Part shown: piece after piece, positions 1 to 64,000 of the stretch
Position numbering within the stretch: the stretch's first letter is position 1
Layout of the letters: each line of letters starts with the position of its first letter
Assembly (NCBI GenBank): GCA_964618625.1
Contig: CAZUBI010000001.1
Location: 65,940-129,939, forward strand
DNA length: 64,000 bases
Direction: 5' to 3'
From: an uncultured Candidatus Saccharibacteria bacterium
GTDB taxonomy: Bacteria > Patescibacteriota > Minisyncoccia > UBA6257
Notes under the pieces: generated by a model
Databases searched by the model: none
Told to the model about the DNA's origin: nothing
Seen by the model: the letters and a program-made list of their open reading frames with translations, nothing else
Made by a program: the position numbers and the translations under genes

Positions 1-171
1 ATTCTCTAATTTTTCTGGCGTAAGTACAGCAATATTGTTTTGTTTGGCTAAATTATAAACAGGGGTAGGGGAAGGAGCAGTGACTACTAAAACCGGCTTC
101 ATGCCAGAGTCAAAAAGTTTATTAAGCATTATTTTTGCAAATTCAGATGAACCAAAGAATATAAAACGCAT
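1..171 (-). CDS. fmt: methionyl-tRNA formyltransferase, N-terminal part (runs off window start)
   Basis: Reverse-strand translation from ATG at 171 gives MRFIFFGSSEFAKIMLNKLFDSGMKPVLVVTAPSPTP..., typical Fmt N-terminus; lies directly downstream of def as in the def-fmt operon. Confidence 0.7.
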   Translation of the reverse strand, partial: MRFIFFGSSEFAKIMLNKLFDSGMKPVLVVTAPSPTPVYNLAKQNNIAVLTPEKLEN

Positions 172-181
172 AATTTTAATT

Positions 182-655
182 TTATAGGGCTCCTGTTTTT
201 CGTGTTTGCTTTGTAATATTTTTTGCTTTATCGATGAAGAGTATGCCATCAAGATGATCTGCTTCATGTTGAATTACTCTGGCTAATAAACCAAAAGCTT
301 TCATCTTTATCTTTTTACCGTCAAAATTAATGGCTTTTAAGGTTATTCTTTTTGACCTTTCTACTTCACCATAAATATTTGGCAAACTTAAACAGCCTTC
401 TTCCATTACTGAAGTTTCTGGAAAAAACTTTATGATTTCAGGATTAATGAAAGTATAAAACTTATCATCTATTTCACAAATAATAATACGCGTAGGTTCT
501 CCCACCTGAATTGCCGCTAATCCCACCCCGTTATTTTGTCTTACCACCTCTTTCATCTGTTCAATCAAACTACGCACATCTGAGTCAATATGCTTCACAG
601 GAAGGCTTTTTTGCCTCAAAGTTTTATTATTTTCTCCAGTAAGTATTTCCATCAC
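182..655 (-). CDS. def: peptide deformylase
   Basis: All three PDF motifs seen in the ORF: GVGLAAIQVG, EGCLS, QHEADHLDG. Confidence 0.9.
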   Translation of the reverse strand: MMEILTGENNKTLRQKSLPVKHIDSDVRSLIEQMKEVVRQNNGVGLAAIQVGEPTRIIICEIDDKFYTFINPEIIKFFPETSVMEEGCLSLPNIYGEVERSKRITLKAINFDGKKIKMKAFGLLARVIQHEADHLDGILFIDKAKNITKQTRKTGAL

Positions 656-1800
656 AATATATTTATTGGGTCAACATCAATTTTCCAGTTTGAAGGAACG
701 AATTTTAAAATCTTATTCCTCAATGCCAATTCTTTTTTAGTTAAAATAGGTGAAAGTAAATTGAGCCCCAATAAAGGATTAATCTCTTCTTTAATTTTAC
801 TTTCAAAGTATTTATATTTTACCAGAATATTCCATTTATAAAAACCTTTTTCTTTAAAAACAAAGGCTTGCGCAGGTCCTAAAATAATAAAATCTTTCTG
901 AAGGTTCTTTGGAATTAACTTATTTATGGCTTGCTCTAAATTCCTTTTTGTTTCTTCAGCTTCTTTCACCCCCTTTTTTTGATCTTTGTCAGAAAGTGTC
1001 AATTTTATTAATTGAACATAAGGAGGCCAAAGATAATCTTTTCGCCATTTTTTTTCTTCTTGTAGGAATTTTTTTTCCTCATTGTTTATAAAACATTGGA
1101 ATAATCTATTTTCAGGAATTAATGTCTGTATTATTAATTTTTCTTTAGACAAAGCCTTCAGTTTTGAAAGATTTAAAAACACTCTTTCCTCGCTATAATA
1201 ATCTGGTAAGAAAAGTGCAGGATCAACAGAAGCCACTATTACTAAATAGGCAGCTTTTAATTGAGGATTTAAAAGAGCTTCAGTCCCTATTAATATTTTA
1301 ATATCTCCTCGATTAAATTTATCAAAAATATCTGATTTTTGTTTATCAGAAGTTTCCCCTTCGATTAACGTAAAAATAGGCGTTGGAATAATAAATCTTT
1401 TAATTTCTTCAGCAATTCTCTCAATACCAATTCCCAAGGCTTTAAGCTTATAACCCCTGCAGGAAGGACAAACTGGTGGTATAGAAACATTATAATTACA
1501 ATGATGGCAGATAAGAACCTTCGCTTCACTCAGAACCTTGTTTCTCACTTCGTTTGAAATAAGCCTAGATTTATTGTGAAACCCCAAGGGAATATCACAA
1601 TTTGGGCATTTAAATACAAAACCACATTCCTGGCATATAATGCTTGTCGCCAAGCCTTTTCTGTTAATAAAAATAATAATTCTTTTTCTTTTTTTTAGGG
1701 CTTTTTGAATTTCAATAAAAGCATCGGGAGAAATGGCTTGAAATGGTTTTTTCTCTTTTCTAACCTTTTTTAGATCAATAATTTTAATAAGAGGCATCAT
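652..1800 (-). CDS. priA: primosomal protein N' (PriA)-like, C-terminal half with Cys4 zinc-binding region
   Basis: CQECGF..CPNCD...CHHC...CPSC cysteine cluster typical of the PriA zinc-binding domain. Contiguous with upstream ORF 1784..2623 but in another frame. Confidence 0.6.
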   Translation of the reverse strand: MMPLIKIIDLKKVRKEKKPFQAISPDAFIEIQKALKKRKRIIIFINRKGLATSIICQECGFVFKCPNCDIPLGFHNKSRLISNEVRNKVLSEAKVLICHHCNYNVSIPPVCPSCRGYKLKALGIGIERIAEEIKRFIIPTPIFTLIEGETSDKQKSDIFDKFNRGDIKILIGTEALLNPQLKAAYLVIVASVDPALFLPDYYSEERVFLNLSKLKALSKEKLIIQTLIPENRLFQCFINNEEKKFLQEEKKWRKDYLWPPYVQLIKLTLSDKDQKKGVKEAEETKRNLEQAINKLIPKNLQKDFIILGPAQAFVFKEKGFYKWNILVKYKYFESKIKEEINPLLGLNLLSPILTKKELALRNKILKFVPSNWKIDVDPINIL

Positions 1801-2623
1801 AATAAATGATTGAAGAATTATAATACAAAGCTAAATAGTTAATAAGAAAAGTGGAGTTATAATAAGGTTTTTGATCCCATGATTTATAAGAATTATTGCT
1901 TCCATCCACTACAATTACAAGTCCTAAATTTTGCCAAGGCAAAAACAGAGATGAGCGCCGTCCTATAATTAATTGCGCTTCCTGAGAATTAACTTTTGTC
2001 CATAAAGAATTAAATTCTTTAATTTTTAAATCATTTGAGGAAATAAAAATTGGCGTAGAGATTTTAGATGATAATTTAGTAAAATAATAATTTTGATAGA
2101 AAATAGTCGGAACGAGAATTAACACCTGTTTTTTGTTTTTAAGATTTGCCTTTATTTTTTGAATAACATCAGAAAAATCATTGGAACCTATTTTTTCTAT
2201 TTTATCTTTTTTTGTCTTTGAAACTGATGGATCAAAATATTTTGGGAAGTCTTTTTCTAGTTTTTCTACATAATTTATTAAAGATTTTATTCGACGTGGT
2301 AAAATAATTTTCAAACACAACGAAATTGGATAAAAATAATAACGAGAGATAAAGTTTGCTAAAAGAAAAAACAGTGGCGGAACTATCTGTCTTGAAGAGA
2401 TGACTTTATTTATTGGTTTTAAAACAAAATCAGCCTTTTTTAAGGTTGCTTTTTTTGAGGACACAGACGCTGAATTCAACACTATTGCCATTACATTCCT
2501 GCGTCTTAAAGGTATTTCAACAATAGATCCTTTTATTAAATCCGACTTATAAAAATAAGAAAAAATTTGTGGTTGAGGTCTTGGAATATTAGTCAATGGA
2601 ATTACGTTAATGATAAACATCAT
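1784..2623 (-). CDS. priA: PriA-like N-terminal half (3'-DNA-binding region plus degenerate helicase core)
   Basis: KKQVLILVPTI resembles the PriA segment after Walker A, but there is no GxGKT Walker A, and the DExH box is replaced by VVDGSN. Overlaps the next ORF by 17 nt in a different frame. Confidence 0.5.
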   Translation of the reverse strand: MMFIINVIPLTNIPRPQPQIFSYFYKSDLIKGSIVEIPLRRRNVMAIVLNSASVSSKKATLKKADFVLKPINKVISSRQIVPPLFFLLANFISRYYFYPISLCLKIILPRRIKSLINYVEKLEKDFPKYFDPSVSKTKKDKIEKIGSNDFSDVIQKIKANLKNKKQVLILVPTIFYQNYYFTKLSSKISTPIFISSNDLKIKEFNSLWTKVNSQEAQLIIGRRSSLFLPWQNLGLVIVVDGSNNSYKSWDQKPYYNSTFLINYLALYYNSSIIYYDASY

Positions 2624-3177
2624 TTAAAATTTAATGTATATGTGGCTAAATCCGTATATTGTGGCCCTGAACGACTTAATTCGCTCTCTATAACAGATAT
2701 GGAATTAATTACAAAGGATTTATTAATTTTTTCTTCCAGTTCTGATAGACGCGGTGGTTTTGTTTCGTTTCTGAAGCGCGCTAAAGTAACATGGGGTTTG
2801 AATAAACGATTTTCTATTTTAAAATTTATTCCTTGATCCATTAATTCATTTTCTAATGCTTTATGAAGTTTGTCTAAATTCTTTGAAATTTCGCCTTCTG
2901 CCCAAATTAGGCGAGGGGAGTGTGGATTTGGACCATAAGTTATTTTATTTAATTTAACCTCTATTGGAAAGAACAAAGAAGCAATATTTTGACAAGCTTT
3001 ATTAATTTTTAATATATTATCATTACTAACATATCCAATAAAAATCAATGTTAAATGTAAGGCCTGCTCAGGTATAAGCCGAAAACCAAAATTGCGGAGT
3101 TTCTTTTGTTGATAATCTAAAAAAATCTTCTTAACATCATTTGACAAATGCGAAGCAATAAATATTCTATGTCCCAT
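2620..3177 (-). CDS. thpR: RNA 2',3'-cyclic phosphodiesterase (2H phosphoesterase, LigT/ThpR family)
   Basis: Two H-x-T-x motifs (HLTLIF and HVTLAR) at the expected spacing. Confidence 0.8.
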   Translation of the reverse strand: MGHRIFIASHLSNDVKKIFLDYQQKKLRNFGFRLIPEQALHLTLIFIGYVSNDNILKINKACQNIASLFFPIEVKLNKITYGPNPHSPRLIWAEGEISKNLDKLHKALENELMDQGINFKIENRLFKPHVTLARFRNETKPPRLSELEEKINKSFVINSISVIESELSRSGPQYTDLATYTLNFK

Positions 3178-3212
3178 AGCAACAAATTAATAAACTAGAT
3201 AGAAATAGAGGC

Positions 3213-3277
3213 GAGGGTAGATTGTTGAGAAAACCATAGCAATTAGCGTGTTTTTGAAACAATTACCTGGGTCTCTA
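3213..3277 (+). repeat. family-A palindromic intergenic element, copy a (core ...GAGAAAACCATAGCAATTAGCGTGTTTTTGAAAC...)
   Basis: Shares the conserved core with 8 other copies. Itself nested in an outer palindrome agatagaaatagag / ctctattctcattctatct (about 3197..3292). Confidence 0.8.
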
Positions 3278-3320
3278 TTCTCATTCTATCTTATTTCCCC
3301 TGTGATTTCCAGCTGTTAAA

Positions 3321-3387
3321 CCCCCACACCAAACGGGCACATACTCTGTTTAGTGCAAAGCACTCAGTGCTCATTATGGTGTGGGGG
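3321..3387 (+). ncRNA. candidate structured small RNA, copy 1 (P1 CCCCCACACC/GGUGUGGGGG; P2 GGGCAC/GUGCUC; P3 AGUGC-AAA-GCACU)
   Basis: Nested 3-helix hairpin. A second copy at 55016..55086 keeps the structure through compensatory changes. Confidence 0.5.
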
Positions 3388-3392
3388 TAAAA

Positions 3393-3422
3393 TTGACAAA
3401 AACAGTGTTTAAGATATATAAT
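3393..3422 (+). promoter_or_regulatory. sigma-70-like promoter (TTGACA-18-TATAAT) immediately upstream of murC; implies a leaderless or near-leaderless mRNA
   Basis: TTGACA at 3393-3398 and TATAAT at 3417-3422; ATG at 3429. Confidence 0.5.
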
Positions 3423-3428
3423 TACTAA

Positions 3429-4829
3429 ATGGCTATGAAGAAAAAGCAAATTCATTTAATCGGCATTGGAGGAGTAGGAATGACCGCTTTAGCCAATCTC
3501 TTATTAGAAAAAGGATATTCATTATCAGGCTCTGATAAAAATGATTTTGTAGCAAGAAAGATTTTAGAAAAAAAAGGAGCAAAGATATATATTGGCCACA
3601 AGGCTGATAATATAAAAAAAACAGAAATTGTAATTTATTCTTCTGCAATTCCTGTTAATAACATTGAGCTTGAAACAGCTCAAAAGATGAAAGTTCCTTT
3701 ATCGAATCGTTTTGATTTTCTGATGAATATTCTGGTTGAAAAAAAGATCATTAGCATTGCAGGAACTCATGGAAAAAGTACTACTGTAGCAATGATTGCC
3801 CATATTTTAGAAAAAGCAAAATTAAAACCAACAGTTTATTTAGGAGCTAAAAATAAAACGTATCCATTGGGAAGTAAATGGGGATCAGGAGAATATTCTG
3901 TTTTGGAAACAGATGAGCATGATAAATCGTTTTTAAAAACTCCGTTTTTTCTTTGTGTAATTACTAATGTTGATAAGGATCATTTAGATATTAATGGTCC
4001 TTATAAAGGACAATTTTCTTTATTGAAAAAAGCTTTTGAAGATTTTTCTCAAAATAATCAGTCTGGATTTATTGTTTTAAATAATGATGATTCTTTTTTA
4101 AAAAAAATAGCAAAACAAAAGAAAAGAAAATCTTTAACTTTTGGAATAAACAATAAAGCCGATCTTTTTGTCAAAAATATTGATTATAAAGGAATAAAAA
4201 CTTTTTCGGATTTATTTATAAATAATAAATTTCAAGGAAGATTAGAGCTCTCTTTGCCTGGAAAAGAAAATATCTACAATGCTTTAGGCGCTATTTCTGT
4301 TTCACAAATTCTCAATGTTCCTTTAAAAGATGCCCTGCAATATTTAAAAACCTTTACTGGTATAAAAAGAAGATTTTCCATCCTATATAATAAAGAAATT
4401 GCAATAATTGATGATTATGCGCATCATCCTACTGAAATAGAAGGTACTTTAAGAATGGCAAGAATTGTTTTTCCAAAAAGAAAAATTATATTAATTTTAG
4501 AACCTCATCGTTATTCTCGAATTTTTCTTCTGTATAAAGACTTTGCTCGAGCAATAAAGAATTGCGACATTTTATTTCTTTTACCGCTAGATTCATCTAA
4601 TGAAAAACCTATTAAAAGGATTAACAGCGAAAAAATATATAAGGAGATATTAAAAACAAAAACCTTAAGTAAAAATAAATTACATCTTGTAAAAAATGAA
4701 TCATCTTTTTTGAGAAATCTTTTCAAATTTCAAAAAGATGGTGATGTTTTCCTTTTTGCTGGTCCAGGAAAAATAGCAAATCTTCCCCCTCAATTTATTA
4801 ATTTATTGAAAAGTTATGAAAAAGAATAA
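3429..4829 (+). CDS. murC: UDP-N-acetylmuramate--L-alanine ligase (MurC-family Mur ligase)
   Basis: HLIGIGGVGMTALA N-terminal Rossmann motif and GTHGKSTT P-loop typical of MurC/Mpl. Confidence 0.8.
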   Translation: MAMKKKQIHLIGIGGVGMTALANLLLEKGYSLSGSDKNDFVARKILEKKGAKIYIGHKADNIKKTEIVIYSSAIPVNNIELETAQKMKVPLSNRFDFLMNILVEKKIISIAGTHGKSTTVAMIAHILEKAKLKPTVYLGAKNKTYPLGSKWGSGEYSVLETDEHDKSFLKTPFFLCVITNVDKDHLDINGPYKGQFSLLKKAFEDFSQNNQSGFIVLNNDDSFLKKIAKQKKRKSLTFGINNKADLFVKNIDYKGIKTFSDLFINNKFQGRLELSLPGKENIYNALGAISVSQILNVPLKDALQYLKTFTGIKRRFSILYNKEIAIIDDYAHHPTEIEGTLRMARIVFPKRKIILILEPHRYSRIFLLYKDFARAIKNCDILFLLPLDSSNEKPIKRINSEKIYKEILKTKTLSKNKLHLVKNESSFLRNLFKFQKDGDVFLFAGPGKIANLPPQFINLLKSYEKE

Positions 4830-6075
4830 TAACTATAGAAAAATTTGTTTAGTAATTTTAGTTATAATTTGCCTCGTAGGCGCATGGGTTTTTGGTTTTT
4901 CTCAAGGCGCAAATTGGGGTTGGAAAGCTAATTTACCTTCTCCTTTTGAAAAAATTATCAATAAAGAAAAACCTGCGGAAATCACAGAAACTGACATGAG
5001 TATTTTTTGGGATACATGGAAGGTTATTTTAGAAAAATATGTTGGTAGAAATGATTTAGATGCTCAAAAAATAATCTTAGGCGCTACCAGAGGTATAATA
5101 AACGCATTGAAAGACCCCTATTCAGAGTTTTTGGATTCTGAGCAAACAAAAAATCTTTCTCAGGAATTATCCGGAGAATTCTATGGTGTGGGAATGGAAA
5201 TTGGAAGACGCGATGGATTTTTGATAGTCATAGCGCCTCTTTCAGATACTCCTGCAGAAAAAGCTGGATTGAAGGCAAACGATAAAATTATTAAAATAGA
5301 TGAAACTGAAACAATTGATTTATCTCCGTTTGAAGCTGCTAAGCTAATACGAGGGCCAGAAAGAACAAAGGTAATATTAACTATTTATCGATCTAATTGG
5401 GATGAAGCAAAAAAAATAGAATTAATTAGAAAAAAGATTTCTATTCCTTCAGTAAAATGGGAAAAAATAGATAATAATATTGCTTATCTGAAAATTTATA
5501 ATTTTAACCAACCTCTTACACTTAATTTTTATAAAATAGCTTTAGAAATAGCTTTTACCAGACCACAGGGGTTAATTATAGATCTTAGAAATAATCCAGG
5601 CGGATATTTAGAATCAGTCGTTAATATTAGCGGTTGGTTTTTAGAAAAAGGAGATATTATTCTTAAAGAAGATTTTGGTAATGATAAAATAAAAATCTTT
5701 CGGGTAAGAATTGGGCAAGCATTACTGAAAAACATTCCTACAGTTATTCTAATAAATGAAGGTACAGCTTCAGCTTCAGAAATATTAGCTGGCGCTTTAA
5801 GAGATAATAGGGGAGTTAAATTAATTGGGGAGAAAAGCTTTGGCAAAGGATCTGTACAAGAATTAGTTTCCTTAAAAGATAATAATAGCGTTAAAATCAC
5901 TATATCACGATGGCTGACCCCCAATGAAACTATTATTGAAGATAATGGCCTTATTCCAGATATTGAAGTTAAAAACGAGGAAGAATTTGGCACTTTTTCT
6001 AAAATAGATTTAGAAAAAGACAAACAATTACAAACAGCTATAGCAGAATTACAAAAATTACTAACCACTAATTAA
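4816..6075 (+). CDS. ctpA: carboxyl-terminal processing protease (S41 family with PDZ domain)
   Basis: PDZ segment ([12 protein letters not shown]) and S41 catalytic region [13 protein letters not shown] ... [13 protein letters not shown]; N-terminal membrane anchor. Confidence 0.8.
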
Positions 6076-6083
6076 TAATCCTT

Positions 6084-6548
6084 ATGAAAATTTATCTTTT
6101 AAAAGATGTCCAAAGTTTAGGCAATAAAGGAGAAATTAAAAATGTAGCAGATGGTTATGCTATAAATTATCTTTTTCCCCAAAAAATTGCCCAAAGAGCT
6201 GATTCAGATATTATCAAAAAGGTTTCAGAAAAAAAAGAACAGAAGATAAAAACTGATAAAAAACAAAAAGAGCAAGCTCTTAAACTAGCCACCCGTCTTA
6301 AAAAGATTATTTTAGAAATTCCCCTTAAATTCCCTGAAAAAGGAAAGGGGGCTTATAGCTCTGTAAACAGCAAAAGAATTATTGAAGAATTGGAAGCTCA
6401 AGGCATTCATCTATTAGAAAATCAAATTGAATTAAAAAAATCCCTCAAAAAGGAAGGACTTTATGATGTGCGTTTAATTCTATATCCTGGAATAGAAACC
6501 TCCTTGAAGGTAAGGATTAAAGCTATTATTTCTGAACAGAAGGAATGA
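6084..6548 (+). CDS. rplI: 50S ribosomal protein L9
   Basis: [32 protein letters not shown] matches the L9 N-domain. Confidence 0.85.
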
Positions 6549-6813
6549 CATTTATCAGGCTAATTCTTTTTGTTTTGCCTGTAAAAGTTCTTTTTCTTTT
6601 ATTAGAAAATTTTACTATTCCATTAATAAGAGAATAAATAGTATCATCGCAACCTAATTTAGTGTTTAATCCTGGATGCCACTTAGTTCCTCTTTGCCTA
6701 ATTAAAACATTGCCAGATTTTACTATCTGACCATCAAATTTCTTAACTCCTAATCTTTTAGATTTTGAATCCCTTCCTAATTTTGTTGAACCACCTGACT
6801 TAACGTGCGCCAT
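6526..6813 (-). CDS. rpmA: 50S ribosomal protein L27
   Basis: [29 protein letters not shown]...[10 protein letters not shown] is the L27 signature. Confidence 0.9.
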
Positions 6814-6830
6814 ATCTTTTAATAAATTTT

Positions 6831-7199
6831 ATGCCCCACTGTTTGGAAATTCTAACAAAATTTGTTCTATTTGTCAAAAAGAATTTTTGGCTGTTTAGCC
6901 TGGGGTTTTTGAGTATAAGTCTTTCCTTTTCTGTTGGGATTATTATTGGAGCTGATATTATTTCCCGTCCACCGATCATTATAGAAAAAGAATTAATAAC
7001 AAGCATTGATGAACCTATAACAGATGAAACTACAATAACAGCTAAAGAATTTTCATTTGTAGCCAGTTCCAGAGGAAAATATTATTATCCAGTAGATTGT
7101 AATTTAGCTAATTCATTAAAAGAAGAAAATAGAATTTATTTTAAAACTCAGCAAGAAGCTGAGAATAGGGGATATATTTATAATACTAGATGTAATTGA
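6831..7199 (+). CDS. small membrane-anchored protein with a C-terminal Cys-containing domain (Ada-Zn-binding-like motif KYYYPVDC...NRIYF...QEAENRGY..RC)
   Basis: N-terminal TM helix, then the C-terminal motif. Preferred over the overlapping minus-strand 68-aa ORF. Confidence 0.4.
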   Translation: MPHCLEILTKFVLFVKKNFWLFSLGFLSISLSFSVGIIIGADIISRPPIIIEKELITSIDEPITDETTITAKEFSFVASSRGKYYYPVDCNLANSLKEENRIYFKTQQEAENRGYIYNTRCN

Positions 7200-7203
7200 A
7201 AAA

Positions 7204-8385
7204 TCACTCCATCTGTTCCTTAATTTCTTTTTTGCTTGTATGATCAGTGGTTAAACATTTGAATTCTTCGTCTATCTTTTCTATTTCTTTTATTTTTTCT
7301 CTTAAATCTACGGGTATCTCTTTTAAAACTTTTTTTAATTTCTTAGCATTAATTTCAATAACATCTTCCCATTTTTCCAATGGCTCTAAAATTTCTTTTA
7401 ATTTAGGAATATCATAAGAAATTTTATTATAAACAGTATGACTAAAGTAACCATTTTCGCCAAATACACGTTTTAAGCCTTTTTGTTGGCAATAAACATC
7501 AATTAAATTTTTTAATTCTAATAATTCTTGTTCTAATTTTTGTTTTTTCTCTTTTAAAGTAAAATATTTATCTATTTTTTCTTTAATATCTATATCATTT
7601 AAATGATTGCTTTCTTCATCTTCATAAAAATGTCGCCAAATTGGACAAATATTACGATAACCGCACCAACCGCACAATGCTGATGAATGAGGTTCAAAAT
7701 CGCTTTTTTCTATTTTATGAATTAAATCTATTGTTTTATTTTTTACTTCTTCTAGGTCTTTTTCTGTTCTTTTTGTATTTATTTTTTCATTAAATTTAAG
7801 AAAATATAAACTTAATCGTAAATTTTCCATTTTAATTCTTGGCCAGCGGTTTTTTAATCCAATAGCATAAAGAGAGAGTTGGTCATTCTTATCCAGAGCT
7901 TTTTGGGAAGGCATTCTTTTTCCTGTTTTATAATCTATTATTTCAAAAGTGCCATCTGGTAATTTATCTATTCTGTCTATTACGCCTGTTAAAATATGCT
8001 TGCCATTTGCTTTGTCAGAGTTTTCGTCAATAACAACTTCAAATCTTGTTTCTAAATCTAAAATAGCTGTTTTATGGGGAATATTTTTATTATAAAATTC
8101 TTCTAAAATTCTCAATCCTTCTTTAAAATAAGATTTTTCTTCTGCAGAATCTTTCCATTCAAAACCTTCTGTTTTTTGCGGCCAATAATCACGATAATAT
8201 TTTAATAAAGCATCAGGGGTAGGGAAGTGAGGATCTTTTTGATAAAACCATTTAAGAACTTTATGGATGTATGTACCAAAAATAGCCTCTTTGCTTTTAG
8301 GCTCTTCTATTTTATCTATATTTGAAAGTTTATATTTTAGAGGACACTGTTTAAAATTCTCTAAACTGGAATAAGAGATACGCAT
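7204..8385 (-). CDS. PD-(D/E)xK nuclease, RecB/Cas4-like, with C-terminal Cys cluster
   Basis: DRIDKL...EIIDYKTG (D..ExK core) plus CGWCGYRNICP cysteine cluster as in Cas4/AddB-type Fe-S nucleases. Confidence 0.6.
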   Translation of the reverse strand: MRISYSSLENFKQCPLKYKLSNIDKIEEPKSKEAIFGTYIHKVLKWFYQKDPHFPTPDALLKYYRDYWPQKTEGFEWKDSAEEKSYFKEGLRILEEFYNKNIPHKTAILDLETRFEVVIDENSDKANGKHILTGVIDRIDKLPDGTFEIIDYKTGKRMPSQKALDKNDQLSLYAIGLKNRWPRIKMENLRLSLYFLKFNEKINTKRTEKDLEEVKNKTIDLIHKIEKSDFEPHSSALCGWCGYRNICPIWRHFYEDEESNHLNDIDIKEKIDKYFTLKEKKQKLEQELLELKNLIDVYCQQKGLKRVFGENGYFSHTVYNKISYDIPKLKEILEPLEKWEDVIEINAKKLKKVLKEIPVDLREKIKEIEKIDEEFKCLTTDHTSKKEIKEQME

Positions 8386-8424
8386 ATTCAGTTATTTTAT
8401 CATGCATTTACCAACTTTCATATA

Positions 8425-8453
8425 TTGACAGATTAAGTAGACAATGATATAAT
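8425..8453 (+). promoter_or_regulatory. near-consensus sigma-70 promoter, TTGACA-17-TATAAT
   Basis: TTGACA 8425-8430, TATAAT 8448-8453, followed by AAGGAGGGG RBS and a TTG start at 8520. Confidence 0.6.
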
Positions 8454-8519
8454 AGAATTACTTGCAATTTGAAAACAGAATAAATTAAAAAATATAGAAA
8501 AGAAAAGGAGGGGATTTAA

Positions 8520-9056
8520 TTGAAATCTGATGTTGATATAATAGTAATTCTTGGTGCGAGCTTGAAAGCACCTTCCCAACTCAGTAAGCAAAGTCTAAAA
8601 AATTTAGATAAGCTGGTAGAGATCGGGTTGGAAGCACCAATAATTCTATCTGGAGGATTTTACAAAGGAAATAAAAATGATACAGAAGCATCACTGATGC
8701 TAAACGAGGTAAATAAGATATCTGAGCATTTGAGATCTATTTATCTTGAAACCGAAAGTCGAGATAGCAGCGAGAACGTACAATTCTCGCTAGACATTAT
8801 TCAAGAACATGGATGGAAGAACATTGTAATTATTGATCAACCACTTCATTTTTTTCAATTAAAGTTGTTATTTAAGCACTGCATGAGATTAAAACACCTG
8901 GATTTAAATTTGATATTTGTTCCTGCTGAAGGTGTTTATGGCGGTAATGTGAAGTGGTGGCAATACAGCTACTCCTTTGTGTATTTTGTGTATTTGGCAT
9001 TGTGCAATTGTTATTATATCTTAAAGGGGAAAATTACTCTTAGAGATATAGTATAG
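8520..9056 (+). CDS. DUF218 (YdcF/ElyC/SanA-like) domain protein, TTG start
   Basis: IVILGASLKA...PIILSGGF...ESRDSSENVQFS pattern typical of DUF218 proteins. Confidence 0.55.
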   Translation: MKSDVDIIVILGASLKAPSQLSKQSLKNLDKLVEIGLEAPIILSGGFYKGNKNDTEASLMLNEVNKISEHLRSIYLETESRDSSENVQFSLDIIQEHGWKNIVIIDQPLHFFQLKLLFKHCMRLKHLDLNLIFVPAEGVYGGNVKWWQYSYSFVYFVYLALCNCYYILKGKITLRDIV

Positions 9057-9086
9057 AAAAGAAAAGAAGAGGATTGTAATAAAAAA

Positions 9087-9130
9087 TGCGACAGGGAAAT
9101 AAGAAGTACCTGCCGCTATTTTATTTTATT
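9087..9130 (+). terminator. intrinsic terminator (GCGACAGG / CCTGCCGC stem then TATTTTATTTTATTT) after the DUF218 gene
   Basis: 8-bp stem with one mismatch, then a T-run. Confidence 0.5.
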
Positions 9131-10086
9131 TATGTTTTTAATTTACGACCGCTGTGAAATTTTTTATGAATTTCACGAAGTTTTTTACTGGTAACATGAG
9201 CATAAATTTGAGTAGCGGCAATACTTTTATGGCCAAGAAATTCCTGGAGTATTCTTAAGTCTACACCTTGGTTTAAAAGATCTGTCGAAAAACTATGGCG
9301 CATCGAATGTGGAGTAGTTGTTATTGGAACCCCTGACATAGCCACATATTTTTTCATATTCTTTTCAATTGAACGGGGAGTTAATCTTCGTGGTGCTCCT
9401 TTTTTACTCCTGTAATTGATAAATAACGCCTTTTCATTATCATTTCGAGTTTTAAAATATTTAGATAACCACAACAATGCTCTTTCAGAGAAATAAACAG
9501 TTCGTAATTTTTCTCCTTTACCAATAATTCCAACTTCTAATTCTCTTATTCCAGGATTTATCTTAATTTGATCTCTGTTTAATGAAACTAATTCCGCTAT
9601 TCTCATACCAGTAGAGAATAGAACCTCTAAAATAGCTCTATCCCGTAATCCTTGCTTTTTAGAGGTATCAGGGGCTGAAAATAATTTTTCTAATTGCTCT
9701 AAATTTAAAAAGCTAACTTGTTTTTCATCTCTGTCTTTAGCTAATTTTATCTTCTCAGCTGGTAAAGACAAAATATCTCTATCAGCAAAATAATTTAAGA
9801 AGGATCTTAAAGCTATTAAATAATAATTCTGAGTTGTTTTTTTAAGGGGTGTTTTTGTTTTAGGAAGATACCGACGCGAAAGAAAAACTCGATATTTCCA
9901 AATATGATCAGCATTTAATTCATGGGGCTTTAAACCTTCTAAATTATTTAATTTTAACCAATCTAAGAATTTTTTTAAAAATCTATTATAATTTTCCTGG
10001 GATTTAGAAGATAAACCTTTCTCAATATCTAACCAATCTAAAAAATCAGATAAATGGTCGGGGAGTGGTTTTTGGTTCTTTTTCAT
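9130..10086 (-). CDS. xerC: tyrosine site-specific recombinase, XerC/XerD family
   Basis: C-terminal catalytic region HSMRHSFSTDLLNQGVDLRILQEFLGHKSIAATQIYAHV (R..H-R-H..Y). Confidence 0.8.
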   Translation of the reverse strand: MKKNQKPLPDHLSDFLDWLDIEKGLSSKSQENYNRFLKKFLDWLKLNNLEGLKPHELNADHIWKYRVFLSRRYLPKTKTPLKKTTQNYYLIALRSFLNYFADRDILSLPAEKIKLAKDRDEKQVSFLNLEQLEKLFSAPDTSKKQGLRDRAILEVLFSTGMRIAELVSLNRDQIKINPGIRELEVGIIGKGEKLRTVYFSERALLWLSKYFKTRNDNEKALFINYRSKKGAPRRLTPRSIEKNMKKYVAMSGVPITTTPHSMRHSFSTDLLNQGVDLRILQEFLGHKSIAATQIYAHVTSKKLREIHKKFHSGRKLKT

Positions 10087-10267
10087 ATTATTAACGTATT
10101 AAAGTGTAATAGGATGTTATAAGCTATATTGACGTTCGCTTAACTATAATTATGCGAACCTTACTATACTTTAATTATAGCCATTTAAGATGGCTTGTCA
10201 AGGGCACTCCCCCAATTACTGTATATAGTACTGGGTATTGAGTATGCAGTTAAATAAATATTAATGA

Positions 10268-10465
10268 CTAATGCACAAAAAACTTTAAAATTCTAACTAA
10301 TGCTTCTAATGCCAGAATAATAAATTGGATTATTGTTTTTAAAAACGCCCATAAATGTCCTAATATTCCAGATATAAAAACCTGATCTGTGAGATGGGTT
10401 ATTTCGTAAAAAACCTTAGTAAAAATCTGTGAAGCCTGCACAATTAATTGATCTATATTGTCCAT
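10268..10465 (-). CDS. hypothetical small hydrophobic protein (65 aa)
   Basis: ORF only; sits just downstream of family-A repeat copy b. Confidence 0.25.
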   Translation of the reverse strand: MDNIDQLIVQASQIFTKVFYEITHLTDQVFISGILGHLWAFLKTIIQFIILALEALVRILKFFVH

Positions 10466-10500
10466 AATTTTAATGATTAACGATTAACAAAGTAGGTAAT

Positions 10501-10567
10501 AAGGTTTAAAATGTTGTTGAGAAAACTATAGCGTTTTGCGTGTGTTTGAAACAATATTCAGAACCTT
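10501..10567 (+). repeat. family-A palindromic intergenic element, copy b
   Basis: aaggtttaaaatgttgttGAGAAAACTATAGCGTTTTGCGTGTGTTTGAAACaatattcagaacctt. Confidence 0.8.
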
Positions 10568-10570
10568 CTA

Positions 10571-12073
10571 TCATTTAGCACTATATATAGCTTGTTTCAC
10601 TCTCTCAACACTCCCCTTTTTTCCTAAAACTTCAGCAATTTCAAATGGGCCTGGTGAATCTTTTTTTCCAGACAAAGCAGCCCTTAAAGGCCAAAGTAGT
10701 TTACCTTTATTTCCTGTATAATTTGGATCTTCATCTATAAAATTATAAAATCTTATTTGCAGATTAACTCTATTGAATTCACTTTCTTTTATTTTTTCTA
10801 AGATGTTTAAAGAATCTTGCAATGATTTTGCTAGCTCTGTATCAGTCATATCTTTCCATTTTAAAAGTTCTTTTGAATATTCAATCTTCTTTTTGAAAAA
10901 GAAATCTGATAAATCTATTAAATCGCTTAATTTATTCATTCTTGGAGCCTCTATGTCAATAACTTTTTTTATATAATCAATATCATATTCTTTGATTATT
11001 TGTGGAGTAGATGAAAAATTTTTAATATAATCCACTACCCTATTCATTAATTCGTCTGAAGACATCTTTTTAAAATACTGAGCATTAAACCAATCTAATC
11101 TTTTTATATTAAAAATAGCGCCTCCTTTTTGAACACGTTCTAAATCAAATTTATCAATTAACTCTTCCAAATTTAATATTTCCTGATTCCCTATTGGGTG
11201 CCACCCTAAAAACGCTAAGAAATTAACCAAAGCCTCAGGTAAATAACCCATTTTTCTATACTCTGTTAAAGCCATAGCCCCATGTCTTTTACTTAATTTA
11301 GACCTATCAGGTCCTAAAATCATCGGTAAATGCGCATAATTGGGTCTAGGAAGGTCTAATGCCTCTTGAATGGTCATTTGCTTAGGTGTATTGGAAATAT
11401 GGTCTTCCCCACGAATTACGTGCGTTATTTTCATTAAATAATCGTCTATAACCACAGCAAAATTGTATAAAGGCTCTTTAAAGCTTTTAGCTATCACTAT
11501 ATCGCCTATTAAGCTCAAATCAAATTCTACTTCCCCACGAATAATATCTTCAAATTTAATTACCTTATTAGGCATTTTTATCCTTATAACAGCTGGCTTG
11601 CCTTCAGCTAAATAGGTTTTTGCTACGCTTTCTGATAAATCACGGCATTTACCTGAATACTTAGGTGAAACGCCGCGAGCAATCATTTCCTCTTTTTGCA
11701 CCTCAATTTCCTCTGAAGAACAAAAACAATAATAAGCTTTTTTTTCTTTTAATAATTGATGAAGGTATTTTTCATAAATTTCCAATCTTTCACTTTGGCG
11801 ATACGGACCAAGAAATCCGCCAATATCAGGGCCTTCATCCCATTCAATTCCTAAAGATTTTAATCCTTCAAGTATATTATTCTCATATTCTTTTTTTGAT
11901 CTCTCTTTATCAGTATCTTCTATTCTTAAAATAAATTTTCCGCCTGCTTTACGGGCAAATAAATAATTAAACAGAGCTGTTCGGGCATTTCCTATATGAA
12001 ACCAACCAGTGGGACTAGGAGCTAACCTGACCCTAGGCCCGAATAATGATTGTGGGGTTTTAGGATCATCCAT
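10571..12073 (-). CDS. gltX: glutamyl-tRNA synthetase
   Basis: PSPTGWFHIGNARTA (HIGH) and KLSKR (KMSKS) class-I motifs. Confidence 0.9.
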   Translation of the reverse strand: MDDPKTPQSLFGPRVRLAPSPTGWFHIGNARTALFNYLFARKAGGKFILRIEDTDKERSKKEYENNILEGLKSLGIEWDEGPDIGGFLGPYRQSERLEIYEKYLHQLLKEKKAYYCFCSSEEIEVQKEEMIARGVSPKYSGKCRDLSESVAKTYLAEGKPAVIRIKMPNKVIKFEDIIRGEVEFDLSLIGDIVIAKSFKEPLYNFAVVIDDYLMKITHVIRGEDHISNTPKQMTIQEALDLPRPNYAHLPMILGPDRSKLSKRHGAMALTEYRKMGYLPEALVNFLAFLGWHPIGNQEILNLEELIDKFDLERVQKGGAIFNIKRLDWFNAQYFKKMSSDELMNRVVDYIKNFSSTPQIIKEYDIDYIKKVIDIEAPRMNKLSDLIDLSDFFFKKKIEYSKELLKWKDMTDTELAKSLQDSLNILEKIKESEFNRVNLQIRFYNFIDEDPNYTGNKGKLLWPLRAALSGKKDSPGPFEIAEVLGKKGSVERVKQAIYSAK

Positions 12074-12118
12074 AAATGCGTTTTTATACAGTATACAATA
12101 TACAGTATACTCTATACC

Positions 12119-13318
12119 TTATATATTTTGAAGTAGATGTTGCGCTATATTGTACGCTGCCTTTGGTTTAGAAAACTCAAGGGCTGCTTGGCTCATTTTT
12201 TCACTCTTTTTTTTATCAGAAACAATCTGAAGAATTAAACCTGAGAATACATTCGGTTTTAAATTTCCTTCTTCAACAACAATAGCTGCCCCATTTTTAG
12301 CATACTCATAGGCATTTTTCTTTTGATGGCCACGACTCGCCCATGGTAAGGGTATAAGAATTGAGGGTTTTCCACTTGCGGCAATTTCAAAAATTAAGCC
12401 ACTTCCAGCGCGAGCTATAATTAAATCACTAGCAGTAAATACTTCTTTTAAGGAAGAAATGCTTGGTATTGTTGTTTCTTCAAAAAATGGCAAAAAATGA
12501 TAATATTTTTGTTGCTCCTTATCCCCTATGATTTCCTGAAAAACAATATCAGTTTCTCTTGCTACCTCTTTATAATTTGTTTTGCCTGTTTGATGAATTA
12601 TTTCTACATTTTTAATAATTTTCGGAAGAATATCTAAAATAAAATCATTAATATGGCGAGAACCTTGCGATCCGCCAATTATTGTTACAACCGGCTTTTC
12701 TATGTCTAATTTTAATAATCTTTTAGTATTTTCTTTATCCAATGTTTCATCAAACAAATCTAATCGTATAGGATTTCCTGTTAACAATGTTTTTCTTGGC
12801 GAAAAATATCTTTTTGTGTAATCAAAAGATATAAAAACTTTTTGGCAAAATCTTCCTATAACATGATTAACTAAACCAGGAACAGCATCACTTTCATGTG
12901 TATAAGTAGGAATAAAGAAAAGAATTCCCCAAAAGACTACTGGGAAAGAACCATATCCCCCCTTAGAAAAAATAACATCAGGCATTAAAATATAAACATA
13001 ATAAAGAGATTGGAAAATACCTCCTATGGTTTTAAAAAATCCAAAAATACTTTCAATAAGATTAAATGAGCCCATGAATTTTCCGGTTGTAATTGTTCTT
13101 ATCTTTATCCCCTGCTCTTTTGAAATGTATGGAATAGTAAAATCATTAGGTCCTATATATATAATTTCTAAAGAAACTTTTTGCGTCTCAGCTACTTTCT
13201 TAAGTTCTCTATAAACAGCAATCAAAGGAAAGGTATGCCCGCCAGAGCCACCGCCAGTAAATACTATGCGTACGGTTTTATCAAAATAAAATCTAGGTTT
13301 TAAAAATGAAAGATCCAT
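12119..13318 (-). CDS. murG: MurG-family undecaprenyldiphospho-muramoylpentapeptide beta-N-acetylglucosaminyltransferase
   Basis: TGGGSGGHTFP N-terminal G-loop and GT-B fold length. Confidence 0.75.
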   Translation of the reverse strand: MDLSFLKPRFYFDKTVRIVFTGGGSGGHTFPLIAVYRELKKVAETQKVSLEIIYIGPNDFTIPYISKEQGIKIRTITTGKFMGSFNLIESIFGFFKTIGGIFQSLYYVYILMPDVIFSKGGYGSFPVVFWGILFFIPTYTHESDAVPGLVNHVIGRFCQKVFISFDYTKRYFSPRKTLLTGNPIRLDLFDETLDKENTKRLLKLDIEKPVVTIIGGSQGSRHINDFILDILPKIIKNVEIIHQTGKTNYKEVARETDIVFQEIIGDKEQQKYYHFLPFFEETTIPSISSLKEVFTASDLIIARAGSGLIFEIAASGKPSILIPLPWASRGHQKKNAYEYAKNGAAIVVEEGNLKPNVFSGLILQIVSDKKKSEKMSQAALEFSKPKAAYNIAQHLLQNI

Positions 13319-13352
13319 AGTTTACAATTATTAAATTGTTAATTGTTAGTTG

Positions 13353-14453
13353 TTATGTTTGTTTTGCTATATTGCTTAAAATTCCAATGCTTATCAAAGT
13401 TGCTACCATAGAAGAACCACCATAACTTATAAACGGCAAAGGAATACCTGTCATAGGAACCAACTGGCACATAGCCGCAATATTAATGAATGCCTGAAAA
13501 CCAATATTGCAAGTTAAACCTATTGCCAAAAATTTTCCTAAGCTATCTGGCGCTCTTTTGGCTATTTTCAACCCGATTGATATAAGGAAAATAAAAAGAA
13601 TAATTATTATTAAAGATCCCAAAAAACCAAATTCCTCGGCAATTATAGAAAAAATAGCATCGGTATGGCTCTCTGGTAAATAATTAAATTTTTGTATTGA
13701 TCTTCCAAACCCTATACCAAGTAATCCTCCAGAACCAATACCAATTAAAGATTGAATAATATGATAACCTTTACCTAATGGGTCACTTCCTGGCGACAAG
13801 AATGATAAGATTCTCTCAAAACGGTAAGAAGTTCTTTTAATTATAAAGGCCAGTCCCAAAATACCTACTAATCCTAAAGACAAAAATTGAGTTACGCTCA
13901 TGCCTGCAACAATATAGACCATTACACTGGATAAAGCTAAAACAATTAAAGTCCCTGTGGCTGGTTGCTTTATAATAATAGCACCAATAATGGCTAAAGA
14001 ACATACAAAAACAATAAAAGGCGTAATATGCATTTTCCGCCTTTTATCTAATGAAAAACGACTTAATAAACTGGCAAGAAAAAGAATGTAGGTTAGTTTT
14101 ATAAATTCAGAGGGTTGAAAATTTATAAAAGCGATCCTTAACCACCTATTGGCTGGCGAACCTATTGGTTGAAGTGCCGGAATAAAGCATAGAAGCAGCA
14201 AAAAGATATTAAAGATTAATAGAATTAAGGATAATTTTGCTAAAGAGTGATAATTTATTTTTGAAACAATCCAAGCAAGAATTAATCCTAAAAATATTCC
14301 AAGAAATAATTGTCTTTTAACAAAATGATAAACATCACCGTGTTCCTGTTCTCCGATTACAGCAGAAGCACTTATTAAGGCAATCAAACCTAACGCCAAA
14401 AGAAGTACGCTAAAAGTAACGAGCAAACGATTAAGTTTATTTGGTTTAATCAT
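13353..14453 (-). CDS. ftsW: SEDS-family peptidoglycan polymerase (FtsW/RodA)
   Basis: Polytopic membrane protein ending in PLPFISYGGSSMVA. Confidence 0.8.
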   Translation of the reverse strand: MIKPNKLNRLLVTFSVLLLALGLIALISASAVIGEQEHGDVYHFVKRQLFLGIFLGLILAWIVSKINYHSLAKLSLILLIFNIFLLLLCFIPALQPIGSPANRWLRIAFINFQPSEFIKLTYILFLASLLSRFSLDKRRKMHITPFIVFVCSLAIIGAIIIKQPATGTLIVLALSSVMVYIVAGMSVTQFLSLGLVGILGLAFIIKRTSYRFERILSFLSPGSDPLGKGYHIIQSLIGIGSGGLLGIGFGRSIQKFNYLPESHTDAIFSIIAEEFGFLGSLIIIILFIFLISIGLKIAKRAPDSLGKFLAIGLTCNIGFQAFINIAAMCQLVPMTGIPLPFISYGGSSMVATLISIGILSNIAKQT

Positions 14454-14570
14454 CTATTTTTTTAAGTATTCTTCTATTTTTTATCACTCCTCTATTGTAT
14501 AATATTTTCTTTTTAAGCTCAAATCATATATAATCTTAATGATACAAATATATTAATATGTACGAATTAT

Positions 14571-15890
14571 ATGAATAGAATTCTAACAATTCTGTCAGTA
14601 ATCCTAGTTTTAGGAATCGGAATATTTTTTGGTTCTCGTTTTTTCCAAAGATATTTAGAGTCCCAAGGAATTTTAGAGGCCCGAGTTCATCCTGCTGAAG
14701 CTACTTTAAAAATTAATAATAAAATTTATCAGAATAAACAAGGCATTTTTAAGATTAGATTACACCCTGGAGAACATTCTGTCTCCTTTTCATGTCCAGA
14801 TTATTCATTTTTGGAAGATAAAGTAAAAATTGAAAGTAATAAAACAACTAATCTTAATCATATTTATCTATTCCCTAATAGTTGGCCTAAAGAAAGAATT
14901 ATAACAAATGAAAAAATCGAACATTTCTATTTGAGCCCGGATTCTAATCGCATTCTTTTCATAAAAAAATCTTCTAATTATGATTGGTATATTTTTGATA
15001 GAAGCACAAAACAAAAAGAATACTTTCATAAAACCGCTTCTTTGCCATATGATATTGTTTTTTCTCCAAAAAAGATTCTAATTCATTCAGAAAAAAATAA
15101 TTGGGAAATTGTATTTTTACCAAAAAGCCTTATTAAAAATGGCATCTCTTTAAACACTCCATTTAAGGAAGCGCTGGATCAAGCGGAATTAAAAGAAAAA
15201 CAAACCTCTCTGACTATAAACCAAGCTATTTTCTACCTAAAAAATGATGGCGACATAATCGTTAAAACTACTGATGCAATTTATCTTTTTAATTTTCTTA
15301 CAGAATCTATAGAAAAAATATATGAAGGCAAAAGCTCCACTTTTATATTTGAGAACTATTATATCTATTTTATAAAAGAAAATGGGGTCTTTGCTAAAAT
15401 TTCTTTGGAGACAAAAAAAGAAATGGAAACATCTCTGTATAGTTTTTCTCTTGAAGATTTAGAGAAAGCTAAAATTAGAAAAGAAAAAAGTGAAAACAAC
15501 TTTTTAATTATTGAAGGATCAAAAAAAGCTTATTATTTAAAAGAATTTGAAAATTTACCAAAATTAATTGGTGAAAATGTTATTGATGGCATTTTTTCTT
15601 TAAACAAAAAAGAAATATTATTATATTCAAAGGATAAAATTGAAATTTATAATCCAGAAAGCGAAATTAAGTATTCTAAAAAACTTTATTCTGATATTCC
15701 AGTCACTTGGTTTCTTAATAACAACTATGTTTTATCCTTAAAAGATAACTTGCTTAATATTTATTCGCTCAAAAATAATAAAACCTGGCCTATTGCCAGT
15801 AATATAAAAAATAATAACTTTTTCTACGACCCTTCAATAAATTATATCTTTTATCTTTCCGATTCAGGTATAATAAAAGTATCTCTGTAA
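14571..15890 (+). CDS. membrane-anchored hypothetical protein with TolB-like beta-propeller-type repeats
   Basis: N-terminal TM helix, then a repetitive beta-rich pattern (YLSPDSNRILF, FSPKKILIHSE...). Confidence 0.4.
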   Translation: MNRILTILSVILVLGIGIFFGSRFFQRYLESQGILEARVHPAEATLKINNKIYQNKQGIFKIRLHPGEHSVSFSCPDYSFLEDKVKIESNKTTNLNHIYLFPNSWPKERIITNEKIEHFYLSPDSNRILFIKKSSNYDWYIFDRSTKQKEYFHKTASLPYDIVFSPKKILIHSEKNNWEIVFLPKSLIKNGISLNTPFKEALDQAELKEKQTSLTINQAIFYLKNDGDIIVKTTDAIYLFNFLTESIEKIYEGKSSTFIFENYYIYFIKENGVFAKISLETKKEMETSLYSFSLEDLEKAKIRKEKSENNFLIIEGSKKAYYLKEFENLPKLIGENVIDGIFSLNKKEILLYSKDKIEIYNPESEIKYSKKLYSDIPVTWFLNNNYVLSLKDNLLNIYSLKNNKTWPIASNIKNNNFFYDPSINYIFYLSDSGIIKVSL

Positions 15891-15892
15891 AT

Positions 15893-17146
15893 TTATTCGT
15901 ATCTTAAAGCATCAATTGGGCTTAATTTTGCTGCTTTGCGAGCAGGATAAATTCCAAAAATAAGGCCTATACTTGTAGCCACTCCAAACGCCAATATTAT
16001 AGAACTTAAAGAAAGAACAAAGTCCCACTTTATACCTAAAGCCATAGTTAAAGCAATGCTTATAAGATAAGAAAAAATAGCTCCTAATAAAATTCCTAAT
16101 ATTCCACCTAAAACAGTAAGAACCACTGCTTCAATTAAAAATTGATAAAGAATATCTTTTTTACGAGCGCCAACTGCTTTTCTTAAACCAATTTCCCTCG
16201 TTCTTTCGACCACTGAAACTAACATAATATTCATAATTCCAACTCCACCAACCACTAAAGCAATAGCGGCTACAGAAGATAAAAGTAATGTAAGGATGCT
16301 TGTAACTGTATTCATAATCGCGGCAGTTTCTTTTCCGCTCACCACCTTAAAATCATCTTTCGATAAATCTCCTTCTGGATTATATATATTATGCCTCTCC
16401 CTTAACATTAAACGAATACCTTCTACAGCTTCATCAATCTTATCCTGATTAACTATTTTAACTACAGAAGACTGCACGTGATTAATGCCTAATAAGAATT
16501 TTTGAGCACTAGAAATTGGAATATATATATATTCGTCAAGGTTTTGAAACATCTGCGTTCCTTGTTCCTCCATAACACCAATTACTCTAAAATTGGTTTT
16601 TTTAATTCTAATAATCTTGCCTATAGGATTTTCATCTTCAAACAAATCTTCCTTTATTTTATATCCTAAAACAACCACCTTTGACATACTCTGAACATCA
16701 AAATCAGTAAAATTAGATCCTAATATAGTTTGGACATCAGTTATTTTATTATATGCTGGAGTAGTGCCATAAAAGGTAATCTTTTCATCATTATTTTTAT
16801 AAATTACCCTACTCACACTAACAACTATTGGAGCAACCATTTCTACTAATGAATCTTTTTCAATTGCTTCCATGTCTTCAATGGTTAGTGTTTTAATTTC
16901 CATTCCCTCCATCATTTGTTGCGTCATATCACCTCCGCCTGCAAAGGCACCTGGTTCAACAAAAACATTATTAGCCCCCATTGACATAATCTGTCCTAAA
17001 ATTAAATTCTGAGCTCCATCGCCTAATGACATCATTAAAATAACTGATGCTATACCAATCACAATTCCCAAGATAGTTAAAAAAGAACGCGTTTTATTCG
17101 TTTTTAATCCTATTATTGCGGTTTTGAAAGAATTACTAAATTTCAT
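15893..17146 (-). CDS. ABC transporter permease, FtsX/MacB-type
   Basis: N-terminal TM helix, large periplasmic domain and C-terminal FtsX-like 3-TM region. Confidence 0.8.
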   Translation of the reverse strand: MKFSNSFKTAIIGLKTNKTRSFLTILGIVIGIASVILMMSLGDGAQNLILGQIMSMGANNVFVEPGAFAGGGDMTQQMMEGMEIKTLTIEDMEAIEKDSLVEMVAPIVVSVSRVIYKNNDEKITFYGTTPAYNKITDVQTILGSNFTDFDVQSMSKVVVLGYKIKEDLFEDENPIGKIIRIKKTNFRVIGVMEEQGTQMFQNLDEYIYIPISSAQKFLLGINHVQSSVVKIVNQDKIDEAVEGIRLMLRERHNIYNPEGDLSKDDFKVVSGKETAAIMNTVTSILTLLLSSVAAIALVVGGVGIMNIMLVSVVERTREIGLRKAVGARKKDILYQFLIEAVVLTVLGGILGILLGAIFSYLISIALTMALGIKWDFVLSLSSIILAFGVATSIGLIFGIYPARKAAKLSPIDALRYE

Positions 17147-17202
17147 AATTTTATTTCGAATGAAATGAGAAACAAGGTTCTGTGAGCAAAGCGAGCAGGT
17201 TC

Positions 17203-17913
17203 TTATTTAATCAAGCCATCTTTAGCATAATGTCTTGAATTTACCAATTCGTCACTAATTACCTTTCCGTCTTTTAATGAAATAATCCTTTTTGCCATTT
17301 CAGCTGTATATTTTTCATGAGTAACTAAAATTATAGTATGGCCCTGATTATTAAGTTTTTCAAAAATATCCATTATTTGCTGGCCCGATTTACTATCTAA
17401 ATTACCCGTTGGCTCATCTGCAAAAATTACAGATGGATGATTAACTATTGCTCGAGCAATTGCTGTTTTTTGCTGTTCTCCACCAGAAAGCTGATTTGGA
17501 AAATGAGAAGCCCTATGCAAAATACCAACTGCTTCAAGGGCCTGTTTTGTCATCTCATATTCTTTTTGTTTAGAAAAACCAGTATAAATTAAAGGCAATC
17601 TCACATTATCAAAAACTGTAGTTCTGGATAAAAGATTATAGGATTGAAAAACAAAACCCATTCTTTTGTTTCTAATTCTTGCTAATTCATCATCATTAAA
17701 ATTATCCATACTTTTTCCTTCAAATTTACAGATTCCTGAACTTGGTCTATCTAAAAAACACATAATGTGCATTAAAGTTGACTTTCCAGAACCAGAAGGC
17801 CCCATAATAGAAACAAATTCTCCTTGCGCAATCTTAAAAGAAACCCCTTGTAGAGCTGGGGTTTCAACAGAATCATTGCGATAAATCTTTTTAAGATTTT
17901 CAACTTTGATCAT
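17203..17913 (-). CDS. ABC transporter ATP-binding protein (MacB/LolD-type)
   Basis: Walker A GPSGSGKST, signature LSGGEQQ, Walker B IIFADEPTGNLD. Confidence 0.9.
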   Translation of the reverse strand: MIKVENLKKIYRNDSVETPALQGVSFKIAQGEFVSIMGPSGSGKSTLMHIMCFLDRPSSGICKFEGKSMDNFNDDELARIRNKRMGFVFQSYNLLSRTTVFDNVRLPLIYTGFSKQKEYEMTKQALEAVGILHRASHFPNQLSGGEQQKTAIARAIVNHPSVIFADEPTGNLDSKSGQQIMDIFEKLNNQGHTIILVTHEKYTAEMAKRIISLKDGKVISDELVNSRHYAKDGLIK

Positions 17914-17920
17914 AAAATTA

Positions 17921-19492
17921 TTATTTTTTGATAAAAGTAATCACTCTATCACCTTGTTTTAGTCCAGATATGATTTCAATATTTCCATCAGAACCTACTA
18001 AACCAGTTTCAACTTCAATTTCTTGAAAATCTCCGTCAACAGGAATTCTTACTATATTCTTTCCATCTTTTTCTATCACAGCTCTCCTTGGAATAATTAA
18101 AACATCTTCTCTTAAATCAGTAATAATGACAATATCTGCAGTCATCCCTGGCCTAATATTAATATCATCTGTATCAATAGTACATTTTCCTTTATAATAA
18201 ACGACACCATCAATTATACTTTCGGCAAAATCAAGCATTGCTACTTGTCCTGAAAATTCTTTTTGAGAATAAGCATCTAAAGTTATTAAGGCTGTATCTC
18301 CAATTTTAACTTTAGAAATATCAACTTCTGGAATATATACTTCAATCTCTAATCCTTTTTCTGCCATAATACTAATAACAGAAACATTAGCCAATACTAC
18401 TTCTCCTTTTTTGATTTCTTTTTTTGTAACCAAACCATCAATTGGGGCCCGAATAATGGTTTTTTCAATTAGCGCATAATAATTAGCTATATCGGCTTCA
18501 GCATATTTTACTTTTGCTTCTTGCGCAATAATCTGTTCTTCAGTAGAACCAGCTAATAAAAGATCAAGTTCATTTTGTGTCTTTTTAACTAATAAATTTT
18601 GAGAGGCAATATTTTGTTCTAAATTATTAATATTACTTATCGCGGTAATTACAAGATTTCTACCATCATTTGTATTTGTCCTATGAATATCAAGATTAGA
18701 ATTACTATAAGAACAATCTGCTAATAAAACGTTATTTAATTTTCCAAAAAAATCTTTAAAAAAAGCCAGATATCCTTTTGCATTATTCATAACTAGATTT
18801 AATTCTTCCTGAGAAGAGTTAAAGCCAAGTGTACTTAATTCATCTTTCCATTGCTTAAGTTTTCTTTCAGATATTAAACGTGAATATCCAGCATCTGAAG
18901 ATATTGAAGAAGACACACAAGGATCAAAACTTAATACATAACTATTTGCCGCTTCTGCTCCTAAAAAAATATCTTTAATATCTATTTTTATAGCTTCTTC
19001 GGATTTAGCATAAGAATCATCTAAAGTATCTAAAATATCTAGATAATAATTATCCAAGTCTTGCTGAGCCTTGAAAAGCTCTGTCTGTTTAATATCAATT
19101 GTTTCTAATCGAGTCCCTCTTTTTAATTCATCTAATTCAGCTTTTTCAACCTCTAAATTAGCTTTGGACTGTCTCAATTGGGCCCATAAATCATTGTTTT
19201 CTAAACTAGCCAAAACTTCACCATTTTTAACCTTATCCCCTGTTTCAACTAAAACTTGCGATACATTCCCTGTGGCTCTAAAAGATAAATCTATGCTTTC
19301 AGCAGCTTTTACTGTACCTGTTACTGAAACTTCCTCTCTTATAGATCCTCTCTCAGCTATTGCCAGATTATATTCTGATTCTTTGTTGTTTCTAAAAAAG
19401 AACAAACAAATAACCAATAAAATAACAGCGCCAATAATAACAATAACCCGTCTTTTAATAAGTTCTTTGTATATGTTTTTAAGAATATCCAT
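17921..19492 (-). CDS. HlyD/MacA-family periplasmic adaptor (membrane fusion protein)
   Basis: N-terminal TM anchor, long coiled-coil, C-terminal beta-barrel domains; adjacent to the ABC ATPase and FtsX permease. Confidence 0.75.
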   Translation of the reverse strand: MDILKNIYKELIKRRVIVIIGAVILLVICLFFFRNNKESEYNLAIAERGSIREEVSVTGTVKAAESIDLSFRATGNVSQVLVETGDKVKNGEVLASLENNDLWAQLRQSKANLEVEKAELDELKRGTRLETIDIKQTELFKAQQDLDNYYLDILDTLDDSYAKSEEAIKIDIKDIFLGAEAANSYVLSFDPCVSSSISSDAGYSRLISERKLKQWKDELSTLGFNSSQEELNLVMNNAKGYLAFFKDFFGKLNNVLLADCSYSNSNLDIHRTNTNDGRNLVITAISNINNLEQNIASQNLLVKKTQNELDLLLAGSTEEQIIAQEAKVKYAEADIANYYALIEKTIIRAPIDGLVTKKEIKKGEVVLANVSVISIMAEKGLEIEVYIPEVDISKVKIGDTALITLDAYSQKEFSGQVAMLDFAESIIDGVVYYKGKCTIDTDDINIRPGMTADIVIITDLREDVLIIPRRAVIEKDGKNIVRIPVDGDFQEIEVETGLVGSDGNIEIISGLKQGDRVITFIKK

Positions 19493-19510
19493 AAGTATTT
19501 TTGTTCTAAA

Positions 19511-19539
19511 ATTATATCACAAAAAAGCAAATATAGCAA
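19511..19539 (-). promoter_or_regulatory. sigma-70-like promoter (TTGCTA-17-TATAAT) for the HlyD-ABC-FtsX genes
   Basis: Minus strand: TTGCTA (19539-19534), 17-nt spacer, TATAAT (19516-19511); about 20 nt upstream of the HlyD ATG. Confidence 0.5.
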
Positions 19540-19543
19540 TTTA

Positions 19544-19590
19544 AAAACCGCTTGTTTAGTTACACTCATGTAACCTTCCAAGCGGTTTTG
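19544..19590 (-). terminator. hairpin attenuator/terminator between the micro-ORF cluster and the pump genes
   Basis: Minus strand: AAAACCGCTTG-24 nt loop-CAAGCGGTTTT followed by TAAATT; perfect 11-bp stem. Confidence 0.5.
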
Positions 19591-19595
19591 TTGTT

Positions 19596-19679
19596 TTATT
19601 TGATCCAAAGAGATAAAAAATACACTCCGATTATTATTATAAACCATGGAAGAAATTCGGAAAATTGAGTTACTATCAT
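19596..19679 (-). CDS. micro-ORF E, 27 aa single-TM peptide MIVTQFSEFLPWFIIIIGVYFLSLWIK
   Basis: AGGAGG 11 nt upstream; start ATG overlaps the stop of ORF D (TAATG). Confidence 0.5.
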   Translation of the reverse strand: MIVTQFSEFLPWFIIIIGVYFLSLWIK

Positions 19680-19780
19680 TATGTTTTTCGCCTCCTATTC
19701 TGTATATCTTTTATCTTATCATAAATTAAAATTGATACTAAAAATACAATTATAATCGTGGAAATAATCCATCCAACCAT
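19679..19780 (-). CDS. micro-ORF D, 33 aa single-TM peptide MVGWIISTIIIVFLVSILIYDKIKDIQNRRRKT
   Basis: AAGGAGA 8 nt upstream of ATG. Confidence 0.5.
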   Translation of the reverse strand: MVGWIISTIIIVFLVSILIYDKIKDIQNRRRKT

Positions 19781-19816
19781 CTTTTTATCTCCTTTATAAA
19801 ATCACGTTGCCTAAAA

Positions 19817-19939
19817 TCAAATTTCATTCATGTCGTATAAGTTCCCATTCGGATCAATTGCCATTTCGATTCCTTCAGGGGAGAGAAGAATCACAAAAGC
19901 AGTGCCATTTACTTTTTTTATTTTATTAAATCCTTCCAA
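19817..19939 (-). CDS. micro-ORF C, about 40 aa, TTG start: (M)EGFNKIKKVNGTAFVILLSPEGIEMAIDPNGNLYDMNEI
   Basis: TAGGAGAA 5 nt upstream of TTG; no in-frame ATG upstream (frame closed by TAA). Start is uncertain. Confidence 0.35.
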   Translation of the reverse strand: MEGFNKIKKVNGTAFVILLSPEGIEMAIDPNGNLYDMNEI

Positions 19940-19971
19940 AAATTCTCCTATTTTTTTACTTTTTCCTCTTC

Positions 19972-20052
19972 TTACAAAGGAGAAAAATTTTTAGAAATGA
20001 ATTTCCCTACTGCTTTTGTAATTTTTTTAACGTTCTTTTCAAAATTTCTCAT
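19972..20052 (-). CDS. micro-ORF B, 26 aa cationic amphipathic peptide MRNFEKNVKKITKAVGKFISKNFSPL
   Basis: AAGGAGGG upstream; ATG overlaps the stop of ORF A (TAATG). Confidence 0.5.
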   Translation of the reverse strand: MRNFEKNVKKITKAVGKFISKNFSPL

Positions 20053-20165
20053 TAAAATTCCCTCCTTCTCTTTATCTCTTTCCAAATAAAAAATGTAACA
20101 ATAGCCGAAGCCAAAACCCAAGAAATAAATCTAATCAGCGGTTGTTCAAACAGTTGTTCAAACAT
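20052..20165 (-). CDS. micro-ORF A, 37 aa single-TM peptide MFEQLFEQPLIRFISWVLASAIVTFFIWKEIKRRREF
   Basis: AGGAGGAGG RBS 8 nt upstream of ATG; first gene of the cluster. Confidence 0.5.
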   Translation of the reverse strand: MFEQLFEQPLIRFISWVLASAIVTFFIWKEIKRRREF

Positions 20166-20305
20166 TCTTTTACCTCCTCCTATCTTTTCTATTTTTTTAT
20201 TCTATTTTCAAAAGTAGTAATTAATACTACAATACAAATTTAAAATACTCTATATTACGAGCATCTTTAGTGTGCCATATTCTATTATAATAGTCAATAA
20301 ATAAT

Positions 20306-20863
20306 TTATCTCTTACTCCACTGTGCAGCCTTTCTAGCCTTTTTCAAACCATATTTCTTTCTTTCTACAACACGGGCATCACGTGTTAAAAATCCTGCTT
20401 TTCTTAAGGCGGGCTTTAATTTTTCATCAATTTTTATTAAACAACGGCTAATTCCCAATCTAATAGCTTCAGCTTGACCGGTAATTCCACCTCCTTTTAC
20501 TTTTATTGAAACAAAAAAACTATTCTCTAAATTAGTTGTTTTAAAAGGATCTAATATCTTCTTGTGGTAATCCTGCAAAGAAAAATATTCTTCCATTGTT
20601 TTTTCATTAATAACAAAACCTGGTTTGTCTTTAATAAGCCTTACACGAGCTACAGCTTCTTTTCTTCTGCCAATAGCTTCAATATATCTTTTCTTTACTT
20701 CTCTCTTTGCTTCTTTTTTCACTTCTTTTTTTACCTTTCTCTTCGTTTCTTTCTTCGCTGTTTTCTTTATCTCTTTCTTTGCAGATGTTGTTTTTTTTAC
20801 CTGCCTAAGTTTTCTTTCAGAAAATTTTGGTAGGTGAATTTTTTTCTCTTTTTTAACTACCAT
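20306..20863 (-). CDS. rpsI: 30S ribosomal protein S9 with a ~55-aa lysine-rich N-terminal extension
   Basis: C-terminal S9 core (GGGITGQAEAIRLGISR...KKYGLKKARKAAQWSKR); N-terminus is a KKE/KKV repeat tract. Confidence 0.85.
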   Translation of the reverse strand: MVVKKEKKIHLPKFSERKLRQVKKTTSAKKEIKKTAKKETKRKVKKEVKKEAKREVKKRYIEAIGRRKEAVARVRLIKDKPGFVINEKTMEEYFSLQDYHKKILDPFKTTNLENSFFVSIKVKGGGITGQAEAIRLGISRCLIKIDEKLKPALRKAGFLTRDARVVERKKYGLKKARKAAQWSKR

Positions 20864-20898
20864 ACCTTACAAATTTTTAATTATTTAATTATTTCTTT

Positions 20899-21261
20899 TT
20901 ACAAATTTATTTCTAATCTTTTTAGTCTTTTATCTCTAAGTTTATTTTTAGGCAACATGCCCCTAACGGCCATCCTAAGAACTTTTACTGGATCTTTTTC
21001 CCACATGTCAGATAACTTTGTTTCTCTTAAATGCCCTATATAGCCAGTATGTTTATAATAAATCTTTGTTCTTAATTTTGTCTCCTTGAATGGTTTTATC
21101 TTGCTAAGATTTTCTATTACAACAATAGTATCTCCAACTTTATTTGGGGCATATTGAGCTTTGTGTTTATCTTGAAGTAAAACAGCAATCCTAGAAGCAA
21201 CTCTTCCTAAAGATTGCCCTTCCATATCTATTGTAACAATATTTTTATTCTCTTTTTCCAT
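20899..21261 (-). CDS. rplM: 50S ribosomal protein L13
   Basis: L13-like sequence; conserved rplM-rpsI gene order. Confidence 0.8.
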   Translation of the reverse strand: MEKENKNIVTIDMEGQSLGRVASRIAVLLQDKHKAQYAPNKVGDTIVVIENLSKIKPFKETKLRTKIYYKHTGYIGHLRETKLSDMWEKDPVKVLRMAVRGMLPKNKLRDKRLKRLEINL

Positions 21262-21268
21262 TTACTCT

Positions 21269-21643
21269 TTATTTATTTACTGCCTTTTGTTCTTTAACAA
21301 ATTCTAATATCACTAAAGGCGAAGCATCCCTAACCTTTTTTATTGAAGTTTTAATAATTCTGGTGTATCCGCCCTTTCTATCTTTATACAATGGAGCAAT
21401 TTCATAATATAGTTTATTAGCTGCTTTTTCTGGTAAATTCTCTTTAACCTTCCTTAGGGCAATCAGATTTTGCTTTTTGGCAATAGTTATTAACTTCTCT
21501 ACTTTAGTTCTTGCCTCTTTAGCTTTTACTGAAGTAGTTTTAATCCTTTCCTGTAATATTAAATTAGCAGCTAAACCTTTTAAAAGAGCTTTTCGTTGAC
21601 CTGTCTTTCTATGAAGTTTTTTCCCTTTTTTTAAATGTCTCAT
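21269..21643 (-). CDS. rplQ: 50S ribosomal protein L17
   Basis: MRHLKKGKKLHRKTGQRKALLKGLAANLI... is the L17 signature. Confidence 0.85.
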   Translation of the reverse strand: MRHLKKGKKLHRKTGQRKALLKGLAANLILQERIKTTSVKAKEARTKVEKLITIAKKQNLIALRKVKENLPEKAANKLYYEIAPLYKDRKGGYTRIIKTSIKKVRDASPLVILEFVKEQKAVNK

Positions 21644-21712
21644 CTGTATTTTATTTTTTAATTTTGAAACAATAATCTAAACATCGTATCCTTGTATATA
21701 GCTTAAAGGCGA

Positions 21713-21767
21713 ATGTGATTGTTGAGAAAAACTATAGCGATTAGCGTGTTTTTGAGACAATCACATA
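21713..21767 (+). repeat. family-A palindromic intergenic element, copy c (between rpoA stop and rplQ start)
   Basis: atgtgattgttGAGAAAAACTATAGCGATTAGCGTGTTTTTGAGACaatcacat. Confidence 0.8.
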
Positions 21768-21788
21768 AACCTTTGCTATTTGTTTCTC

Positions 21789-22715
21789 TTATTTAAGTGT
21801 GTACTTTAGATTTTTAAGAATTGCTTTTATTTCTTCCAATGACTTTTTACCTAAACCATCCATGGTTGATAAATTTTCTTCGTTATATCTCAATAAGCCG
21901 GCTAAAGTCTTCACGCCATTATTTGTTAAAGCCTTTTTTGTTCGAGAACCCAAATCCAAATCTTTTATAAAAATGTCTTTTGGTGCTTTGCCTCCCTTTT
22001 TTGAAACAGCCTTTTTTTCTTCTGTAAATTCTGGAACAAATTTTTCTTCAATATTAATAAAATGATCTTTTAAAATCGTGGATGTTTTATTTAATACTTC
22101 TTTCGGAGAAACAGAACCATCTGTTTCAATTGAAATAATTAAACGATTGTAATCAGTTTTTTCTCCAACCCTCATATTTTCTACTTGAAAATTAACTCGT
22201 CGTACAGGAGAAAAGATAGCATCAACAGCAATAGTACCTATTGGTATCTTATCTTCCTTGCGCTCTTCTACCTGTGAATAACCTAATCCTTTTTCTACCA
22301 CTACCTCCATTTCTATTTTGCCTTTTTTATCTGTAATGGCTGTAATATATAAATCAGGGTTCATTACATCCACCATAGAATTAGCTTCAAAATCTTTGGC
22401 ATATACCTTTTTTTCACCTTCAACCTTTAATTTTAAAACCTGAGGTTCGTTACTATACAGTTTTACTCTTAGTTGTTTCAAATTAAGCATTATGTCCAAA
22501 ACTGTATCAGAGACATAATTAATAGTAGAAAATTCATGATGAACTCCTTTAATTTTAAAAGATGTCACTGCCGCGCCTTCTATAGAAGAAAGGAGAACCC
22601 GCCTTAAGGCATTGCCAATAGTTACTCCGTAACCAGGATATAGCCCTTCAATTTCAAATTTTCCATAGTTCTTTTCTTGCTCAATGATTTTTATTGAAGA
22701 AGGTAAATGAAACAT
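21789..22715 (-). CDS. rpoA: DNA-directed RNA polymerase alpha subunit
   Basis: Alpha-NTD pattern and conserved rpsD-rpoA-rplQ context. Confidence 0.85.
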   Translation of the reverse strand: MFHLPSSIKIIEQEKNYGKFEIEGLYPGYGVTIGNALRRVLLSSIEGAAVTSFKIKGVHHEFSTINYVSDTVLDIMLNLKQLRVKLYSNEPQVLKLKVEGEKKVYAKDFEANSMVDVMNPDLYITAITDKKGKIEMEVVVEKGLGYSQVEERKEDKIPIGTIAVDAIFSPVRRVNFQVENMRVGEKTDYNRLIISIETDGSVSPKEVLNKTSTILKDHFINIEEKFVPEFTEEKKAVSKKGGKAPKDIFIKDLDLGSRTKKALTNNGVKTLAGLLRYNEENLSTMDGLGKKSLEEIKAILKNLKYTLK

Positions 22716-22768
22716 GATATTAATATAATTTTTAATTTTGTAATTTTTAATTTTAAATCAAATTAATA

Positions 22769-23386
22769 CTATCTGCTATAAAATTCTACAATTGAAGTGA
22801 AATCAAAAGGCAATTGTAATTCTTCTAAATCTGGATCTGCCATAACTTTTCCTTCCATTTTATTCATATCTAATTTAAGATGCTTTGGAGGGCTATATTT
22901 TTTTAATCTTTCTTTAATATCTTTAAAAGGCGCTTTGCTACTACTCTGTGGCCTGATAGAAATAACGTCCTCTTTTTTCACAATTGTAGAAGAAATATTA
23001 TGTTTTCGTCCGTTTAAGCAAAAATGTCCATGGCTTACCAAGTGCCTAGCCATAGTTCTAGAAATAGTAAATCCTAAACGAAACACTGTATTATCAAAAC
23101 GATTTTCTATTAATTGAGCAAAAGCTTCTGGAGTAGAAATTTTCTTTTTTAACGCCATTTTAAAATATCTTCTAAATTGTTTTTCCCTCATTCCATAAGC
23201 TAACTTTACCTTTTGTTTTTCTAATAACTGTTTGCCATAAGAAGTTAACGTTTTTCTTCTTCTCCTTTTTCCTAAAACCCTAAATCCCCTTCTTATTAAG
23301 GCGCATTTGGGAGTAAAGCATCTTTCTCCTTTTAAAAACAGTTTCTCTCCAACTGCCCTACATTTTTTACATTTATCATCCAACAT
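22769..23386 (-). CDS. rpsD: 30S ribosomal protein S4 (zinc-ribbon form)
   Basis: N-terminal CKKC...C..C zinc motif and S4 domain. Confidence 0.85.
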   Translation of the reverse strand: MLDDKCKKCRAVGEKLFLKGERCFTPKCALIRRGFRVLGKRRRRKTLTSYGKQLLEKQKVKLAYGMREKQFRRYFKMALKKKISTPEAFAQLIENRFDNTVFRLGFTISRTMARHLVSHGHFCLNGRKHNISSTIVKKEDVISIRPQSSSKAPFKDIKERLKKYSPPKHLKLDMNKMEGKVMADPDLEELQLPFDFTSIVEFYSR

Positions 23387-23455
23387 ACTATTATATAATT
23401 TTTAGTTTCCAGTTTTTAATTTTTTAACAAATCTTAAATTCTACTTTTAAATAAT

Positions 23456-23523
23456 AAGGTTCGGAAATGTTGTTGAGAAAACCATAGCGATTAGCGTGTT
23501 TTAAAACAATATTCCGAATCTTT
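23456..23523 (+). repeat. family-A palindromic intergenic element, copy d (between rpsK and rpsD)
   Basis: aaggttcggaaatgttgttGAGAAAACCATAGCGATTAGCGTGTTTTAAAACaatattccgaatcttt. Confidence 0.8.
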
Positions 23524-23524
23524 G

Positions 23525-23968
23525 CTATACTCTTCTCACCTTTGGAGGACGTGGTCCATTATGAGGCATTGGCGTTATATCTTTTATTAAAAGAATATCA
23601 AGCCCATGATTAGCTAAAGAACGAATTGCTGTTTCTCTCCCACCACCAATCCCCTTTACATAAATTTCTACAGTTTTTAATCCAATCTTCTTTGTTTTTT
23701 CCATTAAAACAGACACTACTTTTGACGCAGCAAAAGGAGTTGCCTTCTTAGGTCCCTTAAATCCTAAAGATCCGGCTGAAGACCAGGCAATAAGACCACC
23801 TTTTAGATCAGTAAGTGATACAGATGTATTATTATAGGAAGCGCGAATATAAATTCTCCCTGTTTCTAAATGTTTCTTAGAAGAGGCTTTAGCTTTAATA
23901 GAAGATGCTTTTTCTTCTATTTTACTAATATCTTCTCCGGATTTAGTAATAACTCTCTTTTTGCCCAT
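23525..23968 (-). CDS. rpsK: 30S ribosomal protein S11
   Basis: S11 core (AHIKSTFNNTIV-like region and GGRE.AIR). Confidence 0.85.
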   Translation of the reverse strand: MGKKRVITKSGEDISKIEEKASSIKAKASSKKHLETGRIYIRASYNNTSVSLTDLKGGLIAWSSAGSLGFKGPKKATPFAASKVVSVLMEKTKKIGLKTVEIYVKGIGGGRETAIRSLANHGLDILLIKDITPMPHNGPRPPKVRRV

Positions 23969-23993
23969 ATCCCAAAATTAAAAATTATTAATC

Positions 23994-24386
23994 TTACTTT
24001 GCTGTTGGGGCTTTCTTTTTCCCAGAACCAACTGTTCTTCGTACATTTCCTCTTACTGTACGAGAATTTGTTTTTGTCCTTTGCCCCCTTAATGGCAATC
24101 TTTTTACATGCCTTATTCCACGATAAGAATTAATATTTATAAGACGTTTTATATTTGATCTAACTTTTCTTCTTAAATCACCCTCTGTGTTTATTTTATT
24201 TTTTTCTATTAATTCCCTTAAAGAATTTAATTCGGAAACACTTAAATCTTTTGTCTTTTTTTGAAAATCAATATTAGCTTCTTTTAAAAGCTTCTCTGAT
24301 GAAGAACGCCCTATTCCATAAATGTATGTAAGGGCAATATTTATATTTTTATCATCTGGTATATTTATACCTAAAAAACGAGTCAT
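23994..24386 (-). CDS. rpsM: 30S ribosomal protein S13
   Basis: MTRFLGINIPDDKNINIALTYIYGIG is the S13 signature. Confidence 0.85.
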   Translation of the reverse strand: MTRFLGINIPDDKNINIALTYIYGIGRSSSEKLLKEANIDFQKKTKDLSVSELNSLRELIEKNKINTEGDLRRKVRSNIKRLININSYRGIRHVKRLPLRGQRTKTNSRTVRGNVRRTVGSGKKKAPTAK

Positions 24387-24425
24387 TAAATTAATTCAAT
24401 TAATTTTAAAATCTAAAGGGTGAAA

Positions 24426-24480
24426 GGTAGTTGTTGAAGAAACCATAGCGATTAGCGTGTTTATGAAACAATCATCCGAG
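24426..24480 (+). repeat. family-A palindromic intergenic element, copy e (between rpmJ and rpsM)
   Basis: ggtagttgttGAAGAAACCATAGCGATTAGCGTGTTTATGAAACaatcatccgag. Confidence 0.75.
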
Positions 24481-24482
24481 CC

Positions 24483-24596
24483 TCATCCTTGTCGCTGTTT
24501 GTGTTTAGGATTTTGACAAATAACATACACACGACCTTTTCGTCGGACTATCTTGCAATTTCTACAAATTTTTTTTACTGATGCTCTAACTTTCAT
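24483..24596 (-). CDS. rpmJ: 50S ribosomal protein L36 (37 aa; absent from the supplied ORF track)
   Basis: Hand translation: [37 protein letters not shown]. Confidence 0.85.
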
Positions 24597-24616
24597 ATAT
24601 TAAAAATAAAATCGGT

Positions 24617-24838
24617 TTACAGCCGATAAACAATGCGACCACGGCTAGAATCATATGGTGATAGTTCTACTACGACTCTATCACCTGGAAGAATTTTAAT
24701 GTGATGAAGACGAAGCTTACCAGCTAAATGAGCTAAAATTTCTTTATCGCCTCCATCTAAACGCACTCTAAATATTGCATTGCGCAAAGATTCAGTTATA
24801 ATTCCTTCTTTGCGATCAGCTTCTTTTTTCTGTACCAT
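24617..24838 (-). CDS. infA: translation initiation factor IF-1
   Basis: S1-like OB fold sequence; conserved infA-rpmJ-rpsM order. Confidence 0.85.
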
Positions 24839-24870
24839 AAAGCGTTATTAGTTTATCAGAATAACTAATT

Positions 24871-26268
24871 TTAGTCAATAAAAAGGTTGATTTTGTCTAA
24901 AGAATTTGGAACTTTTCTTATCCACAATGGCCGAAGTTTTACTTCTACATCTTTTATCCCAGGATTAGCCTCAAAAATCTGATTTAACTCCTTTTTATCT
25001 TTTCCAACAACAAGTTGCTTTATTTCCTCCAAAGATAATTTATGACACACAACTTGATTTGTTTTAATTGACATTCTCATCGTACCTTTACTAAAGTCTG
25101 TTTTTAATTCTAAATATTCTAATTCTGGCTTTTGACAATAATGATAATTTTCATCCTTGTCTTTTTCGAGAATTCCTTGTATGTATTCAATCATACTATC
25201 TTCATCGAACGCAATAACTTTAATTTCACCTTCAACACTAACTGAAAACTTTTCACGATAATCTCCAATACTGGCATCACTACTCAAATTAGTGAGATTT
25301 ATACTGCTTTTTGCTCCTGGTAATACTTTTAATTCTTTTGGTTTTTTTGGCATTTTATTTTCTAAATCCTGATTAATAGAATCCATAACTTTTTCAAAAA
25401 TAATTTCTTCTGCCCCTTTTAAGTCTTCTGAAGTTACCAAAGGAACTGAAGCAAAAGCCCCTCCTGTCATCGCTTTAGTAGAAGCACCATAAAAGCCATC
25501 AAATTTTGATGTTCCTTCAAATCCTGGAATAGTAAATTTACAATCAGGCAAATTACAAACTTCTATATTATAATCAGTTCCTGATTTATCTGCAGTAACT
25601 TTTACATCAATCGTAGATCGTACAAGTTTTCCATTTTTAGTAGTAGCTCCTGGAATAACAATACGGGAATCTAAGCGAAATATCTTATGATCAGGTGTTT
25701 CAAAACGGGTTGTAGCTACCAAAATTTGAGGAGAAGTTGAGTAATTATTATATATAGTAATTATTCCTTTGGCTTTTCTTTCGTCTTTGCCCTGTCCAGA
25801 ACTTGAAAATTCTTGCGTCTCTTCTGCTTTAAAAACAAATGAATTTCCAGGAATTATTGCTTTATTAAAGTCTATTGAGGAAACACTTGTATCTACCAAA
25901 ACAACGCCTGAAAAAGGCATTTCTATCTTCTTTGTAGTGATATTAATTTCCGCCTTAGCTAAAAATACAAACCCTAAATAATAAAAGGCAACCAAAGAAA
26001 AAAATACACCAAGAAGAATTATAGTCTTTTTATTAATCGCCATCTTCTTCTTTGCCCATTTTTCTTTAAAACCAGAATTAATCACCGTTATACTCTCTTC
26101 ACTTTCTGTTTTAGTATCTTCAATCTTTCTCTCTTGCTGTAATTTATCGGCCAAATGAATTGGGATTTCTTTTTCCTCAACTTCTTTTTTGCCAGACGAA
26201 TAATTATTTAATTCGTGTGGAAAAAAGATATCTTTAACTTTTCTTTTCTTTTTTTGAGAATTTTCCAT
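24871..26268 (-). CDS. hypothetical membrane-anchored protein (465 aa) with a large extracytoplasmic domain
   Basis: Single TM around residues 92-112; no recognisable motifs. Confidence 0.4.
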   Translation of the reverse strand: MENSQKKKRKVKDIFFPHELNNYSSGKKEVEEKEIPIHLADKLQQERKIEDTKTESEESITVINSGFKEKWAKKKMAINKKTIILLGVFFSLVAFYYLGFVFLAKAEINITTKKIEMPFSGVVLVDTSVSSIDFNKAIIPGNSFVFKAEETQEFSSSGQGKDERKAKGIITIYNNYSTSPQILVATTRFETPDHKIFRLDSRIVIPGATTKNGKLVRSTIDVKVTADKSGTDYNIEVCNLPDCKFTIPGFEGTSKFDGFYGASTKAMTGGAFASVPLVTSEDLKGAEEIIFEKVMDSINQDLENKMPKKPKELKVLPGAKSSINLTNLSSDASIGDYREKFSVSVEGEIKVIAFDEDSMIEYIQGILEKDKDENYHYCQKPELEYLELKTDFSKGTMRMSIKTNQVVCHKLSLEEIKQLVVGKDKKELNQIFEANPGIKDVEVKLRPLWIRKVPNSLDKINLFID

Positions 26269-26324
26269 TATTATATATTGTTTTTTAGTATATCATAAAA
26301 AAGTAATTTATTCTATCACAATCT

Positions 26325-28196
26325 CTATTCTAAAACAGCCTTAATCCTTCTAACTCCTGCCCCTGACGACTCTTCTTTAATAATCTTAAAATGACCAAGT
26401 TTACCAGTAAATTTTACGTGTGGACCACCACAAATTTCTTTTGAAAAAGAATTATCTTTTTCTCCAATAGTATAAACTTTTACCTTCTCTCCATACTTTG
26501 ACTCAAAAACACCTACTGCTCCTTGCTTTTTAGCGTCTTTCAATAATATTTTTTCTGAAAACACCGGCAAATTATTTTGAATTGCTTCATTTACAATTTT
26601 TTCCACCTTAGCTTTTTGTTCAGGAATAAGTTTTTCAGTATGAGAAAAATCAAAACGAAGACGCTCAGCAGTAATATTTGATCCTTTTTGTTCTACATGA
26701 TCCCCTAACACCTTTCTTAAAGCAGATAGAAGAAGATGGCAAGCAGTATGAAATTTTTTAGTTTTATCAGAAACATCAGCTAATCCACCTTTAAATTTAC
26801 CAGCAGTAGCAGTTCGAGAAAGTTCTTGATGCTTAATCAATGCTTCTTTGAACTTTTCTGGATTCTTTATTTCAATATTAAATTTAAGTAATTCTTCTTC
26901 GGTCATTTCAAAAGGAAATCCATAGGTTTGATATAAATCAAAAGCTATTGTTCCTGTTATTTCTTTTCCACTACTCTTATATTTCCCTAATTCTTTTAAT
27001 CCTTTTTCTAATGTTTTATTGAATTTAATTTCTTCTTTTTCTAAATTATTCGTTATAAATTCAAGATTATGGATTAATTCGGGGTAAATTGATTTATAAT
27101 CATTAACTATAACTTTTGCTATCTCTTGAACCCAGGATTTCTGTTGAATACCTATTTGCCAACCATAACGTATAGCCCTTCTAATCAATCGACGAACTAT
27201 ATATCCCTGATCAATATTGGATGGAATAATGCCTTTATCATCACCCATGATAAAAGTCACAGCTCTTAAATGATCCGCAATAATCTCAAAAGACTGCATA
27301 TTATCTTCATATTTTAATCCTGACAATTCCTGAATTTTTTTTATAATATTAATGAATAAATCTGTTCTAAAAATATTATCCTTGTCTTGCGATACCATAA
27401 TAATTCGTTCTAACCCACCACCAAAATCTACATTTTTTTGTGGCAAGGATTCAAATCCTTTTTCAGAGCGAATGAACTCTATAAAAACGCTATTGCCAAT
27501 TTCAACAAAACGTCCGCAACCGCAATTAATATGGCAAGGTTGATCTCGCCATTTAGAATTTTCGTGGCGTTTTAATTCTTCTCCTAGATCATAAAAAACT
27601 TCACTATCTGGCCCTCCAATTTCTCCAACTGGCATATTGGCCGGAACTCCTGAACGCGACCACCAGTTTTTAATTTCGCTATAATAAAAAATGCGACCGC
27701 CTTGAAGTCCATATTTTTCAGACTCATCTACATCATTAGCTTCAATACCAACTCTTTTAAAAATATCTTTCCATGTCTGAACAGATTCTAAATCTTTATT
27801 AATACCAATCTTTTTGTTGCCTCGAAAAATAGATACATAAATTCTTTTAGGATCTAATTTTATTTCATCAACTAAAAACTCAAATAACCAATTCAATTGT
27901 TCTTTTTTAAAATAATCGCCTAATGACCAATTGCCTAACATTTCAAAGAATGTAGTATGTTGATTATCACCTACTTCTTCAATGTCTTCAGCCCGAAATG
28001 ATTTTTGGACATTTACTAATCGTTTGCCTTTGGGATGAGATTCACCCATTAAATACGGAACTAAAGGCTGCATTCCTGAACCAGTAAACAATGTTGTTGA
28101 ATCATTTTCTGGGATTAAAGAAGAAGATGGGATTATTTTATGACCCCTTTCTTCAAAAAACTTTAAAAATCTTTCTCGTAATTCTTTTGAATCCAT
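26325..28196 (-). CDS. alaS: alanyl-tRNA synthetase, short form (catalytic, tRNA-recognition and editing domains; no C-Ala domain)
   Basis: N-terminal class-II AlaRS region (FFEMLGNWSLGDYFK) and editing-domain HxxxH (HTACHLLLSA); ends right after the editing domain. Confidence 0.85.
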   Translation of the reverse strand: MDSKELRERFLKFFEERGHKIIPSSSLIPENDSTTLFTGSGMQPLVPYLMGESHPKGKRLVNVQKSFRAEDIEEVGDNQHTTFFEMLGNWSLGDYFKKEQLNWLFEFLVDEIKLDPKRIYVSIFRGNKKIGINKDLESVQTWKDIFKRVGIEANDVDESEKYGLQGGRIFYYSEIKNWWSRSGVPANMPVGEIGGPDSEVFYDLGEELKRHENSKWRDQPCHINCGCGRFVEIGNSVFIEFIRSEKGFESLPQKNVDFGGGLERIIMVSQDKDNIFRTDLFINIIKKIQELSGLKYEDNMQSFEIIADHLRAVTFIMGDDKGIIPSNIDQGYIVRRLIRRAIRYGWQIGIQQKSWVQEIAKVIVNDYKSIYPELIHNLEFITNNLEKEEIKFNKTLEKGLKELGKYKSSGKEITGTIAFDLYQTYGFPFEMTEEELLKFNIEIKNPEKFKEALIKHQELSRTATAGKFKGGLADVSDKTKKFHTACHLLLSALRKVLGDHVEQKGSNITAERLRFDFSHTEKLIPEQKAKVEKIVNEAIQNNLPVFSEKILLKDAKKQGAVGVFESKYGEKVKVYTIGEKDNSFSKEICGGPHVKFTGKLGHFKIIKEESSGAGVRRIKAVLE

Positions 28197-28222
28197 AAAT
28201 TTACGATGTCCGACGTCGTTAA

Positions 28223-29569
28223 TTATAAGTATCCTTGTTCTTTTAATACTTCCCTTACTACTTGCCTGTCATCAAAAGGCACTGTTTTAACCCCATAATC
28301 CATTGTTTGTTCATTGCCGCGGCCTAAAATTACTATTAGATCTCCATTATTAGCCTGTTTTATTGCTTCTTGAATTGCTTGTTTTCTATTTGAGAAAGAC
28401 AAATATTTATTTGAAGGAATATTTTTCCCCCTCACAAAATTTAAAAAATCATCAATACTTTTTTGAGGAGATTCTTCCTGAGGATCATCTTCTGTAATAA
28501 TAGTAATATCAAAAAAATTGGTTGCTATTTCTGCCAGTTTTTCCCTTTCTTTTAACGGACTTTCCCCAAAGTTTCCATAAACAGCAATTTTCTTTTTGGG
28601 ATTTAAAATTTTAATAAAATCTATTATACCACAAAAGGCTGCTGGTGTATTCGCTTTATCTACAATTATGGAAAAATGCTGTTTGCCATTTATATACTCT
28701 AATCGCCCTGGAATCTTTTTTAAACTTTCTAATCCCTTCTTTAATTTTTCAATGGAAAAAGAAAATCCATAAACAGCGCCAACAGCTGCTAAAGCATTAA
28801 GAATATTAAAAAGCCCGGGTAAAGGTAAATTAATAGAAAAAGAATTATCATTGCAATGAATAACCGCTTTATTTTCTGTTTTGGTAATTTCTTTTATGTC
28901 CATCCATAAATCGCAGGTTTTATCAATACCAAATTTTAGAACTTGAGCTTGCGTGTTCTTGGCAAATAAATCAAAATACTCGCTTTCTTTTGGCAAAACA
29001 GCAATTGATGTTGTTTTTAAATTACGGAATAATTTTAATTTTGCAGAAACATAATTATTCATATTACCATGCAGGGTAATATGGTGATTGTAAGAAATAT
29101 TAGTTAAAACTGCTGCTGAGAAATTTAATCCATAAACTCGTTCATACATTAAACCAAATGAAGCAACTTCAATTACTACAGCTTTTAAGCCTTTCTTTAC
29201 CATCTTTCTTAGCAAATAGTGAAGGAAAAACGGATCAGGTGTAGTACCTGGCGCTTTCAAACTTTTTTTTGCCATCTTTTTCAGTAAGTAATAAAGAAAA
29301 AATAGATCAGGCGTAGTACCCAACGCATAAGCTTCTGGATGTATCACTTCTTCTCCAATGTAATAACCTGCAGTACTAATTAATCCCGTCTTTATACCAT
29401 TAACCTCTAATATATTCCTAATCATAAAAGCTGTTGTGGTCTTGCCAGTGGTTCCTGTAATACCAATGATCGTAAGATGACGCCCTGGAAAACCAAATCT
29501 CAAAGCAGCCAAAAAAGCAATCATCTTTCGCAATAAGCTATTTCTTTTTATTTTTTCCAATAAATTCAT
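28223..29569 (-). CDS. murE: Mur ligase family protein (MurE-like) with an internal 23-aa tandem duplication
   Basis: P-loop GITGTTGKTTT. Duplicated segment GTTPDLFFLYYLLKKMAKKSLKA / GTTPDPFFLHYLLRKMVKKGLKA. Confidence 0.65.
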   Translation of the reverse strand: MNLLEKIKRNSLLRKMIAFLAALRFGFPGRHLTIIGITGTTGKTTTAFMIRNILEVNGIKTGLISTAGYYIGEEVIHPEAYALGTTPDLFFLYYLLKKMAKKSLKAPGTTPDPFFLHYLLRKMVKKGLKAVVIEVASFGLMYERVYGLNFSAAVLTNISYNHHITLHGNMNNYVSAKLKLFRNLKTTSIAVLPKESEYFDLFAKNTQAQVLKFGIDKTCDLWMDIKEITKTENKAVIHCNDNSFSINLPLPGLFNILNALAAVGAVYGFSFSIEKLKKGLESLKKIPGRLEYINGKQHFSIIVDKANTPAAFCGIIDFIKILNPKKKIAVYGNFGESPLKEREKLAEIATNFFDITIITEDDPQEESPQKSIDDFLNFVRGKNIPSNKYLSFSNRKQAIQEAIKQANNGDLIVILGRGNEQTMDYGVKTVPFDDRQVVREVLKEQGYL

Positions 29570-29571
29570 AT

Positions 29572-30879
29572 TTACTTTAAAAACTCTTTTAGCCTATCAG
29601 ACTGAGAATGCTCTTTGAGTTTTTCTAAGGTTTTAGCTTCAATCTGTCTAATTCTTTCTCGAGTCACACCAAAAGATTTTCCTACTTCTTCTAATGTATG
29701 GGTGATTTCATCTTTCAAGCCAAACCTCATTTTTATAATCTCTCTTTCTCTTTCAGATAATTCACTCATAATTTTTTCTAATTCGATTTTTAACAATTCT
29801 CTTGCAGCATGGCTATCAGGAGTTATGGCTTTCGTATCTGAAATAAAATCTCCTAACTGGCTGCCGCCATCTTCATCCCCTACTGGTTGATTTAATGATG
29901 AAGTGCTTTGAGAAATTTTCATAAGGTAAAGAACTTCTTCAACTTCTTTCCCCATTTCAGAAGCTATTTCTTCTGGTAAAGGATCCCTTCCCAATGTTTG
30001 AGCCAATGCCCTTCTTGTTTTTAAATATTTGGTAATTGTTTCAACCATATGTACGGGGATACGAATCGTCCGTCCTTGATCAGCTAAAGCCCGTGTAATC
30101 GCTTGTCTAATCCACCAAGTGGCATAAGTGGAAAATTTAAAACCTTTCTTGTAATCAAATTTATCAACTGCTTTAGAAAGACCGATATTGCCTTCCTGAA
30201 TCAAATCCAATAAGCCCAAATTTCTGCTTCGGCCGATATAACGTTTGGCAATAGAAACTACTAAACGGAGATTAGCTTCAATCATCTTCCGTCTTGCTTG
30301 TTCATCTCCACTATCTACTTTTTTTGCTAATTCCCTTTCTTCCTCAGCAGTTAAAAGAGAAACTTTTCCTATCTCCCTAAGATATGACTGAACTGCCCCA
30401 GATAATACCCTAGAACTTGAAACCCTTAAAGCATCTTCTAATTCTTTATCAGAAACTTCTTTTTTTGGTATCAATAAGTCCCCACTTTCTACTACTTCAA
30501 TATTAACTTCGGCTAATGCATCATAAAGTTTTTCTAAGAGATTAATATCTGCTTCAATGCGTGGAAAATATTTTAAAATCTCATCTTGAGTAATAAATCC
30601 TCGCGATTTACCCCTTTCAATTAATATCCCTATCTTTTCTTGTATTTTCTCTTTTTTGGACTGTTGCCCTTTTTTCTTAATATTCTTGATCTTCTTGCTA
30701 CCCTTAATCTTCCTAATTTTTTTGATTTTCCTCACTTTCCTTACTTTTTTTGTTTTCTTAATGATTTTTACTTCCCTTTTCTTCTTTACAACTTTCACCT
30801 TTTTTGCTCGCCTCACTGAAATTTTAGCAAGGCGGGTTTTTCCTTTTTTGACTTTTTTCTTTTTGTTTCTTTTAATCAT
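29572..30879 (-). CDS. rpoD: RNA polymerase sigma-70 factor RpoD with a ~75-aa Lys/Arg-rich N-terminal extension
   Basis: Sigma-70 regions 2-4 ([13 protein letters not shown]...); N-terminus is a KKxK repeat tract. Confidence 0.85.
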
Positions 30880-30880
30880 A

Positions 30881-32680
30881 TTAATTTAATAATTCTTTTG
30901 ATAATCTGTTAAATTTTGTCATTAAATCTTTGAGCGTTTTTTTGTCTTTATTTTTTTCCGCAACCTGAATCTCTTTTTCTATTTCTCCTAATATCTTCTT
31001 GGTATATTCCTTCTTTAATTCTTTTAATTCTTTATTAAATTCCTCATCAAAGGGAACCTGAAATTTTTCCAATAATTCTGTTTCATAATCAGCTCTCAAA
31101 GCTAATTGATTGATTTGATTAATTAAGTTTTCCGGTAAATTTACTTTTTTCAAATTTTCTGTACCCAAATCTTTTTCCGAGGAAATGTTTTTAATCACTT
31201 CAAAAATCTTTTGAAAATTCTCAGGAAAATATTCTTCATATCCAGAAACCTCCTTTTTTAATGAAGGCGTTTTTATTAAAAAAGATATTATTCTTTCAGC
31301 TATGCCATCTATCCGTGATTGCAATTGAGACGCAGGAAATTGATAGAGGGATTCATCCTCATCAGTAATATTCTCTTGATTGACTTCTTTTGATAATCTA
31401 CCTAATTCATCTTCAAGGACTTGTTCAGGGATATTTATAAAGCGCGAGAGCCTATTTATCCAAAAGGATCTATCTAAAACATTAATAAGTTTTTTGATTT
31501 TAGGAAGAAAATAAGAAGCTATAGCTTTTTTACCATCAATATTTGTTTTGTCGCCTGCGTTTTTAGCTCTGGTAAAATAAAAATCCATTATCGCCCCAGC
31601 TTGATTTATTAAATCTTTAATGTTTTCTTTGTTTTCTTTATCATTGAGATAATCGGCTAAATCTTTTCCCTGGGACAATCTTAGAATCTTTACATTAAAT
31701 TCTTTAGATAATGCTAATTCTATGCTCCTTTCAGCCGCTTTTTCTCCTGCTTCATCCATATCAAAACCTAAAACTAAAGTATTGTTATACCTTTTTAGAA
31801 TTTTTAATTGATAAGAAGTTAAAGCTGTTCCCGAAGTAGCTACTATATTTTTAATGCCTGTCTGCCAACCCATTAAAAAATCTGTTTGCCCTTCTACTAA
31901 TAAAGTACTTTCTTGAGAGCGTAGATAATTTTTGCTCTTTGATAAACCATATAAAATTTTACTTTTATCAAAGATTAAAGTTTGCGGGCTATTAATATAT
32001 TTCCCTATTTTTTCTATATCCCTAATCGTTTTTAAAGGAGTTTTGCCTTGAAAAATTCTGCCGGTAAAACCAACCATGTTTTGGGAGTAATCTTCTATAG
32101 GAAACATAATCCGTGAACGAAAACGATCGTATATTTCTGTGTTTTTAGAAATGGCTAGGCCACTAGCCACAATGTCTTCTGGTTTAAATTCTTTTTTTAT
32201 AAGAAAATCACTAAGAGATCGCCATTCATCAGAAGCCCAACCAAGATGAAATTCTTTTATTGTCTCTTGTTTAAAACCCCTTTTAATAAGATAATCTATA
32301 ACTTCTTTCTTTTTCCAAAGATTCTCTTCAAAAAATATCGCTGCTTCTTTATTAATATCAATCAACCTTTGTTTCTGAGAACGCACTTGAGGATTCTCAT
32401 AAGCTAATTTTACTCCCGCTTTTTGAGCTAATATTTTTAAAGCTTCTTTAAATTCAATATTTTCTATCTTCATTACAAAAGAAAAAATGTCACCTCCTAA
32501 AGAACACCCAAAACAATGCCAAATCTGACGGGATGGAGAAACAAAAAATGAAGGAGTTTTTTCTTTATGAAAAGGACAAAGAGCTCTATAATTAGCTCCT
32601 GCTTTTTGCAGTTTTACATACTGACCAACTACTTCTTTAATATCTAATTTATTTTTTATCTCTTCAGAAGAAGAAAGCAT
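30881..32680 (-). CDS. dnaG: DNA primase
   Basis: CHC2 zinc finger ([17 protein letters not shown]) and TOPRIM segment (LVEGQTDFL). Confidence 0.85.
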
Positions 32681-32715
32681 ACTTAAATAATTCTTAATTT
32701 TTTAATTTTAAATTT

Positions 32716-33081
32716 TTAAAATCTGAGAAGAATTTTGGGAATAAAGATTATAAATCCTAAAATAAGCGCTGTCAAACAAGCTATAAGAACTGCTCCTGCT
32801 ATTAAATCTTTAATCATTCTAATTTTATCAGAAATATATGGTTCTAAAAAATCTAATGTTTTTTCAAGAACAGTATTTAATATTTCTAAACTAAGAATAG
32901 AACCGATGAGAAAAATTATTATAAGCCATTCAAAATAAAAAATTTGCAGCCAAAATCCGAGAATTAATGTTCCAATTGCTATAAGAAACATTAAAAGAAA
33001 ACTTTGTTGCAAAAATACATATTTTATTCCTTGAGAAGCATGATATATACTTTTGAGTAATTCTTTGAAAGAAAGTTTCAT
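32716..33081 (-). CDS. dgkA: diacylglycerol/undecaprenol kinase (DgkA family)
   Basis: 3-TM small protein with LSLEILNTVLEK (the E-x-LN-[ST]-A/V-[IL]-E DgkA motif). Confidence 0.65.
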   Translation of the reverse strand: MKLSFKELLKSIYHASQGIKYVFLQQSFLLMFLIAIGTLILGFWLQIFYFEWLIIIFLIGSILSLEILNTVLEKTLDFLEPYISDKIRMIKDLIAGAVLIACLTALILGFIIFIPKILLRF

Positions 33082-33100
33082 TGATAATTTCTCTTTTTAA

Positions 33101-34654
33101 TTAAGTATCCTGACCAAAAATATTTTTAATTACTTCCTTTATTTCTTCTTTTTTTGGTTTAATTTTAGATTGAGTATACTGAACAGAATTTGTATGCGCT
33201 GAATTTTTTCCTCTTTGTCTTCGTATTTCTTTAAAACATTCATCACAATAAACAGGCCTGTCAGGATCTGGCCGAAAAGGCACAATAATTCTTTTTCCAC
33301 ACTGAGAACATACAGCTTCCCAGCCTTCTTTAACGCCAGCTTTTCTGCTTCTAGTATCTCCTGCCTTGGAGCTTGGAGAAAAATCCAATAACTCCCAATG
33401 CGCGATATTCTTTTCAACTTCTTGCCGCAAAGCCGCATAATGCTCGCGTGAATACTGAATCATTTCCTGTATAAATGACTGCTTTGGCAAACTGGAAGGC
33501 GGTATGTTCATTGCTGAAAAACTCTTGGATAAAATACCGTCAATCATTAACTTTATATAAAAATTATAATTTGGGAGGTTAATTAAGTTCTCTTTTGAAA
33601 ATTCTGGGGCGAAATATTTTTCTAATAATTCTGCGTCTTCAGGACCTAATCTAAAAGAAACCAAAGTTCCTATATTGCCAAAAATAGAATCTTTAACCTG
33701 CTCATTAAGTTGAGCTATATATTGGTGAGCTAAAATTAAATTTAAACGATATTTTCTAGCTTCGGCAAAAATAGAAGCAAATGATTCAGTGGAAAAATTT
33801 TGAAATTCATCTACATATAAATAAAAATCTTTTCTTTGCTCTTCAGGAACATCTATACGACTCATTGCAGCTAATTGTATTTTTGTAACTAAAAGAGCCC
33901 CCAAAAGACTAGAATTATCCTCCCCGATCATGCCTTTTGATAGATTGGCTAAAAGAATTTTACCTTCATCCATTATTTGCCTGATATCAATCTTTGATTC
34001 TTTCTGTCCAATAATATTCCTAATTAAAGGGTTGGAGATAAATTGTCCAATCTTATTTTGAATTGGGGCAATTGCTTCTGTCGCAAAACGGACATTATAA
34101 CGAGCAAACTCTCTTTCCCAAAAAGATCTAACTATGGGATCTGTCACCTTTTTCATTACTGCTTTACGAAAATCTTCGTCAGAAAGCAATCTGTTTACAG
34201 CCAAAAGCGTTGCGCCAGGGTATTCTAAAAGAGCCAGTAAAGCATTATTTAAAATATATTCCATTCTAGCAGACCATACATCCGGCCAGATTTTTTTAAA
34301 AACACCCATTAAACCCGCCACAACCAAATGTCGATATTCTACTGAAACTTCTTCAATAACATTAAAAGCAATCGGCCATTCAATATCGCCAGGATTAAAA
34401 TAAACCACATCTTTTATTCTGTTTTCAGGAATAAAGTAAAGAATTCTATTTATCAATTCTCCATGAGGATCAATGACACATACGCCTTTGCCATTATTAA
34501 TATCCTGCATAATCATATTCTCCACCATCGTTGTCTTGCCTACCCCGCTCTTTCCAACTAAATACATATGCCGACGCCTATCGTCAGTTTTAATTCCAAA
34601 TCGCTGAAATTCATCCCTGAAATTTGTTATCCCAATATGATTTATATCGCCCAT
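33101..34654 (-). CDS. soluble VirD4/TraG/TrwB-like (type IV coupling-protein-like) P-loop ATPase with C-terminal CxxC..CxxC zinc ribbon
   Basis: HMYLVGKSGVGKTT Walker A followed by VIDPHGE (TraG/VirD4-like DPxGE), DEFQNF Walker B, and terminal CSQCGK...CDEC ribbon; no TM segments. Confidence 0.5.
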   Translation of the reverse strand: MGDINHIGITNFRDEFQRFGIKTDDRRRHMYLVGKSGVGKTTMVENMIMQDINNGKGVCVIDPHGELINRILYFIPENRIKDVVYFNPGDIEWPIAFNVIEEVSVEYRHLVVAGLMGVFKKIWPDVWSARMEYILNNALLALLEYPGATLLAVNRLLSDEDFRKAVMKKVTDPIVRSFWEREFARYNVRFATEAIAPIQNKIGQFISNPLIRNIIGQKESKIDIRQIMDEGKILLANLSKGMIGEDNSSLLGALLVTKIQLAAMSRIDVPEEQRKDFYLYVDEFQNFSTESFASIFAEARKYRLNLILAHQYIAQLNEQVKDSIFGNIGTLVSFRLGPEDAELLEKYFAPEFSKENLINLPNYNFYIKLMIDGILSKSFSAMNIPPSSLPKQSFIQEMIQYSREHYAALRQEVEKNIAHWELLDFSPSSKAGDTRSRKAGVKEGWEAVCSQCGKRIIVPFRPDPDRPVYCDECFKEIRRQRGKNSAHTNSVQYTQSKIKPKKEEIKEVIKNIFGQDT

Positions 34655-34715
34655 ATTAATATAGTTTTTTAATTCTCAATTTTTAATATTCCAATGTATA
34701 GAGTTTGAGGCAAAG

Positions 34716-34775
34716 ATGATTGTTGAAAAAAACTGTAGCGATTAGCGTGTTTTTAAAACAATCATCTGAGCCTAA
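34716..34775 (+). repeat. family-A palindromic intergenic element, copy f
   Basis: agatgattgttGAAAAAAACTGTAGCGATTAGCGTGTTTTTAAAACaatcatctgag. Confidence 0.75.
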
Positions 34776-34783
34776 CTCGATTA

Positions 34784-35974
34784 CTACTCCACTGGTAACC
34801 CTGTTGGCGGTTCCCCTTTCTTACTCAAAACTCTAGTTAATGTAGGAGTTACAACTTTTAATGCTGGGAAATGGTAAACAGTCGCTAATTCTTCTGTATT
34901 TAAAATTATGGGATCTTGTGTTCGTGCTCGCTTCAAGCAACTTTGATAAAGATCCATCTTTTTCAAAAATAATCTTCTGTTCTGTAAAAATCTGGTTTTA
35001 AGAATTGTGGAAGCGTCTTTGTTAATCTTAAAACCATTCAAGTTTTTTGAATTAAATTGCTTCAAAAAAGCCATAAAAGCGGAAATATTAGATTCATTAA
35101 AAATCTTTTTTGGAGAAATATAAAGTAACCTTATGCTTGTATTAAATGATAATTGTTTTATTTTATTTTCAATTGATTTAATTACATCCTTTTCTCCAGA
35201 TGAAAGGACTATAGATGGCTCATTTTTCTTCTCTTCTTTTGTGGGCCAAACCAAAGGTTCAAATAGTCCTACTAAAAGATTTCTAAAAAAAGCACCGATC
35301 CAATCCAGCCAAGTAATTTTTTCCTCCTTTTTGCCTAACATAGTGTTAGTTTGTTTCTTTCCTTCATTTATAAACTTTTCCTCATCTTTATCAGAAAGAG
35401 GCTTAATAAGAATCTCTAAAATAAACCATTCAGATTTTTGAAGCTTGGCAATACTTTCTGCAAAACTTGATATTGGATCAATTCTTTTCTCTTCTTTTAA
35501 TTCCTCAAAATAAGAATAAGTTTTAATAGGGTAATAATTTTCTTTTTCTAAAATAATTTCTGTTCCCCATAAATCAAAATCCTTATTTGGCAAATGAGCT
35601 GGAAGACGTAAAAAATAATCATCAATTTCTTCAATTTCTATTTCTGGATATTGCGCGTAAAACTGTGACTCTATTAAATTTTTATATTCTTTAGGAACGC
35701 GAACAATAAAATATAGCTCTCTATCCATTCCAACCAGTTCTAAACAAATATGGCCTTTTTCTATAACATGAAAACCATTAAATACTTGCTCCATTGCTTT
35801 AGGGGTTTGTAAAATCTCACGATTAATTTTCACTTGCAAAGTAACCCAATCTTTTATCTCTTCTTTTTCTTTTTCTTTTTTTTCTTTATACTTTTTATTT
35901 AAATCAATAAAAAACTTCCCCAAAATAATAAGGGCTAATAGCCACCAAAATTCACGAATAATCTCTCCTAACAT
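34784..35974 (-). CDS. hypothetical N-terminally membrane-anchored protein (396 aa), overlapped/coupled with the neighbouring genes
   Basis: One N-terminal TM helix; its start overlaps the stop of the upstream HTH gene (ATGA); 129 nt upstream of the VirD4-like ATPase. Confidence 0.4.
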   Translation of the reverse strand: MLGEIIREFWWLLALIILGKFFIDLNKKYKEKKEKEKEEIKDWVTLQVKINREILQTPKAMEQVFNGFHVIEKGHICLELVGMDRELYFIVRVPKEYKNLIESQFYAQYPEIEIEEIDDYFLRLPAHLPNKDFDLWGTEIILEKENYYPIKTYSYFEELKEEKRIDPISSFAESIAKLQKSEWFILEILIKPLSDKDEEKFINEGKKQTNTMLGKKEEKITWLDWIGAFFRNLLVGLFEPLVWPTKEEKKNEPSIVLSSGEKDVIKSIENKIKQLSFNTSIRLLYISPKKIFNESNISAFMAFLKQFNSKNLNGFKINKDASTILKTRFLQNRRLFLKKMDLYQSCLKRARTQDPIILNTEELATVYHFPALKVVTPTLTRVLSKKGEPPTGLPVE

Positions 35975-37077
35975 TAAACCTCTAATATTTTATAAGACCT
36001 AATTAAGCTATAATATTTATTCGGCAATTTTTTAAAATATCTCTTATTATGAAGATTTAAAATAATAGTATTATCTTTAGCCATTCTGCGTTTTTTAACT
36101 TCCTTGATGATTGTTTCCTGTTTTAACGACTTTCCTGCCTCTTTCAAGATATCTTTAATAACATTGATTATCTTTCCGGGTTTATAACCCCATTCCCCTA
36201 ACGCATAAATTCCCCTTCCAATAAGAACAAAGCGAGAATCACGAATTAGTTCATTGTGCACTGTTTGAACACATACTTTCTTCTGCCAAGAATGAGAAGC
36301 CACAGATGCTGGAATAGTTATTGCATTACATTCATTAAGGCGTTTTGTAATATCAGAAAAATGTAATGGCTTTTTAGAATGTTTCATTATCAAATATGCC
36401 CTATCACGAGCGCCAGATGGATCTATTTCCATCCAATCAAATAAACCATACTCGCCAAAAGGATTCATGCCAACCTTCTTTGATATTTCTAAACATGCCT
36501 TTAGTTCTTCCTTATTAATACTAGATGAAACATTATTTTTAACCGAAGCTAATATTTCGTCTATCAGACAAGTTGATTGTTTTTTCTTAAAGAACCCTTC
36601 TATATCTTTAATATTCTTATAAATTTTATTTTTGGAAATCCTGGAAAAATGCCAAAAACTATTGTACAAATCATTTTCTTCTTCAAATGAAAAATTAGGA
36701 TTTAATGCCAATAAAAATCTAATCACCGACAAATTTCCTTTTGATTCTTTAAACTGTTTATCTATTTTTACAAGAAATCTCTCGTTCTCATCTACTCCTC
36801 TACTCTGTCTTAAAATTTGCCCAGCTTGTTTTATAAAAACATCAGCCATTTTTAAAACAGGCTGTTTTTTAACAGTTTTTAAAGCTACCTCTATAATTTG
36901 CCTGATTCTTTCTCGGGTAACTTTATAATCCCGACCAACTGCCTCTAATGTTTTAGGATCGTTATTATCTAAACCAAATCTTTTCTTAACAATGTCCTGC
37001 GTGCGAGAGGGTAAAATAGCAATGATTTTAAGAGCCAATTGGTATGGACTCTCTTTATTTAAATTAGAATTTTTCAT
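35974..37077 (-). CDS. DNA-binding protein: N-terminal sigma-70 region-4-type HTH plus C-terminal HARE-HTH-like winged helix
   Basis: N-terminus [41 protein letters not shown] (also in RpoD region 4 here); C-terminus HFSDITKRL...NELIRDSRFVLIGRGIYALGEWGY resembles the HARE-HTH of RNAP delta. Confidence 0.45.
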   Translation of the reverse strand: MKNSNLNKESPYQLALKIIAILPSRTQDIVKKRFGLDNNDPKTLEAVGRDYKVTRERIRQIIEVALKTVKKQPVLKMADVFIKQAGQILRQSRGVDENERFLVKIDKQFKESKGNLSVIRFLLALNPNFSFEEENDLYNSFWHFSRISKNKIYKNIKDIEGFFKKKQSTCLIDEILASVKNNVSSSINKEELKACLEISKKVGMNPFGEYGLFDWMEIDPSGARDRAYLIMKHSKKPLHFSDITKRLNECNAITIPASVASHSWQKKVCVQTVHNELIRDSRFVLIGRGIYALGEWGYKPGKIINVIKDILKEAGKSLKQETIIKEVKKRRMAKDNTIILNLHNKRYFKKLPNKYYSLIRSYKILEV

Positions 37078-37113
37078 GTTTGTTAATAATTAAAACTTAA
37101 TAGTTTTAATTCA

Positions 37114-37140
37114 ACGTTCTTGAGCAAAGCCACGTTTGAC
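37114..37140 (-). terminator. imperfect hairpin downstream of secF (possible terminator or processing site)
   Basis: GCAAAGCCACG-TTTGA-CGTGGCGAAGC; weak U-run. Shares the motif GTTCTKTGAGCAAAGC with 17183..17200. Confidence 0.3.
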
Positions 37141-37194
37141 GTGGCGAAGCAAAAGGTTGTTATATTATAATTAAAGCAAGAATTTAGCAAAGAG

Positions 37195-38076
37195 TCAACC
37201 CTTTTTAGACCAATCATATAATAATGGAGCAGCAAGACAAATTGAAGAATAAGTACCTATTATTACACCGCTAATCATTGCTATCACCAGTATTTTAATA
37301 GAAATAGGGCCTAAAAAATATAAAGCTATCAAAGGAAAAGTTGTTGTAAGGGATGTATTTAAAGATCGCAAAAGGGTTTGATTAATGCTTAAATTGATAA
37401 TTCCAGTCAAACTTTCTTTTGTTTTTAAACGTATATTTTCCCTAACCCTATCAAAAACTACTATTGTGTCATGAACAGAATAACCGGCTACTACCAATAA
37501 GGCCACCAAAAAATCCGAATTTACTTCCCAGCCTTTTAATTTTCCCAACAAAGAAAACAAACCTATAATGAACACTGCATCGTGCATCAATACTAAAACT
37601 GCCAAAATCCCGTAACGATAAGATGGAACACGAAAAGAAGAATGGTGAAAAGCATAGGAAAGATATGCTAAAATTCCAAAAAAGACCAAAAGAACCGCCC
37701 AAATAGATTTGGATTTCAATTCTTGACCAATAGAAGGGCCAATTGACTCAAATTTTCTTTCCTGAATTAAAGGAATTATCCCTTGTAATCCTTTAAATAA
37801 TTGAACGTGTTTTTCTTCGGAAATATTAGAAAAACGTAATATTAAACTATCTTCGTTTGTGGTTTGAACATTAATTTGCCCTAATCCTTCATTTTCTAAA
37901 TAATCAACAATTTTAATCGCATCATTTTTAATATTTAAGGATGTTATCTCCCAAAGACTTCCACCAGTAAAATCAATTCCCCAATTAAACCCAAAAATCG
38001 AAAGACATAAAAAAGAACCAGCAATCATTGCTATTGAAAACCCATAAAAGATGTTCCGTTTATTAATAAAATCCAT
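37195..38076 (-). CDS. secF: protein-export membrane protein SecF
   Basis: SecF topology and sequence; follows secD. Confidence 0.85.
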   Translation of the reverse strand: MDFINKRNIFYGFSIAMIAGSFLCLSIFGFNWGIDFTGGSLWEITSLNIKNDAIKIVDYLENEGLGQINVQTTNEDSLILRFSNISEEKHVQLFKGLQGIIPLIQERKFESIGPSIGQELKSKSIWAVLLVFFGILAYLSYAFHHSSFRVPSYRYGILAVLVLMHDAVFIIGLFSLLGKLKGWEVNSDFLVALLVVAGYSVHDTIVVFDRVRENIRLKTKESLTGIINLSINQTLLRSLNTSLTTTFPLIALYFLGPISIKILVIAMISGVIIGTYSSICLAAPLLYDWSKKG

Positions 38077-38078
38077 AA

Positions 38079-39401
38079 CTACTTATTTGTTATTAATGTC
38101 TGCAAAAATATCCTTGTGATATACAAAGCGGTAATTAAACTCACACCCACTCCAATTGCCAATGTAACAGAAAACCCTCTTATCATACTTGATGTAAAAT
38201 AATAAAGAATTACAGCAGAAATTATTGTAGCGATATTAGAATCTCGAATAGCTGGCCATGATCTTTGAAAACCGTCTTCCATAGAAATCCTCATCGGTTT
38301 ATTTTTTTTAATTTCTTCCTTGGCATGTTCAAAAATTAAAATATTTGCATCCACAGCCATACCAATAGAAAGAATAAACCCGGTAATACCCGCTAAGGTA
38401 AGAGTCACTGGTAAGGCTTTAAAAATGCCCATTGTTAAAATAACATAGATTATTAAAGAAATTGAAGCCAAAAACCCCGGCATACGATAAATCAAAATCA
38501 TAAATATAAGAACTAAAACAAATCCTAAAAGGGCCGCTTTAGCAATTTTCTGAATCGATTCTTCGCCTAAAACAGCGCCAACTGATTGTTGAGAAATTAA
38601 ATTAATTGGGACAGGTAAAGCGCCTTGGTTCAATCTCGTTACTAATTCTTTTGCTTCTGATAAACTAAATCTTCCAGAAATCTGGGCCTTGCCTGAAGGA
38701 ATTTCTTCCCGTACTATAGGAATACTAATTGGATAATTATCTAAATAAATTGCTAGTGGTTGCCCTATATTCTTTTTTGTCAAAGCAGCAAAAATCTTTG
38801 TACCTTCATCATTAAATTGAAGATTAATTATAGGTAAAGAAGTATTTTGATCAAAACTCAATTCTGCTCTTTCTAAATATTGTCCTGTTAAAGAAGTCTG
38901 TTTAAAATATGGATCAGTCTGCATGATTCTTAAATCAGAATTTTCCTTTTTCGCTTCTTCCTCTTGTAATTCTAATATGGCTTTAGCCTCCTCTTCTGTA
39001 CGAACCTCTTTAAATTCTAAATAAGGAGTTTCTCCAATCATTTTTATTGCTTCTTGAATATCTTTAATTCCGGCTAATTCCACTATTAAACGCCATTTTT
39101 CTCCACTTCTATTTATTTGCACACGCGGTTCTCTAACCCCTGAATAATTTATACGCCTTTCTATTACATCTCTTAAACCATCCATTGCTGAAGCATAATC
39201 AGAAACTTCAATATTATTTAAATCAGCTTCGTAAAGTAAAAGTGTTCCGCCAGAAACATCCAATCCAAAGCTAAAAGACCTGTCAAAAAAACGGGGAAGT
39301 TCAATCCCCCTTTCTTTTAATCCATCAGGATAAACAAAAGCCCCCAATAAAATGGTGACTATAAAAATACCAATAATAATTAATAACTTTTTGTAGTTCA
39401 T
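38079..39401 (-). CDS. secD: protein-export membrane protein SecD
   Basis: SecD periplasmic domain plus 6 TM C-terminal region. Confidence 0.85.
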   Translation of the reverse strand: MNYKKLLIIIGIFIVTILLGAFVYPDGLKERGIELPRFFDRSFSFGLDVSGGTLLLYEADLNNIEVSDYASAMDGLRDVIERRINYSGVREPRVQINRSGEKWRLIVELAGIKDIQEAIKMIGETPYLEFKEVRTEEEAKAILELQEEEAKKENSDLRIMQTDPYFKQTSLTGQYLERAELSFDQNTSLPIINLQFNDEGTKIFAALTKKNIGQPLAIYLDNYPISIPIVREEIPSGKAQISGRFSLSEAKELVTRLNQGALPVPINLISQQSVGAVLGEESIQKIAKAALLGFVLVLIFMILIYRMPGFLASISLIIYVILTMGIFKALPVTLTLAGITGFILSIGMAVDANILIFEHAKEEIKKNKPMRISMEDGFQRSWPAIRDSNIATIISAVILYYFTSSMIRGFSVTLAIGVGVSLITALYITRIFLQTLITNK

Positions 39402-39494
39402 TTCCTAATTCTTTACAATCCTATCAAAAATTTTAATTAAGTATAATTTAACACAACTGTTATGGTTTGTCTATTTTCTGATTATATCATTATA

Positions 39495-39677
39495 TTAAAG
39501 CCCAATCTGAATAGATATTTTTAAAAAGAAAAAAATTATAATCCAAAAAATTGATGTGAATATTACTCCGGCTATAAAGCCAGAAAGAGAAGAAGCTAAT
39601 GTTTCACCTATTTTGAATTTAAATTGCCGTTGCTCTTCAGAAATAAAATCTCTGGAAAAATTCTGTAATTTATTCAT
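39495..39677 (-). CDS. hypothetical small C-terminally anchored membrane protein (60 aa) upstream of secD
   Basis: ORF only; no YajC-like features. Confidence 0.25.
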   Translation of the reverse strand: MNKLQNFSRDFISEEQRQFKFKIGETLASSLSGFIAGVIFTSIFWIIIFFFLKISIQIGL

Positions 39678-39739
39678 ATTTTTTTATTATTTATAAATAT
39701 ATTATTTATATCACTTTTATTATACCACAATTCTTTTTG

Positions 39740-39790
39740 AAAATAAAAAAGTCGCATCCCAACAGCTTTATACTGTGAGAGGGATGCGAC
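39740..39790 (-). terminator. bidirectional intrinsic terminator after fabD (10-bp perfect stem GTCGCATCCC/GGGATGCGAC flanked by A- and T-runs)
   Basis: Minus strand: AGTCGCATCCC-20 nt-GGGATGCGACTTTTTTATTTTC. Confidence 0.7.
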
Positions 39791-39799
39791 TGGTAGAAA

Positions 39800-40729
39800 C
39801 TATTTTGCTTTTTCTGAGAGAAAAGCCATCAGTGTTGCATAGTCTTGTATATTGTTGACCACAAAATTCTTGTCAATTTGTTTTATCAGTTCAGAGATAA
39901 CTTTTCCCGGCCCAAATTCAAGATAAGATTTGACTCCATTGTCTGTAAACCAATTTATACAAAACACCCATTTTACTAAAGATGTAACTTGTTTCACCAT
40001 AGTTTTTTTGATTTCTTCAGAACTGCCATGAGGCTGTCCAGTAACGTTTGCCACTACAGGTATTGAAAGAGGTTTTATGTCTATGCCGTTAAGAAAATTC
40101 TCCAGTTTTCTCGCAGCGGATTTCATCAATGAAGAATGAAATGCGCCTGCGACATTAAGTACAATCACGCTTCTGGCGTCCATCTCCTTTGCAATCCTCT
40201 CAGCCTCTGCAATGCCGGTTTTTTCGCCCGACAAAACCGTCTGTTCCAGTGAATTAAAATTGGCTATTTCTATCCCCGTTTTTTTGCAAATCTCTTCCAG
40301 TTTTTCCATGGGAAGTCCAATAATACTGACCATTCCACCCTGTTTTTCCTCACAAGCTTCCTGCATAAAACGGCCACGGGCTTCCAGTACACGCAAAGTA
40401 TCTTCAAACGAAAGACCACCTGCAACATGAAGTGCGGTCCATTCGCCCAGGCTAAGCCCCGCCATTCCTTTAAGCACCGGGTTTCCCGCTTCTTCTGCGA
40501 ACGCTGTGTAACAAGCCACACTGATTACAAAAATTCCCGGCTGACAATTACTTGATTCTGTCAGTTTAGATTTCGGACCCTCAAAACAGATTTTTGAGAG
40601 GTTATATCCAAGAACTGCATCAGCCTTATCAAAAAGCATTTTACATTCAGGGTATGCTTCAACAAGATCCTTTCCCATTCCAATATATTGCGCGCCTTGT
40701 CCTGCAAAAACAACAGCTTTATCGTTCAT
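39800..40729 (-). CDS. fabD: malonyl-CoA:ACP transacylase (FabD); start probably the internal Met (MNDKAVVFAGQGAQ), alternative start at 40819
   Basis: FAGQGAQY...GLSLGEW...AGAFHS are FabD motifs. GC content is visibly higher than the surroundings. Confidence 0.8.
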   Translation of the reverse strand: MNDKAVVFAGQGAQYIGMGKDLVEAYPECKMLFDKADAVLGYNLSKICFEGPKSKLTESSNCQPGIFVISVACYTAFAEEAGNPVLKGMAGLSLGEWTALHVAGGLSFEDTLRVLEARGRFMQEACEEKQGGMVSIIGLPMEKLEEICKKTGIEIANFNSLEQTVLSGEKTGIAEAERIAKEMDARSVIVLNVAGAFHSSLMKSAARKLENFLNGIDIKPLSIPVVANVTGQPHGSSEEIKKTMVKQVTSLVKWVFCINWFTDNGVKSYLEFGPGKVISELIKQIDKNFVVNNIQDYATLMAFLSEKAK

Positions 40730-40784
40730 AACTCTCTCCTTTCCCTGTTCAGGGTTTTTAAAAATTTTAAATGTGCAATCCACG

Positions 40785-40860
40785 CTTGGTGCCCCCAGGA
40801 GGAATCGAACCTCCATCAATAGCTTAAAAGGCTACTGCTTTTCCGTTAAGCCATGGGGGC
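40785..40860 (-). tRNA. tRNA-Lys (anticodon UUU), encoded CCA
   Basis: Hand-folded: acceptor GCCCCCA/TGGGGGC, D-arm GCTT/AAGC, anticodon stem GTAGC/GCTAT with loop CTTTTAA, T-arm GGAGG-TTCGATT-CCTCC, ACCA end. Confidence 0.8.
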
Positions 40861-40865
40861 AATAA

Positions 40866-41345
40866 TTATTCTTCTTTTTTGTCTTTTATTTTCTCAATCT
40901 TTTTTTCTAGTCGCTTTTCAAGCGGCAAAACAACAAAATTAATTAAAAGAATTAATATTGTGACAGATATTGCCAACCAATATAGTTCTAATCCTACTGC
41001 CGCTCCAACAGCTGCTGTTGTCCACATCATCGCTGCTGTAGTCAACCCCTCAATTTTGCCTTCTCTTTGCCTAAAAATGATAATTCCAGCACCTAAAAAT
41101 CCTATACCAACAATAATCTGCCCCAAAGTTCGTGAAGGATCTAAGCTTGATATTCCAAGATATTGGCTAAAACTCAAACGGGAAATCATTACAAATAAAG
41201 CTGCTCCTAAACTAATTAAAGAAAATGTTCTTAATCCTGCTGCTCTTTGAGCCCATTCTCTTTCAAGACCAATTAAAGCACCGAGCATAGCTGCCAATAT
41301 TAAACTCTTCAAACTTAAAATAAAAATACTTGACGAAATATCCAT
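40866..41345 (-). CDS. mgtC: MgtC/SapB family membrane protein
   Basis: GLEREW...GLRT MgtC signature near the N-terminus. Confidence 0.7.
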   Translation of the reverse strand: MDISSSIFILSLKSLILAAMLGALIGLEREWAQRAAGLRTFSLISLGAALFVMISRLSFSQYLGISSLDPSRTLGQIIVGIGFLGAGIIIFRQREGKIEGLTTAAMMWTTAAVGAAVGLELYWLAISVTILILLINFVVLPLEKRLEKKIEKIKDKKEE

Positions 41346-41386
41346 TGTAGAATACTATAGCACTAGAAAAATCAAAAATCAATAAT

Positions 41387-41947
41387 ATGATATCTACTTC
41401 AGATTTTGAAAAAGGAATGGTAATTAAAGTTAATGGCGAAGCTTGGCAAATCGTCAATTTTGAATTTTATAAACCTGGAAAAGGAGGAGCTGTAATGAGA
41501 ACTGAATTAAAGAATTTTCAAACAGGAAAAGTTTTACAAAAAACATTTCGCTCTGGAGACAAATTTGAAGAAATAGAAACAGAATATCAATCCGCTTTTT
41601 ATTTGTACAGCGATAGAAAATCAGCTTTTTTCCAATTGAAAGATAGTAATGAAAGAATTAATTTTCCTCTGGAAAAAGTAGAAAATTTGATTCAATTTTT
41701 AAAAGAAAAAAGTGAAGTTTCAATTATTTTTCTTGATGAAAAACCAGTTAATATTAATATTCCAATAAAAGTAGAGCTATTAGTTGTGGAAGCCCCAGCA
41801 GCAATTAAAGGAAATACTGTTTCGGGAGGTATAAAAACTGTCGTTTTAGAAACAGGATTAAAAATTAATACACCTCTCTTTATAAAAGAAGGTGATATAT
41901 TAATTATTAATACTGAAACAGCAAGCTATGTAGCAAGAGCAAAATAA
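41387..41947 (+). CDS. efp: elongation factor P
   Basis: KPGKGGA loop region and three OB/KOW-like domains; 186 aa. Confidence 0.85.
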   Translation: MISTSDFEKGMVIKVNGEAWQIVNFEFYKPGKGGAVMRTELKNFQTGKVLQKTFRSGDKFEEIETEYQSAFYLYSDRKSAFFQLKDSNERINFPLEKVENLIQFLKEKSEVSIIFLDEKPVNINIPIKVELLVVEAPAAIKGNTVSGGIKTVVLETGLKINTPLFIKEGDILIINTETASYVARAK

Positions 41948-41948
41948 A

Positions 41949-43721
41949 TTATTTAACTGTAACGCTTTTTGCTAAATTACGAGGTTTATCTGGATCTATC
42001 CCCTTTTCTAAAGCAATATAATAACTTAAAAGAAAAATCGGAATAATATTTACTAAAAGAGAAAAAATCTCTTCAACTTCTGGGACTTCAACAAAAAAAT
42101 CAAAATCTTTTTTCTTCTCAGGACCTATTCCAATAATGTAAGCGCCCCTGCTTTGTAATTCCATTGCATTTATTAAAGTATTGTCTTCTTCTTCGCCTTT
42201 TGATAAATGAATTATACAAGGAGTTCCTTTTTCTATTAAAGCAATCACTCCGTGTTTTAATTCTCCTCCTGCAAAAGCTTCAGTATGGATATAACAACCT
42301 TCTTTAATTTTTAATGCAGTTTCTAAAGTAGTTGGATAATTATAACTTCTCCCGATTACATAGATATGTTTTGTTGAAGATAATTTTCTGGCTAATTTCT
42401 TTATCTTTGTAATAAATAATTTATTCTTTAATAACTGGTTTATTTGCCAGCTTATTTTTTTTAATTCTTTTTCTCCTTTTTTATGCTGACCAAAAATAGA
42501 ATAGAAAAGCAAAATTATTAAACTTAATTGTGATAAATAACTTTTTGTCGCTAAGACACATTTTTCCGGACCAGCATTAATCATCAATACATAATCACTT
42601 ATTCTTGTTAAACTAGAGCCCATTACATTCACCAAAGACACTATTTTTATTCCTTTCTCTTTGGCTTTTTTTACAGCTTCTATTGTATCAATGGTCTCTC
42701 CACTTTGCGAAACAGCAATTAACAAAGTTTTTTTATCTAAAGTAGGAAGAAAATTTTTAAATTCACTAGCAGGACTAAAATTAGTTTGTTTCCCTACAGA
42801 TGAAAATAAATATTGGCCAGCTAAACAAGAATGCCCAGCAGTTCCGCAAGCTACAAAAAATAAACTAGAGCTTTTCTTAATCAAATCTGCTATTAATTTC
42901 AATTTCTTACTATCCTGCCAAACAGCTTTTTTTATGGCTTCTGGTATTTCTGTTATTTCTTTTATCATAAAGTGTGGATATTTTCCTTTTTCTGCTTCTT
43001 CTTGAGTCCACTTAATCGTATCTATTTTCTTTTTCAATATTTTTTTTGAAAATAAATTCTTAATATTGTATGTTTCATTATCAATAATATGCACCATATC
43101 CCCGTCATCTAAAAATATAACCTTGTTTGTTTTATTTAAAAAAGCTGGTACATCTGAAGCCAAAAAAAGTCCTTTATCACCTATTCCCATTACTAAAGGA
43201 GATCCTTTTCTAGTACCAATAATTTCTCCTGTTTTTTTATCTAATACCACAACAGCAAATAGACCTTTCAATCGGCGAAAAGTTTTTTCACAAGAAATAA
43301 CAAAACTATTATTCTTTCTATATTCTTCAATTAAATGAGGAATAACTTCTGTATCAGTTTGAGAAACAAAATGATGACCTTTTTTAATTAATTCTTCTTT
43401 CAGAATTTCATAATTTTCAACAATTCCATTGTGAACAACAAAAATATTTTTATCGCAGGAAAAATGAGGATGAGCATTTACTACTAAAACCTTGCCGTGT
43501 GTTGCCCAGCGACTATGGCCAATTGCAACAGAAGAATTTAAAAGTTTATTTTCCTCCTTAAACTCACCAATTTTTCCAACTTTTTTTAATAAATGAGCCT
43601 TTTGATTATTCAAATAAACAATCCCCCAAGAATCATATCCCCTGTATTCCAGATATTTTAAACCATTTATAACAATTGAAGTAGCGTTTTCTTTTCCTTT
43701 ATAAGCAATAATTCCACACAT
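41949..43721 (-). CDS. glmS: glutamine--fructose-6-phosphate aminotransferase
   Basis: N-terminal MCGIIAY (Ntn Cys) and two SIS domains; ends ...VTVK. Confidence 0.9.
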   Translation of the reverse strand: MCGIIAYKGKENATSIVINGLKYLEYRGYDSWGIVYLNNQKAHLLKKVGKIGEFKEENKLLNSSVAIGHSRWATHGKVLVVNAHPHFSCDKNIFVVHNGIVENYEILKEELIKKGHHFVSQTDTEVIPHLIEEYRKNNSFVISCEKTFRRLKGLFAVVVLDKKTGEIIGTRKGSPLVMGIGDKGLFLASDVPAFLNKTNKVIFLDDGDMVHIIDNETYNIKNLFSKKILKKKIDTIKWTQEEAEKGKYPHFMIKEITEIPEAIKKAVWQDSKKLKLIADLIKKSSSLFFVACGTAGHSCLAGQYLFSSVGKQTNFSPASEFKNFLPTLDKKTLLIAVSQSGETIDTIEAVKKAKEKGIKIVSLVNVMGSSLTRISDYVLMINAGPEKCVLATKSYLSQLSLIILLFYSIFGQHKKGEKELKKISWQINQLLKNKLFITKIKKLARKLSSTKHIYVIGRSYNYPTTLETALKIKEGCYIHTEAFAGGELKHGVIALIEKGTPCIIHLSKGEEEDNTLINAMELQSRGAYIIGIGPEKKKDFDFFVEVPEVEEIFSLLVNIIPIFLLSYYIALEKGIDPDKPRNLAKSVTVK

Positions 43722-43774
43722 ACATTTAATAATTCTTCATTTAAAATTTATAATTTTTAATCAATTCTCTAATT

Positions 43775-44596
43775 TTAAATTACCTTTAATATATCTTTGA
43801 TATTTTCACTCACATAACCCTGGAATAAAACCCTCACTGCCTCTTTTTCATAAGATGAAGTATTAGAATTAGCAACCAAAAAAATATTACAACCGAGTAT
43901 AGCCGGCAAAGCTAGATCCAGTTCAAAAATATCGCCTATTACTAAAGTTTGTCCCGATTTTACAGAAGTTGCTTTCCAAATTTGATTTAAGACGTCAAAA
44001 TATTCTTTTCTTCTTAAATAAATGACTCTATTCAAGCCATTTATTGTCAAAGTTTCAGGAACAGCATCAAGACTAGAATCAATAGAATATTTTTGCGCGT
44101 CGCCAAAAAGTGTAATTTTTTCTTTGCCTTGAGGATCTAATTTTTCTATTTTATTAGTAACAGCGCCTGAATTGGAATTAGTCACGATAAAAACGGGCAT
44201 TCTTTTAATCAATTCTTCTAAAACTTCTTTTGCCTGTTTTTTAAAAACAATGCCACTTTTTGTATAATTGCGCTGAAAAATCTGCTGAAGAATATCGTCT
44301 CTTTCATTTTTATCCATTAAAACTCCTGCTTTATCCAAAAGAGATTTGGCTATAACTGTTGCTAATACATAATTATCTACATTTGGAGGGGCAACAATCT
44401 TTCCTTTATATTTCCAACCATATCCATTAGGATTTTGTAAAATTTCTCTTTCTGTCTTTCTCCATTCTTCATCTATATCTTTCTTGTCTAATAGATTAGC
44501 AATATCCTTTTTAAAATTAATTAAAAATGGTTTTGCTTCTTCATTAGCCAAAGTTAAAGTGCCATCAAAATCCAAAATTACAATTTTACTCTTCAT
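43775..44596 (-). CDS. HAD-superfamily hydrolase
   Basis: ILDFDGTLT motif I. Confidence 0.6.
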   Translation of the reverse strand: MKSKIVILDFDGTLTLANEEAKPFLINFKKDIANLLDKKDIDEEWRKTEREILQNPNGYGWKYKGKIVAPPNVDNYVLATVIAKSLLDKAGVLMDKNERDDILQQIFQRNYTKSGIVFKKQAKEVLEELIKRMPVFIVTNSNSGAVTNKIEKLDPQGKEKITLFGDAQKYSIDSSLDAVPETLTINGLNRVIYLRRKEYFDVLNQIWKATSVKSGQTLVIGDIFELDLALPAILGCNIFLVANSNTSSYEKEAVRVLFQGYVSENIKDILKVI

Positions 44597-44639
44597 TTAA
44601 TAACAATTTTAATGCTTTGATTTTTAAACTGGAGTCATA

Positions 44640-44708
44640 AAAGGTTCGGAATGTTGTTGAGAGAACTATAGCGTTTAGCGTGTTTATGAAACAATATTCC
44701 GAACCTTT
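44640..44708 (+). repeat. family-A palindromic intergenic element, copy g
   Basis: aaaggttcggaatgttgttGAGAGAACTATAGCGTTTAGCGTGTTTATGAAACaatattccgaaccttt. Confidence 0.8.
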
Positions 44709-44716
44709 GTCAAAAA

Positions 44717-45076
44717 TTACCTTGGGTCTATTTTAAGCCCATCATTAAAACGACGAGGAATAATATGAATATGAGGACGATGAGCAACAACTGATTGAGC
44801 TGCTTCACCTTGATTAGTCAAAAAATTATACCCATCAGCTTTTATTTCCTTTATATGTTTTTCTGCTAAATTACGACCTAAAACACAAATTTTCTGCCAT
44901 TCTTGTTCAGGCATTTCTTCAGTATTAGAATAATGATTTTTAGAAAATACAACAATATGCCCTTCACTAATAGGGCTTATATCAAAAATAGCTAAAAAGT
45001 TATCATCTTCATAGTATTTTTTTGATGGAATTTCTCCTTTGACAATTTTACAAAAAAGGCAGTCTTCTTTTAACAT
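44717..45076 (-). CDS. HIT-family (histidine triad) hydrolase
   Basis: HRPHIHIIP histidine-triad motif. Confidence 0.7.
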   Translation of the reverse strand: MLKEDCLFCKIVKGEIPSKKYYEDDNFLAIFDISPISEGHIVVFSKNHYSNTEEMPEQEWQKICVLGRNLAEKHIKEIKADGYNFLTNQGEAAQSVVAHRPHIHIIPRRFNDGLKIDPR

Positions 45077-45097
45077 AATTTTAATATTTAAATTATT

Positions 45098-45166
45098 AAG
45101 GTTCGGGGATATTGTTGAGAAAACCGTAGCGATTAGCGTGTTTTCGAAACAATATTCTGAACCTTT
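45098..45166 (+). repeat. family-A palindromic intergenic element, copy h
   Basis: aaggttcggggatattgttGAGAAAACCGTAGCGATTAGCGTGTTTTCGAAACaatattctgaaccttt. Confidence 0.8.
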
Positions 45167-45177
45167 ATTAAAAATTA

Positions 45178-46188
45178 CTAAACTAAATTTCTTGCCTCTC
45201 CTTTTAAATAACCCTCAATATTCTCCATTGTAGTAATAACAATATTCTGAAGCGCTTCTTTTGTATTAAAAGCGTTATGCGGAGAAATAATCACATTATC
45301 CAAATCAATGAAAATATGATTGGCTAAAAGTGTTTTTAATTTCTCAGGAGGGATATTTTCTTTTTCTAAAAGCATTCTTTGTTCTTCAATTAAATCGCCT
45401 TCTTCTTCTAAAACATCCAATGCCGCGCCTCCTATTTGACCTTTCTTTAATGCCTGATAAAGCGCTTGCGTTTCTATTACTCCTCCTCTGGCAGTATTAA
45501 TAATATAAACTCCTTTTTTTGTTTTTGATAAATTCTCTTTGTTCAATAAATGATGTGTCTCTTTATTATAAGGAACGTGCAAAGTAATTATATCTGATTG
45601 GGACAATAAATCTTCGAAAGAAACATATTTAAAACCTAATTGCTCAGTTAATTCTTCTCTTGGGTATTTATCATAAGCAATCACTTCCATTGAAAATCCT
45701 TTAGCTATTTTTATAACCTCGGTTCCAATTTGTCCTGTTCCTATTATTCCTATGGTTTTTTCAAATAATTCTTCACCTCGCAACCCTTCTAAAGAAAAAC
45801 TTCCCGTTTCTCTAACACGATGATAAGAATTATAGACTTTTCTTATCAAGCATAAAAGTAAAGCAAAAGTATATTCAGCCACAGTATGGCTCCCATAAGC
45901 AGGAACATTAGATATCAAAATCTCTTTTTTCTTACAATAATCCAAATCAATATGATCAAAACCAGTAGAGCGCGTTGCAATAAATTTTAGATTTTCCAGT
46001 TGCCCTAATACCTCTGCTGATATTTGAGAACCAATAAAAGTAGAAATAATTTCATAATCCTTAAATTCTTTGGCATTTTCCAAAGTAAGCTTTTCTGAAA
46101 AAAAATCCACTTTCCCCAAAAAATCAGGATATTTTTGGAAAATTCCTTTTTCCCAATCAGCTGCTTCTAAAAAGATTATCTTCTTCAT
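45178..46188 (-). CDS. D-isomer-specific 2-hydroxyacid dehydrogenase (NAD-binding)
   Basis: GIIGTGQIG Rossmann motif and catalytic R/E/H region. Confidence 0.75.
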   Translation of the reverse strand: MKKIIFLEAADWEKGIFQKYPDFLGKVDFFSEKLTLENAKEFKDYEIISTFIGSQISAEVLGQLENLKFIATRSTGFDHIDLDYCKKKEILISNVPAYGSHTVAEYTFALLLCLIRKVYNSYHRVRETGSFSLEGLRGEELFEKTIGIIGTGQIGTEVIKIAKGFSMEVIAYDKYPREELTEQLGFKYVSFEDLLSQSDIITLHVPYNKETHHLLNKENLSKTKKGVYIINTARGGVIETQALYQALKKGQIGGAALDVLEEEGDLIEEQRMLLEKENIPPEKLKTLLANHIFIDLDNVIISPHNAFNTKEALQNIVITTMENIEGYLKGEARNLV

Positions 46189-47374
46189 AAATTTTAATTA
46201 ATCTATTGTATTTTACCATCCTTTCTTCTTGATTGGGAGCCCCGGCCTTTAATGCCCATGCTCCGCTTGCCCAAGCCAAATCCGCAATAAAATGATCATC
46301 AGTTTCTGCGCTTCTATGGCTTATAATAATTTTTAAATTATGTTCATTTGCCAAATCAATTGTTGATAAAGTTTCAGAGATTGTTCCAATTTGGGTAGGT
46401 TTTATAATTACTCCGGTAATCGCTTTTATATCTATAGCTTTTTTAACCAACCCTGAATTAGTTACTGTTAAGTCATCTCCAATTATTACAATTTTATCCC
46501 CTATTCCATAGACTAATTTTTGAAAATTTTCCCAATCTTTTTCTTCAAAAGGATCTTCTATAGAGAGAATGCCATATTCAGAAATAAGTTTTTTATATAT
46601 TTCGCCTAATTCTTCTTTTGAAAAACTTTTATCTTTTTCTAATAAATATATTCCCTCTTCTTTATCATAAAAAGAAGACGCCGCAACATCCAATGAAAAC
46701 TTTATTTTATCTTCTAAGTTTAATTCCTCTTTGATCTGATTAAGAATTTTTAGAGGTTTTTCATAATCATCTTCAGGAATCAATAATCCACCTTCATCGC
46801 CAAATTTATTTTCTCTATATTCTTTTTTAAAATATTCCTTTAAACCAGCAAAAAATATCTGGGCAACTTCTAAAGAAACCTTTGGATTATCAACTTGAGG
46901 CACAATCATATATTCTTGAATTTTCGGTCCATATACAGCATGTTTACCTCCGTTAATTAAATTAAATAAAAAAAACGGAACCTTCTTTTCAATAGAAACA
47001 GATAATTGTGTTTCTAAATATTGCCAAAGTTCCAAATTCTCTAATTTTGCAGCTAATCGGCAAAATGTTTGAGATAAAACCAAAATTAAATTTCCGCCAA
47101 GATTGCTTTTATTTTCCGTCCCATCTAATCTTAATAAATAATTATCAAAATCCTTTAAATTGGAAAACTCAACATCTATAATTTTATCCTTAATCATTTT
47201 AAATCTTCTAATTGCTGAATGCGGTTCTAAAATATAAGCCTCTTTTTCTCCCTTGCTTTTTCCTTGTGGAATACTAGAATTAACTTCAATATTACCACTC
47301 TTCATCGTGGCCTTTAAAGTCTCGTGCCCCCGTGAATCAAGAATTATTTTAAGAAAAATATCATCAATTTTCAT
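46157..47374 (-). CDS. eno: enolase (phosphopyruvate hydratase)
   Basis: Enolase fold motifs including ISHRSAETDD and N-terminal SRGHETLKA. Confidence 0.8.
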   Translation of the reverse strand: MKIDDIFLKIILDSRGHETLKATMKSGNIEVNSSIPQGKSKGEKEAYILEPHSAIRRFKMIKDKIIDVEFSNLKDFDNYLLRLDGTENKSNLGGNLILVLSQTFCRLAAKLENLELWQYLETQLSVSIEKKVPFFLFNLINGGKHAVYGPKIQEYMIVPQVDNPKVSLEVAQIFFAGLKEYFKKEYRENKFGDEGGLLIPEDDYEKPLKILNQIKEELNLEDKIKFSLDVAASSFYDKEEGIYLLEKDKSFSKEELGEIYKKLISEYGILSIEDPFEEKDWENFQKLVYGIGDKIVIIGDDLTVTNSGLVKKAIDIKAITGVIIKPTQIGTISETLSTIDLANEHNLKIIISHRSAETDDHFIADLAWASGAWALKAGAPNQEERMVKYNRLIKIYEEDNLFRSS

Positions 47375-49760
47375 TTTTGCTAATATCTAAAATTGTCTTT
47401 ATTACTGTATCTGGATTTAGAGACATGCTTTCTATCCCCTGTTTTGCCAAAAATTGTGCGAATTCTGGAAAATCCGATGGAGCTTGACCACAGATTCCCA
47501 CATATTTTTTCCTCTTCTTACAAACTTTGATTACTTCTGCAATCATTTTTTTAACAGCTTCATTTCTTTCATCTCCTATTTTTTGTATAACAGCATTATC
47601 TCTGTCTATTCCTAATGTTAATTGAGTTAAATCATTGCTTCCTATACTCATCCCATCAAAAATATCTAAAAATTCATTTATTAATACTACATTTGATGGA
47701 ATTTCACACATTACATATAGCTTTGTTGATTTTCCTCCATCTAGTAAGCCTGATTTTTGAATCAATGCTTTTACTTCCTTCGCTTCTTTTATAGTACGAC
47801 AAAAAGGAACCATTATTGTAATATTTTTTAATCCAAAAACTTGCTTTGCTCTTTTTATTGCCTCACATTCCATTAAAAAAGCCGGCTTAAATTGTGGGTC
47901 AATATAACGGCATGCGCCTCTAAATCCAAGCATTGGATTGGCTTCATCTTCTTGTTCAAAAAGCTCTCCTCCAATCAGATTGCGATATTCATTAGTCTTA
48001 AAATCAGAAAATCTTACTATTACTTCTTTCGGATAAAAAGCAGCAGCTATCTGGGCAATCCCCTCTGCTAACTCTTTTATAAAATATTCTTTCTTATCCT
48101 TATGCTCCACAGTCATTTCGTCAATTTTTCTAACAAGCTCTTTTGACTTAAGTTTCTTGTAATGATAAAGAGCTAAAGGATGAATTCTAATCTTCTCTGC
48201 AATAATAAATTCTTCTCTGGCTAATCCTACTCCATTATTGGGAAGAAATGATGTTGAAAAAGCAATTTCAGGAGCGCCAATATTAATCATGATCTTGGTT
48301 TTAATCTTGGGAAATTTTTTAAAATTATATTCTTTAATTTTAAAAGGAACTTTTCCATCAAAAATCTTCCCATCAAGACCTTGAGTGCAATCTACAGTTA
48401 CATCTTGTCCGTTTTTAAGAATTTTCGTAGCATTTATTGTCCCTACAATACACGGCACGCCTAATTCTCTGGAAATAATTGCGGCGTGACATGTTTTACT
48501 TCCTTCATTAGTAATAATAGCTGAAGCCATTGGAAAAACTGAAGTCCAATCAGGATCAGTCATTTTAGTAACTAAAACCTCTCCTTTTTTAAATTCAGAA
48601 AGTTTTGAAGCATTTTTTATAATATGCACTTTTCCTATACCAATTTTATTGCCAATAGCTATGCCATTTAAAATGGGCTTTTTTGTGGTTTTTATTTTAT
48701 ATTTCTGATAAATATTTGCTTTGATTGAATGGACAGTTTCTGGTCTTGATTGGACAATAAATAATTCGCCTGTTTTTCCATCCTTTGCCCATTCTATGTC
48801 CTGAGGCATCCATTTTTTTTGAATCTTTGAATAGTGTTCTTCAATAATAATCCCCCATTTTGCCAAAGTAAGAATTTCGTCATCAGAAAGAGAAAATTTT
48901 AATTGGTCTTTTTCAGAAACCGCAATTTCCTTAAGCCCGGTCTTTTTGTTGTAAATATATTTTTTTGTCTTTCTTCCTAAATCTTTTCTAATAATTGGCC
49001 TATATAGCCTGCCCTGAGTTTGTCGAAGGGTAGGTTTAAAAACATAAAATTCGTCAGGAGTAATCAACCCTTTTACTATCATCTCCCCTATTCCAAAAAT
49101 GGAATTAATCAAAACCACATTGGAAAATCCCGTCTCTGTATCTAAGGTAAACATAACTCCAGAAGACGCTAAATCAGAACGCACCATTTTTTGAACTCCA
49201 GTGGAAAGCCCAATATCCATATGCTTAAATCCTTTTTCTTCCCGGTACATTATTGCCCTATCAGTAAACAAAGATGCGTAACTATTTTTAACCGCTTTTA
49301 GTAATTCTTCTTCTCCCCTTACATTCAAATAAGTTTCATGTTGACCTGCAAAACTAGCTGAAGGAAGATCCTCGGCTGTGGCAGAAGAACGAACTGCCAC
49401 ATCTAAATCATTTTGTTTATATATCCTGCAAAGCTTTTGATAATTCTTAATAATGTCTTTCTCCAAATCTTTAGGTAAAGGCGTCCCTAAAATTAATTTT
49501 CTTATTTTCTTTCCTGTTTTTTGAAGGTTTTTAATGCTCTTCGGATTAAACTCAGATAAAATTCCTTGAATAGTTTTTTTAATTTTGCCTTTTTCTAAAA
49601 AATAAAAATATGCTTGAGCAGAAATAGCAAAACCATTTGGGATATTTATTCCTTTTTTTGATAAATTCCTATACATCTCCCCCAAAGAGGCATTCTTTCC
49701 CCCTACAATAGGAACATCTTTGATATTTATTTCCTTAAACCACAAAACATATCTCTTCAT
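47364..49760 (-). CDS. ppsA: phosphoenolpyruvate synthase (PEP-utilising enzyme family)
   Basis: N-terminal ATP-grasp (GGKNASLGEM) and phosphohistidine domain GSKTCHAAIISRELGVPCIVGT; 798 aa. Confidence 0.8.
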   Translation of the reverse strand: MKRYVLWFKEINIKDVPIVGGKNASLGEMYRNLSKKGINIPNGFAISAQAYFYFLEKGKIKKTIQGILSEFNPKSIKNLQKTGKKIRKLILGTPLPKDLEKDIIKNYQKLCRIYKQNDLDVAVRSSATAEDLPSASFAGQHETYLNVRGEEELLKAVKNSYASLFTDRAIMYREEKGFKHMDIGLSTGVQKMVRSDLASSGVMFTLDTETGFSNVVLINSIFGIGEMIVKGLITPDEFYVFKPTLRQTQGRLYRPIIRKDLGRKTKKYIYNKKTGLKEIAVSEKDQLKFSLSDDEILTLAKWGIIIEEHYSKIQKKWMPQDIEWAKDGKTGELFIVQSRPETVHSIKANIYQKYKIKTTKKPILNGIAIGNKIGIGKVHIIKNASKLSEFKKGEVLVTKMTDPDWTSVFPMASAIITNEGSKTCHAAIISRELGVPCIVGTINATKILKNGQDVTVDCTQGLDGKIFDGKVPFKIKEYNFKKFPKIKTKIMINIGAPEIAFSTSFLPNNGVGLAREEFIIAEKIRIHPLALYHYKKLKSKELVRKIDEMTVEHKDKKEYFIKELAEGIAQIAAAFYPKEVIVRFSDFKTNEYRNLIGGELFEQEDEANPMLGFRGACRYIDPQFKPAFLMECEAIKRAKQVFGLKNITIMVPFCRTIKEAKEVKALIQKSGLLDGGKSTKLYVMCEIPSNVVLINEFLDIFDGMSIGSNDLTQLTLGIDRDNAVIQKIGDERNEAVKKMIAEVIKVCKKRKKYVGICGQAPSDFPEFAQFLAKQGIESMSLNPDTVIKTILDISKNEN

Positions 49761-49780
49761 ATTAATATAATTTCAGATTT

Positions 49781-50008
49781 TTAATTGTTATTTATTTTAT
49801 AATCTTCAATAAATTTCTTTATTGAACGATCATAGCTCTTTTCTGCTTCTTTAGAAAAACAACAAGCAGGCAATTCGTCATTTGCTAAATGATATTTTAT
49901 GCACTCACAACAAATCCCCTTTCTGGGACAACCTGGATAAGTACAAGAACATATTTTTAAATTTTTTTCTTTCTGACATTCCATAATTGTTATAATAAAG
50001 TTATCCAC
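49781..50008 (-). CDS. small Cys-rich protein (75 aa, 9 Cys; putative metal-binding)
   Basis: MECQKEKNLKICSCTYPGCPRKGICCEC...ACC. Confidence 0.4.
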   Translation of the reverse strand: MDNFIITIMECQKEKNLKICSCTYPGCPRKGICCECIKYHLANDELPACCFSKEAEKSYDRSIKKFIEDYKINNN

Positions 50009-50024
50009 ATGGGGCTTGACAAGA

Positions 50025-50121
50025 TTAAAATGTTTGCTATACTACCAATGCTACTGTCTAGAGAGATTGAATAGCTTGCTATTTAGTTTCAAAGGGCAGT
50101 AGCATTCTTTTTACTACTCTT
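50025..50121 (+). ncRNA. candidate plus-strand small RNA: TTGACA-16-TATACT promoter followed by a 9-bp stem (ATGCTACTG/CAGTAGCAT, nested ATAGC/GCTAT) and TCTTTTT
   Basis: Promoter 50025-50052, hairpin 50057-50114, U-run 50115-50121; no plus-strand CDS nearby. Overlaps the 3' end of minus-strand gene 50114..50962. Confidence 0.3.
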
Positions 50122-50962
50122 CCAATAATAATATCTCTGCCTCTCTTTTGATGGCAGAGATCTTTTTTTCGGGAATTCTTGTTTTTTTTGAAAATTTTAC
50201 TACATCTATCTTTAATAAATTCTGAACTAACATTAATTTTTGCTGATAAAATATTTCTAACAAATTATTGGTTAAAGATGGAAGAATAGTAATTGGATAA
50301 AATTTTTCTGATTCAATCACATACTCTAACCCTCTTAGCTCTGGATATTTCCATCCTAATAAATCTATGCCAGCACACTCAGCATATTTAATTATTTTGC
50401 TTGTAAATTTAGTATTAGTGACAATAATCGGTCGTATTTTTAGTTTTTCTGATTTAATTTTTGCAAAAAAATTACCTGATTTCAAATCTAAAAAGCGGGC
50501 ACAATGAATTAAACCAACTTTTAAATCCACCCTTCCCCCTGGCAAACTATGATATTTACATTCTCCAATTAAAAAATATCTTTCCTCTTTGGCTAAAAAA
50601 TCAATTTCGTGACGAACACATTGTCCTTTAACATATTGATTAAGTTCAATAGAAAAACCTAATTGTTTTAAAATCCCTCCAACATATTTTTCAAATGGAA
50701 AACCACTGGGACCTAAGCGTCTCATCGCTTCTTTTAACCTAAAACGAATTCTACCGCGAGGATACTCTTTTGATAAGATTTGTTCAACTCGTTGAAAAAT
50801 TTCTTTTGTGGTTATTCCAGGATATGCTTCCCTTTCAATAATAGTGGCAATTTCTTTTGCTAATGCCCTTGGAGCACCAACTCGTTCAGCGCCATTACAA
50901 ATCTTTTTCCATGAAAAAGTCTCCTTCCTGCCTAAACTGTTGATAACATATAATTTTTTCAT
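50114..50962 (-). CDS. ATP-cone domain fused to a PD-(D/E)xK (Mrr-like) restriction-endonuclease-like domain
   Basis: N-terminal ATP-cone-like region (KKICNGAER...) and HEIDFLAKEERYFLIGECKYH nuclease core. Confidence 0.5.
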   Translation of the reverse strand: MKKLYVINSLGRKETFSWKKICNGAERVGAPRALAKEIATIIEREAYPGITTKEIFQRVEQILSKEYPRGRIRFRLKEAMRRLGPSGFPFEKYVGGILKQLGFSIELNQYVKGQCVRHEIDFLAKEERYFLIGECKYHSLPGGRVDLKVGLIHCARFLDLKSGNFFAKIKSEKLKIRPIIVTNTKFTSKIIKYAECAGIDLLGWKYPELRGLEYVIESEKFYPITILPSLTNNLLEIFYQQKLMLVQNLLKIDVVKFSKKTRIPEKKISAIKREAEILLLEE

Positions 50963-50966
50963 ATTT

Positions 50967-51677
50967 TTATCTTACTTTACTACCAGGTGATACTTCTCCT
51001 TCTGGGACTAATAAAACAGGCCCTTGCGAAGAATCAACTGCTAAAAGCATACCCTGACTTACATAACCCTTTATTTTTTTAGGCTCTAAATTAGCCACAA
51101 TAATAATCTTTTTGCCTTCTAATTCTTCTAAAGAATAGTCCTTAGCAATACCGGCAACTAATTGTCTTTTTTCTGTACCCAAATCAATGTGCAAAATAAG
51201 AAGCTCGTCTGCTTCTTCTATTTTTTCTGCTTTTAAAATTTTAGCTACACGTAAATCCAATTGTTCAAATTGATCAAAAGTAATCATATTTTTTTGAGAA
51301 AATGGTTTCTTGTTTTGAACTCGTTTTTGAATTTCCTCTTCATTCATACCAAAGTGATGAGCTATTTCATGCCAAACCGTTTCTTGCACAATTTCTTTAA
51401 TTCTTTCTTCATTATTATTCGTTGCTTTTTCAATGTTTTTTTGAAATAAAGTTATTTTGTCTGGCGCTGCCCTATAATAGTACCCTCTTTTAATTTGAGG
51501 AACTCCCTCGTACAAACCCAAAATAGAACCGCCAGAAGAATAGCCTAATTGTTGTCTCTGAAATTCACTTGGTTCATTTTGCGCTACAATAGCAATATTT
51601 TTTAATTTATTTAGAAACCGATAAGAGAGTTTTTTAAGGGCCTGGCTTATTAAATCTTCAAATCTTTCTTTCTCCAT
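50967..51677 (-). CDS. fusion of a putative Zn-metallopeptidase-like domain (HEIAHH) with a C-terminal tRNA-binding (CsaA/Myf/EMAP-type) domain
   Basis: VWHEIAHHFGM HExxH motif; C-terminus LDLRVAKILKAEKIEEADELLILHIDLG...GMLLAV typical of the OB-fold tRNA-binding domain. Confidence 0.5.
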   Translation of the reverse strand: MEKERFEDLISQALKKLSYRFLNKLKNIAIVAQNEPSEFQRQQLGYSSGGSILGLYEGVPQIKRGYYYRAAPDKITLFQKNIEKATNNNEERIKEIVQETVWHEIAHHFGMNEEEIQKRVQNKKPFSQKNMITFDQFEQLDLRVAKILKAEKIEEADELLILHIDLGTEKRQLVAGIAKDYSLEELEGKKIIIVANLEPKKIKGYVSQGMLLAVDSSQGPVLLVPEGEVSPGSKVR

Positions 51678-51679
51678 AT

Positions 51680-52078
51680 TTATGTTTCAAGATGTTTAAT
51701 AATTTCCTCAAAAATATCCGGTGGGATTGGAATTGGATCCCCTGGTTTAGTTATTCCCGGATATTTCCACGCACTAATAACTTTTATTCTACGGCCTCGC
51801 TCACTAACAAGTTGATACATTACCCAAATCTCATAAGGATGCTTTTTAGAGCCAGCCTTTTGCATTGAAGCTAAAGTTTTTGGAGCAATACCTTCTTCCA
51901 CTCTTTTGGGATTTCTTATCACCCGCTTTACCCTGCTTTCAGAAAGCATATATTGGCGCATCTTTGCTTGAGAATGTTTGGTCCAAACAAATAAACTTTC
52001 TTTATTTCGAGCGGAGCGAGAAACAAAGTTCTCGCCGAAGGCGGGGTTTTTATTCTCTTTGTACTTAATAAAATTCAT
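51680..52078 (-). CDS. hypothetical protein (possibly DUF4258-like)
   Basis: HSQAKMRQYMLSESRVKRVIRNP resembles the DUF4258 core. Weak call. Confidence 0.25.
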   Translation of the reverse strand: MNFIKYKENKNPAFGENFVSRSARNKESLFVWTKHSQAKMRQYMLSESRVKRVIRNPKRVEEGIAPKTLASMQKAGSKKHPYEIWVMYQLVSERGRRIKVISAWKYPGITKPGDPIPIPPDIFEEIIKHLET

Positions 52079-52335
52079 TTTATTTCAAAATCAATTAGCC
52101 CCTCGTCTTTTTCTATACTTTCTTCTATATTTTCAATATTATCCTGAAAATAATCTTTTAAGCAATTTATTAAACTTTCTATATTTTCTTCTAGTCCCTC
52201 TACTACTAAAGTAACACTTCCATCATCATTATTCTCTACCCAACCAGTTAAATTATGCTTTTTAGCTAACATCGCAACTCTAAAACGAAACCCTACACCT
52301 TGAATTTGACCATAGAAAATGATTTTTTTACGCAT
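52075..52335 (-). CDS. acyP: acylphosphatase; start at the internal Met (MRKKIIFYGQIQGVGFRF), since the longer ORF would run through repeat copy i
   Basis: V.G.VQGVGFR acylphosphatase signature. Confidence 0.7.
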   Translation of the reverse strand: MRKKIIFYGQIQGVGFRFRVAMLAKKHNLTGWVENNDDGSVTLVVEGLEENIESLINCLKDYFQDNIENIEESIEKDEGLIDFEIK

Positions 52336-52350
52336 AATACTGTCATAAGA

Positions 52351-52411
52351 CGAATGGATGTTATTGAAGAAACTGTAGCGATTAGCATGTTTATGAAATA
52401 ACATCTACTCG
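52351..52411 (+). repeat. family-A palindromic intergenic element, copy i (most diverged core, TGTAGCGATTAGCATG)
   Basis: cgaatggatgttattGAAGAAACTGTAGCGATTAGCATGTTTATGAAATaacatctactcg. Confidence 0.7.
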
Positions 52412-52417
52412 TCATAA

Positions 52418-53431
52418 TTATCCGTGTTTAAATATTATAACATCTCCATCCTGTACTTCATACTCTTTTCCTTCTAATTGAATCCACCCTTTTTGACGGG
52501 CAGTACTCCATTTACCTGCCTCTAATAATTTTTGCCAATCAATAACTTCAGCTTTAATAAATTTATCGGCAAAATCACTGTGAATCATTCCTGCCGCTTC
52601 CTGAGCTTTAATACCTTTTTTTGCAGGCCAAGCGCGCGCCTCCTTTTCGCCTACTACAGTGAAAAAACTAATAAGCCCTAAAGTCTGATAGGCTTTTTTA
52701 ATAAGATCTAATAAATCTGGATTTGTTTCTAAATCAGCAATAATATATTCACTTTTTAATTGTTCAACAAGATTAATAACTTCTTTTGGCAAATCCTCAT
52801 CTCTGCCATTAAATAAATAGATTTGCTTTTTTGCTGTTAAAAAATCTAAATTTTTTACTGCTGAATTCTTTAATAATTCCTCGCTTAAAAAATTTACTAA
52901 AAGACTGCCCCGATTAAATAAATCCTTTATCTGATTTAATATTTCTAATTCTTTAACAATATCCTTATTCCCAGCACGAACTTCTCCTTCAGCTTTATTT
53001 ATTCTTTTTTCTACAGTTTCTAAATCTTTTAAAACCAGTTCGGTATTAACTACCTCAATATCTCTTAGAGGATCTATACTTCCTTCTATATGGACTACGG
53101 TTTCTTTTGAAAAACAACGGACCACTTGTACTATAGCATTCGTTTCGCGAATCTGAGCTAAAAATTGATTTCCTAACCCCTCTCCTTTATTAGCTCCTTT
53201 TACTAATCCTGCAATATCAAAAAATTCAATTGCAGCAGGAATTACTTTTTCTGGCCTACTTATTTGAGCTATTTTTTCCAATCTTTCATCAGCCACTGAA
53301 ACAACAGCCACATTGGGATCAATAGTGGTAAATGGATAATTAGCAATATTAACTTCTTGCTTTGTTAAAAGTTTAAAAAGGGTAGATTTTCCAACATTAG
53401 GCAAGCCAACAATTCCAATTGATAAATTCAT
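52418..53431 (-). CDS. ychF: ribosome-binding ATPase YchF (Obg-family)
   Basis: GIVGLPNVGKSTLF G1 motif and C-terminal TGS domain. Confidence 0.85.
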   Translation of the reverse strand: MNLSIGIVGLPNVGKSTLFKLLTKQEVNIANYPFTTIDPNVAVVSVADERLEKIAQISRPEKVIPAAIEFFDIAGLVKGANKGEGLGNQFLAQIRETNAIVQVVRCFSKETVVHIEGSIDPLRDIEVVNTELVLKDLETVEKRINKAEGEVRAGNKDIVKELEILNQIKDLFNRGSLLVNFLSEELLKNSAVKNLDFLTAKKQIYLFNGRDEDLPKEVINLVEQLKSEYIIADLETNPDLLDLIKKAYQTLGLISFFTVVGEKEARAWPAKKGIKAQEAAGMIHSDFADKFIKAEVIDWQKLLEAGKWSTARQKGWIQLEGKEYEVQDGDVIIFKHG

Positions 53432-53503
53432 AATATCTTTATCTTATAATAAAACAGGGCTGATAACAATATCAGCCCTGTTTTTAATCAAATTTAATCT
53501 CTT

Positions 53504-54835
53504 TTATTTGAAAAGCTTTTGACCTATAAAAAGAGATACCAGAGAGATAAATAAGGAGACGGTAATAGTTTCTGGCCTTATAAATCCTAACGATACCATT
53601 AAAAAGGTATAGGATAATCCTGATAAAATACTTAATAATATTGCCTTCCTTTTTAATTTAATATACAAAGAGCCAATTATTGTTGGAGCCAAAACAAAAG
53701 TCATACTAGCTAATGATAAAGCTGCATTTATTATATTTGAATAAAATAAAGCTATAACTAAAGCTAGTGTAATAAATATGAATATTCCTAAACGAGTTAA
53801 AGTAACAAGATCTTTTTTACTAGTTTCTTCAGTTTTTAATCTTGATACAAAATCTTTAGAAAAATTAGTAGCAAGAACAAATGTTATTGTATCTATGGTA
53901 GACATAATTGCTGCAAATAAAACAACAAGCGCTAAGCCAGACAGTCCAACAGGTAATAAATATGAGATACCATAAATAAGCGCTTCTTCAGATAAAATAT
54001 TTGGAAAATTTGCTTTAGCCGCAAAACCAATCATAGATACTCCAATGCCAATAACTGGAAGAGTAATAGCTGAAATAATCAAAGATTTTTTAATTGTCTT
54101 GAAATTTTCCCCTGCGTAAATACGTTGCCACATATCCGCACCAATCGTCACAGTAATCAGTCCATATAGAAAAAATGATATGGACATAAGTCCACTTCTA
54201 AAAGGATTAAACTCTGAAATGGTAATGCCTTTTCCAGTGGATAAAAAAATAGCAATTATTAAAAGCGGTATCAAAATAATAAAATATTGAAAGATATCTG
54301 TTTTAACAACTGCTTTGAAACCTGCTGCAAGTAAATAAAGAAAAACAACTGCGGTTACGATAAAAACAGATAATACATAGCTCAAACCAATTATTTTACT
54401 TAGCAGAATGCTGCCAGCGATTACCTGAACAAGTAAGAGAATAAAAAAGGTTAATGTAATAGTAAAAGCTATTAACAAACCAACGTTTTTACCATATTTT
54501 TCGTAAAAAAAATCACTAAGGGTGTAGAATCTTTTTTCATCGGCTAATGATTTTACTTTTTTTGTTACAAAAATAAGGCATAAACAACCACAGGAAAGTC
54601 CTATAAAACCCCAAAAAGCAGAAATCCCATATAGAAAAATAGCTGTTGTAAAAACAACAATAGCGTTTCCTCCAATAAGCGAAGCCACTATCGTAGATAC
54701 CAAAGGAAATGAAGAAAGCTTTCTATTGGAGATAAGAAAACCTTCTGTAGTTTGTTTTCTTGCTGCAAATAAACCTATAAGAATAATTATTACGAAATAG
54801 GATATAATCAAAAATGTGTCGATTGTATAAGACAT
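53504..54835 (-). CDS. sodium:solute symporter family (SSF) transporter
   Basis: 13-TM profile with an SSF-like N-terminal region. Confidence 0.65.
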   Translation of the reverse strand: MSYTIDTFLIISYFVIIILIGLFAARKQTTEGFLISNRKLSSFPLVSTIVASLIGGNAIVVFTTAIFLYGISAFWGFIGLSCGCLCLIFVTKKVKSLADEKRFYTLSDFFYEKYGKNVGLLIAFTITLTFFILLLVQVIAGSILLSKIIGLSYVLSVFIVTAVVFLYLLAAGFKAVVKTDIFQYFIILIPLLIIAIFLSTGKGITISEFNPFRSGLMSISFFLYGLITVTIGADMWQRIYAGENFKTIKKSLIISAITLPVIGIGVSMIGFAAKANFPNILSEEALIYGISYLLPVGLSGLALVVLFAAIMSTIDTITFVLATNFSKDFVSRLKTEETSKKDLVTLTRLGIFIFITLALVIALFYSNIINAALSLASMTFVLAPTIIGSLYIKLKRKAILLSILSGLSYTFLMVSLGFIRPETITVSLFISLVSLFIGQKLFK

Positions 54836-55015
54836 AATTAATAAAATAAATTGGTTCCAAAAAATTTTTATATCCCTTCTATTTTATCAAAAAATCGCCT
54901 CCTTGGCAATTGAAAAATATAAAAAAATGCTGTCGCTTTTCAAGATAAATAGCAAGCTATAAATCTATCTAAACGACAGCATTCTTAGTATAGCAAAGAA
55001 AAATGATTTGTCAAT

Positions 55016-55086
55016 CCCCATACCAAATGAGCACATACTTCGTATCTTAGTGCCAAAGGCACTTAGTGCTCGTTATGGTGTGGGGG
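55016..55086 (+). ncRNA. candidate structured small RNA, copy 2 (homolog of 3321..3387)
   Basis: CCCCAUACC...GGUGUGGGG outer stem with a U.G wobble where copy 1 has C-G; GAGCAC/GUGCUC; AGUGCC-AAA-GGCACU (extra G-C pair relative to copy 1). Confidence 0.5.
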
Positions 55087-55121
55087 TCAAGTCCAATTGT
55101 GAATAACTTTATGTGTAAATA

Positions 55122-55160
55122 AAAAGACCTGCTACATCAAATACAACAGGCCTTTTTAAA
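55122..55160 (-). terminator. intrinsic terminator after the small secreted-protein gene (usable on both strands)
   Basis: Minus strand: GGCCTG-loop-CAGGTC followed by TTTTTATTT; plus strand: flanked by A-run/T-run. Confidence 0.5.
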
Positions 55161-55166
55161 AATTAT

Positions 55167-55370
55167 CTATTCAACATCAGGAACCACTGCTTCATCTTCT
55201 AAAACTTCAGCTTCAATTACTTCATCTTCTAAAGGCAAAGTTTCATCTACAACTGCTTCAGTAGTAGTCGTTGTTTCAGGAACATCAGTTGGCGCTCCTG
55301 TACTACGAACTATCATAATAATAACCACTACTAATACTGCAAGTGCTATGATTAACCAGGTTTTATTCAT
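55167..55370 (-). CDS. small secreted/anchored acidic protein (67 aa)
   Basis: N-terminal signal/TM helix, then a Thr/Glu/Asp/Val-rich tail. Confidence 0.4.
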   Translation of the reverse strand: MNKTWLIIALAVLVVVIIMIVRSTGAPTDVPETTTTTEAVVDETLPLEDEVIEAEVLEDEAVVPDVE

Positions 55371-55488
55371 ATTTTTAAAATTCCAATTATAATTATTTTA
55401 AAGTTTTTATCGACCTTTTTATTTGATTTTCTTCTACATTAAAAGTATAACAACCTTTAGCTATTAGTCAAGAACCTGAAATTACCAG

Positions 55489-55562
55489 TGCGCGTGTCTG
55501 GATTCGAACCAGAGACCTTACGAATGTGAATCGTACGCTCTAACCAACTGAGCTACACGCGC
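55489..55562 (-). tRNA. tRNA-Val (anticodon CAC)
   Basis: Hand-folded cloverleaf: acceptor GCGCGTG/CACGCGC, D-arm GCTC/GAGC, anticodon loop TTCACAT, T-arm TCTGG-TTCGAAT-CCAGA; no encoded CCA. Confidence 0.8.
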
Positions 55563-55578
55563 ACTTTTCATTTAATTC

Positions 55579-55998
55579 TTATTTTATCTCTACTGTAGCA
55601 CCAGCTTCTTCTAATCTTTTCTTAATTTCTTCTGCTTCAGACACAGAAATATTCTCTTTTAACGCTTTTGGAGCAGCATCAACTAAATCTTTTGCTTCTT
55701 TCAGTCCCAAACCCATAATTTCCTTTATATCTTTTATTATCTGCACTTTTGCTTGACCAGCGTCTTTAAGAATTACAGAAACTGATTCTTTCTTTTCTCC
55801 AGCTACCTCTTCTTCACCGGCGCTAGTTGCGCCAGCTGAAGCTACTACTTGAGGAACAGCAGAAACACCAAATTTATCTTCCAAAGCATTAACTAAATCA
55901 ACTAACTCTATAACATTTAATTCCTCTACCTTTTTAATTATCTCCTGTAATTTTTCAGAAACTTTTTCTTCTTTCTTTTTCTCTTTTTTTTCTACCAT
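55579..55998 (-). CDS. rplL: 50S ribosomal protein L7/L12 with a Lys/Glu-rich N-terminal extension
   Basis: C-terminal L12 domain ([64 protein letters not shown]). Confidence 0.85.
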
Positions 55999-56028
55999 GA
56001 TAATTATATTACTAAATTATTAAATAAA

Positions 56029-56547
56029 TTATTTTGTTGCTTTTATGCCCTCCAATACCACAACTAATTTCTGAATATTTCCATTTAAGGTATATAATAA
56101 TCGTTGCATTGGAGAAGCTATTGAACCAACTAATCGACCTAAAAGTATATCTTTTGATGGTATTTTTGCTAATCTTATTACTTTTTCTGCGTCTAAGAAT
56201 GCCCCGTCTGTTATTCCTCCCAAAATTTGAAATTTATCATTCTTTTTGGAAAAATTCCAAAGTACTTTAGCTGTGTTAATCGGATCATCAAAAGCAAAAT
56301 TGACCATAAAAGAATTTGCTTCGTTATTGGAAACCTCATCTTTATAGCCTTCATGAGAAAAAACGATTTTAGCTAAGTTCTTTTTTACTACTCTCGCTTT
56401 AGCATTATCTTTTTTTAATTCTTGGCGTAATTCATTCATTTCAGAAACTTTCAATCCTAAAAATTTGACAAAATAAATTGCCTTAGCTTTTTTTATCTGT
56501 TCTGATAATTCTTTAATAATTTGTTTCTTTTTTTCTTTAGAAATCAT
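56029..56547 (-). CDS. rplJ: 50S ribosomal protein L10; start taken at MISKEKKK (the ORF could extend 19 codons upstream to 56604)
   Basis: L10 sequence; rplJ-rplL order. Confidence 0.8.
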   Translation of the reverse strand: MISKEKKKQIIKELSEQIKKAKAIYFVKFLGLKVSEMNELRQELKKDNAKARVVKKNLAKIVFSHEGYKDEVSNNEANSFMVNFAFDDPINTAKVLWNFSKKNDKFQILGGITDGAFLDAEKVIRLAKIPSKDILLGRLVGSIASPMQRLLYTLNGNIQKLVVVLEGIKATK

Positions 56548-56570
56548 AAAAAATAATAAATAATTAAAAA

Positions 56571-56588
56571 TCTGTGGTTTCCCACAGA
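56571..56588 (-). promoter_or_regulatory. rplJ leader hairpin plus U-run (attenuator-like) immediately before the rplJ ATG
   Basis: Minus strand: TCTGTGG-GAAA-CCACAGA followed by TTTTTAATTATTTATTATTTTTT ATG. Confidence 0.4.
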
Positions 56589-56786
56589 TAGAATATAAAA
56601 ACATTAAATTTATTCCTTACCAGGTCTTATACGTAATTGTTGCCTGATGTCTTGGGAAACTTTGGAAATTTTCCTTAAGTATACAGGATTAAACTTTTTT
56701 GTCAACTATAAAGAGTGAGTGGAGTGGGGTAATGGCAGGATATTTTATCTTATTCTTTTTAAGTTGCACTATTTATATTTCTCCTT

Positions 56787-57113
56787 TTAGAATTTTGTAA
56801 ATTTCCCAATAAATCTCTCTGCTTCATCTATCATCAAACTATTTAGGTAGAGATTTATTGATTGCATTTTCTTCAGAATCACCCCCTCCTTCAACATTGC
56901 ATTTTTTAAAAGCCTTTTTAATTTAACAACGGTTAAATCCTTGCCCTGAGCTTTTAATTTCGCAACAGATAAAACATACTTCATCTGTTGATCATCTTTT
57001 TCCTTCAGTACTTTTTCTAACACATTCTTGCTTTTAGTAATCTCTTGTCCGTATGTAGAAAAGAAGTGTTTCCTTGGTCCAGAGATTGTTCTTTTAATTT
57101 CCACGACAAACAC
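56787..57113 (-). CDS. hypothetical 108-aa protein inside a cassette bracketed by a 14-bp perfect inverted repeat
   Basis: ORF; IR GGGTAATGGCAGGA at 56727-56740 and its reverse complement at 57127-57140. Confidence 0.35.
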   Translation of the reverse strand: MFVVEIKRTISGPRKHFFSTYGQEITKSKNVLEKVLKEKDDQQMKYVLSVAKLKAQGKDLTVVKLKRLLKNAMLKEGVILKKMQSINLYLNSLMIDEAERFIGKFTKF

Positions 57114-57180
57114 CTCCTTTTATTTTTCCTGCCATTACCCTAATCAATAATTATAGAATAAAGTAAGATGAAGTCAAGAG

Positions 57181-57252
57181 AGCCGGAGGCGAGATTCGAA
57201 CTCGCGACTTGCTGTTTACGAAACAGCTACTCTACCACTGAGTTACCCCGGC
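57181..57252 (-). tRNA. tRNA-Thr (anticodon CGU)
   Basis: Hand-folded: acceptor GCCGGGG/CTCCGGC (one G.U), D-arm ACTC/GAGT, anticodon loop TTCGTAA, T-arm GCGAG-TTCGAAT-CTCGC. The plus-strand ORF 57168..57584 over it is spurious. Confidence 0.8.
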
Positions 57253-57697
57253 GTGTCATAGCCAATAAACGACCTTCTTTAACCCTTTTGCTCAAAGCTC
57301 GGTCTTTCCTGCCATTTCCCTTATTTAACCCAGCATATGTGGGAGTCAATGAGTCACAATTTGGACAAATTAAGCGAAGATTGCTTTCAATATTATTGCG
57401 CCAATTGCCATCAATATGGTCAGCAACCAATGGAACTTGTCCGGTCTTAGGATTAATCTTTGACCATCCACACAAACAACACTTATTTCCAAACTTTCTT
57501 CGTAAATATCGTTTAATATATGCTGAAACTATACCTATACTTTGTAACCCTTTCACTTCCCCAGCTTTCCATTTTTTGATATAAGACTGATATTGATATT
57601 CAATTTGGCATGCATTGCTACAATATTTATATCCCACACGTGGTGTTTCTTTACCACAACTGAGACATTTCTTTCTGGGTTTTTTAGGTATTGGCAT
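57227..57697 (-). CDS. HNH endonuclease (stand-alone, homing-endonuclease-like); 3' end overlaps tRNA-Thr by 26 nt
   Basis: Cys4 pairs CLSCGK...CSNAC and CCLCGW..., HNH core ADHIDGNWRNNIESNLRLICPNCD. Confidence 0.65.
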   Translation of the reverse strand: MPIPKKPRKKCLSCGKETPRVGYKYCSNACQIEYQYQSYIKKWKAGEVKGLQSIGIVSAYIKRYLRRKFGNKCCLCGWSKINPKTGQVPLVADHIDGNWRNNIESNLRLICPNCDSLTPTYAGLNKGNGRKDRALSKRVKEGRLLAMTRRGNSVVE

Positions 57698-57762
57698 ACA
57701 TATTAAGTATATGGGATTTATCGACCAGCGTCAAGATTAGAAGTGGTTGCAGGTTGAAAAAA

Positions 57763-57790
57763 GATTGCTCTACCATTGAGCTATCCAGGC
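57763..57790 (-). pseudogene. tRNA-like 5' fragment (acceptor plus D-arm only: GCCTGGATAGCTCAATGGTAGAGCAATC)
   Basis: Perfect tRNA 5' half but no anticodon/T-arm or matching 3' acceptor within 150 nt. Confidence 0.35.
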
Positions 57791-57869
57791 GTTCTTTGTA
57801 TAAATTACCAGAAATTATAAGAATTGTAAATATGCTTTATCTATGCTAAAATTCACTAAATTAAAAATT

Positions 57870-59030
57870 ATGAAAAGAATATATTTAGATTATGCTGCCA
57901 CTACTCCTGTTGACCCTCGCGTATTAAAAGCGATGCTTCCTTATTTTACAGAAAGATTTGGAAATTCTGTTTCTCTATATAGTCTCGGGCAAGAAGCAAA
58001 AAAAGCTTTAGAAAAAAGCCGTTTGATAATGGCAGAAGCTATTAATACAAAAGACAAAGAAGAAATAATTTTTACGAGCTCAGCAACAGAAAGTAATAAT
58101 CTTGCTATTAAGGGAATAGCTTTTGCCAACCAAAACAAAGGCAAACATATTATTATCTCCTCTATTGAACATAGCTGCGTTCTAAACAGCGCTGAATGGT
58201 TAGAAAAACAAGGGTTTAAAATTACAAAAATAAAAGTAAATAAATACGGTTTAATAAACCCAAAAGAAATAGAAAAAGCTATAAGAAAAGATACAATATT
58301 AGTATCAATTATTCATGCTAATAATGAGATTGGAACGATTGAACCAATTGAAAAAATAGGAAAAATCTGTGAAAAGAAAAAGATATATTTTCATACTGAC
58401 GCAGTTCAAAGTTTTGGAAAAATGCCTCTTGATGTACAGAAAATGAAAGTTGATTTACTAACTGCTTCTTCACATAAAATTTATGGGCCAAAAGGCGCGG
58501 CTTTATTATATATTAAAAAAGGAACAAAAATAGAACCATTGATTCATGGCGGAGGCCATGAATTTGGGTTAAGAGCATCAACAGTTAATGTTCCGGCAAT
58601 TGTAGGATTTGGAAAAGCAGTAGAAATCTGTGAAAAAGAAATGAAAAAAGAATCAAAAAGACAAATTAAGTTGAGAGATAGGCTAATCAATGGAGTTTTG
58701 GATAAAATACCAGATTCTCATCTTAATGGCCATTCAAAAAAACGATTGCCTAATAATGCTAATTTTTGGTTTTCTTACGTTGAAGGCGAATCTATTGTAA
58801 TAAATTTAAATTCCTATGGAATTGCCGCTTCTACTGGTTCTGCTTGTTCTTCTGAGGAATTAGAGCCTAGTCATATTCTTTTAGCATGCGGATTACGACC
58901 AGAACAGGCGCATGGTTCTTTAAGATTAACCATAGGAAGATGGACTAAAAAACAAGACATTGATTACCTGCTTGAAATACTGTCAAAAACTATAAAAAAA
59001 TTAAGAAAGATATCCCCATATGTACAATAA
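57870..59030 (+). CDS. iscS: cysteine desulfurase (IscS/NifS); start at MKRIYLDYAATTP (the ORF track extends to 57843)
   Basis: Class-V PLP fold with SSHKIYGPKG lysine motif and SACSS active-site Cys region. Confidence 0.85.
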   Translation: MKRIYLDYAATTPVDPRVLKAMLPYFTERFGNSVSLYSLGQEAKKALEKSRLIMAEAINTKDKEEIIFTSSATESNNLAIKGIAFANQNKGKHIIISSIEHSCVLNSAEWLEKQGFKITKIKVNKYGLINPKEIEKAIRKDTILVSIIHANNEIGTIEPIEKIGKICEKKKIYFHTDAVQSFGKMPLDVQKMKVDLLTASSHKIYGPKGAALLYIKKGTKIEPLIHGGGHEFGLRASTVNVPAIVGFGKAVEICEKEMKKESKRQIKLRDRLINGVLDKIPDSHLNGHSKKRLPNNANFWFSYVEGESIVINLNSYGIAASTGSACSSEELEPSHILLACGLRPEQAHGSLRLTIGRWTKKQDIDYLLEILSKTIKKLRKISPYVQ

Positions 59031-59490
59031 AAAGGTTCTACAATATTTTAAACATCCCCGTAATTTTGGGCGAATAAAAAACCCTAACGGTATTGGTAAA
59101 GTCGGAAACATTATATGTGGAGATGTAATGAAATTATATATAAAAGTTGATAAAAACAAAAAGGGCGAAGAGATAATCAAGGATATAAAATTTGAAACAT
59201 ATGGCTGCGTCGCCGCGATTGCTAGTAGTAGTATAATTACCGATTTAGCTAAAGGAAAAACTATTAGGGAAGTTTTAAAACTCAACAAAAATAAAATTAT
59301 AGATTCTCTAGGGGAATTACCGCCAATCAAAATCCATTGTTCTGTTTTAGCCATTGATGCTCTCTTGGAGGCAATCTATGATTATTTAATAAAAAACAAA
59401 AAGATAATTCCTAAAGAATTAGAAAAGCGCCATCAAAGAATAGAAAGAGAAAAAAAGATAATCGAAGAGAAATACAAAGAATGGGCTTAG
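59020..59490 (+). CDS. iscU: Fe-S cluster assembly scaffold (IscU/NifU-like)
   Basis: Three conserved Cys (ICGDVM, YGCVAAIASS, HCSVLA). Confidence 0.8.
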   Translation: MYNKKVLQYFKHPRNFGRIKNPNGIGKVGNIICGDVMKLYIKVDKNKKGEEIIKDIKFETYGCVAAIASSSIITDLAKGKTIREVLKLNKNKIIDSLGELPPIKIHCSVLAIDALLEAIYDYLIKNKKIIPKELEKRHQRIEREKKIIEEKYKEWA

Positions 59491-60563
59491 ATAAGGGTAA
59501 AAAAATTGTTGTAGGGATGTCAGGAGGGATAGACTCTTCTATGGCTTTGATATTGCTGAAAGAACAAGGGTGGCAACCCGTTGGTGTTTCTTTAAAATTA
59601 CCTGTTTGGCAAAACAAAGCAAATCTTTTTAAAGAAAATGTTTGCTGCACTAAAGAATCTTTAAAAATTGCCAAAAGCGTTTGTGAAAAATTAAATGTCC
59701 CCTATTATATTGTAGACGCCAGAAAAGATTTTCAAAAAGAAGTTGTTGATTATTTTATTTCTGAATGGAAGAATTTAAGGACTCCAAATCCTTGCGTTGT
59801 TTGTAATCCTAATTTTAAATTTAAACAATTATTGAAATGGGCAAAAAAACACAACATTCAATATATTGCTACTGGTCATTACGCGCGTTTGCGCTTAAAT
59901 CCCAGAACTAAAAAATACGAGCTTTTAGAAGCTAAAGATAAAAATAAAGATCAATCATATAATTTATGTTTTTTGCCGCAAAAATATCTTGCTTATATTA
60001 TTTTCCCATTAGGAAATTATACCAAAAAAGAAATATATAAAATGGCTGAAAAGCAAGGTTTCGGGTTTTTTATTAAAAAAAAACAAAGCCAAGATTTCTG
60101 CTTTGTTGCTGGCCAATCACTTTGTCCCTTCCTTAAAGAAAAAATTGGAGAAAAACAAGGGTTAATTTTAGATTTAAAAGGAAATATACTGTCCAAACAT
60201 CAGGGATTGCATTTTTTTACTTTAGGGCAACGAAAAGGCATAAAATTATCTGGCGGTCCATATTTTGTAACAGGCTGGGATAAGAAAAAAAATATTCTTT
60301 TTATTACTAAAAATAAAAAAACTCTTTATAAAAAAGAGCTGTTTGTTTTTCCATATCATTTGATCTCAGGAAAAAGAATAACAAAAGCTATTCATGCGCA
60401 AGTTAAAACCCGCTATCAACAAAAACTATCACAAGCTTGTTTAATTCCAGAAAAAAGAAAATTAAAAATCATTTTGAAAAAGAATATTTTCGCTCCATGC
60501 CCTGGCCAATTTGCCGTATTTTATCAAAAAGATAAATGCCTAGGCGGCGGAAGAATAATTTGA
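59481..60563 (+). CDS. mnmA: tRNA-specific 2-thiouridylase
   Basis: PP-loop VVGMSGGIDSS and conserved Cys pair. Confidence 0.85.
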   Translation: MGLDKGKKIVVGMSGGIDSSMALILLKEQGWQPVGVSLKLPVWQNKANLFKENVCCTKESLKIAKSVCEKLNVPYYIVDARKDFQKEVVDYFISEWKNLRTPNPCVVCNPNFKFKQLLKWAKKHNIQYIATGHYARLRLNPRTKKYELLEAKDKNKDQSYNLCFLPQKYLAYIIFPLGNYTKKEIYKMAEKQGFGFFIKKKQSQDFCFVAGQSLCPFLKEKIGEKQGLILDLKGNILSKHQGLHFFTLGQRKGIKLSGGPYFVTGWDKKKNILFITKNKKTLYKKELFVFPYHLISGKRITKAIHAQVKTRYQQKLSQACLIPEKRKLKIILKKNIFAPCPGQFAVFYQKDKCLGGGRII

Positions 60564-60633
60564 GCGGACAATGGGAATCGAACCCACACTTTAACCTTGG
60601 GAAGGTTACGTACTGCCACTATACGATGCCCGC
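60563..60633 (-). tRNA. tRNA-Gly (anticodon CCC)
   Basis: Hand-folded: acceptor GCGGGCA/TGTCCGC (one G.U), anticodon stem TAACC/GGTTA with loop TTCCCAA, T-arm GTGGG-TTCGATT-CCCAT. Confidence 0.75.
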
Positions 60634-60638
60634 AACGT

Positions 60639-61034
60639 CTATTTTTTTAATTTCCCTATTAAATTATACCAAATTTGGGAAATTTTGGAAAAAAATGAAT
60701 TAAAAGGTTTTTCAGGCAAAGGATCAGAAGAAGTGCTGTTTTGAAGTTCTAAAACATCAGAAGAATCCTTAATTGGTAAAACCATTATCACCTCTTCCCC
60801 GCTTTTTTTAAGTCCTAACATTAAACGCGCTGCCTGCTCAAGTGTTTCTTCTTGCTTTTCCTTTTCCAAAAGTTGCTCAGTCTTCTCCCTCTCTTTTTCA
60901 ATATTGCCTTTTGTTTGCTCTAAACTTTTCACTTCATCAGTTAATAATTGATATCTCTGCAAATCCTCCCTAATCCTTAATGAAAAGAAAAAAATGAGAG
61001 CTAAACTAATTATAATAATTAATAATTTTTTCAT
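60639..61034 (-). CDS. FtsB/DivIC-like septum-formation protein (N-terminal TM plus coiled coil)
   Basis: Architecture only: TM helix then heptad-rich region. Confidence 0.35.
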   Translation of the reverse strand: MKKLLIIIISLALIFFFSLRIREDLQRYQLLTDEVKSLEQTKGNIEKEREKTEQLLEKEKQEETLEQAARLMLGLKKSGEEVIMVLPIKDSSDVLELQNSTSSDPLPEKPFNSFFSKISQIWYNLIGKLKK

Positions 61035-61036
61035 GT

Positions 61037-62824
61037 TTAATCTGATTTAGAAAAGATTTTGAGGAAAACCTCTGGGGGAACCTGAAGATTTGCTTGATCC
61101 AACAATCTTTTTTTCCCCTTTTGTTGTCTTTTCAAAACTTTCATCTTTCTTGTTCTATCGCCTCCATAAAGACCCGCCGTTACATCCTTTTTTAACGCTG
61201 ATAGAGTTTCCCTGGCAACAATTCTCCCAAACGCTCTTACTTGAATAGAAACTGGATAATTTTGACGCAATAGAATTTTTTTAAGTTTTAGAGCCAAACT
61301 CCTAGCTTCCTTTTCTGCTTTTTTTTCAAAAATTATTCTAGACAAACTTTGGAATGTTTTTCCCGCTAAAATTACTTCCAATTTTTCTAATTGAGTCTTT
61401 TTATATCCAGATATTTCATAATTTAAAGAAGCATATCCTGAAGAAATAGATTTTAAATTATCATAAAAATCTTTAATGACTTCTTCTAAAGGAATCTGGC
61501 AAGTAATTATCAGCCTATCTGAAAGACTAAGTGTATTTATATCCTTCCCACGAGAGTTGTTAATAAGTTTCAAAATTACTGATAAATATTCTAAAGGTGT
61601 AATGATTTCCATTTTTACCCAAGGTTCTTCACAATAAAGAATTTCATCTGAAAGTGGCCATTTACTGGGGCTAGTAATAATCTTGGGCGTCTTGTCACCT
61701 TTTAATAAAACTTTATACGGTACAGTAGGATGAGTAATAATCAAATCTAACCCATATTCATCTTTAAGCCGCTCTTGTGTAATCTTTAAGTGTAACATCC
61801 CTAAAAATCCAAGACGATAACCTCTCCCCAATACTTCTGAATTTTCAGGAACAAAATAGAGAGCAGAATCATTTAATTTTAATTGGGATAAAGAGTAGCG
61901 GAAGTTTTCAAAGTCGGGACCGCCTTTAGCCAAATAGAAACCGGCAAATACCATTGGTTTTGGTTCTTCATATCCTGGCAAAATCTCTATTGGTAATCTT
62001 TTAGTTATTGTATCACCTACTCTCACTAATCCTGGATTTTTTAAACCAGTGGCTATCCATCCTATTTCTCCAGATTTCAAGCTTTCCTTCGATTTTAATT
62101 CTGGAGCAAAATAACCCAGATCTACAATATCACCTTTTGTTTTACTTGCAGTAAAAATAATCTTTTCCCTTTTTTTAATTTCACCTTCTACAACGCGAAC
62201 ATAAGCTATTACTCCTTTATAATCATCATAATGGGAATCAAAAATTAAAGCGCGAAAAGGTAATTTTTCATTAATAACTGGCTCAGGAACTTCAGAAATA
62301 ATCTTTTTCAATAATAAATCCGTATTTTCACCTGTCTTAGCAGAAACAAGAACAATATCGTCACTTGTTGTATTTAATAAATCTGCTAATTCCTTTTTCT
62401 TGTTTTCCAAATCATGAATATCTAAATCAATCTTATTGATAGCGCCAATAATTTTCAATTTTTGCTTCTTAGCCAATTGGAGGTTAGAGAGTGTCTGCGC
62501 TTGAATCCCTTGGATACCATCAACTAATAATATAGCGCCTTCTACAGCAGCTAAAGCGCGAGAAACTTCATAAGTAAAATCTACGTGGCCGGGAGTATCA
62601 ATAAGGTTTAAAATAAAACCATCATAATTCATCTGAACAGGATGCATTTTAATGGTAATTCCATGTTCTTTTTCCAAAGCCATCCCATCCAAGTATTGTG
62701 GCGTTAGTTTACTTTGGGAAATAGTATTTGTTATTTCCAAAAATCTATCAGCCAAAGTAGATTTACCATGATCTATATGCGCAATTATAACAAAATTTCT
62801 AATATTTTTATCTTTTTGCTCCAT
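61037..62824 (-). CDS. lepA: elongation factor 4 (LepA)
   Basis: G-domain AHIDHGKSTLADR, DTPGHVDF, and LepA-specific C-terminal domain. Confidence 0.9.
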   Translation of the reverse strand: MEQKDKNIRNFVIIAHIDHGKSTLADRFLEITNTISQSKLTPQYLDGMALEKEHGITIKMHPVQMNYDGFILNLIDTPGHVDFTYEVSRALAAVEGAILLVDGIQGIQAQTLSNLQLAKKQKLKIIGAINKIDLDIHDLENKKKELADLLNTTSDDIVLVSAKTGENTDLLLKKIISEVPEPVINEKLPFRALIFDSHYDDYKGVIAYVRVVEGEIKKREKIIFTASKTKGDIVDLGYFAPELKSKESLKSGEIGWIATGLKNPGLVRVGDTITKRLPIEILPGYEEPKPMVFAGFYLAKGGPDFENFRYSLSQLKLNDSALYFVPENSEVLGRGYRLGFLGMLHLKITQERLKDEYGLDLIITHPTVPYKVLLKGDKTPKIITSPSKWPLSDEILYCEEPWVKMEIITPLEYLSVILKLINNSRGKDINTLSLSDRLIITCQIPLEEVIKDFYDNLKSISSGYASLNYEISGYKKTQLEKLEVILAGKTFQSLSRIIFEKKAEKEARSLALKLKKILLRQNYPVSIQVRAFGRIVARETLSALKKDVTAGLYGGDRTRKMKVLKRQQKGKKRLLDQANLQVPPEVFLKIFSKSD

Positions 62825-64000
62825 ATATTTTTTGAAGAATAATTCTCTTTAATTCATCTATTTCCTTAATTTTTAACCAATTACAAAGCACTACAAATAA
62901 AGTAAAGCAAGTTATAAAAGCAACGCAAGCACACAACGCCAAATTGACCACTTTATCTATAGGAAAGATTCCCTTAAGAAAGGCAAAAAATAAATAAGCT
63001 ACTATTCCGCTTAATATGGAAACAATGGTTATTTTTCCTAAAGAATAATAAAACTTTTTCAATAAAGAAATAGGAATATCTGTTTTTAATAAAAAGAAAA
63101 GAATAAAAAAATAAAAAAGGTAGGTAATTGCCACTGCAATAGCTAAACCAGCTACTTCATAAATTAATCCTAATTTATAACACAAAAACAAACCTGTTGA
63201 ATAAGAAATCACACTGGCAATAAACGGCTTTAAAGCATCCCCTTTTGCAAAAAACACTCTTAAAAGAAAGGCGTTAACTCCTTGGAAAATCATTCCAAAA
63301 GAAAGTATAGAAAAAACCTGTATTGTTTTTACAGTAGAAGTCCAATCAAACTTCCCGTAACCGAATAAAAGACGGACAATTGGTTCACGGAAAACAAAAA
63401 ACCAAATAGCTATTGGGATGAGAAAAAAGAATATTTGTAAAAGCGTATCAAAAGAAGTTTTAACAAAATCTTTATATCTTTTCTCGACGTTTAATTTCGA
63501 CAAACTGGGAAAAGCGGCAATAGCAAAAGATAGAGCAAAAACTGTTTGAGGTAAATTCTGGATTTCGTTAGCCAAATTAAATACAGCAATACTTCCTTCT
63601 TTTAACATACTAGCTATGGCAGTAATACCTAAAAGAAAAGCTTGATAAGCAATAATTCCTAAGGAACGAGGCACCATCATTAAAACTACTTTTTTTAAAC
63701 CACTACTCAGCTCTCTGAAAATAGAAATATTAAAAGTAAATTTATAATCTGTCCCAATAAGAGCTGGGATTTGGACTAAAATATGAAGCAAGGCTCCTAA
63801 AACCACCCCCCAAGCTAATCCTTTTAAACCCATTAATGGAACAAAGAAAAGAATACCGATTATTATCCCTAAATTATATACCACAGGCGCTAATGCACTG
63901 GCTAAAAACAATTTAAATATTTTTAAAATACTAGCAACAACAGATGAAATACCCATTAAAATAGGTTGAATCATCATAATTCTTGTCAAAATAACAGCCA
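62808..64000 (-). CDS. murJ: lipid II flippase MurJ/MviN, C-terminal part (5' end beyond the window)
   Basis: Polytopic membrane protein of the MATE-like MurJ type; ORF open to the window edge. Confidence 0.6.
   Translation of the reverse strand, partial: AVILTRIMMIQPILMGISSVVASILKIFKLFLASALAPVVYNLGIIIGILFFVPLMGLKGLAWGVVLGALLHILVQIPALIGTDYKFTFNISIFRELSSGLKKVVLMMVPRSLGIIAYQAFLLGITAIASMLKEGSIAVFNLANEIQNLPQTVFALSFAIAAFPSLSKLNVEKRYKDFVKTSFDTLLQIFFFLIPIAIWFFVFREPIVRLLFGYGKFDWTSTVKTIQVFSILSFGMIFQGVNAFLLRVFFAKGDALKPFIASVISYSTGLFLCYKLGLIYEVAGLAIAVAITYLFYFFILFFLLKTDIPISLLKKFYYSLGKITIVSILSGIVAYLFFAFLKGIFPIDKVVNLALCACVAFITCFTLFVVLCNWLKIKEIDELKRIILQKIYGAKR

Follow-up and report, generated by a model that had tools for sequence, protein, structure and literature searches.

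The window analysed here, a 64,000-nt stretch of DNA from an uncultured Candidatus Saccharibacteria bacterium of the ultrasmall, tiny-genome Patescibacteria, carries a three-gene cassette that we interpret as a domesticated type-IV coupling protein (T4CP) split over two genes and accompanied by a dedicated nucleic-acid-targeting partner, giving this whole reading, proposed mechanism included, a probability of about 0.5. The best reading of the pair of genes is a split T4CP module retained by vertical descent and membrane-tethered in trans, with gene 1 as an adaptor that would target it to DNA or RNAP.

Organisation of the locus

Translation of the window confirmed the three co-oriented ORFs of the original prediction, all on the minus strand: gene 1 (35974..37077; 367 aa; sigma-70 region 4, helical linker, HARE-HTH and one further winged-helix-like segment), gene 2 (34784..35974; a 396-aa DUF8128 protein with a single N-terminal TM helix) and gene 3 (33101..34654; a soluble P-loop ATPase of 517 aa, similar to TrwB/VirD4, into which an all-alpha domain is inserted and which ends in a zinc ribbon). 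Upstream lie the conserved neighbours secD-secF (37195..39401, minus strand). Genes 1 and 2 overlap by 1 nt, in TAATG and not in the ATGA proposed originally. Genes 2 and 3 are separated by a spacer of 129 nt (34655..34783, minus strand) holding a long hairpin, GATGATTGTT ... AACAATCATC, with an RNA fold of -28.4 kcal/mol (z = -3.8 vs shuffles), for which neither a U-tract nor an Rfam match was found.

The window is a housekeeping region of the chromosome. The 20 large ORFs scanned were housekeeping genes or lacked a Pfam hit, with no T4SS gene among them, and the GC content of the cassette (~31%) is native and similar to that of its flanks. The window had been said to hold no relaxase or VirB4, and indeed no relatives of relaxase, VirB4, PrgI or TcpE were detected in it or in 80 related loci; T4SS genes were likewise missing within 7 kb of the cassette in all 80, and no integrase, relaxase, nuclease or methylase was found near the cassette in the window and loci checked.

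The ATPase is a coupling-protein homologue

The gene 3 product is, as the original prediction had it, a member of the type-IV coupling-protein clade, with TrwB the top match by both profile and fold; it is a translocase-family P-loop protein and does not belong to a non-translocase family. Its translation contains Walker A HMYLVGKSGVGKTT (G34-K-S-G-V-G-K-T41; 34532..34555, minus strand; G34, G37, G39 and K40 family-invariant), a VIDPHGE box and Walker B YVDEFQNF, the L-Y-V-D282-E283-F-Q segment (33800..33820, minus strand) being marked out by alignment invariants. After Walker B, invariant R300 and Q311 align at residue level with the TrwB Arg and Gln past its DEL box. About 100 positions are invariant across the family alignment, and the ORFs are intact. 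The proposed Pfam searches placed the protein above the gathering score for TrwB_AAD_bind (49.1 bits vs 20.5) and T4SS-DNA_transf, as well as for TraG-D_C, DUF87 and zf_Tbcl_2; AAA_10, also suggested originally, gave no match, nor did CagE or FtsK_SpoIIIE. The protein fell far under every curated NCBIfam T4CP equivalog cut-off. The family profile searched against the PDB returned TrwB (7.7e-7), DotL (3.7e-5) and HerA (0.018), only TrwB and DotL being confident and no VirB4 chain appearing among the hits, whilst Foldseek with the AF2 model (pLDDT 81.7) gave TrwB as best match (E 2.7e-13, TMt 0.62), together with Cag-beta, DotL and HerA. Weak PADLOC matches of the cassette were to mad8 (2.7e-15) and HerA.

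The protein shares with TrwB/VirD4/TraG (R388 TrwB, PDB 1E9R; DotL; Cag-beta) the FtsK/HerA-superfamily P-loop with Walker A and B, and with TrwB-type T4CPs, its best profile and fold matches, the post-Walker-B Arg and Gln and the inserted all-alpha domain, which the Pfam entry TrwB_AAD_bind describes as the part of coupling proteins that binds DNA. Unlike them it lacks an intrinsic TM domain, and a hydrophobicity scan found no TM-like segment, in line with the missing anchor described originally; about half of its family carries a C-terminal zinc ribbon. In addition, the cassette lies on the chromosome, the conservation of its ATPase exceeds that of SecD, and neither T4SS nor relaxase is linked to it. 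The predicted C-terminal ribbon is present at aa 449-473 (33236..33310, minus strand; Pfam zf_Tbcl_2 7e-14, TIGR04272 1.5e-14), with cysteines C449xxC452-x17-C470xxC473; since this is the TIGR04272 'CxxC-x17-CxxC' pattern, the spacer is 17 residues and not the 16 first given. The ribbon occurs in 37 of 66 full-length ATPase orthologues, with a spacer of 17 in every case, and zinc binding by the same ribbon domain has been shown in Methanosarcina small proteins (PMC12704099).

Gene 2 encodes the detached half of a long-form coupling protein

DUF8128 (PF26449) is recorded in precomputed annotation on all listed homologues of the gene 2 protein. A hydrophobic 19-mer (Kyte-Doolittle 1.78) marks its TM helix at aa ~5-27 (35894..35962, minus strand), modelled by AF2 as a helix at residues 2-38 and followed by a Lys-rich stretch predicted to be cytoplasmic; of 84 full-length orthologue ORFs, 65 showed the same N-terminal feature. 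The ~350 aa past this helix form a soluble alpha/beta domain, so that the original label of membrane protein fits the anchor alone. Of the PDB matches to the AF2 model (pLDDT 82), the best nine were all TrwK/VirB4, only TrwK chains being confident, and BFVD fold matches were to phage G gp156 and the VirB4-like gp155; the likeness to the VirB4 N-domain is at the fold level only (TM ~0.4), with no sequence signal against gp155 or the PDB. Going by the model, the protein is mainly a VirB4-N-domain-like cytoplasmic domain, beyond a mere membrane anchor. The conserved C-terminal tail, EELAxxYHFP ... KKGEPPxxLP (34787..34894, minus strand), has invariant residues E362, L363, A364, H368, P370, P390, L393 and P394, and low model confidence (aa 374-389 pLDDT <50); it is a candidate ATPase docking motif.

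Gene 2 corresponds to the N-terminal half of a long-form coupling protein, split off from its motor. In phrog_5156, profile positions 49-323 cover the gene 2 protein and 408-805 the ATPase; in Bacillus phage G gp156 (825 aa), hhalign aligned aa 15-318 with DUF8128 (probability 97.6%) and aa 378-786 with the ATPase (99.9%), and WP_213380696.1, a 913-aa protein of B. subtilis plasmid NZ_OX419568.1, aligns to both halves in the same way. As DUF8128 and the ATPase are the two halves of a single protein elsewhere, the pair is a split long-form coupling protein, and the fused gp156 and B. subtilis proteins back the original suggestion of a missing N-terminal, membrane part being provided in trans by the middle gene. 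In the long-form proteins of Gram-positive plasmids and Bacillus phages (WP_213380696.1, phage G gp156, SPO1 gp27.4), as in the cassette, the DUF8128 domain precedes the ATPase and an ELAxxxHFP / K..PP motif stands ahead of the motor; in the fused B. subtilis protein this tail motif sits just upstream of the ATPase domain. The long forms are single polypeptides where the cassette uses two genes, share just 25-30% identity with its ATPase, lack the sigma-4/HARE partner, and have their N-terminal TM helix absent or placed elsewhere. Unlike the cassette, the B. subtilis copy lies in a conjugation locus, adjoining a relaxase of the replication-relaxation type, a TcpE protein and a VirB4-like ATPase distinct from it. 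An Embleya plasmid homologue is flanked by a VirB4-like ATPase and a relaxase, and a Pontibacillus megaplasmid carries a decayed fused copy.

The plan of the pair also recalls VirB4 (TrwK of R388), in which a ~350-aa N-domain (TrwK aa 15-400) is followed by a C-terminal motor; unlike VirB4, however, the motor half of the cassette resembles T4CPs and not the VirB4 C-domain, and the N-domain likeness is structural only. For TrwK, VirB3 with its two TM helices wraps the VirB4 N-domain, holding VirB4 at the membrane (PMC9259494).

Gene 1 combines sigma region 4 with HARE-HTH

All the domains originally assigned were upheld, HARE-HTH slightly under its Pfam gathering score. In gene 1, Sigma70_r4 matched aa 19-71 (E 4e-10, over the gathering score), the region-4 segment as a whole covering aa 17-72 (36862..37029, minus strand) by Pfam and NCBIfam. 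The homology to the window's own RpoD (aa 369-424) is clear, but at 46% identity over 56 aa the two are not near-identical as had been stated. The T-R-E-R-x-R-Q-I of the -35 recognition helix is invariant in the family alignment, and in the PDB the family profile comes closest to primary sigma factors in their region 4 (E 1e-19), that of RpoD/SigA being the most similar. Because regions 1-3 are absent, gene 1 cannot be a sigma factor. The HARE-HTH winged helix occupies aa 227-296 (36190..36399, minus strand; E 1e-4), scoring 23.1 bits against a gathering score of 25.9; most homologues have the domain annotated, and the family has an invariant block, QTVHNELIxDxRFVLxGRGxYAL. This is the fold of the N-domain of the RNA polymerase delta subunit (RpoE, Firmicutes). 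An acidic C-terminal tail is characteristic of delta; unlike delta, gene 1 has none evident in its sequence, and it falls under the cut-off of NCBIfam RNAP-delta TIGR04567 (31.6 vs 42 bits). No example of a characterised protein joining sigma region 4 and HARE-HTH was found.

Conservation across Patescibacteria

Our sample comprised 80 independent species-level Patescibacteria loci. The synteny proposed originally was borne out, the trio being complete and collinear in 72 of the 80 (median gaps, 33 and 16 nt), far beyond chance. Gene 1 adjoins the DUF8128 gene in 76 of the 80 (median gap 33 nt), and secF lies immediately upstream of gene 1 in 52 (median gap 68 nt); the same secDF-cassette block is found in 1-Mb contigs, with secA close by in some genomes. 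Synteny with secDF almost equals that of the trio, so inheritance of gene order could account for part of the linkage. Measured against the window proteins, median identity in the same genomes was 59% for the ATPase, 49% for SecD and 40% for SecF, and distance-matrix correlations among the five genes were modest. Since most of the 80 species retain it as a block beside protein-export genes, the cassette is a domesticated core module and not a plasmid leftover; the 'conjugation relic' of the original prediction does not agree with this fixed place after secDF or with an ATPase more conserved than SecD.

T4CP homologues have been reported from 2,918 of 3,035 Patescibacteria genomes and VirB4 from 2,417 (PMC12102498). 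Just 148 of 5,713 Patescibacteria T4CP homologues lay near virB4, and the authors raised possible exaptation (PMC12102498). A Southlakia T4CP homologue, which may or may not be of the DUF8128 type, was reported to be non-essential, its T4SS being essential.

Proposed function and alternative explanations

We infer that the cassette is a DNA-translocation apparatus. In the favoured reading, DUF8128 would tether and organise a hexameric ATPase on the inner membrane face, its flexible conserved C-tail probably docking at the site of the former covalent linker. The sigma-region-4/HARE-HTH protein would deliver substrate to the motor, much as plasmid T4CPs are served by accessory proteins of the relaxosome, the substrate being perhaps DNA with a -35-like sequence or RNA polymerase-bound DNA, and the motor would power the handling or transfer of DNA or nucleoprotein at the membrane. 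The most plausible outlet would be the conjugation-derived T4SS that the lineage encodes elsewhere on its chromosome. In FtsK/SpoIIIE (gamma winged-helix) and Streptomyces TraB, a membrane-tethered ring ATPase is led to DNA by a winged-helix module, and the cassette may share this general concept by analogy; unlike in FtsK/SpoIIIE, its DNA-binding modules belong to different families and reside on a protein apart from the motor. Counting against the favoured reading, no relaxase, channel, nuclease or DNA-processing enzyme gene linked to the cassette was found, the sigma-4/HARE partner is confined to Patescibacteria among the loci examined, and the Southlakia homologue is non-essential; further points are the fold-level nature of the VirB4-N likeness, the modest distance-matrix correlations and the inferred protein-protein link of the trio.

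An autonomous housekeeping motor, in which the split T4CP acts without any T4SS, is possible though rather unlikely. Tethered to the membrane, it could pump DNA, either in DNA uptake or when the chromosome is handled at division, or it could link RNA polymerase or promoter DNA to the membrane beside the Sec machinery, the sigma-4/delta-like protein being in either case the targeting subunit. The conservation of the ATPase above SecD, the fixed place after secDF (secA nearby in some genomes), the lack of T4SS genes within 7 kb in 80 loci, and a region 4 of primary-sigma type joined to the delta-subunit fold are all in keeping with it, as is the excess of T4CP over VirB4 homologues among the 3,035 genomes (PMC12102498), although this gap of 96% vs 80% could stem from MAG incompleteness and two T4CP paralogues per genome. 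Known T4CPs, however, work via a T4SS channel, and DUF8128 has a single TM helix with no channel-forming partner linked. We consider it doubtful that gene 1 is merely a transcriptional regulator, whether operon autoregulator or global -35-binding or sigma-competing factor, which would leave the DUF8128-ATPase pair alone as the machine and could make protein, not DNA, its substrate. Gene 1 does stand first in the cassette with classic HTH modules, no sigma-4/HARE gene was present beside any of the phage, plasmid, archaeal or other non-Patescibacteria homologues examined, and in T4SSs that translocate effectors, the T4CPs transport proteins (PMC12857230). Yet its place beside DUF8128 is kept in 76 of 80 loci (with the 1-nt overlap here), 367 aa and three nucleic-acid-binding modules are large for a simple operon repressor, and the ATPase retains the all-alpha domain that Pfam assigns to DNA binding.

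The idea of a decaying ICE or prophage remnant, or of a HerA/mad8-type anti-phage defence module, could draw on the weak PADLOC matches, the phage and plasmid homologues and the decayed Pontibacillus copy, but we regard it as highly improbable and largely refuted: the ORFs are intact with ~100 invariant ATPase positions, the GC content is native, mobile and defence-type genes (integrase, relaxase, nuclease, methylase) were not found nearby, and the cassette keeps its chromosomal position across most of the 80 sampled species, whereas defence islands vary.

On the favoured reading of a split, domesticated T4CP with its own targeting partner, the cassette behaves like a core operon in the Patescibacteria lineage and is likely to act on DNA or nucleoprotein at the membrane.

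Genomic context of the cassette

The cassette consists of three minus-strand genes, namely gene 1 (35974..37077, 367 aa), whose product combines a sigma region 4 with a HARE-HTH domain, gene 2 (34784..35974, 396 aa), which encodes a DUF8128 protein, and gene 3 (33101..34654, 517 aa), which encodes a TrwB/VirD4-like ATPase. Upstream on the same strand lie secD (38079..39401) and secF (37195..38076), the latter between secD and gene 1, and downstream of gene 3 follow, in minus-strand order, a diacylglycerol-kinase-like gene, dnaG and rpoD. RpoD itself carries an N-terminal extension of ~85 residues (30620-30879, minus strand), nearly all Lys/Arg with Val/Ile, preceding the usual sigma regions. 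A Pfam scan assigned 18 of the 20 other large ORFs in the window to housekeeping functions (among them pyruvate phosphate dikinase, AlaRS, GluRS, LepA, GlmS, Mur ligases, FtsW, MurG, MurJ and enolase) and found no type IV secretion system (T4SS) genes in these 20, with two ORFs, at 24871-26268 (465 aa) and 14571-15890 (439 aa), having no Pfam match at E 1e-5. GC content in the window is ~31% and composition is even throughout the cassette region (2-kb bins). The sole 2-kb bin with raised GC (36.5% vs ~31%) contains a minus-strand ORF (39800-40819) with the motif GQGAQYIGMG, by which it is a putative malonyl-CoA:ACP transacylase (FabD). Fatty-acid synthesis is usually said to be missing from this lineage, and the ORF may have been acquired from a foreign source.

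The overlap of genes 1 and 2 is one base long (TAATG) and not the ATGA of the original prediction, and 129 nt separate gene 2 from gene 3 in the window. The latter spacer (34655-34783, minus strand) holds a long hairpin, GATGATTGTT...AACAATCATC (-28.4 kcal/mol, z = -3.8), with neither a U-tract nor an Rfam match. Since this gap is ~16 nt in most other species the hairpin is lineage-specific, and it might control the ratio between the two halves of the split type-IV coupling protein (T4CP) described below. The spacer between secF and gene 1 (37078-37194, minus strand) contains a promoter-like pair, TTGACT-17-TTTAAT, read by eye and absent from the promoter-scan output, and 3' of it two stable hairpins (-24.8 kcal/mol, z = -3.8), one formed by GCCACGT...ACGTGGC and the other AT-rich. 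Promoter-like sites at the cassette were no more frequent in the scan than in shuffled sequence, its intergenic spacers contained no terminator-like sites, and Rfam returned no match.

Conservation across Patescibacteria

Homologous loci were sampled by a pattern scan using one genome per species, in which at least 557 genomes encode a DUF8128 relative, and 80 loci with 30-63% identity were kept. The predicted synteny was borne out, with 72 of the 80 loci having all three genes in the same order and orientation, the genes being separated by median gaps of 33 nt (genes 1 and 2) and 16 nt (genes 2 and 3). Loci deviating from the trio were mostly contig ends, and an adjacent ATPase gene was genuinely absent from only two: in L077 the DUF8128 gene (6848-8083) stands by itself, flanked by genes for MetRS and a YceG-like protein, and in L019 (2394-3740) gene 1 and the DUF8128 gene are kept, with no ATPase gene found within the following 3.9 kb. 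The immediate upstream neighbour is secF in 52 of the 80 loci, two contigs of ~1 Mb show the order secA ... secD-secF-gene1-DUF8128-ATPase, and the downstream neighbours differ between loci (dgkA/dnaG/rpoD, efp or mnmA). Across the 41 loci with the full set of five genes, the ATPase had the highest median identity to its window counterpart (59%), followed by SecD (49%), SecF (40%), DUF8128 (35%) and gene 1 (34%), and ~100 positions are invariant in the ATPase family alignment. The linkage of the trio, its fixed position and the conservation of the ATPase therefore argue for a vertically maintained core module, and the suggestion of a conjugation relic made in the original prediction is abandoned. 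Pairwise-distance correlations of the mirror-tree type between SecD, SecF and the three cassette proteins were positive and modest (0.28-0.70), and are uninformative because the divergence is star-like.

The named homologues stem from Paceibacteria/Parcubacteria/Minisyncoccia metagenome-assembled genomes (MAGs), and proteins identical to those of the window are found on a 533-kb contig, which makes the window part of a Patescibacteria (CPR) chromosome. Organism labels are unreliable in many MAG records (the locus L005, for example, is labelled Saccharibacteria yet is 63% identical to the window protein), and our claim for the cassette is accordingly limited to lineages of the Parcubacteria type that the records name, among them Azam-, Lipton-, Portnoy-, Nealson-, Wolfe-, Yanofsky-, Sung-, Wildermuth-, Niyogi-, Moran-, Magasanik- and Kerfeld-bacteria, Spechtbacterales and Minisyncoccales.

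The ATPase is of the coupling-protein type

The translation of gene 3 contains the Walker A, DPHGE and DEFQNF motifs that had been read in it, and its membership of a translocase family of P-loop proteins was upheld by Pfam, by profile comparison and by fold. Matches above the Pfam gathering thresholds were obtained for TrwB_AAD_bind (49.1 bits; gathering 20.5), T4SS-DNA_transf (28.7; 20.1), TraG-D_C (26.3; 22) and DUF87 (34.6; 23.2), as well as the zinc finger zf_Tbcl_2. The family profile matched TrwB (7.7e-7), DotL (3.7e-5) and, weakly, HerA in the PDB, and the AF2 model (pLDDT 81.7) had TrwB chains as its best Foldseek matches (E 2.7e-13, TM 0.62 normalised to target), followed by Cag-beta, DotL and HerA. 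Between Walker A and Walker B, residues 105-230 form a helical block where TrwB_AAD_bind, the all-alpha domain, matches. Residues K40, D282, E283, R300 and Q311 are invariant in the family alignment, and an Arg and a Gln after Walker B are common to gene 3 and TrwB; following the TrwB literature, we take these two to be the arginine finger and sensor. As anticipated, gene 3 encodes no hydrophobic segment, the TM helix being found only on the separate DUF8128 protein. The predicted C-terminal ribbon is present (TIGR04272) with a spacer of 17 residues, CxxC-x17-CxxC, instead of 16, and it occurs in 37 of 66 full-length orthologues, with a spacer of 17 every time. Zinc binding by this type of domain has been shown in Methanosarcina (PMC12704099).

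By sequence family and fold gene 3 falls with the VirD4/TraG/TrwB T4CPs, from which it differs in having neither a TM domain of its own, nor T4SS or relaxase linkage (window and ~7 kb in the 80 loci), nor a match to a curated equivalog, the best NCBIfam model being NF045973 (52.9 bits vs a cut-off of 250) and the TraD models lying far under their cut-offs. Neither in the 64-kb window, in agreement with the original prediction for relaxase and VirB4, nor within ~7 kb in the 80 loci did a phmmer search, of limited sensitivity, detect relatives of VirB4, relaxases, PrgI or TcpE. Sequence and model together indicate that gene 3 is a distinct split, chromosomal form, of T4CP descent and probably with a T4CP-like way of working.

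Other P-loop ATPases fit less well. The C-terminal ATPase of VirB4 differs in that gene 3 has no match to AAA_10, a family listed for searching in the original prediction, or to CagE_TrbE_VirB (Pfam), and no VirB4 chains were among its PDB profile matches or top 50 fold matches. A HerA-type helicase/translocase was rejected, as HerA chains were second-tier fold matches, no HAS-barrel was reported and no nuclease gene is adjacent, and FtsK/SpoIIIE was rejected as no FtsK_SpoIIIE match was obtained at E <= 0.1. A role in anti-phage defence was likewise rejected, given only weak single-gene PADLOC matches (mad8 2.7e-15, HerA, MzaA region 4) with partner genes absent.

The DUF8128 protein may resemble a VirB4 N-terminal domain

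The middle gene does encode a membrane protein, as proposed, with a single hydrophobic helix at its N-terminus and a Lys-rich stretch after it. PF26449 (DUF8128) is on record for the cluster of the window protein and for all 120 listed homologues; local scans of the window protein with Pfam, NCBIfam and PADLOC gave no match, nor did a sequence-profile search of the DUF8128 alignment against the PDB, even at E 10. At E below 1e-3 the AF2 model (pLDDT 82.4) matched nine PDB chains, every one TrwK/VirB4 from the R388 T4SS, with a Foldseek probability of 1.0, a TM of only 0.35-0.42 and no sequence-level signal. In a viral structure library the model matched Bacillus phage G gp156 (5.5e-18), two further Bacillus phage proteins, phage G gp155 (4.5e-8) and, separately, a 'type IV transporter component'. 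The gp155 protein is VirB4-like, with Pfam P-loop_TraG and AAA_10 matches, and aligns with DUF8128 at TM 0.41; hhalign found nothing between DUF8128 and gp155, and only a weak similarity to the Embleya T4CP (41% probability). The N-domain of TrwK (residues 15-400) mediates dimer and hexamer contacts and is wrapped by the membrane protein VirB3 (PMC9259494). Because the soluble domain of DUF8128 is about as large and lacks a P-loop, we infer from the models that it probably corresponds to this VirB4 N-domain.

A Lys-rich segment follows the TM helix, and in related proteins the DUF8128 domain is fused to a cytoplasmic motor; on both grounds this domain is likely to be cytoplasmic. Its C-terminal tail, which has several invariant positions and low model confidence, sits directly before the motor in the fused plasmid protein, and may well be the contact by which the covalent link to the ATPase is replaced. 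Within the soluble domain, residues ~222-240 (35255-35311, minus strand) form a conserved amphipathic/hydrophobic helix, WLDWIGAFFRNLLVGLF, which may dip into the membrane since the equivalent segment is TM-like in phage G gp156 and the Pontibacillus homologue.

Fused relatives in phages and plasmids

Proteins with DUF8128 and the ATPase on one polypeptide were found through PHROGs and phage and plasmid searches, whereas the best 150 matches of an exhaustive representative search were all unfused (~400-550 aa). In phrog_5156 (824 positions) the middle protein matches positions 49-323 and the ATPase 408-805, and in phage G gp156 (825 aa) hhalign matched DUF8128 to residues 15-318 (97.6%, E 2.7e-12) and the ATPase to residues 378-786 (99.9%, E 2e-34). 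Phage SPO1 gp27.4 has the same order of domains with weaker matches, and relatives occur in at least 55 Bacillus phages. A 913-aa protein of the Bacillus subtilis plasmid NZ_OX419568.1 likewise has a DUF8128 domain (97.6%) and then the ATPase; its gene is directly upstream of a replication-relaxation relaxase gene, and downstream come a TcpE gene and, in the VirB4 position, a distinct gene for a large ATP-binding protein. The homologue on an Embleya plasmid has PrgI and a VirB4-like ATPase to one side and a relaxase to the other, and a Pontibacillus megaplasmid has a decayed fused copy. From these relatives it follows that genes 2 and 3 are a split version of the long-form coupling protein found in phages and monoderm conjugation systems, each gene encoding one half. 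The NZ_OX419568.1 locus was not equated with the T4CP locus of pLS20 because the two are organised differently, pLS20 gene 48 (786 aa, two TM helices) not being beside its relaxase.

In phage G (NC_023719.1 89194-93336) the gene for gp155 is directly upstream of that for gp156, and the genome of this jumbo phage carries a VirB4 and coupling-protein pair. In SPO1 (NC_011421.1 92636-95356) gp27.4, a divergent member of the family (906 aa), has a 'partition protein' gene on one side and, on the other, one annotated 'replication initiation by nicking'. On a Sulfitobacter mediterraneus plasmid (NZ_CP081110.1 99994-101181) a motor-only homologue (395 aa) shares 41% identity with the window ATPase, more than any plasmid copy from Firmicutes, actinobacteria or archaea; it lies among a recombinase gene and transposase genes with no adjoining DUF8128 gene, and may reflect horizontal transfer involving a Patescibacteria-type gene.

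Gene 1 is neither a sigma factor nor a delta subunit

Of the two domains predicted for gene 1, Sigma70_r4 exceeded its Pfam threshold and HARE-HTH fell just under; the likeness of its region 4 to that of the RpoD of the window amounts to 46% identity over 56 residues. Profile comparison with the PDB retrieved region 4 of primary sigma factors (E down to 1e-19), and the family alignment has three conserved blocks, namely region 4, whose recognition helix T-R-E-R-x-R-Q-I is invariant, the HARE-HTH, and a further winged-helix-like segment. A sigma-70 factor was rejected because regions 1-3 are missing, with only region 4 matching and NCBIfam sigma matches covering residues ~7-84, far under their cut-offs. 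An RNA polymerase delta subunit was rejected because TIGR04567 scored 31.6 bits against a cut-off of 42 and the architecture differs: delta has a HARE-HTH N-domain and an acidic tail, whereas in gene 1 the HARE-HTH is internal (residues 227-296) and followed by a basic winged-helix-like segment. As no such gene was found beside the phage, plasmid and archaeal relatives examined, its association with the motor is confined to Patescibacteria among these loci. No paper on the cassette, on DUF8128 or on a sigma-4/HARE fusion in this context came up in literature searches, which covered DUF8128, the pairing of HARE-HTH and sigma in Patescibacteria, and Parcubacteria FtsK.

Possible functions

The cassette combines a split T4CP-type motor, a membrane-helix partner and a tight, conserved linkage to a DNA/RNA polymerase-type binding protein, with no T4SS or relaxase found linked. 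In a working model DUF8128 would anchor and organise the ATPase ring at the membrane, and the gene 1 protein would hand DNA, or RNA polymerase-bound DNA, to this ring, a role comparable to that of relaxosome accessory proteins towards plasmid T4CPs (PMC8829557); the zinc ribbon, present in part of the family only, could provide an extra nucleic-acid or protein contact. The T4SS of Patescibacteria is vertically inherited and derived from monoderm conjugation systems, and T4CP homologues are present in 2,918 of 3,035 Patescibacteria genomes, with only 148 of 5,713 near virB4 (PMC12102498). The same study counted the orphan homologues only, noting exaptation as possible (PMC12102498). The simplest history would be that the coupling protein was domesticated along with the Patescibacteria T4SS and later relocated, and for this reason we favour, at a probability of roughly 40%, the reading in which the cassette motor feeds the T4SS of the lineage.

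The main alternative, which we judge somewhat less likely, is that the motor acts autonomously, to handle the chromosome, take up DNA or couple RNA polymerase to the membrane. A T4CP homologue of Southlakia, of the DUF8128 type or other, is reported to be non-essential and the Southlakia T4SS essential, which fits both T4SS feeding and autonomy. To our knowledge VirD4 is not needed for pilus biogenesis. A more specific proposal, which we consider unlikely, is a T4SS-independent, lineage-specific housekeeping machine in which a mimic of primary-sigma region 4, itself with a delta-subunit fold, would link RNA polymerase or promoter DNA to a ring of coupling protein anchored in the membrane beside SecDF, with the VirB4-like N-domain and VirD4-like motor kept as an intermediate between the two T4SS ATPase families. 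If true, this would be a dedicated device for transcription/nucleoid-to-membrane coupling or chromosome handling in ultrasmall bacteria.

A large part of bacterial diversity falls within Patescibacteria, whose genomes are tiny, and a three-gene block kept so faithfully in such a group should therefore do something important. Thousands of 'orphan' coupling-protein homologues have been reported in Patescibacteria, far from T4SS genes and without explanation (PMC12102498). Many of these now gain an anatomy, that of a split long-form T4CP with a DUF8128/VirB4-like N-domain, a fixed genomic home after secDF, and an unexpected partner in the sigma-region-4 and HARE-HTH protein. DUF8128, a domain of unknown function, acquires structural and evolutionary context, and its fused relatives in Bacillus phages and plasmids offer a genetically tractable route to the function of the N-domain. 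If the motor acts on DNA or RNA polymerase without a secretion system, it would represent a new cellular role for a conjugation ATPase.

Follow-up and report, generated by a model that had tools for sequence, protein, structure and literature searches.

A clade-conserved inverted repeat around a small basic-protein gene upstream of rplJ-rplL, and its predicted pairing of the 5' UTR with the 3' UTR within one mRNA

In the window analyzed here (the whole stretch of DNA, 64,000 nucleotides), a small gene located upstream of rplJ is bracketed by the two arms of an inverted repeat, and comparison with related loci together with RNA folding suggests that this element is a new, unusually well-conserved example of bacterial 5'UTR-3'UTR mRNA pairing, in CPR bacteria. 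We place it in this class on the grounds that its arms fall in both UTRs of one cistron and that structure prediction and covariation both support their pairing.

The repeat, the gene it brackets and its neighborhood

The 14-mer GGGTAATGGCAGGA occurs at positions 56727-56740 of the plus strand and its exact reverse complement, TCCTGCCATTACCC on the same strand, at 57127-57140, with 386 nt separating the two arms. The perfect 14-bp repeat and the 386-bp interior described in the first-pass annotation are thus borne out, both by reading the sequence and by a repeat finder, which returned the same arm pair extended to 19 nt with 89% complementarity. The accompanying claim that so GC-rich a repeat is unlikely to arise by chance also holds: perfect 14-nt inverted repeats less than 1 kb apart are in themselves no rarity, with 6 seed hits (5 distinct pairs) in the window, nearly all AT-rich, where 200 first-order Markov simulations of the 31% GC window averaged 3.2, but in none of the 200 simulated windows was there such a repeat with at least 8 G/C, as in the real pair. 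When at most one mismatch is allowed, the 14-mer occurs three times in the 64 kb, the third copy (57307-57320, minus strand, one mismatch) lying within the HNH endonuclease gene, in which it encodes the peptide NKGNGRK; the L009 homologue of that gene differs there (GGGGAATGGCCGG), and this copy is probably unrelated to the arm pair. Across about 250 kb of fetched related sequence, the motif corresponds to the two arms alone, plus the HNH-internal copy in the window.

The genes of the region all lie on the minus strand, and its features are the following, from upstream to downstream:

57697..57227, minus strand: HNH endonuclease ORF, a neighbor in the window, upstream of the small gene
57180..57252, minus strand: tRNA-Thr(CGU), directly upstream of P1, with the same arrangement in most relatives
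57150..57177, minus strand: promoter P1 of the small gene (TTGACT, 16 nt, TATAAT; 11 of 12 consensus matches), directly after tRNA-Thr
57127..57140, minus strand: 5' arm of the predicted closing helix, GGGUAAUGGCAGGA, about 9 nt past the -10 box
57111..57118, minus strand: Shine-Dalgarno (SD) region, AGGAGGUG, with predicted pairing to the coding segment 57059-57066 (CUUCUUUU)
56787..57104, minus strand: gene for a 105-aa protein, GTG start at 57104, TAA stop at 56787-56789
56963..56990, minus strand: predicted hairpin inside the coding region, CAACAGAUGA / UUAUCUGUUG; relatives carry compensatory changes
56809..56858, minus strand: predicted helix within the coding region, in its 3' part, AUAAAUCUCU / AGAGAUUUAU; here too relatives carry compensatory changes
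56689..56784, minus strand: 3'-UTR block with GGAG (56781-56784), then GUG-CAA-CUU from 56769, which opens a candidate mini-ORF
56727..56740, minus strand: 3' arm of the predicted closing helix, UCCUGCCAUUACCC, 46 nt past the stop codon
56678..56705, minus strand: promoter P2 of rplJ (TTGACA, 16 nt, TATACT), conserved in relatives and outside the helix
56554..56674, minus strand: L10 leader, RF00557-like (32.4 bits against a gathering score of 44, E = 0.0046)
56570-56589, minus strand: attenuator hairpin with a U-run within the L10 leader, found by a scan for terminator-like hairpins
56029..56547, minus strand: rplJ (ribosomal protein L10; PF00466, E = 3e-19)
55579-55998, minus strand: rplL, after rplJ, with tRNA-Val next

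The one ORF previously noted between the arms, at 56787..57113 on the minus strand, is the only sizeable one there, and its start has been moved to GTG 57104, which is likely the true start of the gene. This SD-proximal codon sits 8 nt after AAGGAGG, and the 105-aa product that starts there is 100% identical to a database protein (P0001, 105 aa). An AUG within the 5' arm, which several gene callers take as the start ("MAGK..."), was rejected: with respect to the SD-proximal start it turns up in each of the three frames, and L034 lacks it. Comparison of the loci shows it to be a real, conserved gene: insertions and deletions in the alignment have lengths divisible by three, nearly all loci keep the SD at its distance from the start codon, and diversity by codon position follows the order 3 > 1 > 2 (0.391, 0.311, 0.252).

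The family of small basic proteins to which its product belongs is narrow and unannotated. Database searching returned 23 homologues, with identity down to 41%, an exhaustive profile search gave only 18 clusters at 50% identity among 1.84 billion representatives, and a scan of species-representative genomes found only one locus with the gene. As had been supposed from the sequence, the protein falls in no recognizable family: Pfam, NCBIfam, PHROGs, PADLOC and a profile search of PDB sequences gave no match past any curated threshold, and Foldseek searches of its AlphaFold (AF2) model against PDB and BFVD gave a best E-value of about 3. This model (pLDDT 78.7) is all-helical, with a disordered N-terminus followed by five helices. 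The window's protein has a pI of 10.0, and all family members are strongly basic (pI 9.2-10.8, net charge +4.5 to +17.6). A protein of 2264 aa with eight partial matches (P0038) was set aside as tail-fibre-like (Peptidase_S74, Laminin_G_3), the match being judged to reflect repetitive helical sequence. One distant family member is annotated from a Candidatus Paceibacterota MAG and one locus is labelled Saccharibacteria; these labels place the lineage of the gene in CPR/Patescibacteria, in a Paceibacteria-like clade.

The hexamers and spacing of P1 are kept in nearly all relatives, and the position of this promoter predicts a transcription start for the small gene at about A57141, with the 5' arm beginning at roughly +2 and lying within about +1 to +15 of the expected P1 transcript. 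An A-rich spacer lies between the 5' arm and AAGGAGGUG. At the other end, the 3' UTR is A-rich before the 3' arm, and a pyrimidine-rich, nearly G-free tract comes after it; in transcript orientation, the outer flanks of the arms are TATTGATTA and CACTCCACT. The terminator scan found no intrinsic terminator between tRNA-Thr, the small ORF and rplJ, its sole find being the L10-leader hairpin, and in the absence of any terminator-like site from the ORF to rplJ the arms would fall in the 5' UTR and the 3' UTR of the small gene. The arms themselves were considered as an intrinsic terminator and rejected, as they are 386 nt apart and are followed by CCCCACUCC instead of U. The possible mini-ORF of the 3' UTR, of 26 codons, reads across the 3' arm and ends at 56689. 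Its GGAG and its start-CAA-CUU block are kept in 22 of the 24 loci examined, with AUG, GUG or UUG as start codon; it always crosses the 3' arm, but in varying frames, the frame over the arm not being conserved.

Further downstream, the L10 leader match is full-length (model positions 1-138) though sub-threshold, and rplJ presumably starts at ATG 56547 (MISKEKKK...), as it does in relatives (172-173 aa). Even at a permissive threshold, Rfam models detected only tRNA-Thr and the L10 leader in 56400-57900, and nothing at the arms. The segment had been described as lying between tRNA-Thr and rplJ, with neither rplK nor rplA in the window; the tRNA and rplJ are confirmed, and tblastn with E. coli queries gave no match in the window to rplK, rplA or nusG. 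The remark that rplK-rplA would be expected at this place does not fit the conserved layout of the clade, which is tRNA-Thr, then ORF-rplJ-rplL.

The comparison set comprised 43 fetched loci, 28 of them distinct at the arms, with protein identities of about 37-99%. Wherever the downstream flank is readable, the small gene is found directly upstream of rplJ-rplL and co-directional with them, except in L043, in which a beta-propeller gene comes after the small ORF, neither rplJ nor P2 is present downstream, and both arms are kept. The upstream neighbors vary (IscS with tRNA-Thr, a GTPase-SIS protein, MurD or a Na/Pi transporter). Both arms occupy equivalent positions in every locus with both flanks readable, and the order conserved across the 28 distinct loci is promoter, 5' arm, SD, ORF, 3' arm, second promoter, L10 leader, with the 3' arm lying 20-90 nt past the stop codon and at a varying distance of 14-40 nt from the -35 box of P2. 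The pair is thus neither a one-off nor absent from relatives that carry the ORF, the conditions that had been named as fatal to the original observation, and because the arms occur in all of these readable loci, L043 included, the inverted repeat belongs to the small gene and not to rplJ or to a mobile element. The linkage to rplJ-rplL also suggests a role of the small protein in or near the ribosome.

Folding and covariation of the arms

From an alignment of 21 sequences over the whole transcript region (549 columns), RNAalifold paired, unprompted, columns 10-22 with columns 517-529 as the outermost helix. The arm helix also closes every MFE and centroid fold computed from single sequences, namely the transcripts of the window, of L043 and of L033; their z-scores are -3.6, -5.4 and -5.2, respectively, and 0 of 100 shuffles reached a fold as good. 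This closing helix, the two strands of which follow the motif GGUAAUGGCAGG/CCUGCCAUUGCC, spans 13-15 bp, and 4-bp extensions across bulges are seen in a few loci.

Taken alone, the full-length alignment of 21 sequences gives marginal covariation (24 of 500 shuffles), as the two arms hardly vary between the closer relatives. The set was enlarged with divergent loci to 27 distinct arm pairs, in which pairing holds in 89.4% of cells, slid registers giving 31-52%. For this set, the covariation score is 0.166 against 0.112 +/- 0.010 (reached by 0 of 500 shuffles) and both-side changes amount to 10 cells against 3.7 expected (again 0 of 500), a significance that depends on a few divergent loci (L032, L033, L034, L037 and L043) and on sequences that share ancestry. 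Among these, the arms of L034 (CGGCAAUAGCGGU / ACUGCUAUUGCCG) differ by four double changes and one A-U to G·U change, and those of L033 (AAGCAAUGGCAG / CUGCCAUUGCUU) by three double changes. Differences that would disrupt pairing are a C·A in L024, a G·G in L030 and 1-nt deletions in L039 and L042.

The kind of mismatch that the arms tolerate is informative as to the molecule in which they would pair. In all, 27 mismatch cells are G·U and 7 are A·C, and within the inner core the counts are 20 and 2, an asymmetry that is expected only if the sense-strand RNA forms the helix; one pair is most commonly U·G, which amounts to a T/C difference between the arms as DNA. This asymmetry is the sole argument specific to RNA, since concerted change of the two arms would also fit paired DNA sites. 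The arms are moreover strongly constrained in sequence, with a mean pairwise difference of 0.044 for the 5' arm, the most conserved stretch of the locus, and 0.113 for the 3' arm, against 0.252 at second codon positions.

Inside the closing helix, three further predicted helices were scored. Helix 2, in which the SD (57118-57111) would pair with 57066-57059, is 96.6% paired, and the sequestration of the SD is weakly supported because its changes are one-sided only. Helix 4 (56990-56963) has 10 pairs, 3 with both-side changes (97.1% paired), and helix 6 (56858-56849 with 56818-56809) has 9 pairs, 4 with both-side changes (93.1% paired), counts that derive from a structure obtained by RNAalifold on the same alignment and are confounded by coding constraints.

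Judging from the sequences and the modelled folds, we consider it likely that the arms act as an RNA helix. Of the options listed in the first-pass annotation, that of a long-range helix in the minus-strand transcript stands in part: prediction and covariation speak for the helix itself, but its placement in the rplJ leader is not retained, since both arms lie upstream of the leader match (56554-56674) and of P2, the L10 leader having its own promoter downstream of the 3' arm, and since L043 keeps the helix.

A putative end-to-end clamp and its known analogues

By analogy with the hbs mRNA of Bacillus subtilis, we regard as the probable function of the helix a clamp between the 5' UTR and the 3' UTR that would control the stability or processing of the mRNA. 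The helix would join the extreme 5' end of the small-gene mRNA to its 3' UTR and close a globally structured mRNA of about 420 nt into a "panhandle." With a start at about A57141, no more than 1-2 nt would be left unpaired at the 5' end. RNA 5' ends with so few unpaired nucleotides are poor substrates for 5'-end-dependent RNases, and it is because a nearly fully paired 5' end is a poor substrate for 5'-end-dependent decay that a stabilizing end-to-end clamp is proposed. Such a clamp may shield the two ends of the RNA, and perhaps a cleavage site close by, from 5'-end-dependent RNases and from 3' exonucleases. As no terminator separates the small gene from rplJ, the helix could also act in read-through transcripts as a fence between the small-gene mRNA and the L10 leader; alternatively, a double-strand-specific RNase might separate the mRNA from the leader at the helix in these transcripts. 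Since the possible mini-ORF runs through the 3' arm, its translation may transiently open the clamp, which would couple stability to translation. That one transcript carries both arms is inferred from the position of P1 and from the lack of a terminator in between, and co-transcription with rplJ, the two ends of the transcript and the effect on stability are likewise predictions.

The hbs mRNA appears to be the closest experimentally characterized analogue. In B. subtilis, a 14-bp interaction between its 5' and 3' UTRs modulates cleavage by RNase Y (Braun, Durand & Condon 2017, PMC5737220). The two systems would share a long-range helix of about 14 bp that joins the 5' UTR to the 3' UTR in a short monocistronic mRNA (about 380-420 nt), and in both the mRNA is highly structured, its SD is very strong and its product is a small basic protein. 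By restricting cleavage by RNase Y, the hbs pairing ties stability to translation, whereas an effect on nucleases is a proposal for the present locus. The likeness extends neither to sequence nor to protein homology; the 5' arm is here expected at the extreme 5' end and not on an internal cleavage site, and the pairing covaries across the clade, when the hbs 3' UTR is reported to be unconserved among close relatives (PMC7821165).

Further bacterial pairings between 5' and 3' UTRs are known in icaR and RNAIII (PMC7821165). In icaR, the 3' UTR of this Staphylococcus aureus mRNA pairs with its own 5' UTR and circularizes the transcript (Ruiz de los Mozos et al. 2013, as summarized in PMC7821165), and the resulting duplex affects translation and creates a double-stranded RNase substrate. 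A UCCCC motif of the icaR 3' UTR pairs with the SD itself, whereas here the arms lie outside the SD, which is predicted to pair with a coding segment. The adjacent L10 leader (RF00557), known for attenuation by L10(L12)4 in B. subtilis (PMC4538822), shares the intergenic neighborhood of the helix, yet the arms are upstream of the rplJ promoter and L043 keeps the helix without rplJ; from the leader sequence, feedback by ribosomal protein probably takes place next door. A more general resemblance is with rRNA operons. The 16S and 23S rRNAs are bracketed there by long-range processing stems, in which complementary flanks likewise enclose a functional unit; these stems are however longer and surround non-coding RNA, whereas the present helix has 13-15 bp around a coding sequence, with a promoter just outside each arm.

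Alternative readings and implications

The main rival of the clamp is that the helix serves as an autoregulatory RNA operator, bound most plausibly by the encoded basic protein or by a ribosomal stalk protein through mimicry of its natural RNA target, a reading that we hold to be unlikely; equally unlikely in our judgment is its consequence that binding represses translation or triggers decay, as in classical ribosomal-protein feedback. The conservation of the primary sequence of the arms, which exceeds that of second codon positions and goes beyond the needs of pairing, hints at sequence-specific recognition by a protein, which would shift the balance toward autoregulation. Other observations point the same way: all family members are small and strongly basic, the gene is nearly always linked to rplJ-rplL, prediction places the SD inside a conserved helix that would sequester it, and the adjacent L10 leader works by such feedback (PMC4538822). 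Against this, searches of Pfam, NCBIfam, PDB sequences and Foldseek gave the protein no RNA-binding or ribosomal-protein homology, and L034 alters 5 of 13 pairs yet keeps the helix, a pattern that fits selection on pairing better than a fixed recognition sequence. A likeness between the arms and the 23S GTPase-centre or 16S sequences was also considered and not retained. We lean, at little better than even confidence, toward control of stability or processing as the main role of the helix rather than protein-mediated autoregulation.

In another reading, the helix would serve solely as a processing stem of RNase III type, at which the small mRNA would be cut out of a tRNA-Thr-ORF-rplJL precursor in the manner of the stems around 16S and 23S rRNA. 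The helix does bracket a complete cistron, no intrinsic terminator was found between tRNA-Thr, the ORF and rplJ, and the icaR 5'-3' UTR duplex is described as an RNase III substrate (PMC7821165). With 13-15 bp, the present stem is however shorter than typical substrates. Those span about two helical turns. The conserved promoters that immediately precede the 5' arm and immediately follow the 3' arm also suggest separate transcription starts and make excision less necessary, and we judge processing alone to be quite unlikely.

A related idea, bolder than the operator from which it extends, is that the small protein is a new ribosome-associated protein, possibly stalk-proximal, which would be feedback-regulated through a helix mimicking an rRNA site and would thus form, beside the L10 leader, a pair of ribosomal protein and operator. 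Such a protein would suit lineages from which standard ribosomal proteins (L1, L9 or L30, for instance) are known to have disappeared. We regard this as a long shot.

The arms could also be read at the DNA level, as inverted sites for one DNA-binding protein that would co-regulate the small gene and rplJL, possibly by looping. The 5' arm would overlap the start of P1 transcripts and the 3' arm lies 14-40 nt upstream of the P2 -35 box; the arm sequences are highly conserved and change in concert in L034 and L033, as a shared binding protein would bring about. Very unlikely in our view, this reading has to contend with arm differences of which by far the most could be G·U pairs in the sense strand (27 against 7 in all, 20 against 2 within the core), with one pair whose commonest state, U·G, would be a T/C difference between the two "sites," with a varying distance between the 3' arm and P2, and with L043, which keeps the arms in the absence of rplJ or P2 downstream; in addition, the site is not palindromic and the protein model has no recognizable DNA-binding fold.

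Mobile or invertible DNA, that is, a miniature cassette with terminal inverted repeats or a segment flipped by a recombinase, had been among the initial options, and a perfect 14-bp inverted repeat around a single ORF would suit it, as would the proximity of a real insertion, the HNH homing-endonuclease cassette 90 bp from the repeat-bounded segment. Both options are now rejected as extremely unlikely, on account of a single orientation and of the lack of empty sites, duplications and recombinase or transposase neighbors: the position and orientation are identical in all 43 fetched loci, the ORF being co-directional with P1 and rplJ in 43/43 (minor isomers may go unseen in assemblies); each of the 28 distinct orthologous loci carries the segment, with no empty site or presence-absence polymorphism seen; no direct repeat indicative of target-site duplication flanks the arms in the window or in relatives; no extra copy exists in the 64-kb window or in about 250 kb of related loci; and no recombinase Pfam family turns up among the neighbors in any gene table of the fetched loci, neither a recombinase nor a transposase being a conserved neighbor and the HNH endonuclease not being a recombinase. 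The arms of most relatives are also imperfect as DNA, owing to the T/C difference, with differences that are G·U-compatible. In an AT-rich genome, then, a small ORF flanked by a GC-rich inverted repeat need not be mobile DNA.

From the perspective of the ribosome, the near-obligatory linkage to rplJ-rplL flags an unannotated family of basic proteins in organisms known for reduced ribosomes, and the reading of its members as ribosome-associated proteins would, if true, reveal a previously unrecognized lineage-specific ribosomal protein with its own operator. As regards the clamp that we favor, only a few bacterial mRNAs are, to our knowledge, known to pair their 5' and 3' UTRs, namely RNAIII, icaR and hbs. 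The functional 3' UTRs of such pairings are usually unconserved even among close relatives, as stated in a review (PMC7821165). A candidate that is conserved clade-wide and carries compensatory changes would thus bring comparative support to the idea that end-to-end clamps can be long-lived, selected features of bacterial mRNAs.

Translation signals around the inverted repeat

Features within and on either side of the small ORF (window coordinates):
57131-57133, minus strand: AUG within the 5′ arm (AAUGGCAGG, 'MAG...')
57059-57118, minus strand: predicted Shine-Dalgarno helix region, from consensus and single-sequence folds
56689-56784, minus strand: 3′-UTR block with a putative mini-ORF, conserved in relatives

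The 3′ arm of the 14-bp inverted repeat lies within a conserved 3′-UTR block that begins GGAG, then 5-12 nt, then AUG/GUG/UUG-CAA-CUU ('MQL...'). This block opens a putative mini-ORF of 16-54 codons that starts near the stop codon of the small ORF and crosses the 3′ arm in every case, yet it does so in all three frames, and its peptide is therefore unconserved. In some relatives (loci L001, L004, L018 and L032), the GGAG/MQL block is found inside an extended C-terminus of the main ORF. A possible role for the block and its mini-ORF is in translational re-initiation, by which the arm helix would be opened.

At the other end of the small ORF, the two kinds of fold agree in predicting that the Shine-Dalgarno AGGAGGUG is paired with CUUCUUUU in codons 13-16, a stretch that is also the most conserved N-terminal region of the peptide. 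Support for this modeled helix is weak, because changes in relatives are one-sided (wobble) only. Gene callers have taken the AUG of the 5′ arm as the start in several homologues of the small ORF (P0012, P0019, P0026, P0033, and P0034), and the resulting N-terminal extensions are artefactual; in the window, this AUG opens an out-of-frame, 13-codon uORF that overlaps the true start.

A putative HNH cassette upstream

Features upstream of the small ORF:
57227-57795, minus strand: putative HNH cassette region
57697..57227, minus strand: HNH homing-type endonuclease gene (PHROG 1271, E = 4e-17)
57307-57320, minus strand: third copy of the arm motif, GGGAAATGGCAGGA, with 1 mismatch (18/20 identical with flanks)

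A cassette containing the HNH gene appears, from sequence comparison, to have been inserted within a tRNA-Thr gene. Positions 57768-57795 (minus strand) correspond to the initial 27-28 nt of an L016-type tRNA-Thr(CGU), broken at the anticodon stem and preceded by the sequence that precedes the intact tRNA-Thr gene of L001 and L016; the HNH gene follows, and then an intact tRNA-Thr (57252-57180). Loci L009 and L022 carry an HNH gene 78% identical to that of the window, directly followed by tRNA-Thr, in a genomic context that differs from the window's, and L004 shares the context of L009 but lacks the HNH gene.

Located 55 nt upstream of tRNA-Thr, the third motif copy falls in the HNH codons for the peptide NKGNGRK, and the HNH homologue of L009 has GGGGAATGGCCGG at the equivalent position. 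Chance alone is unlikely to produce so close a copy in a window of 31% GC.

The L10 leader and the tRNA-bounded gene block

Features flanking rplJ and rplL:
56554-56674, minus strand: full-length L10 leader match, 32.4 bits, below the Rfam gathering score of 44
55488-55562, minus strand: tRNA-Val(CAC), downstream of rplL

This CPR variant of the L10 leader seems to escape Rfam's curated threshold. Since its 5′ segment GUUUCCCA is complementary to, and able to pair with, part of the terminator hairpin (UGGGAAAC), the leader's sequence suggests an antiterminator/terminator switch, in which it would resemble the Bacillus subtilis rplJL attenuator. In the window as in relatives L001, L016, L023, and L037, rplL is followed by tRNA-Val(CAC), and tRNA-Thr, the small ORF, rplJ, rplL, and tRNA-Val therefore form a conserved unit with tRNAs at both ends.
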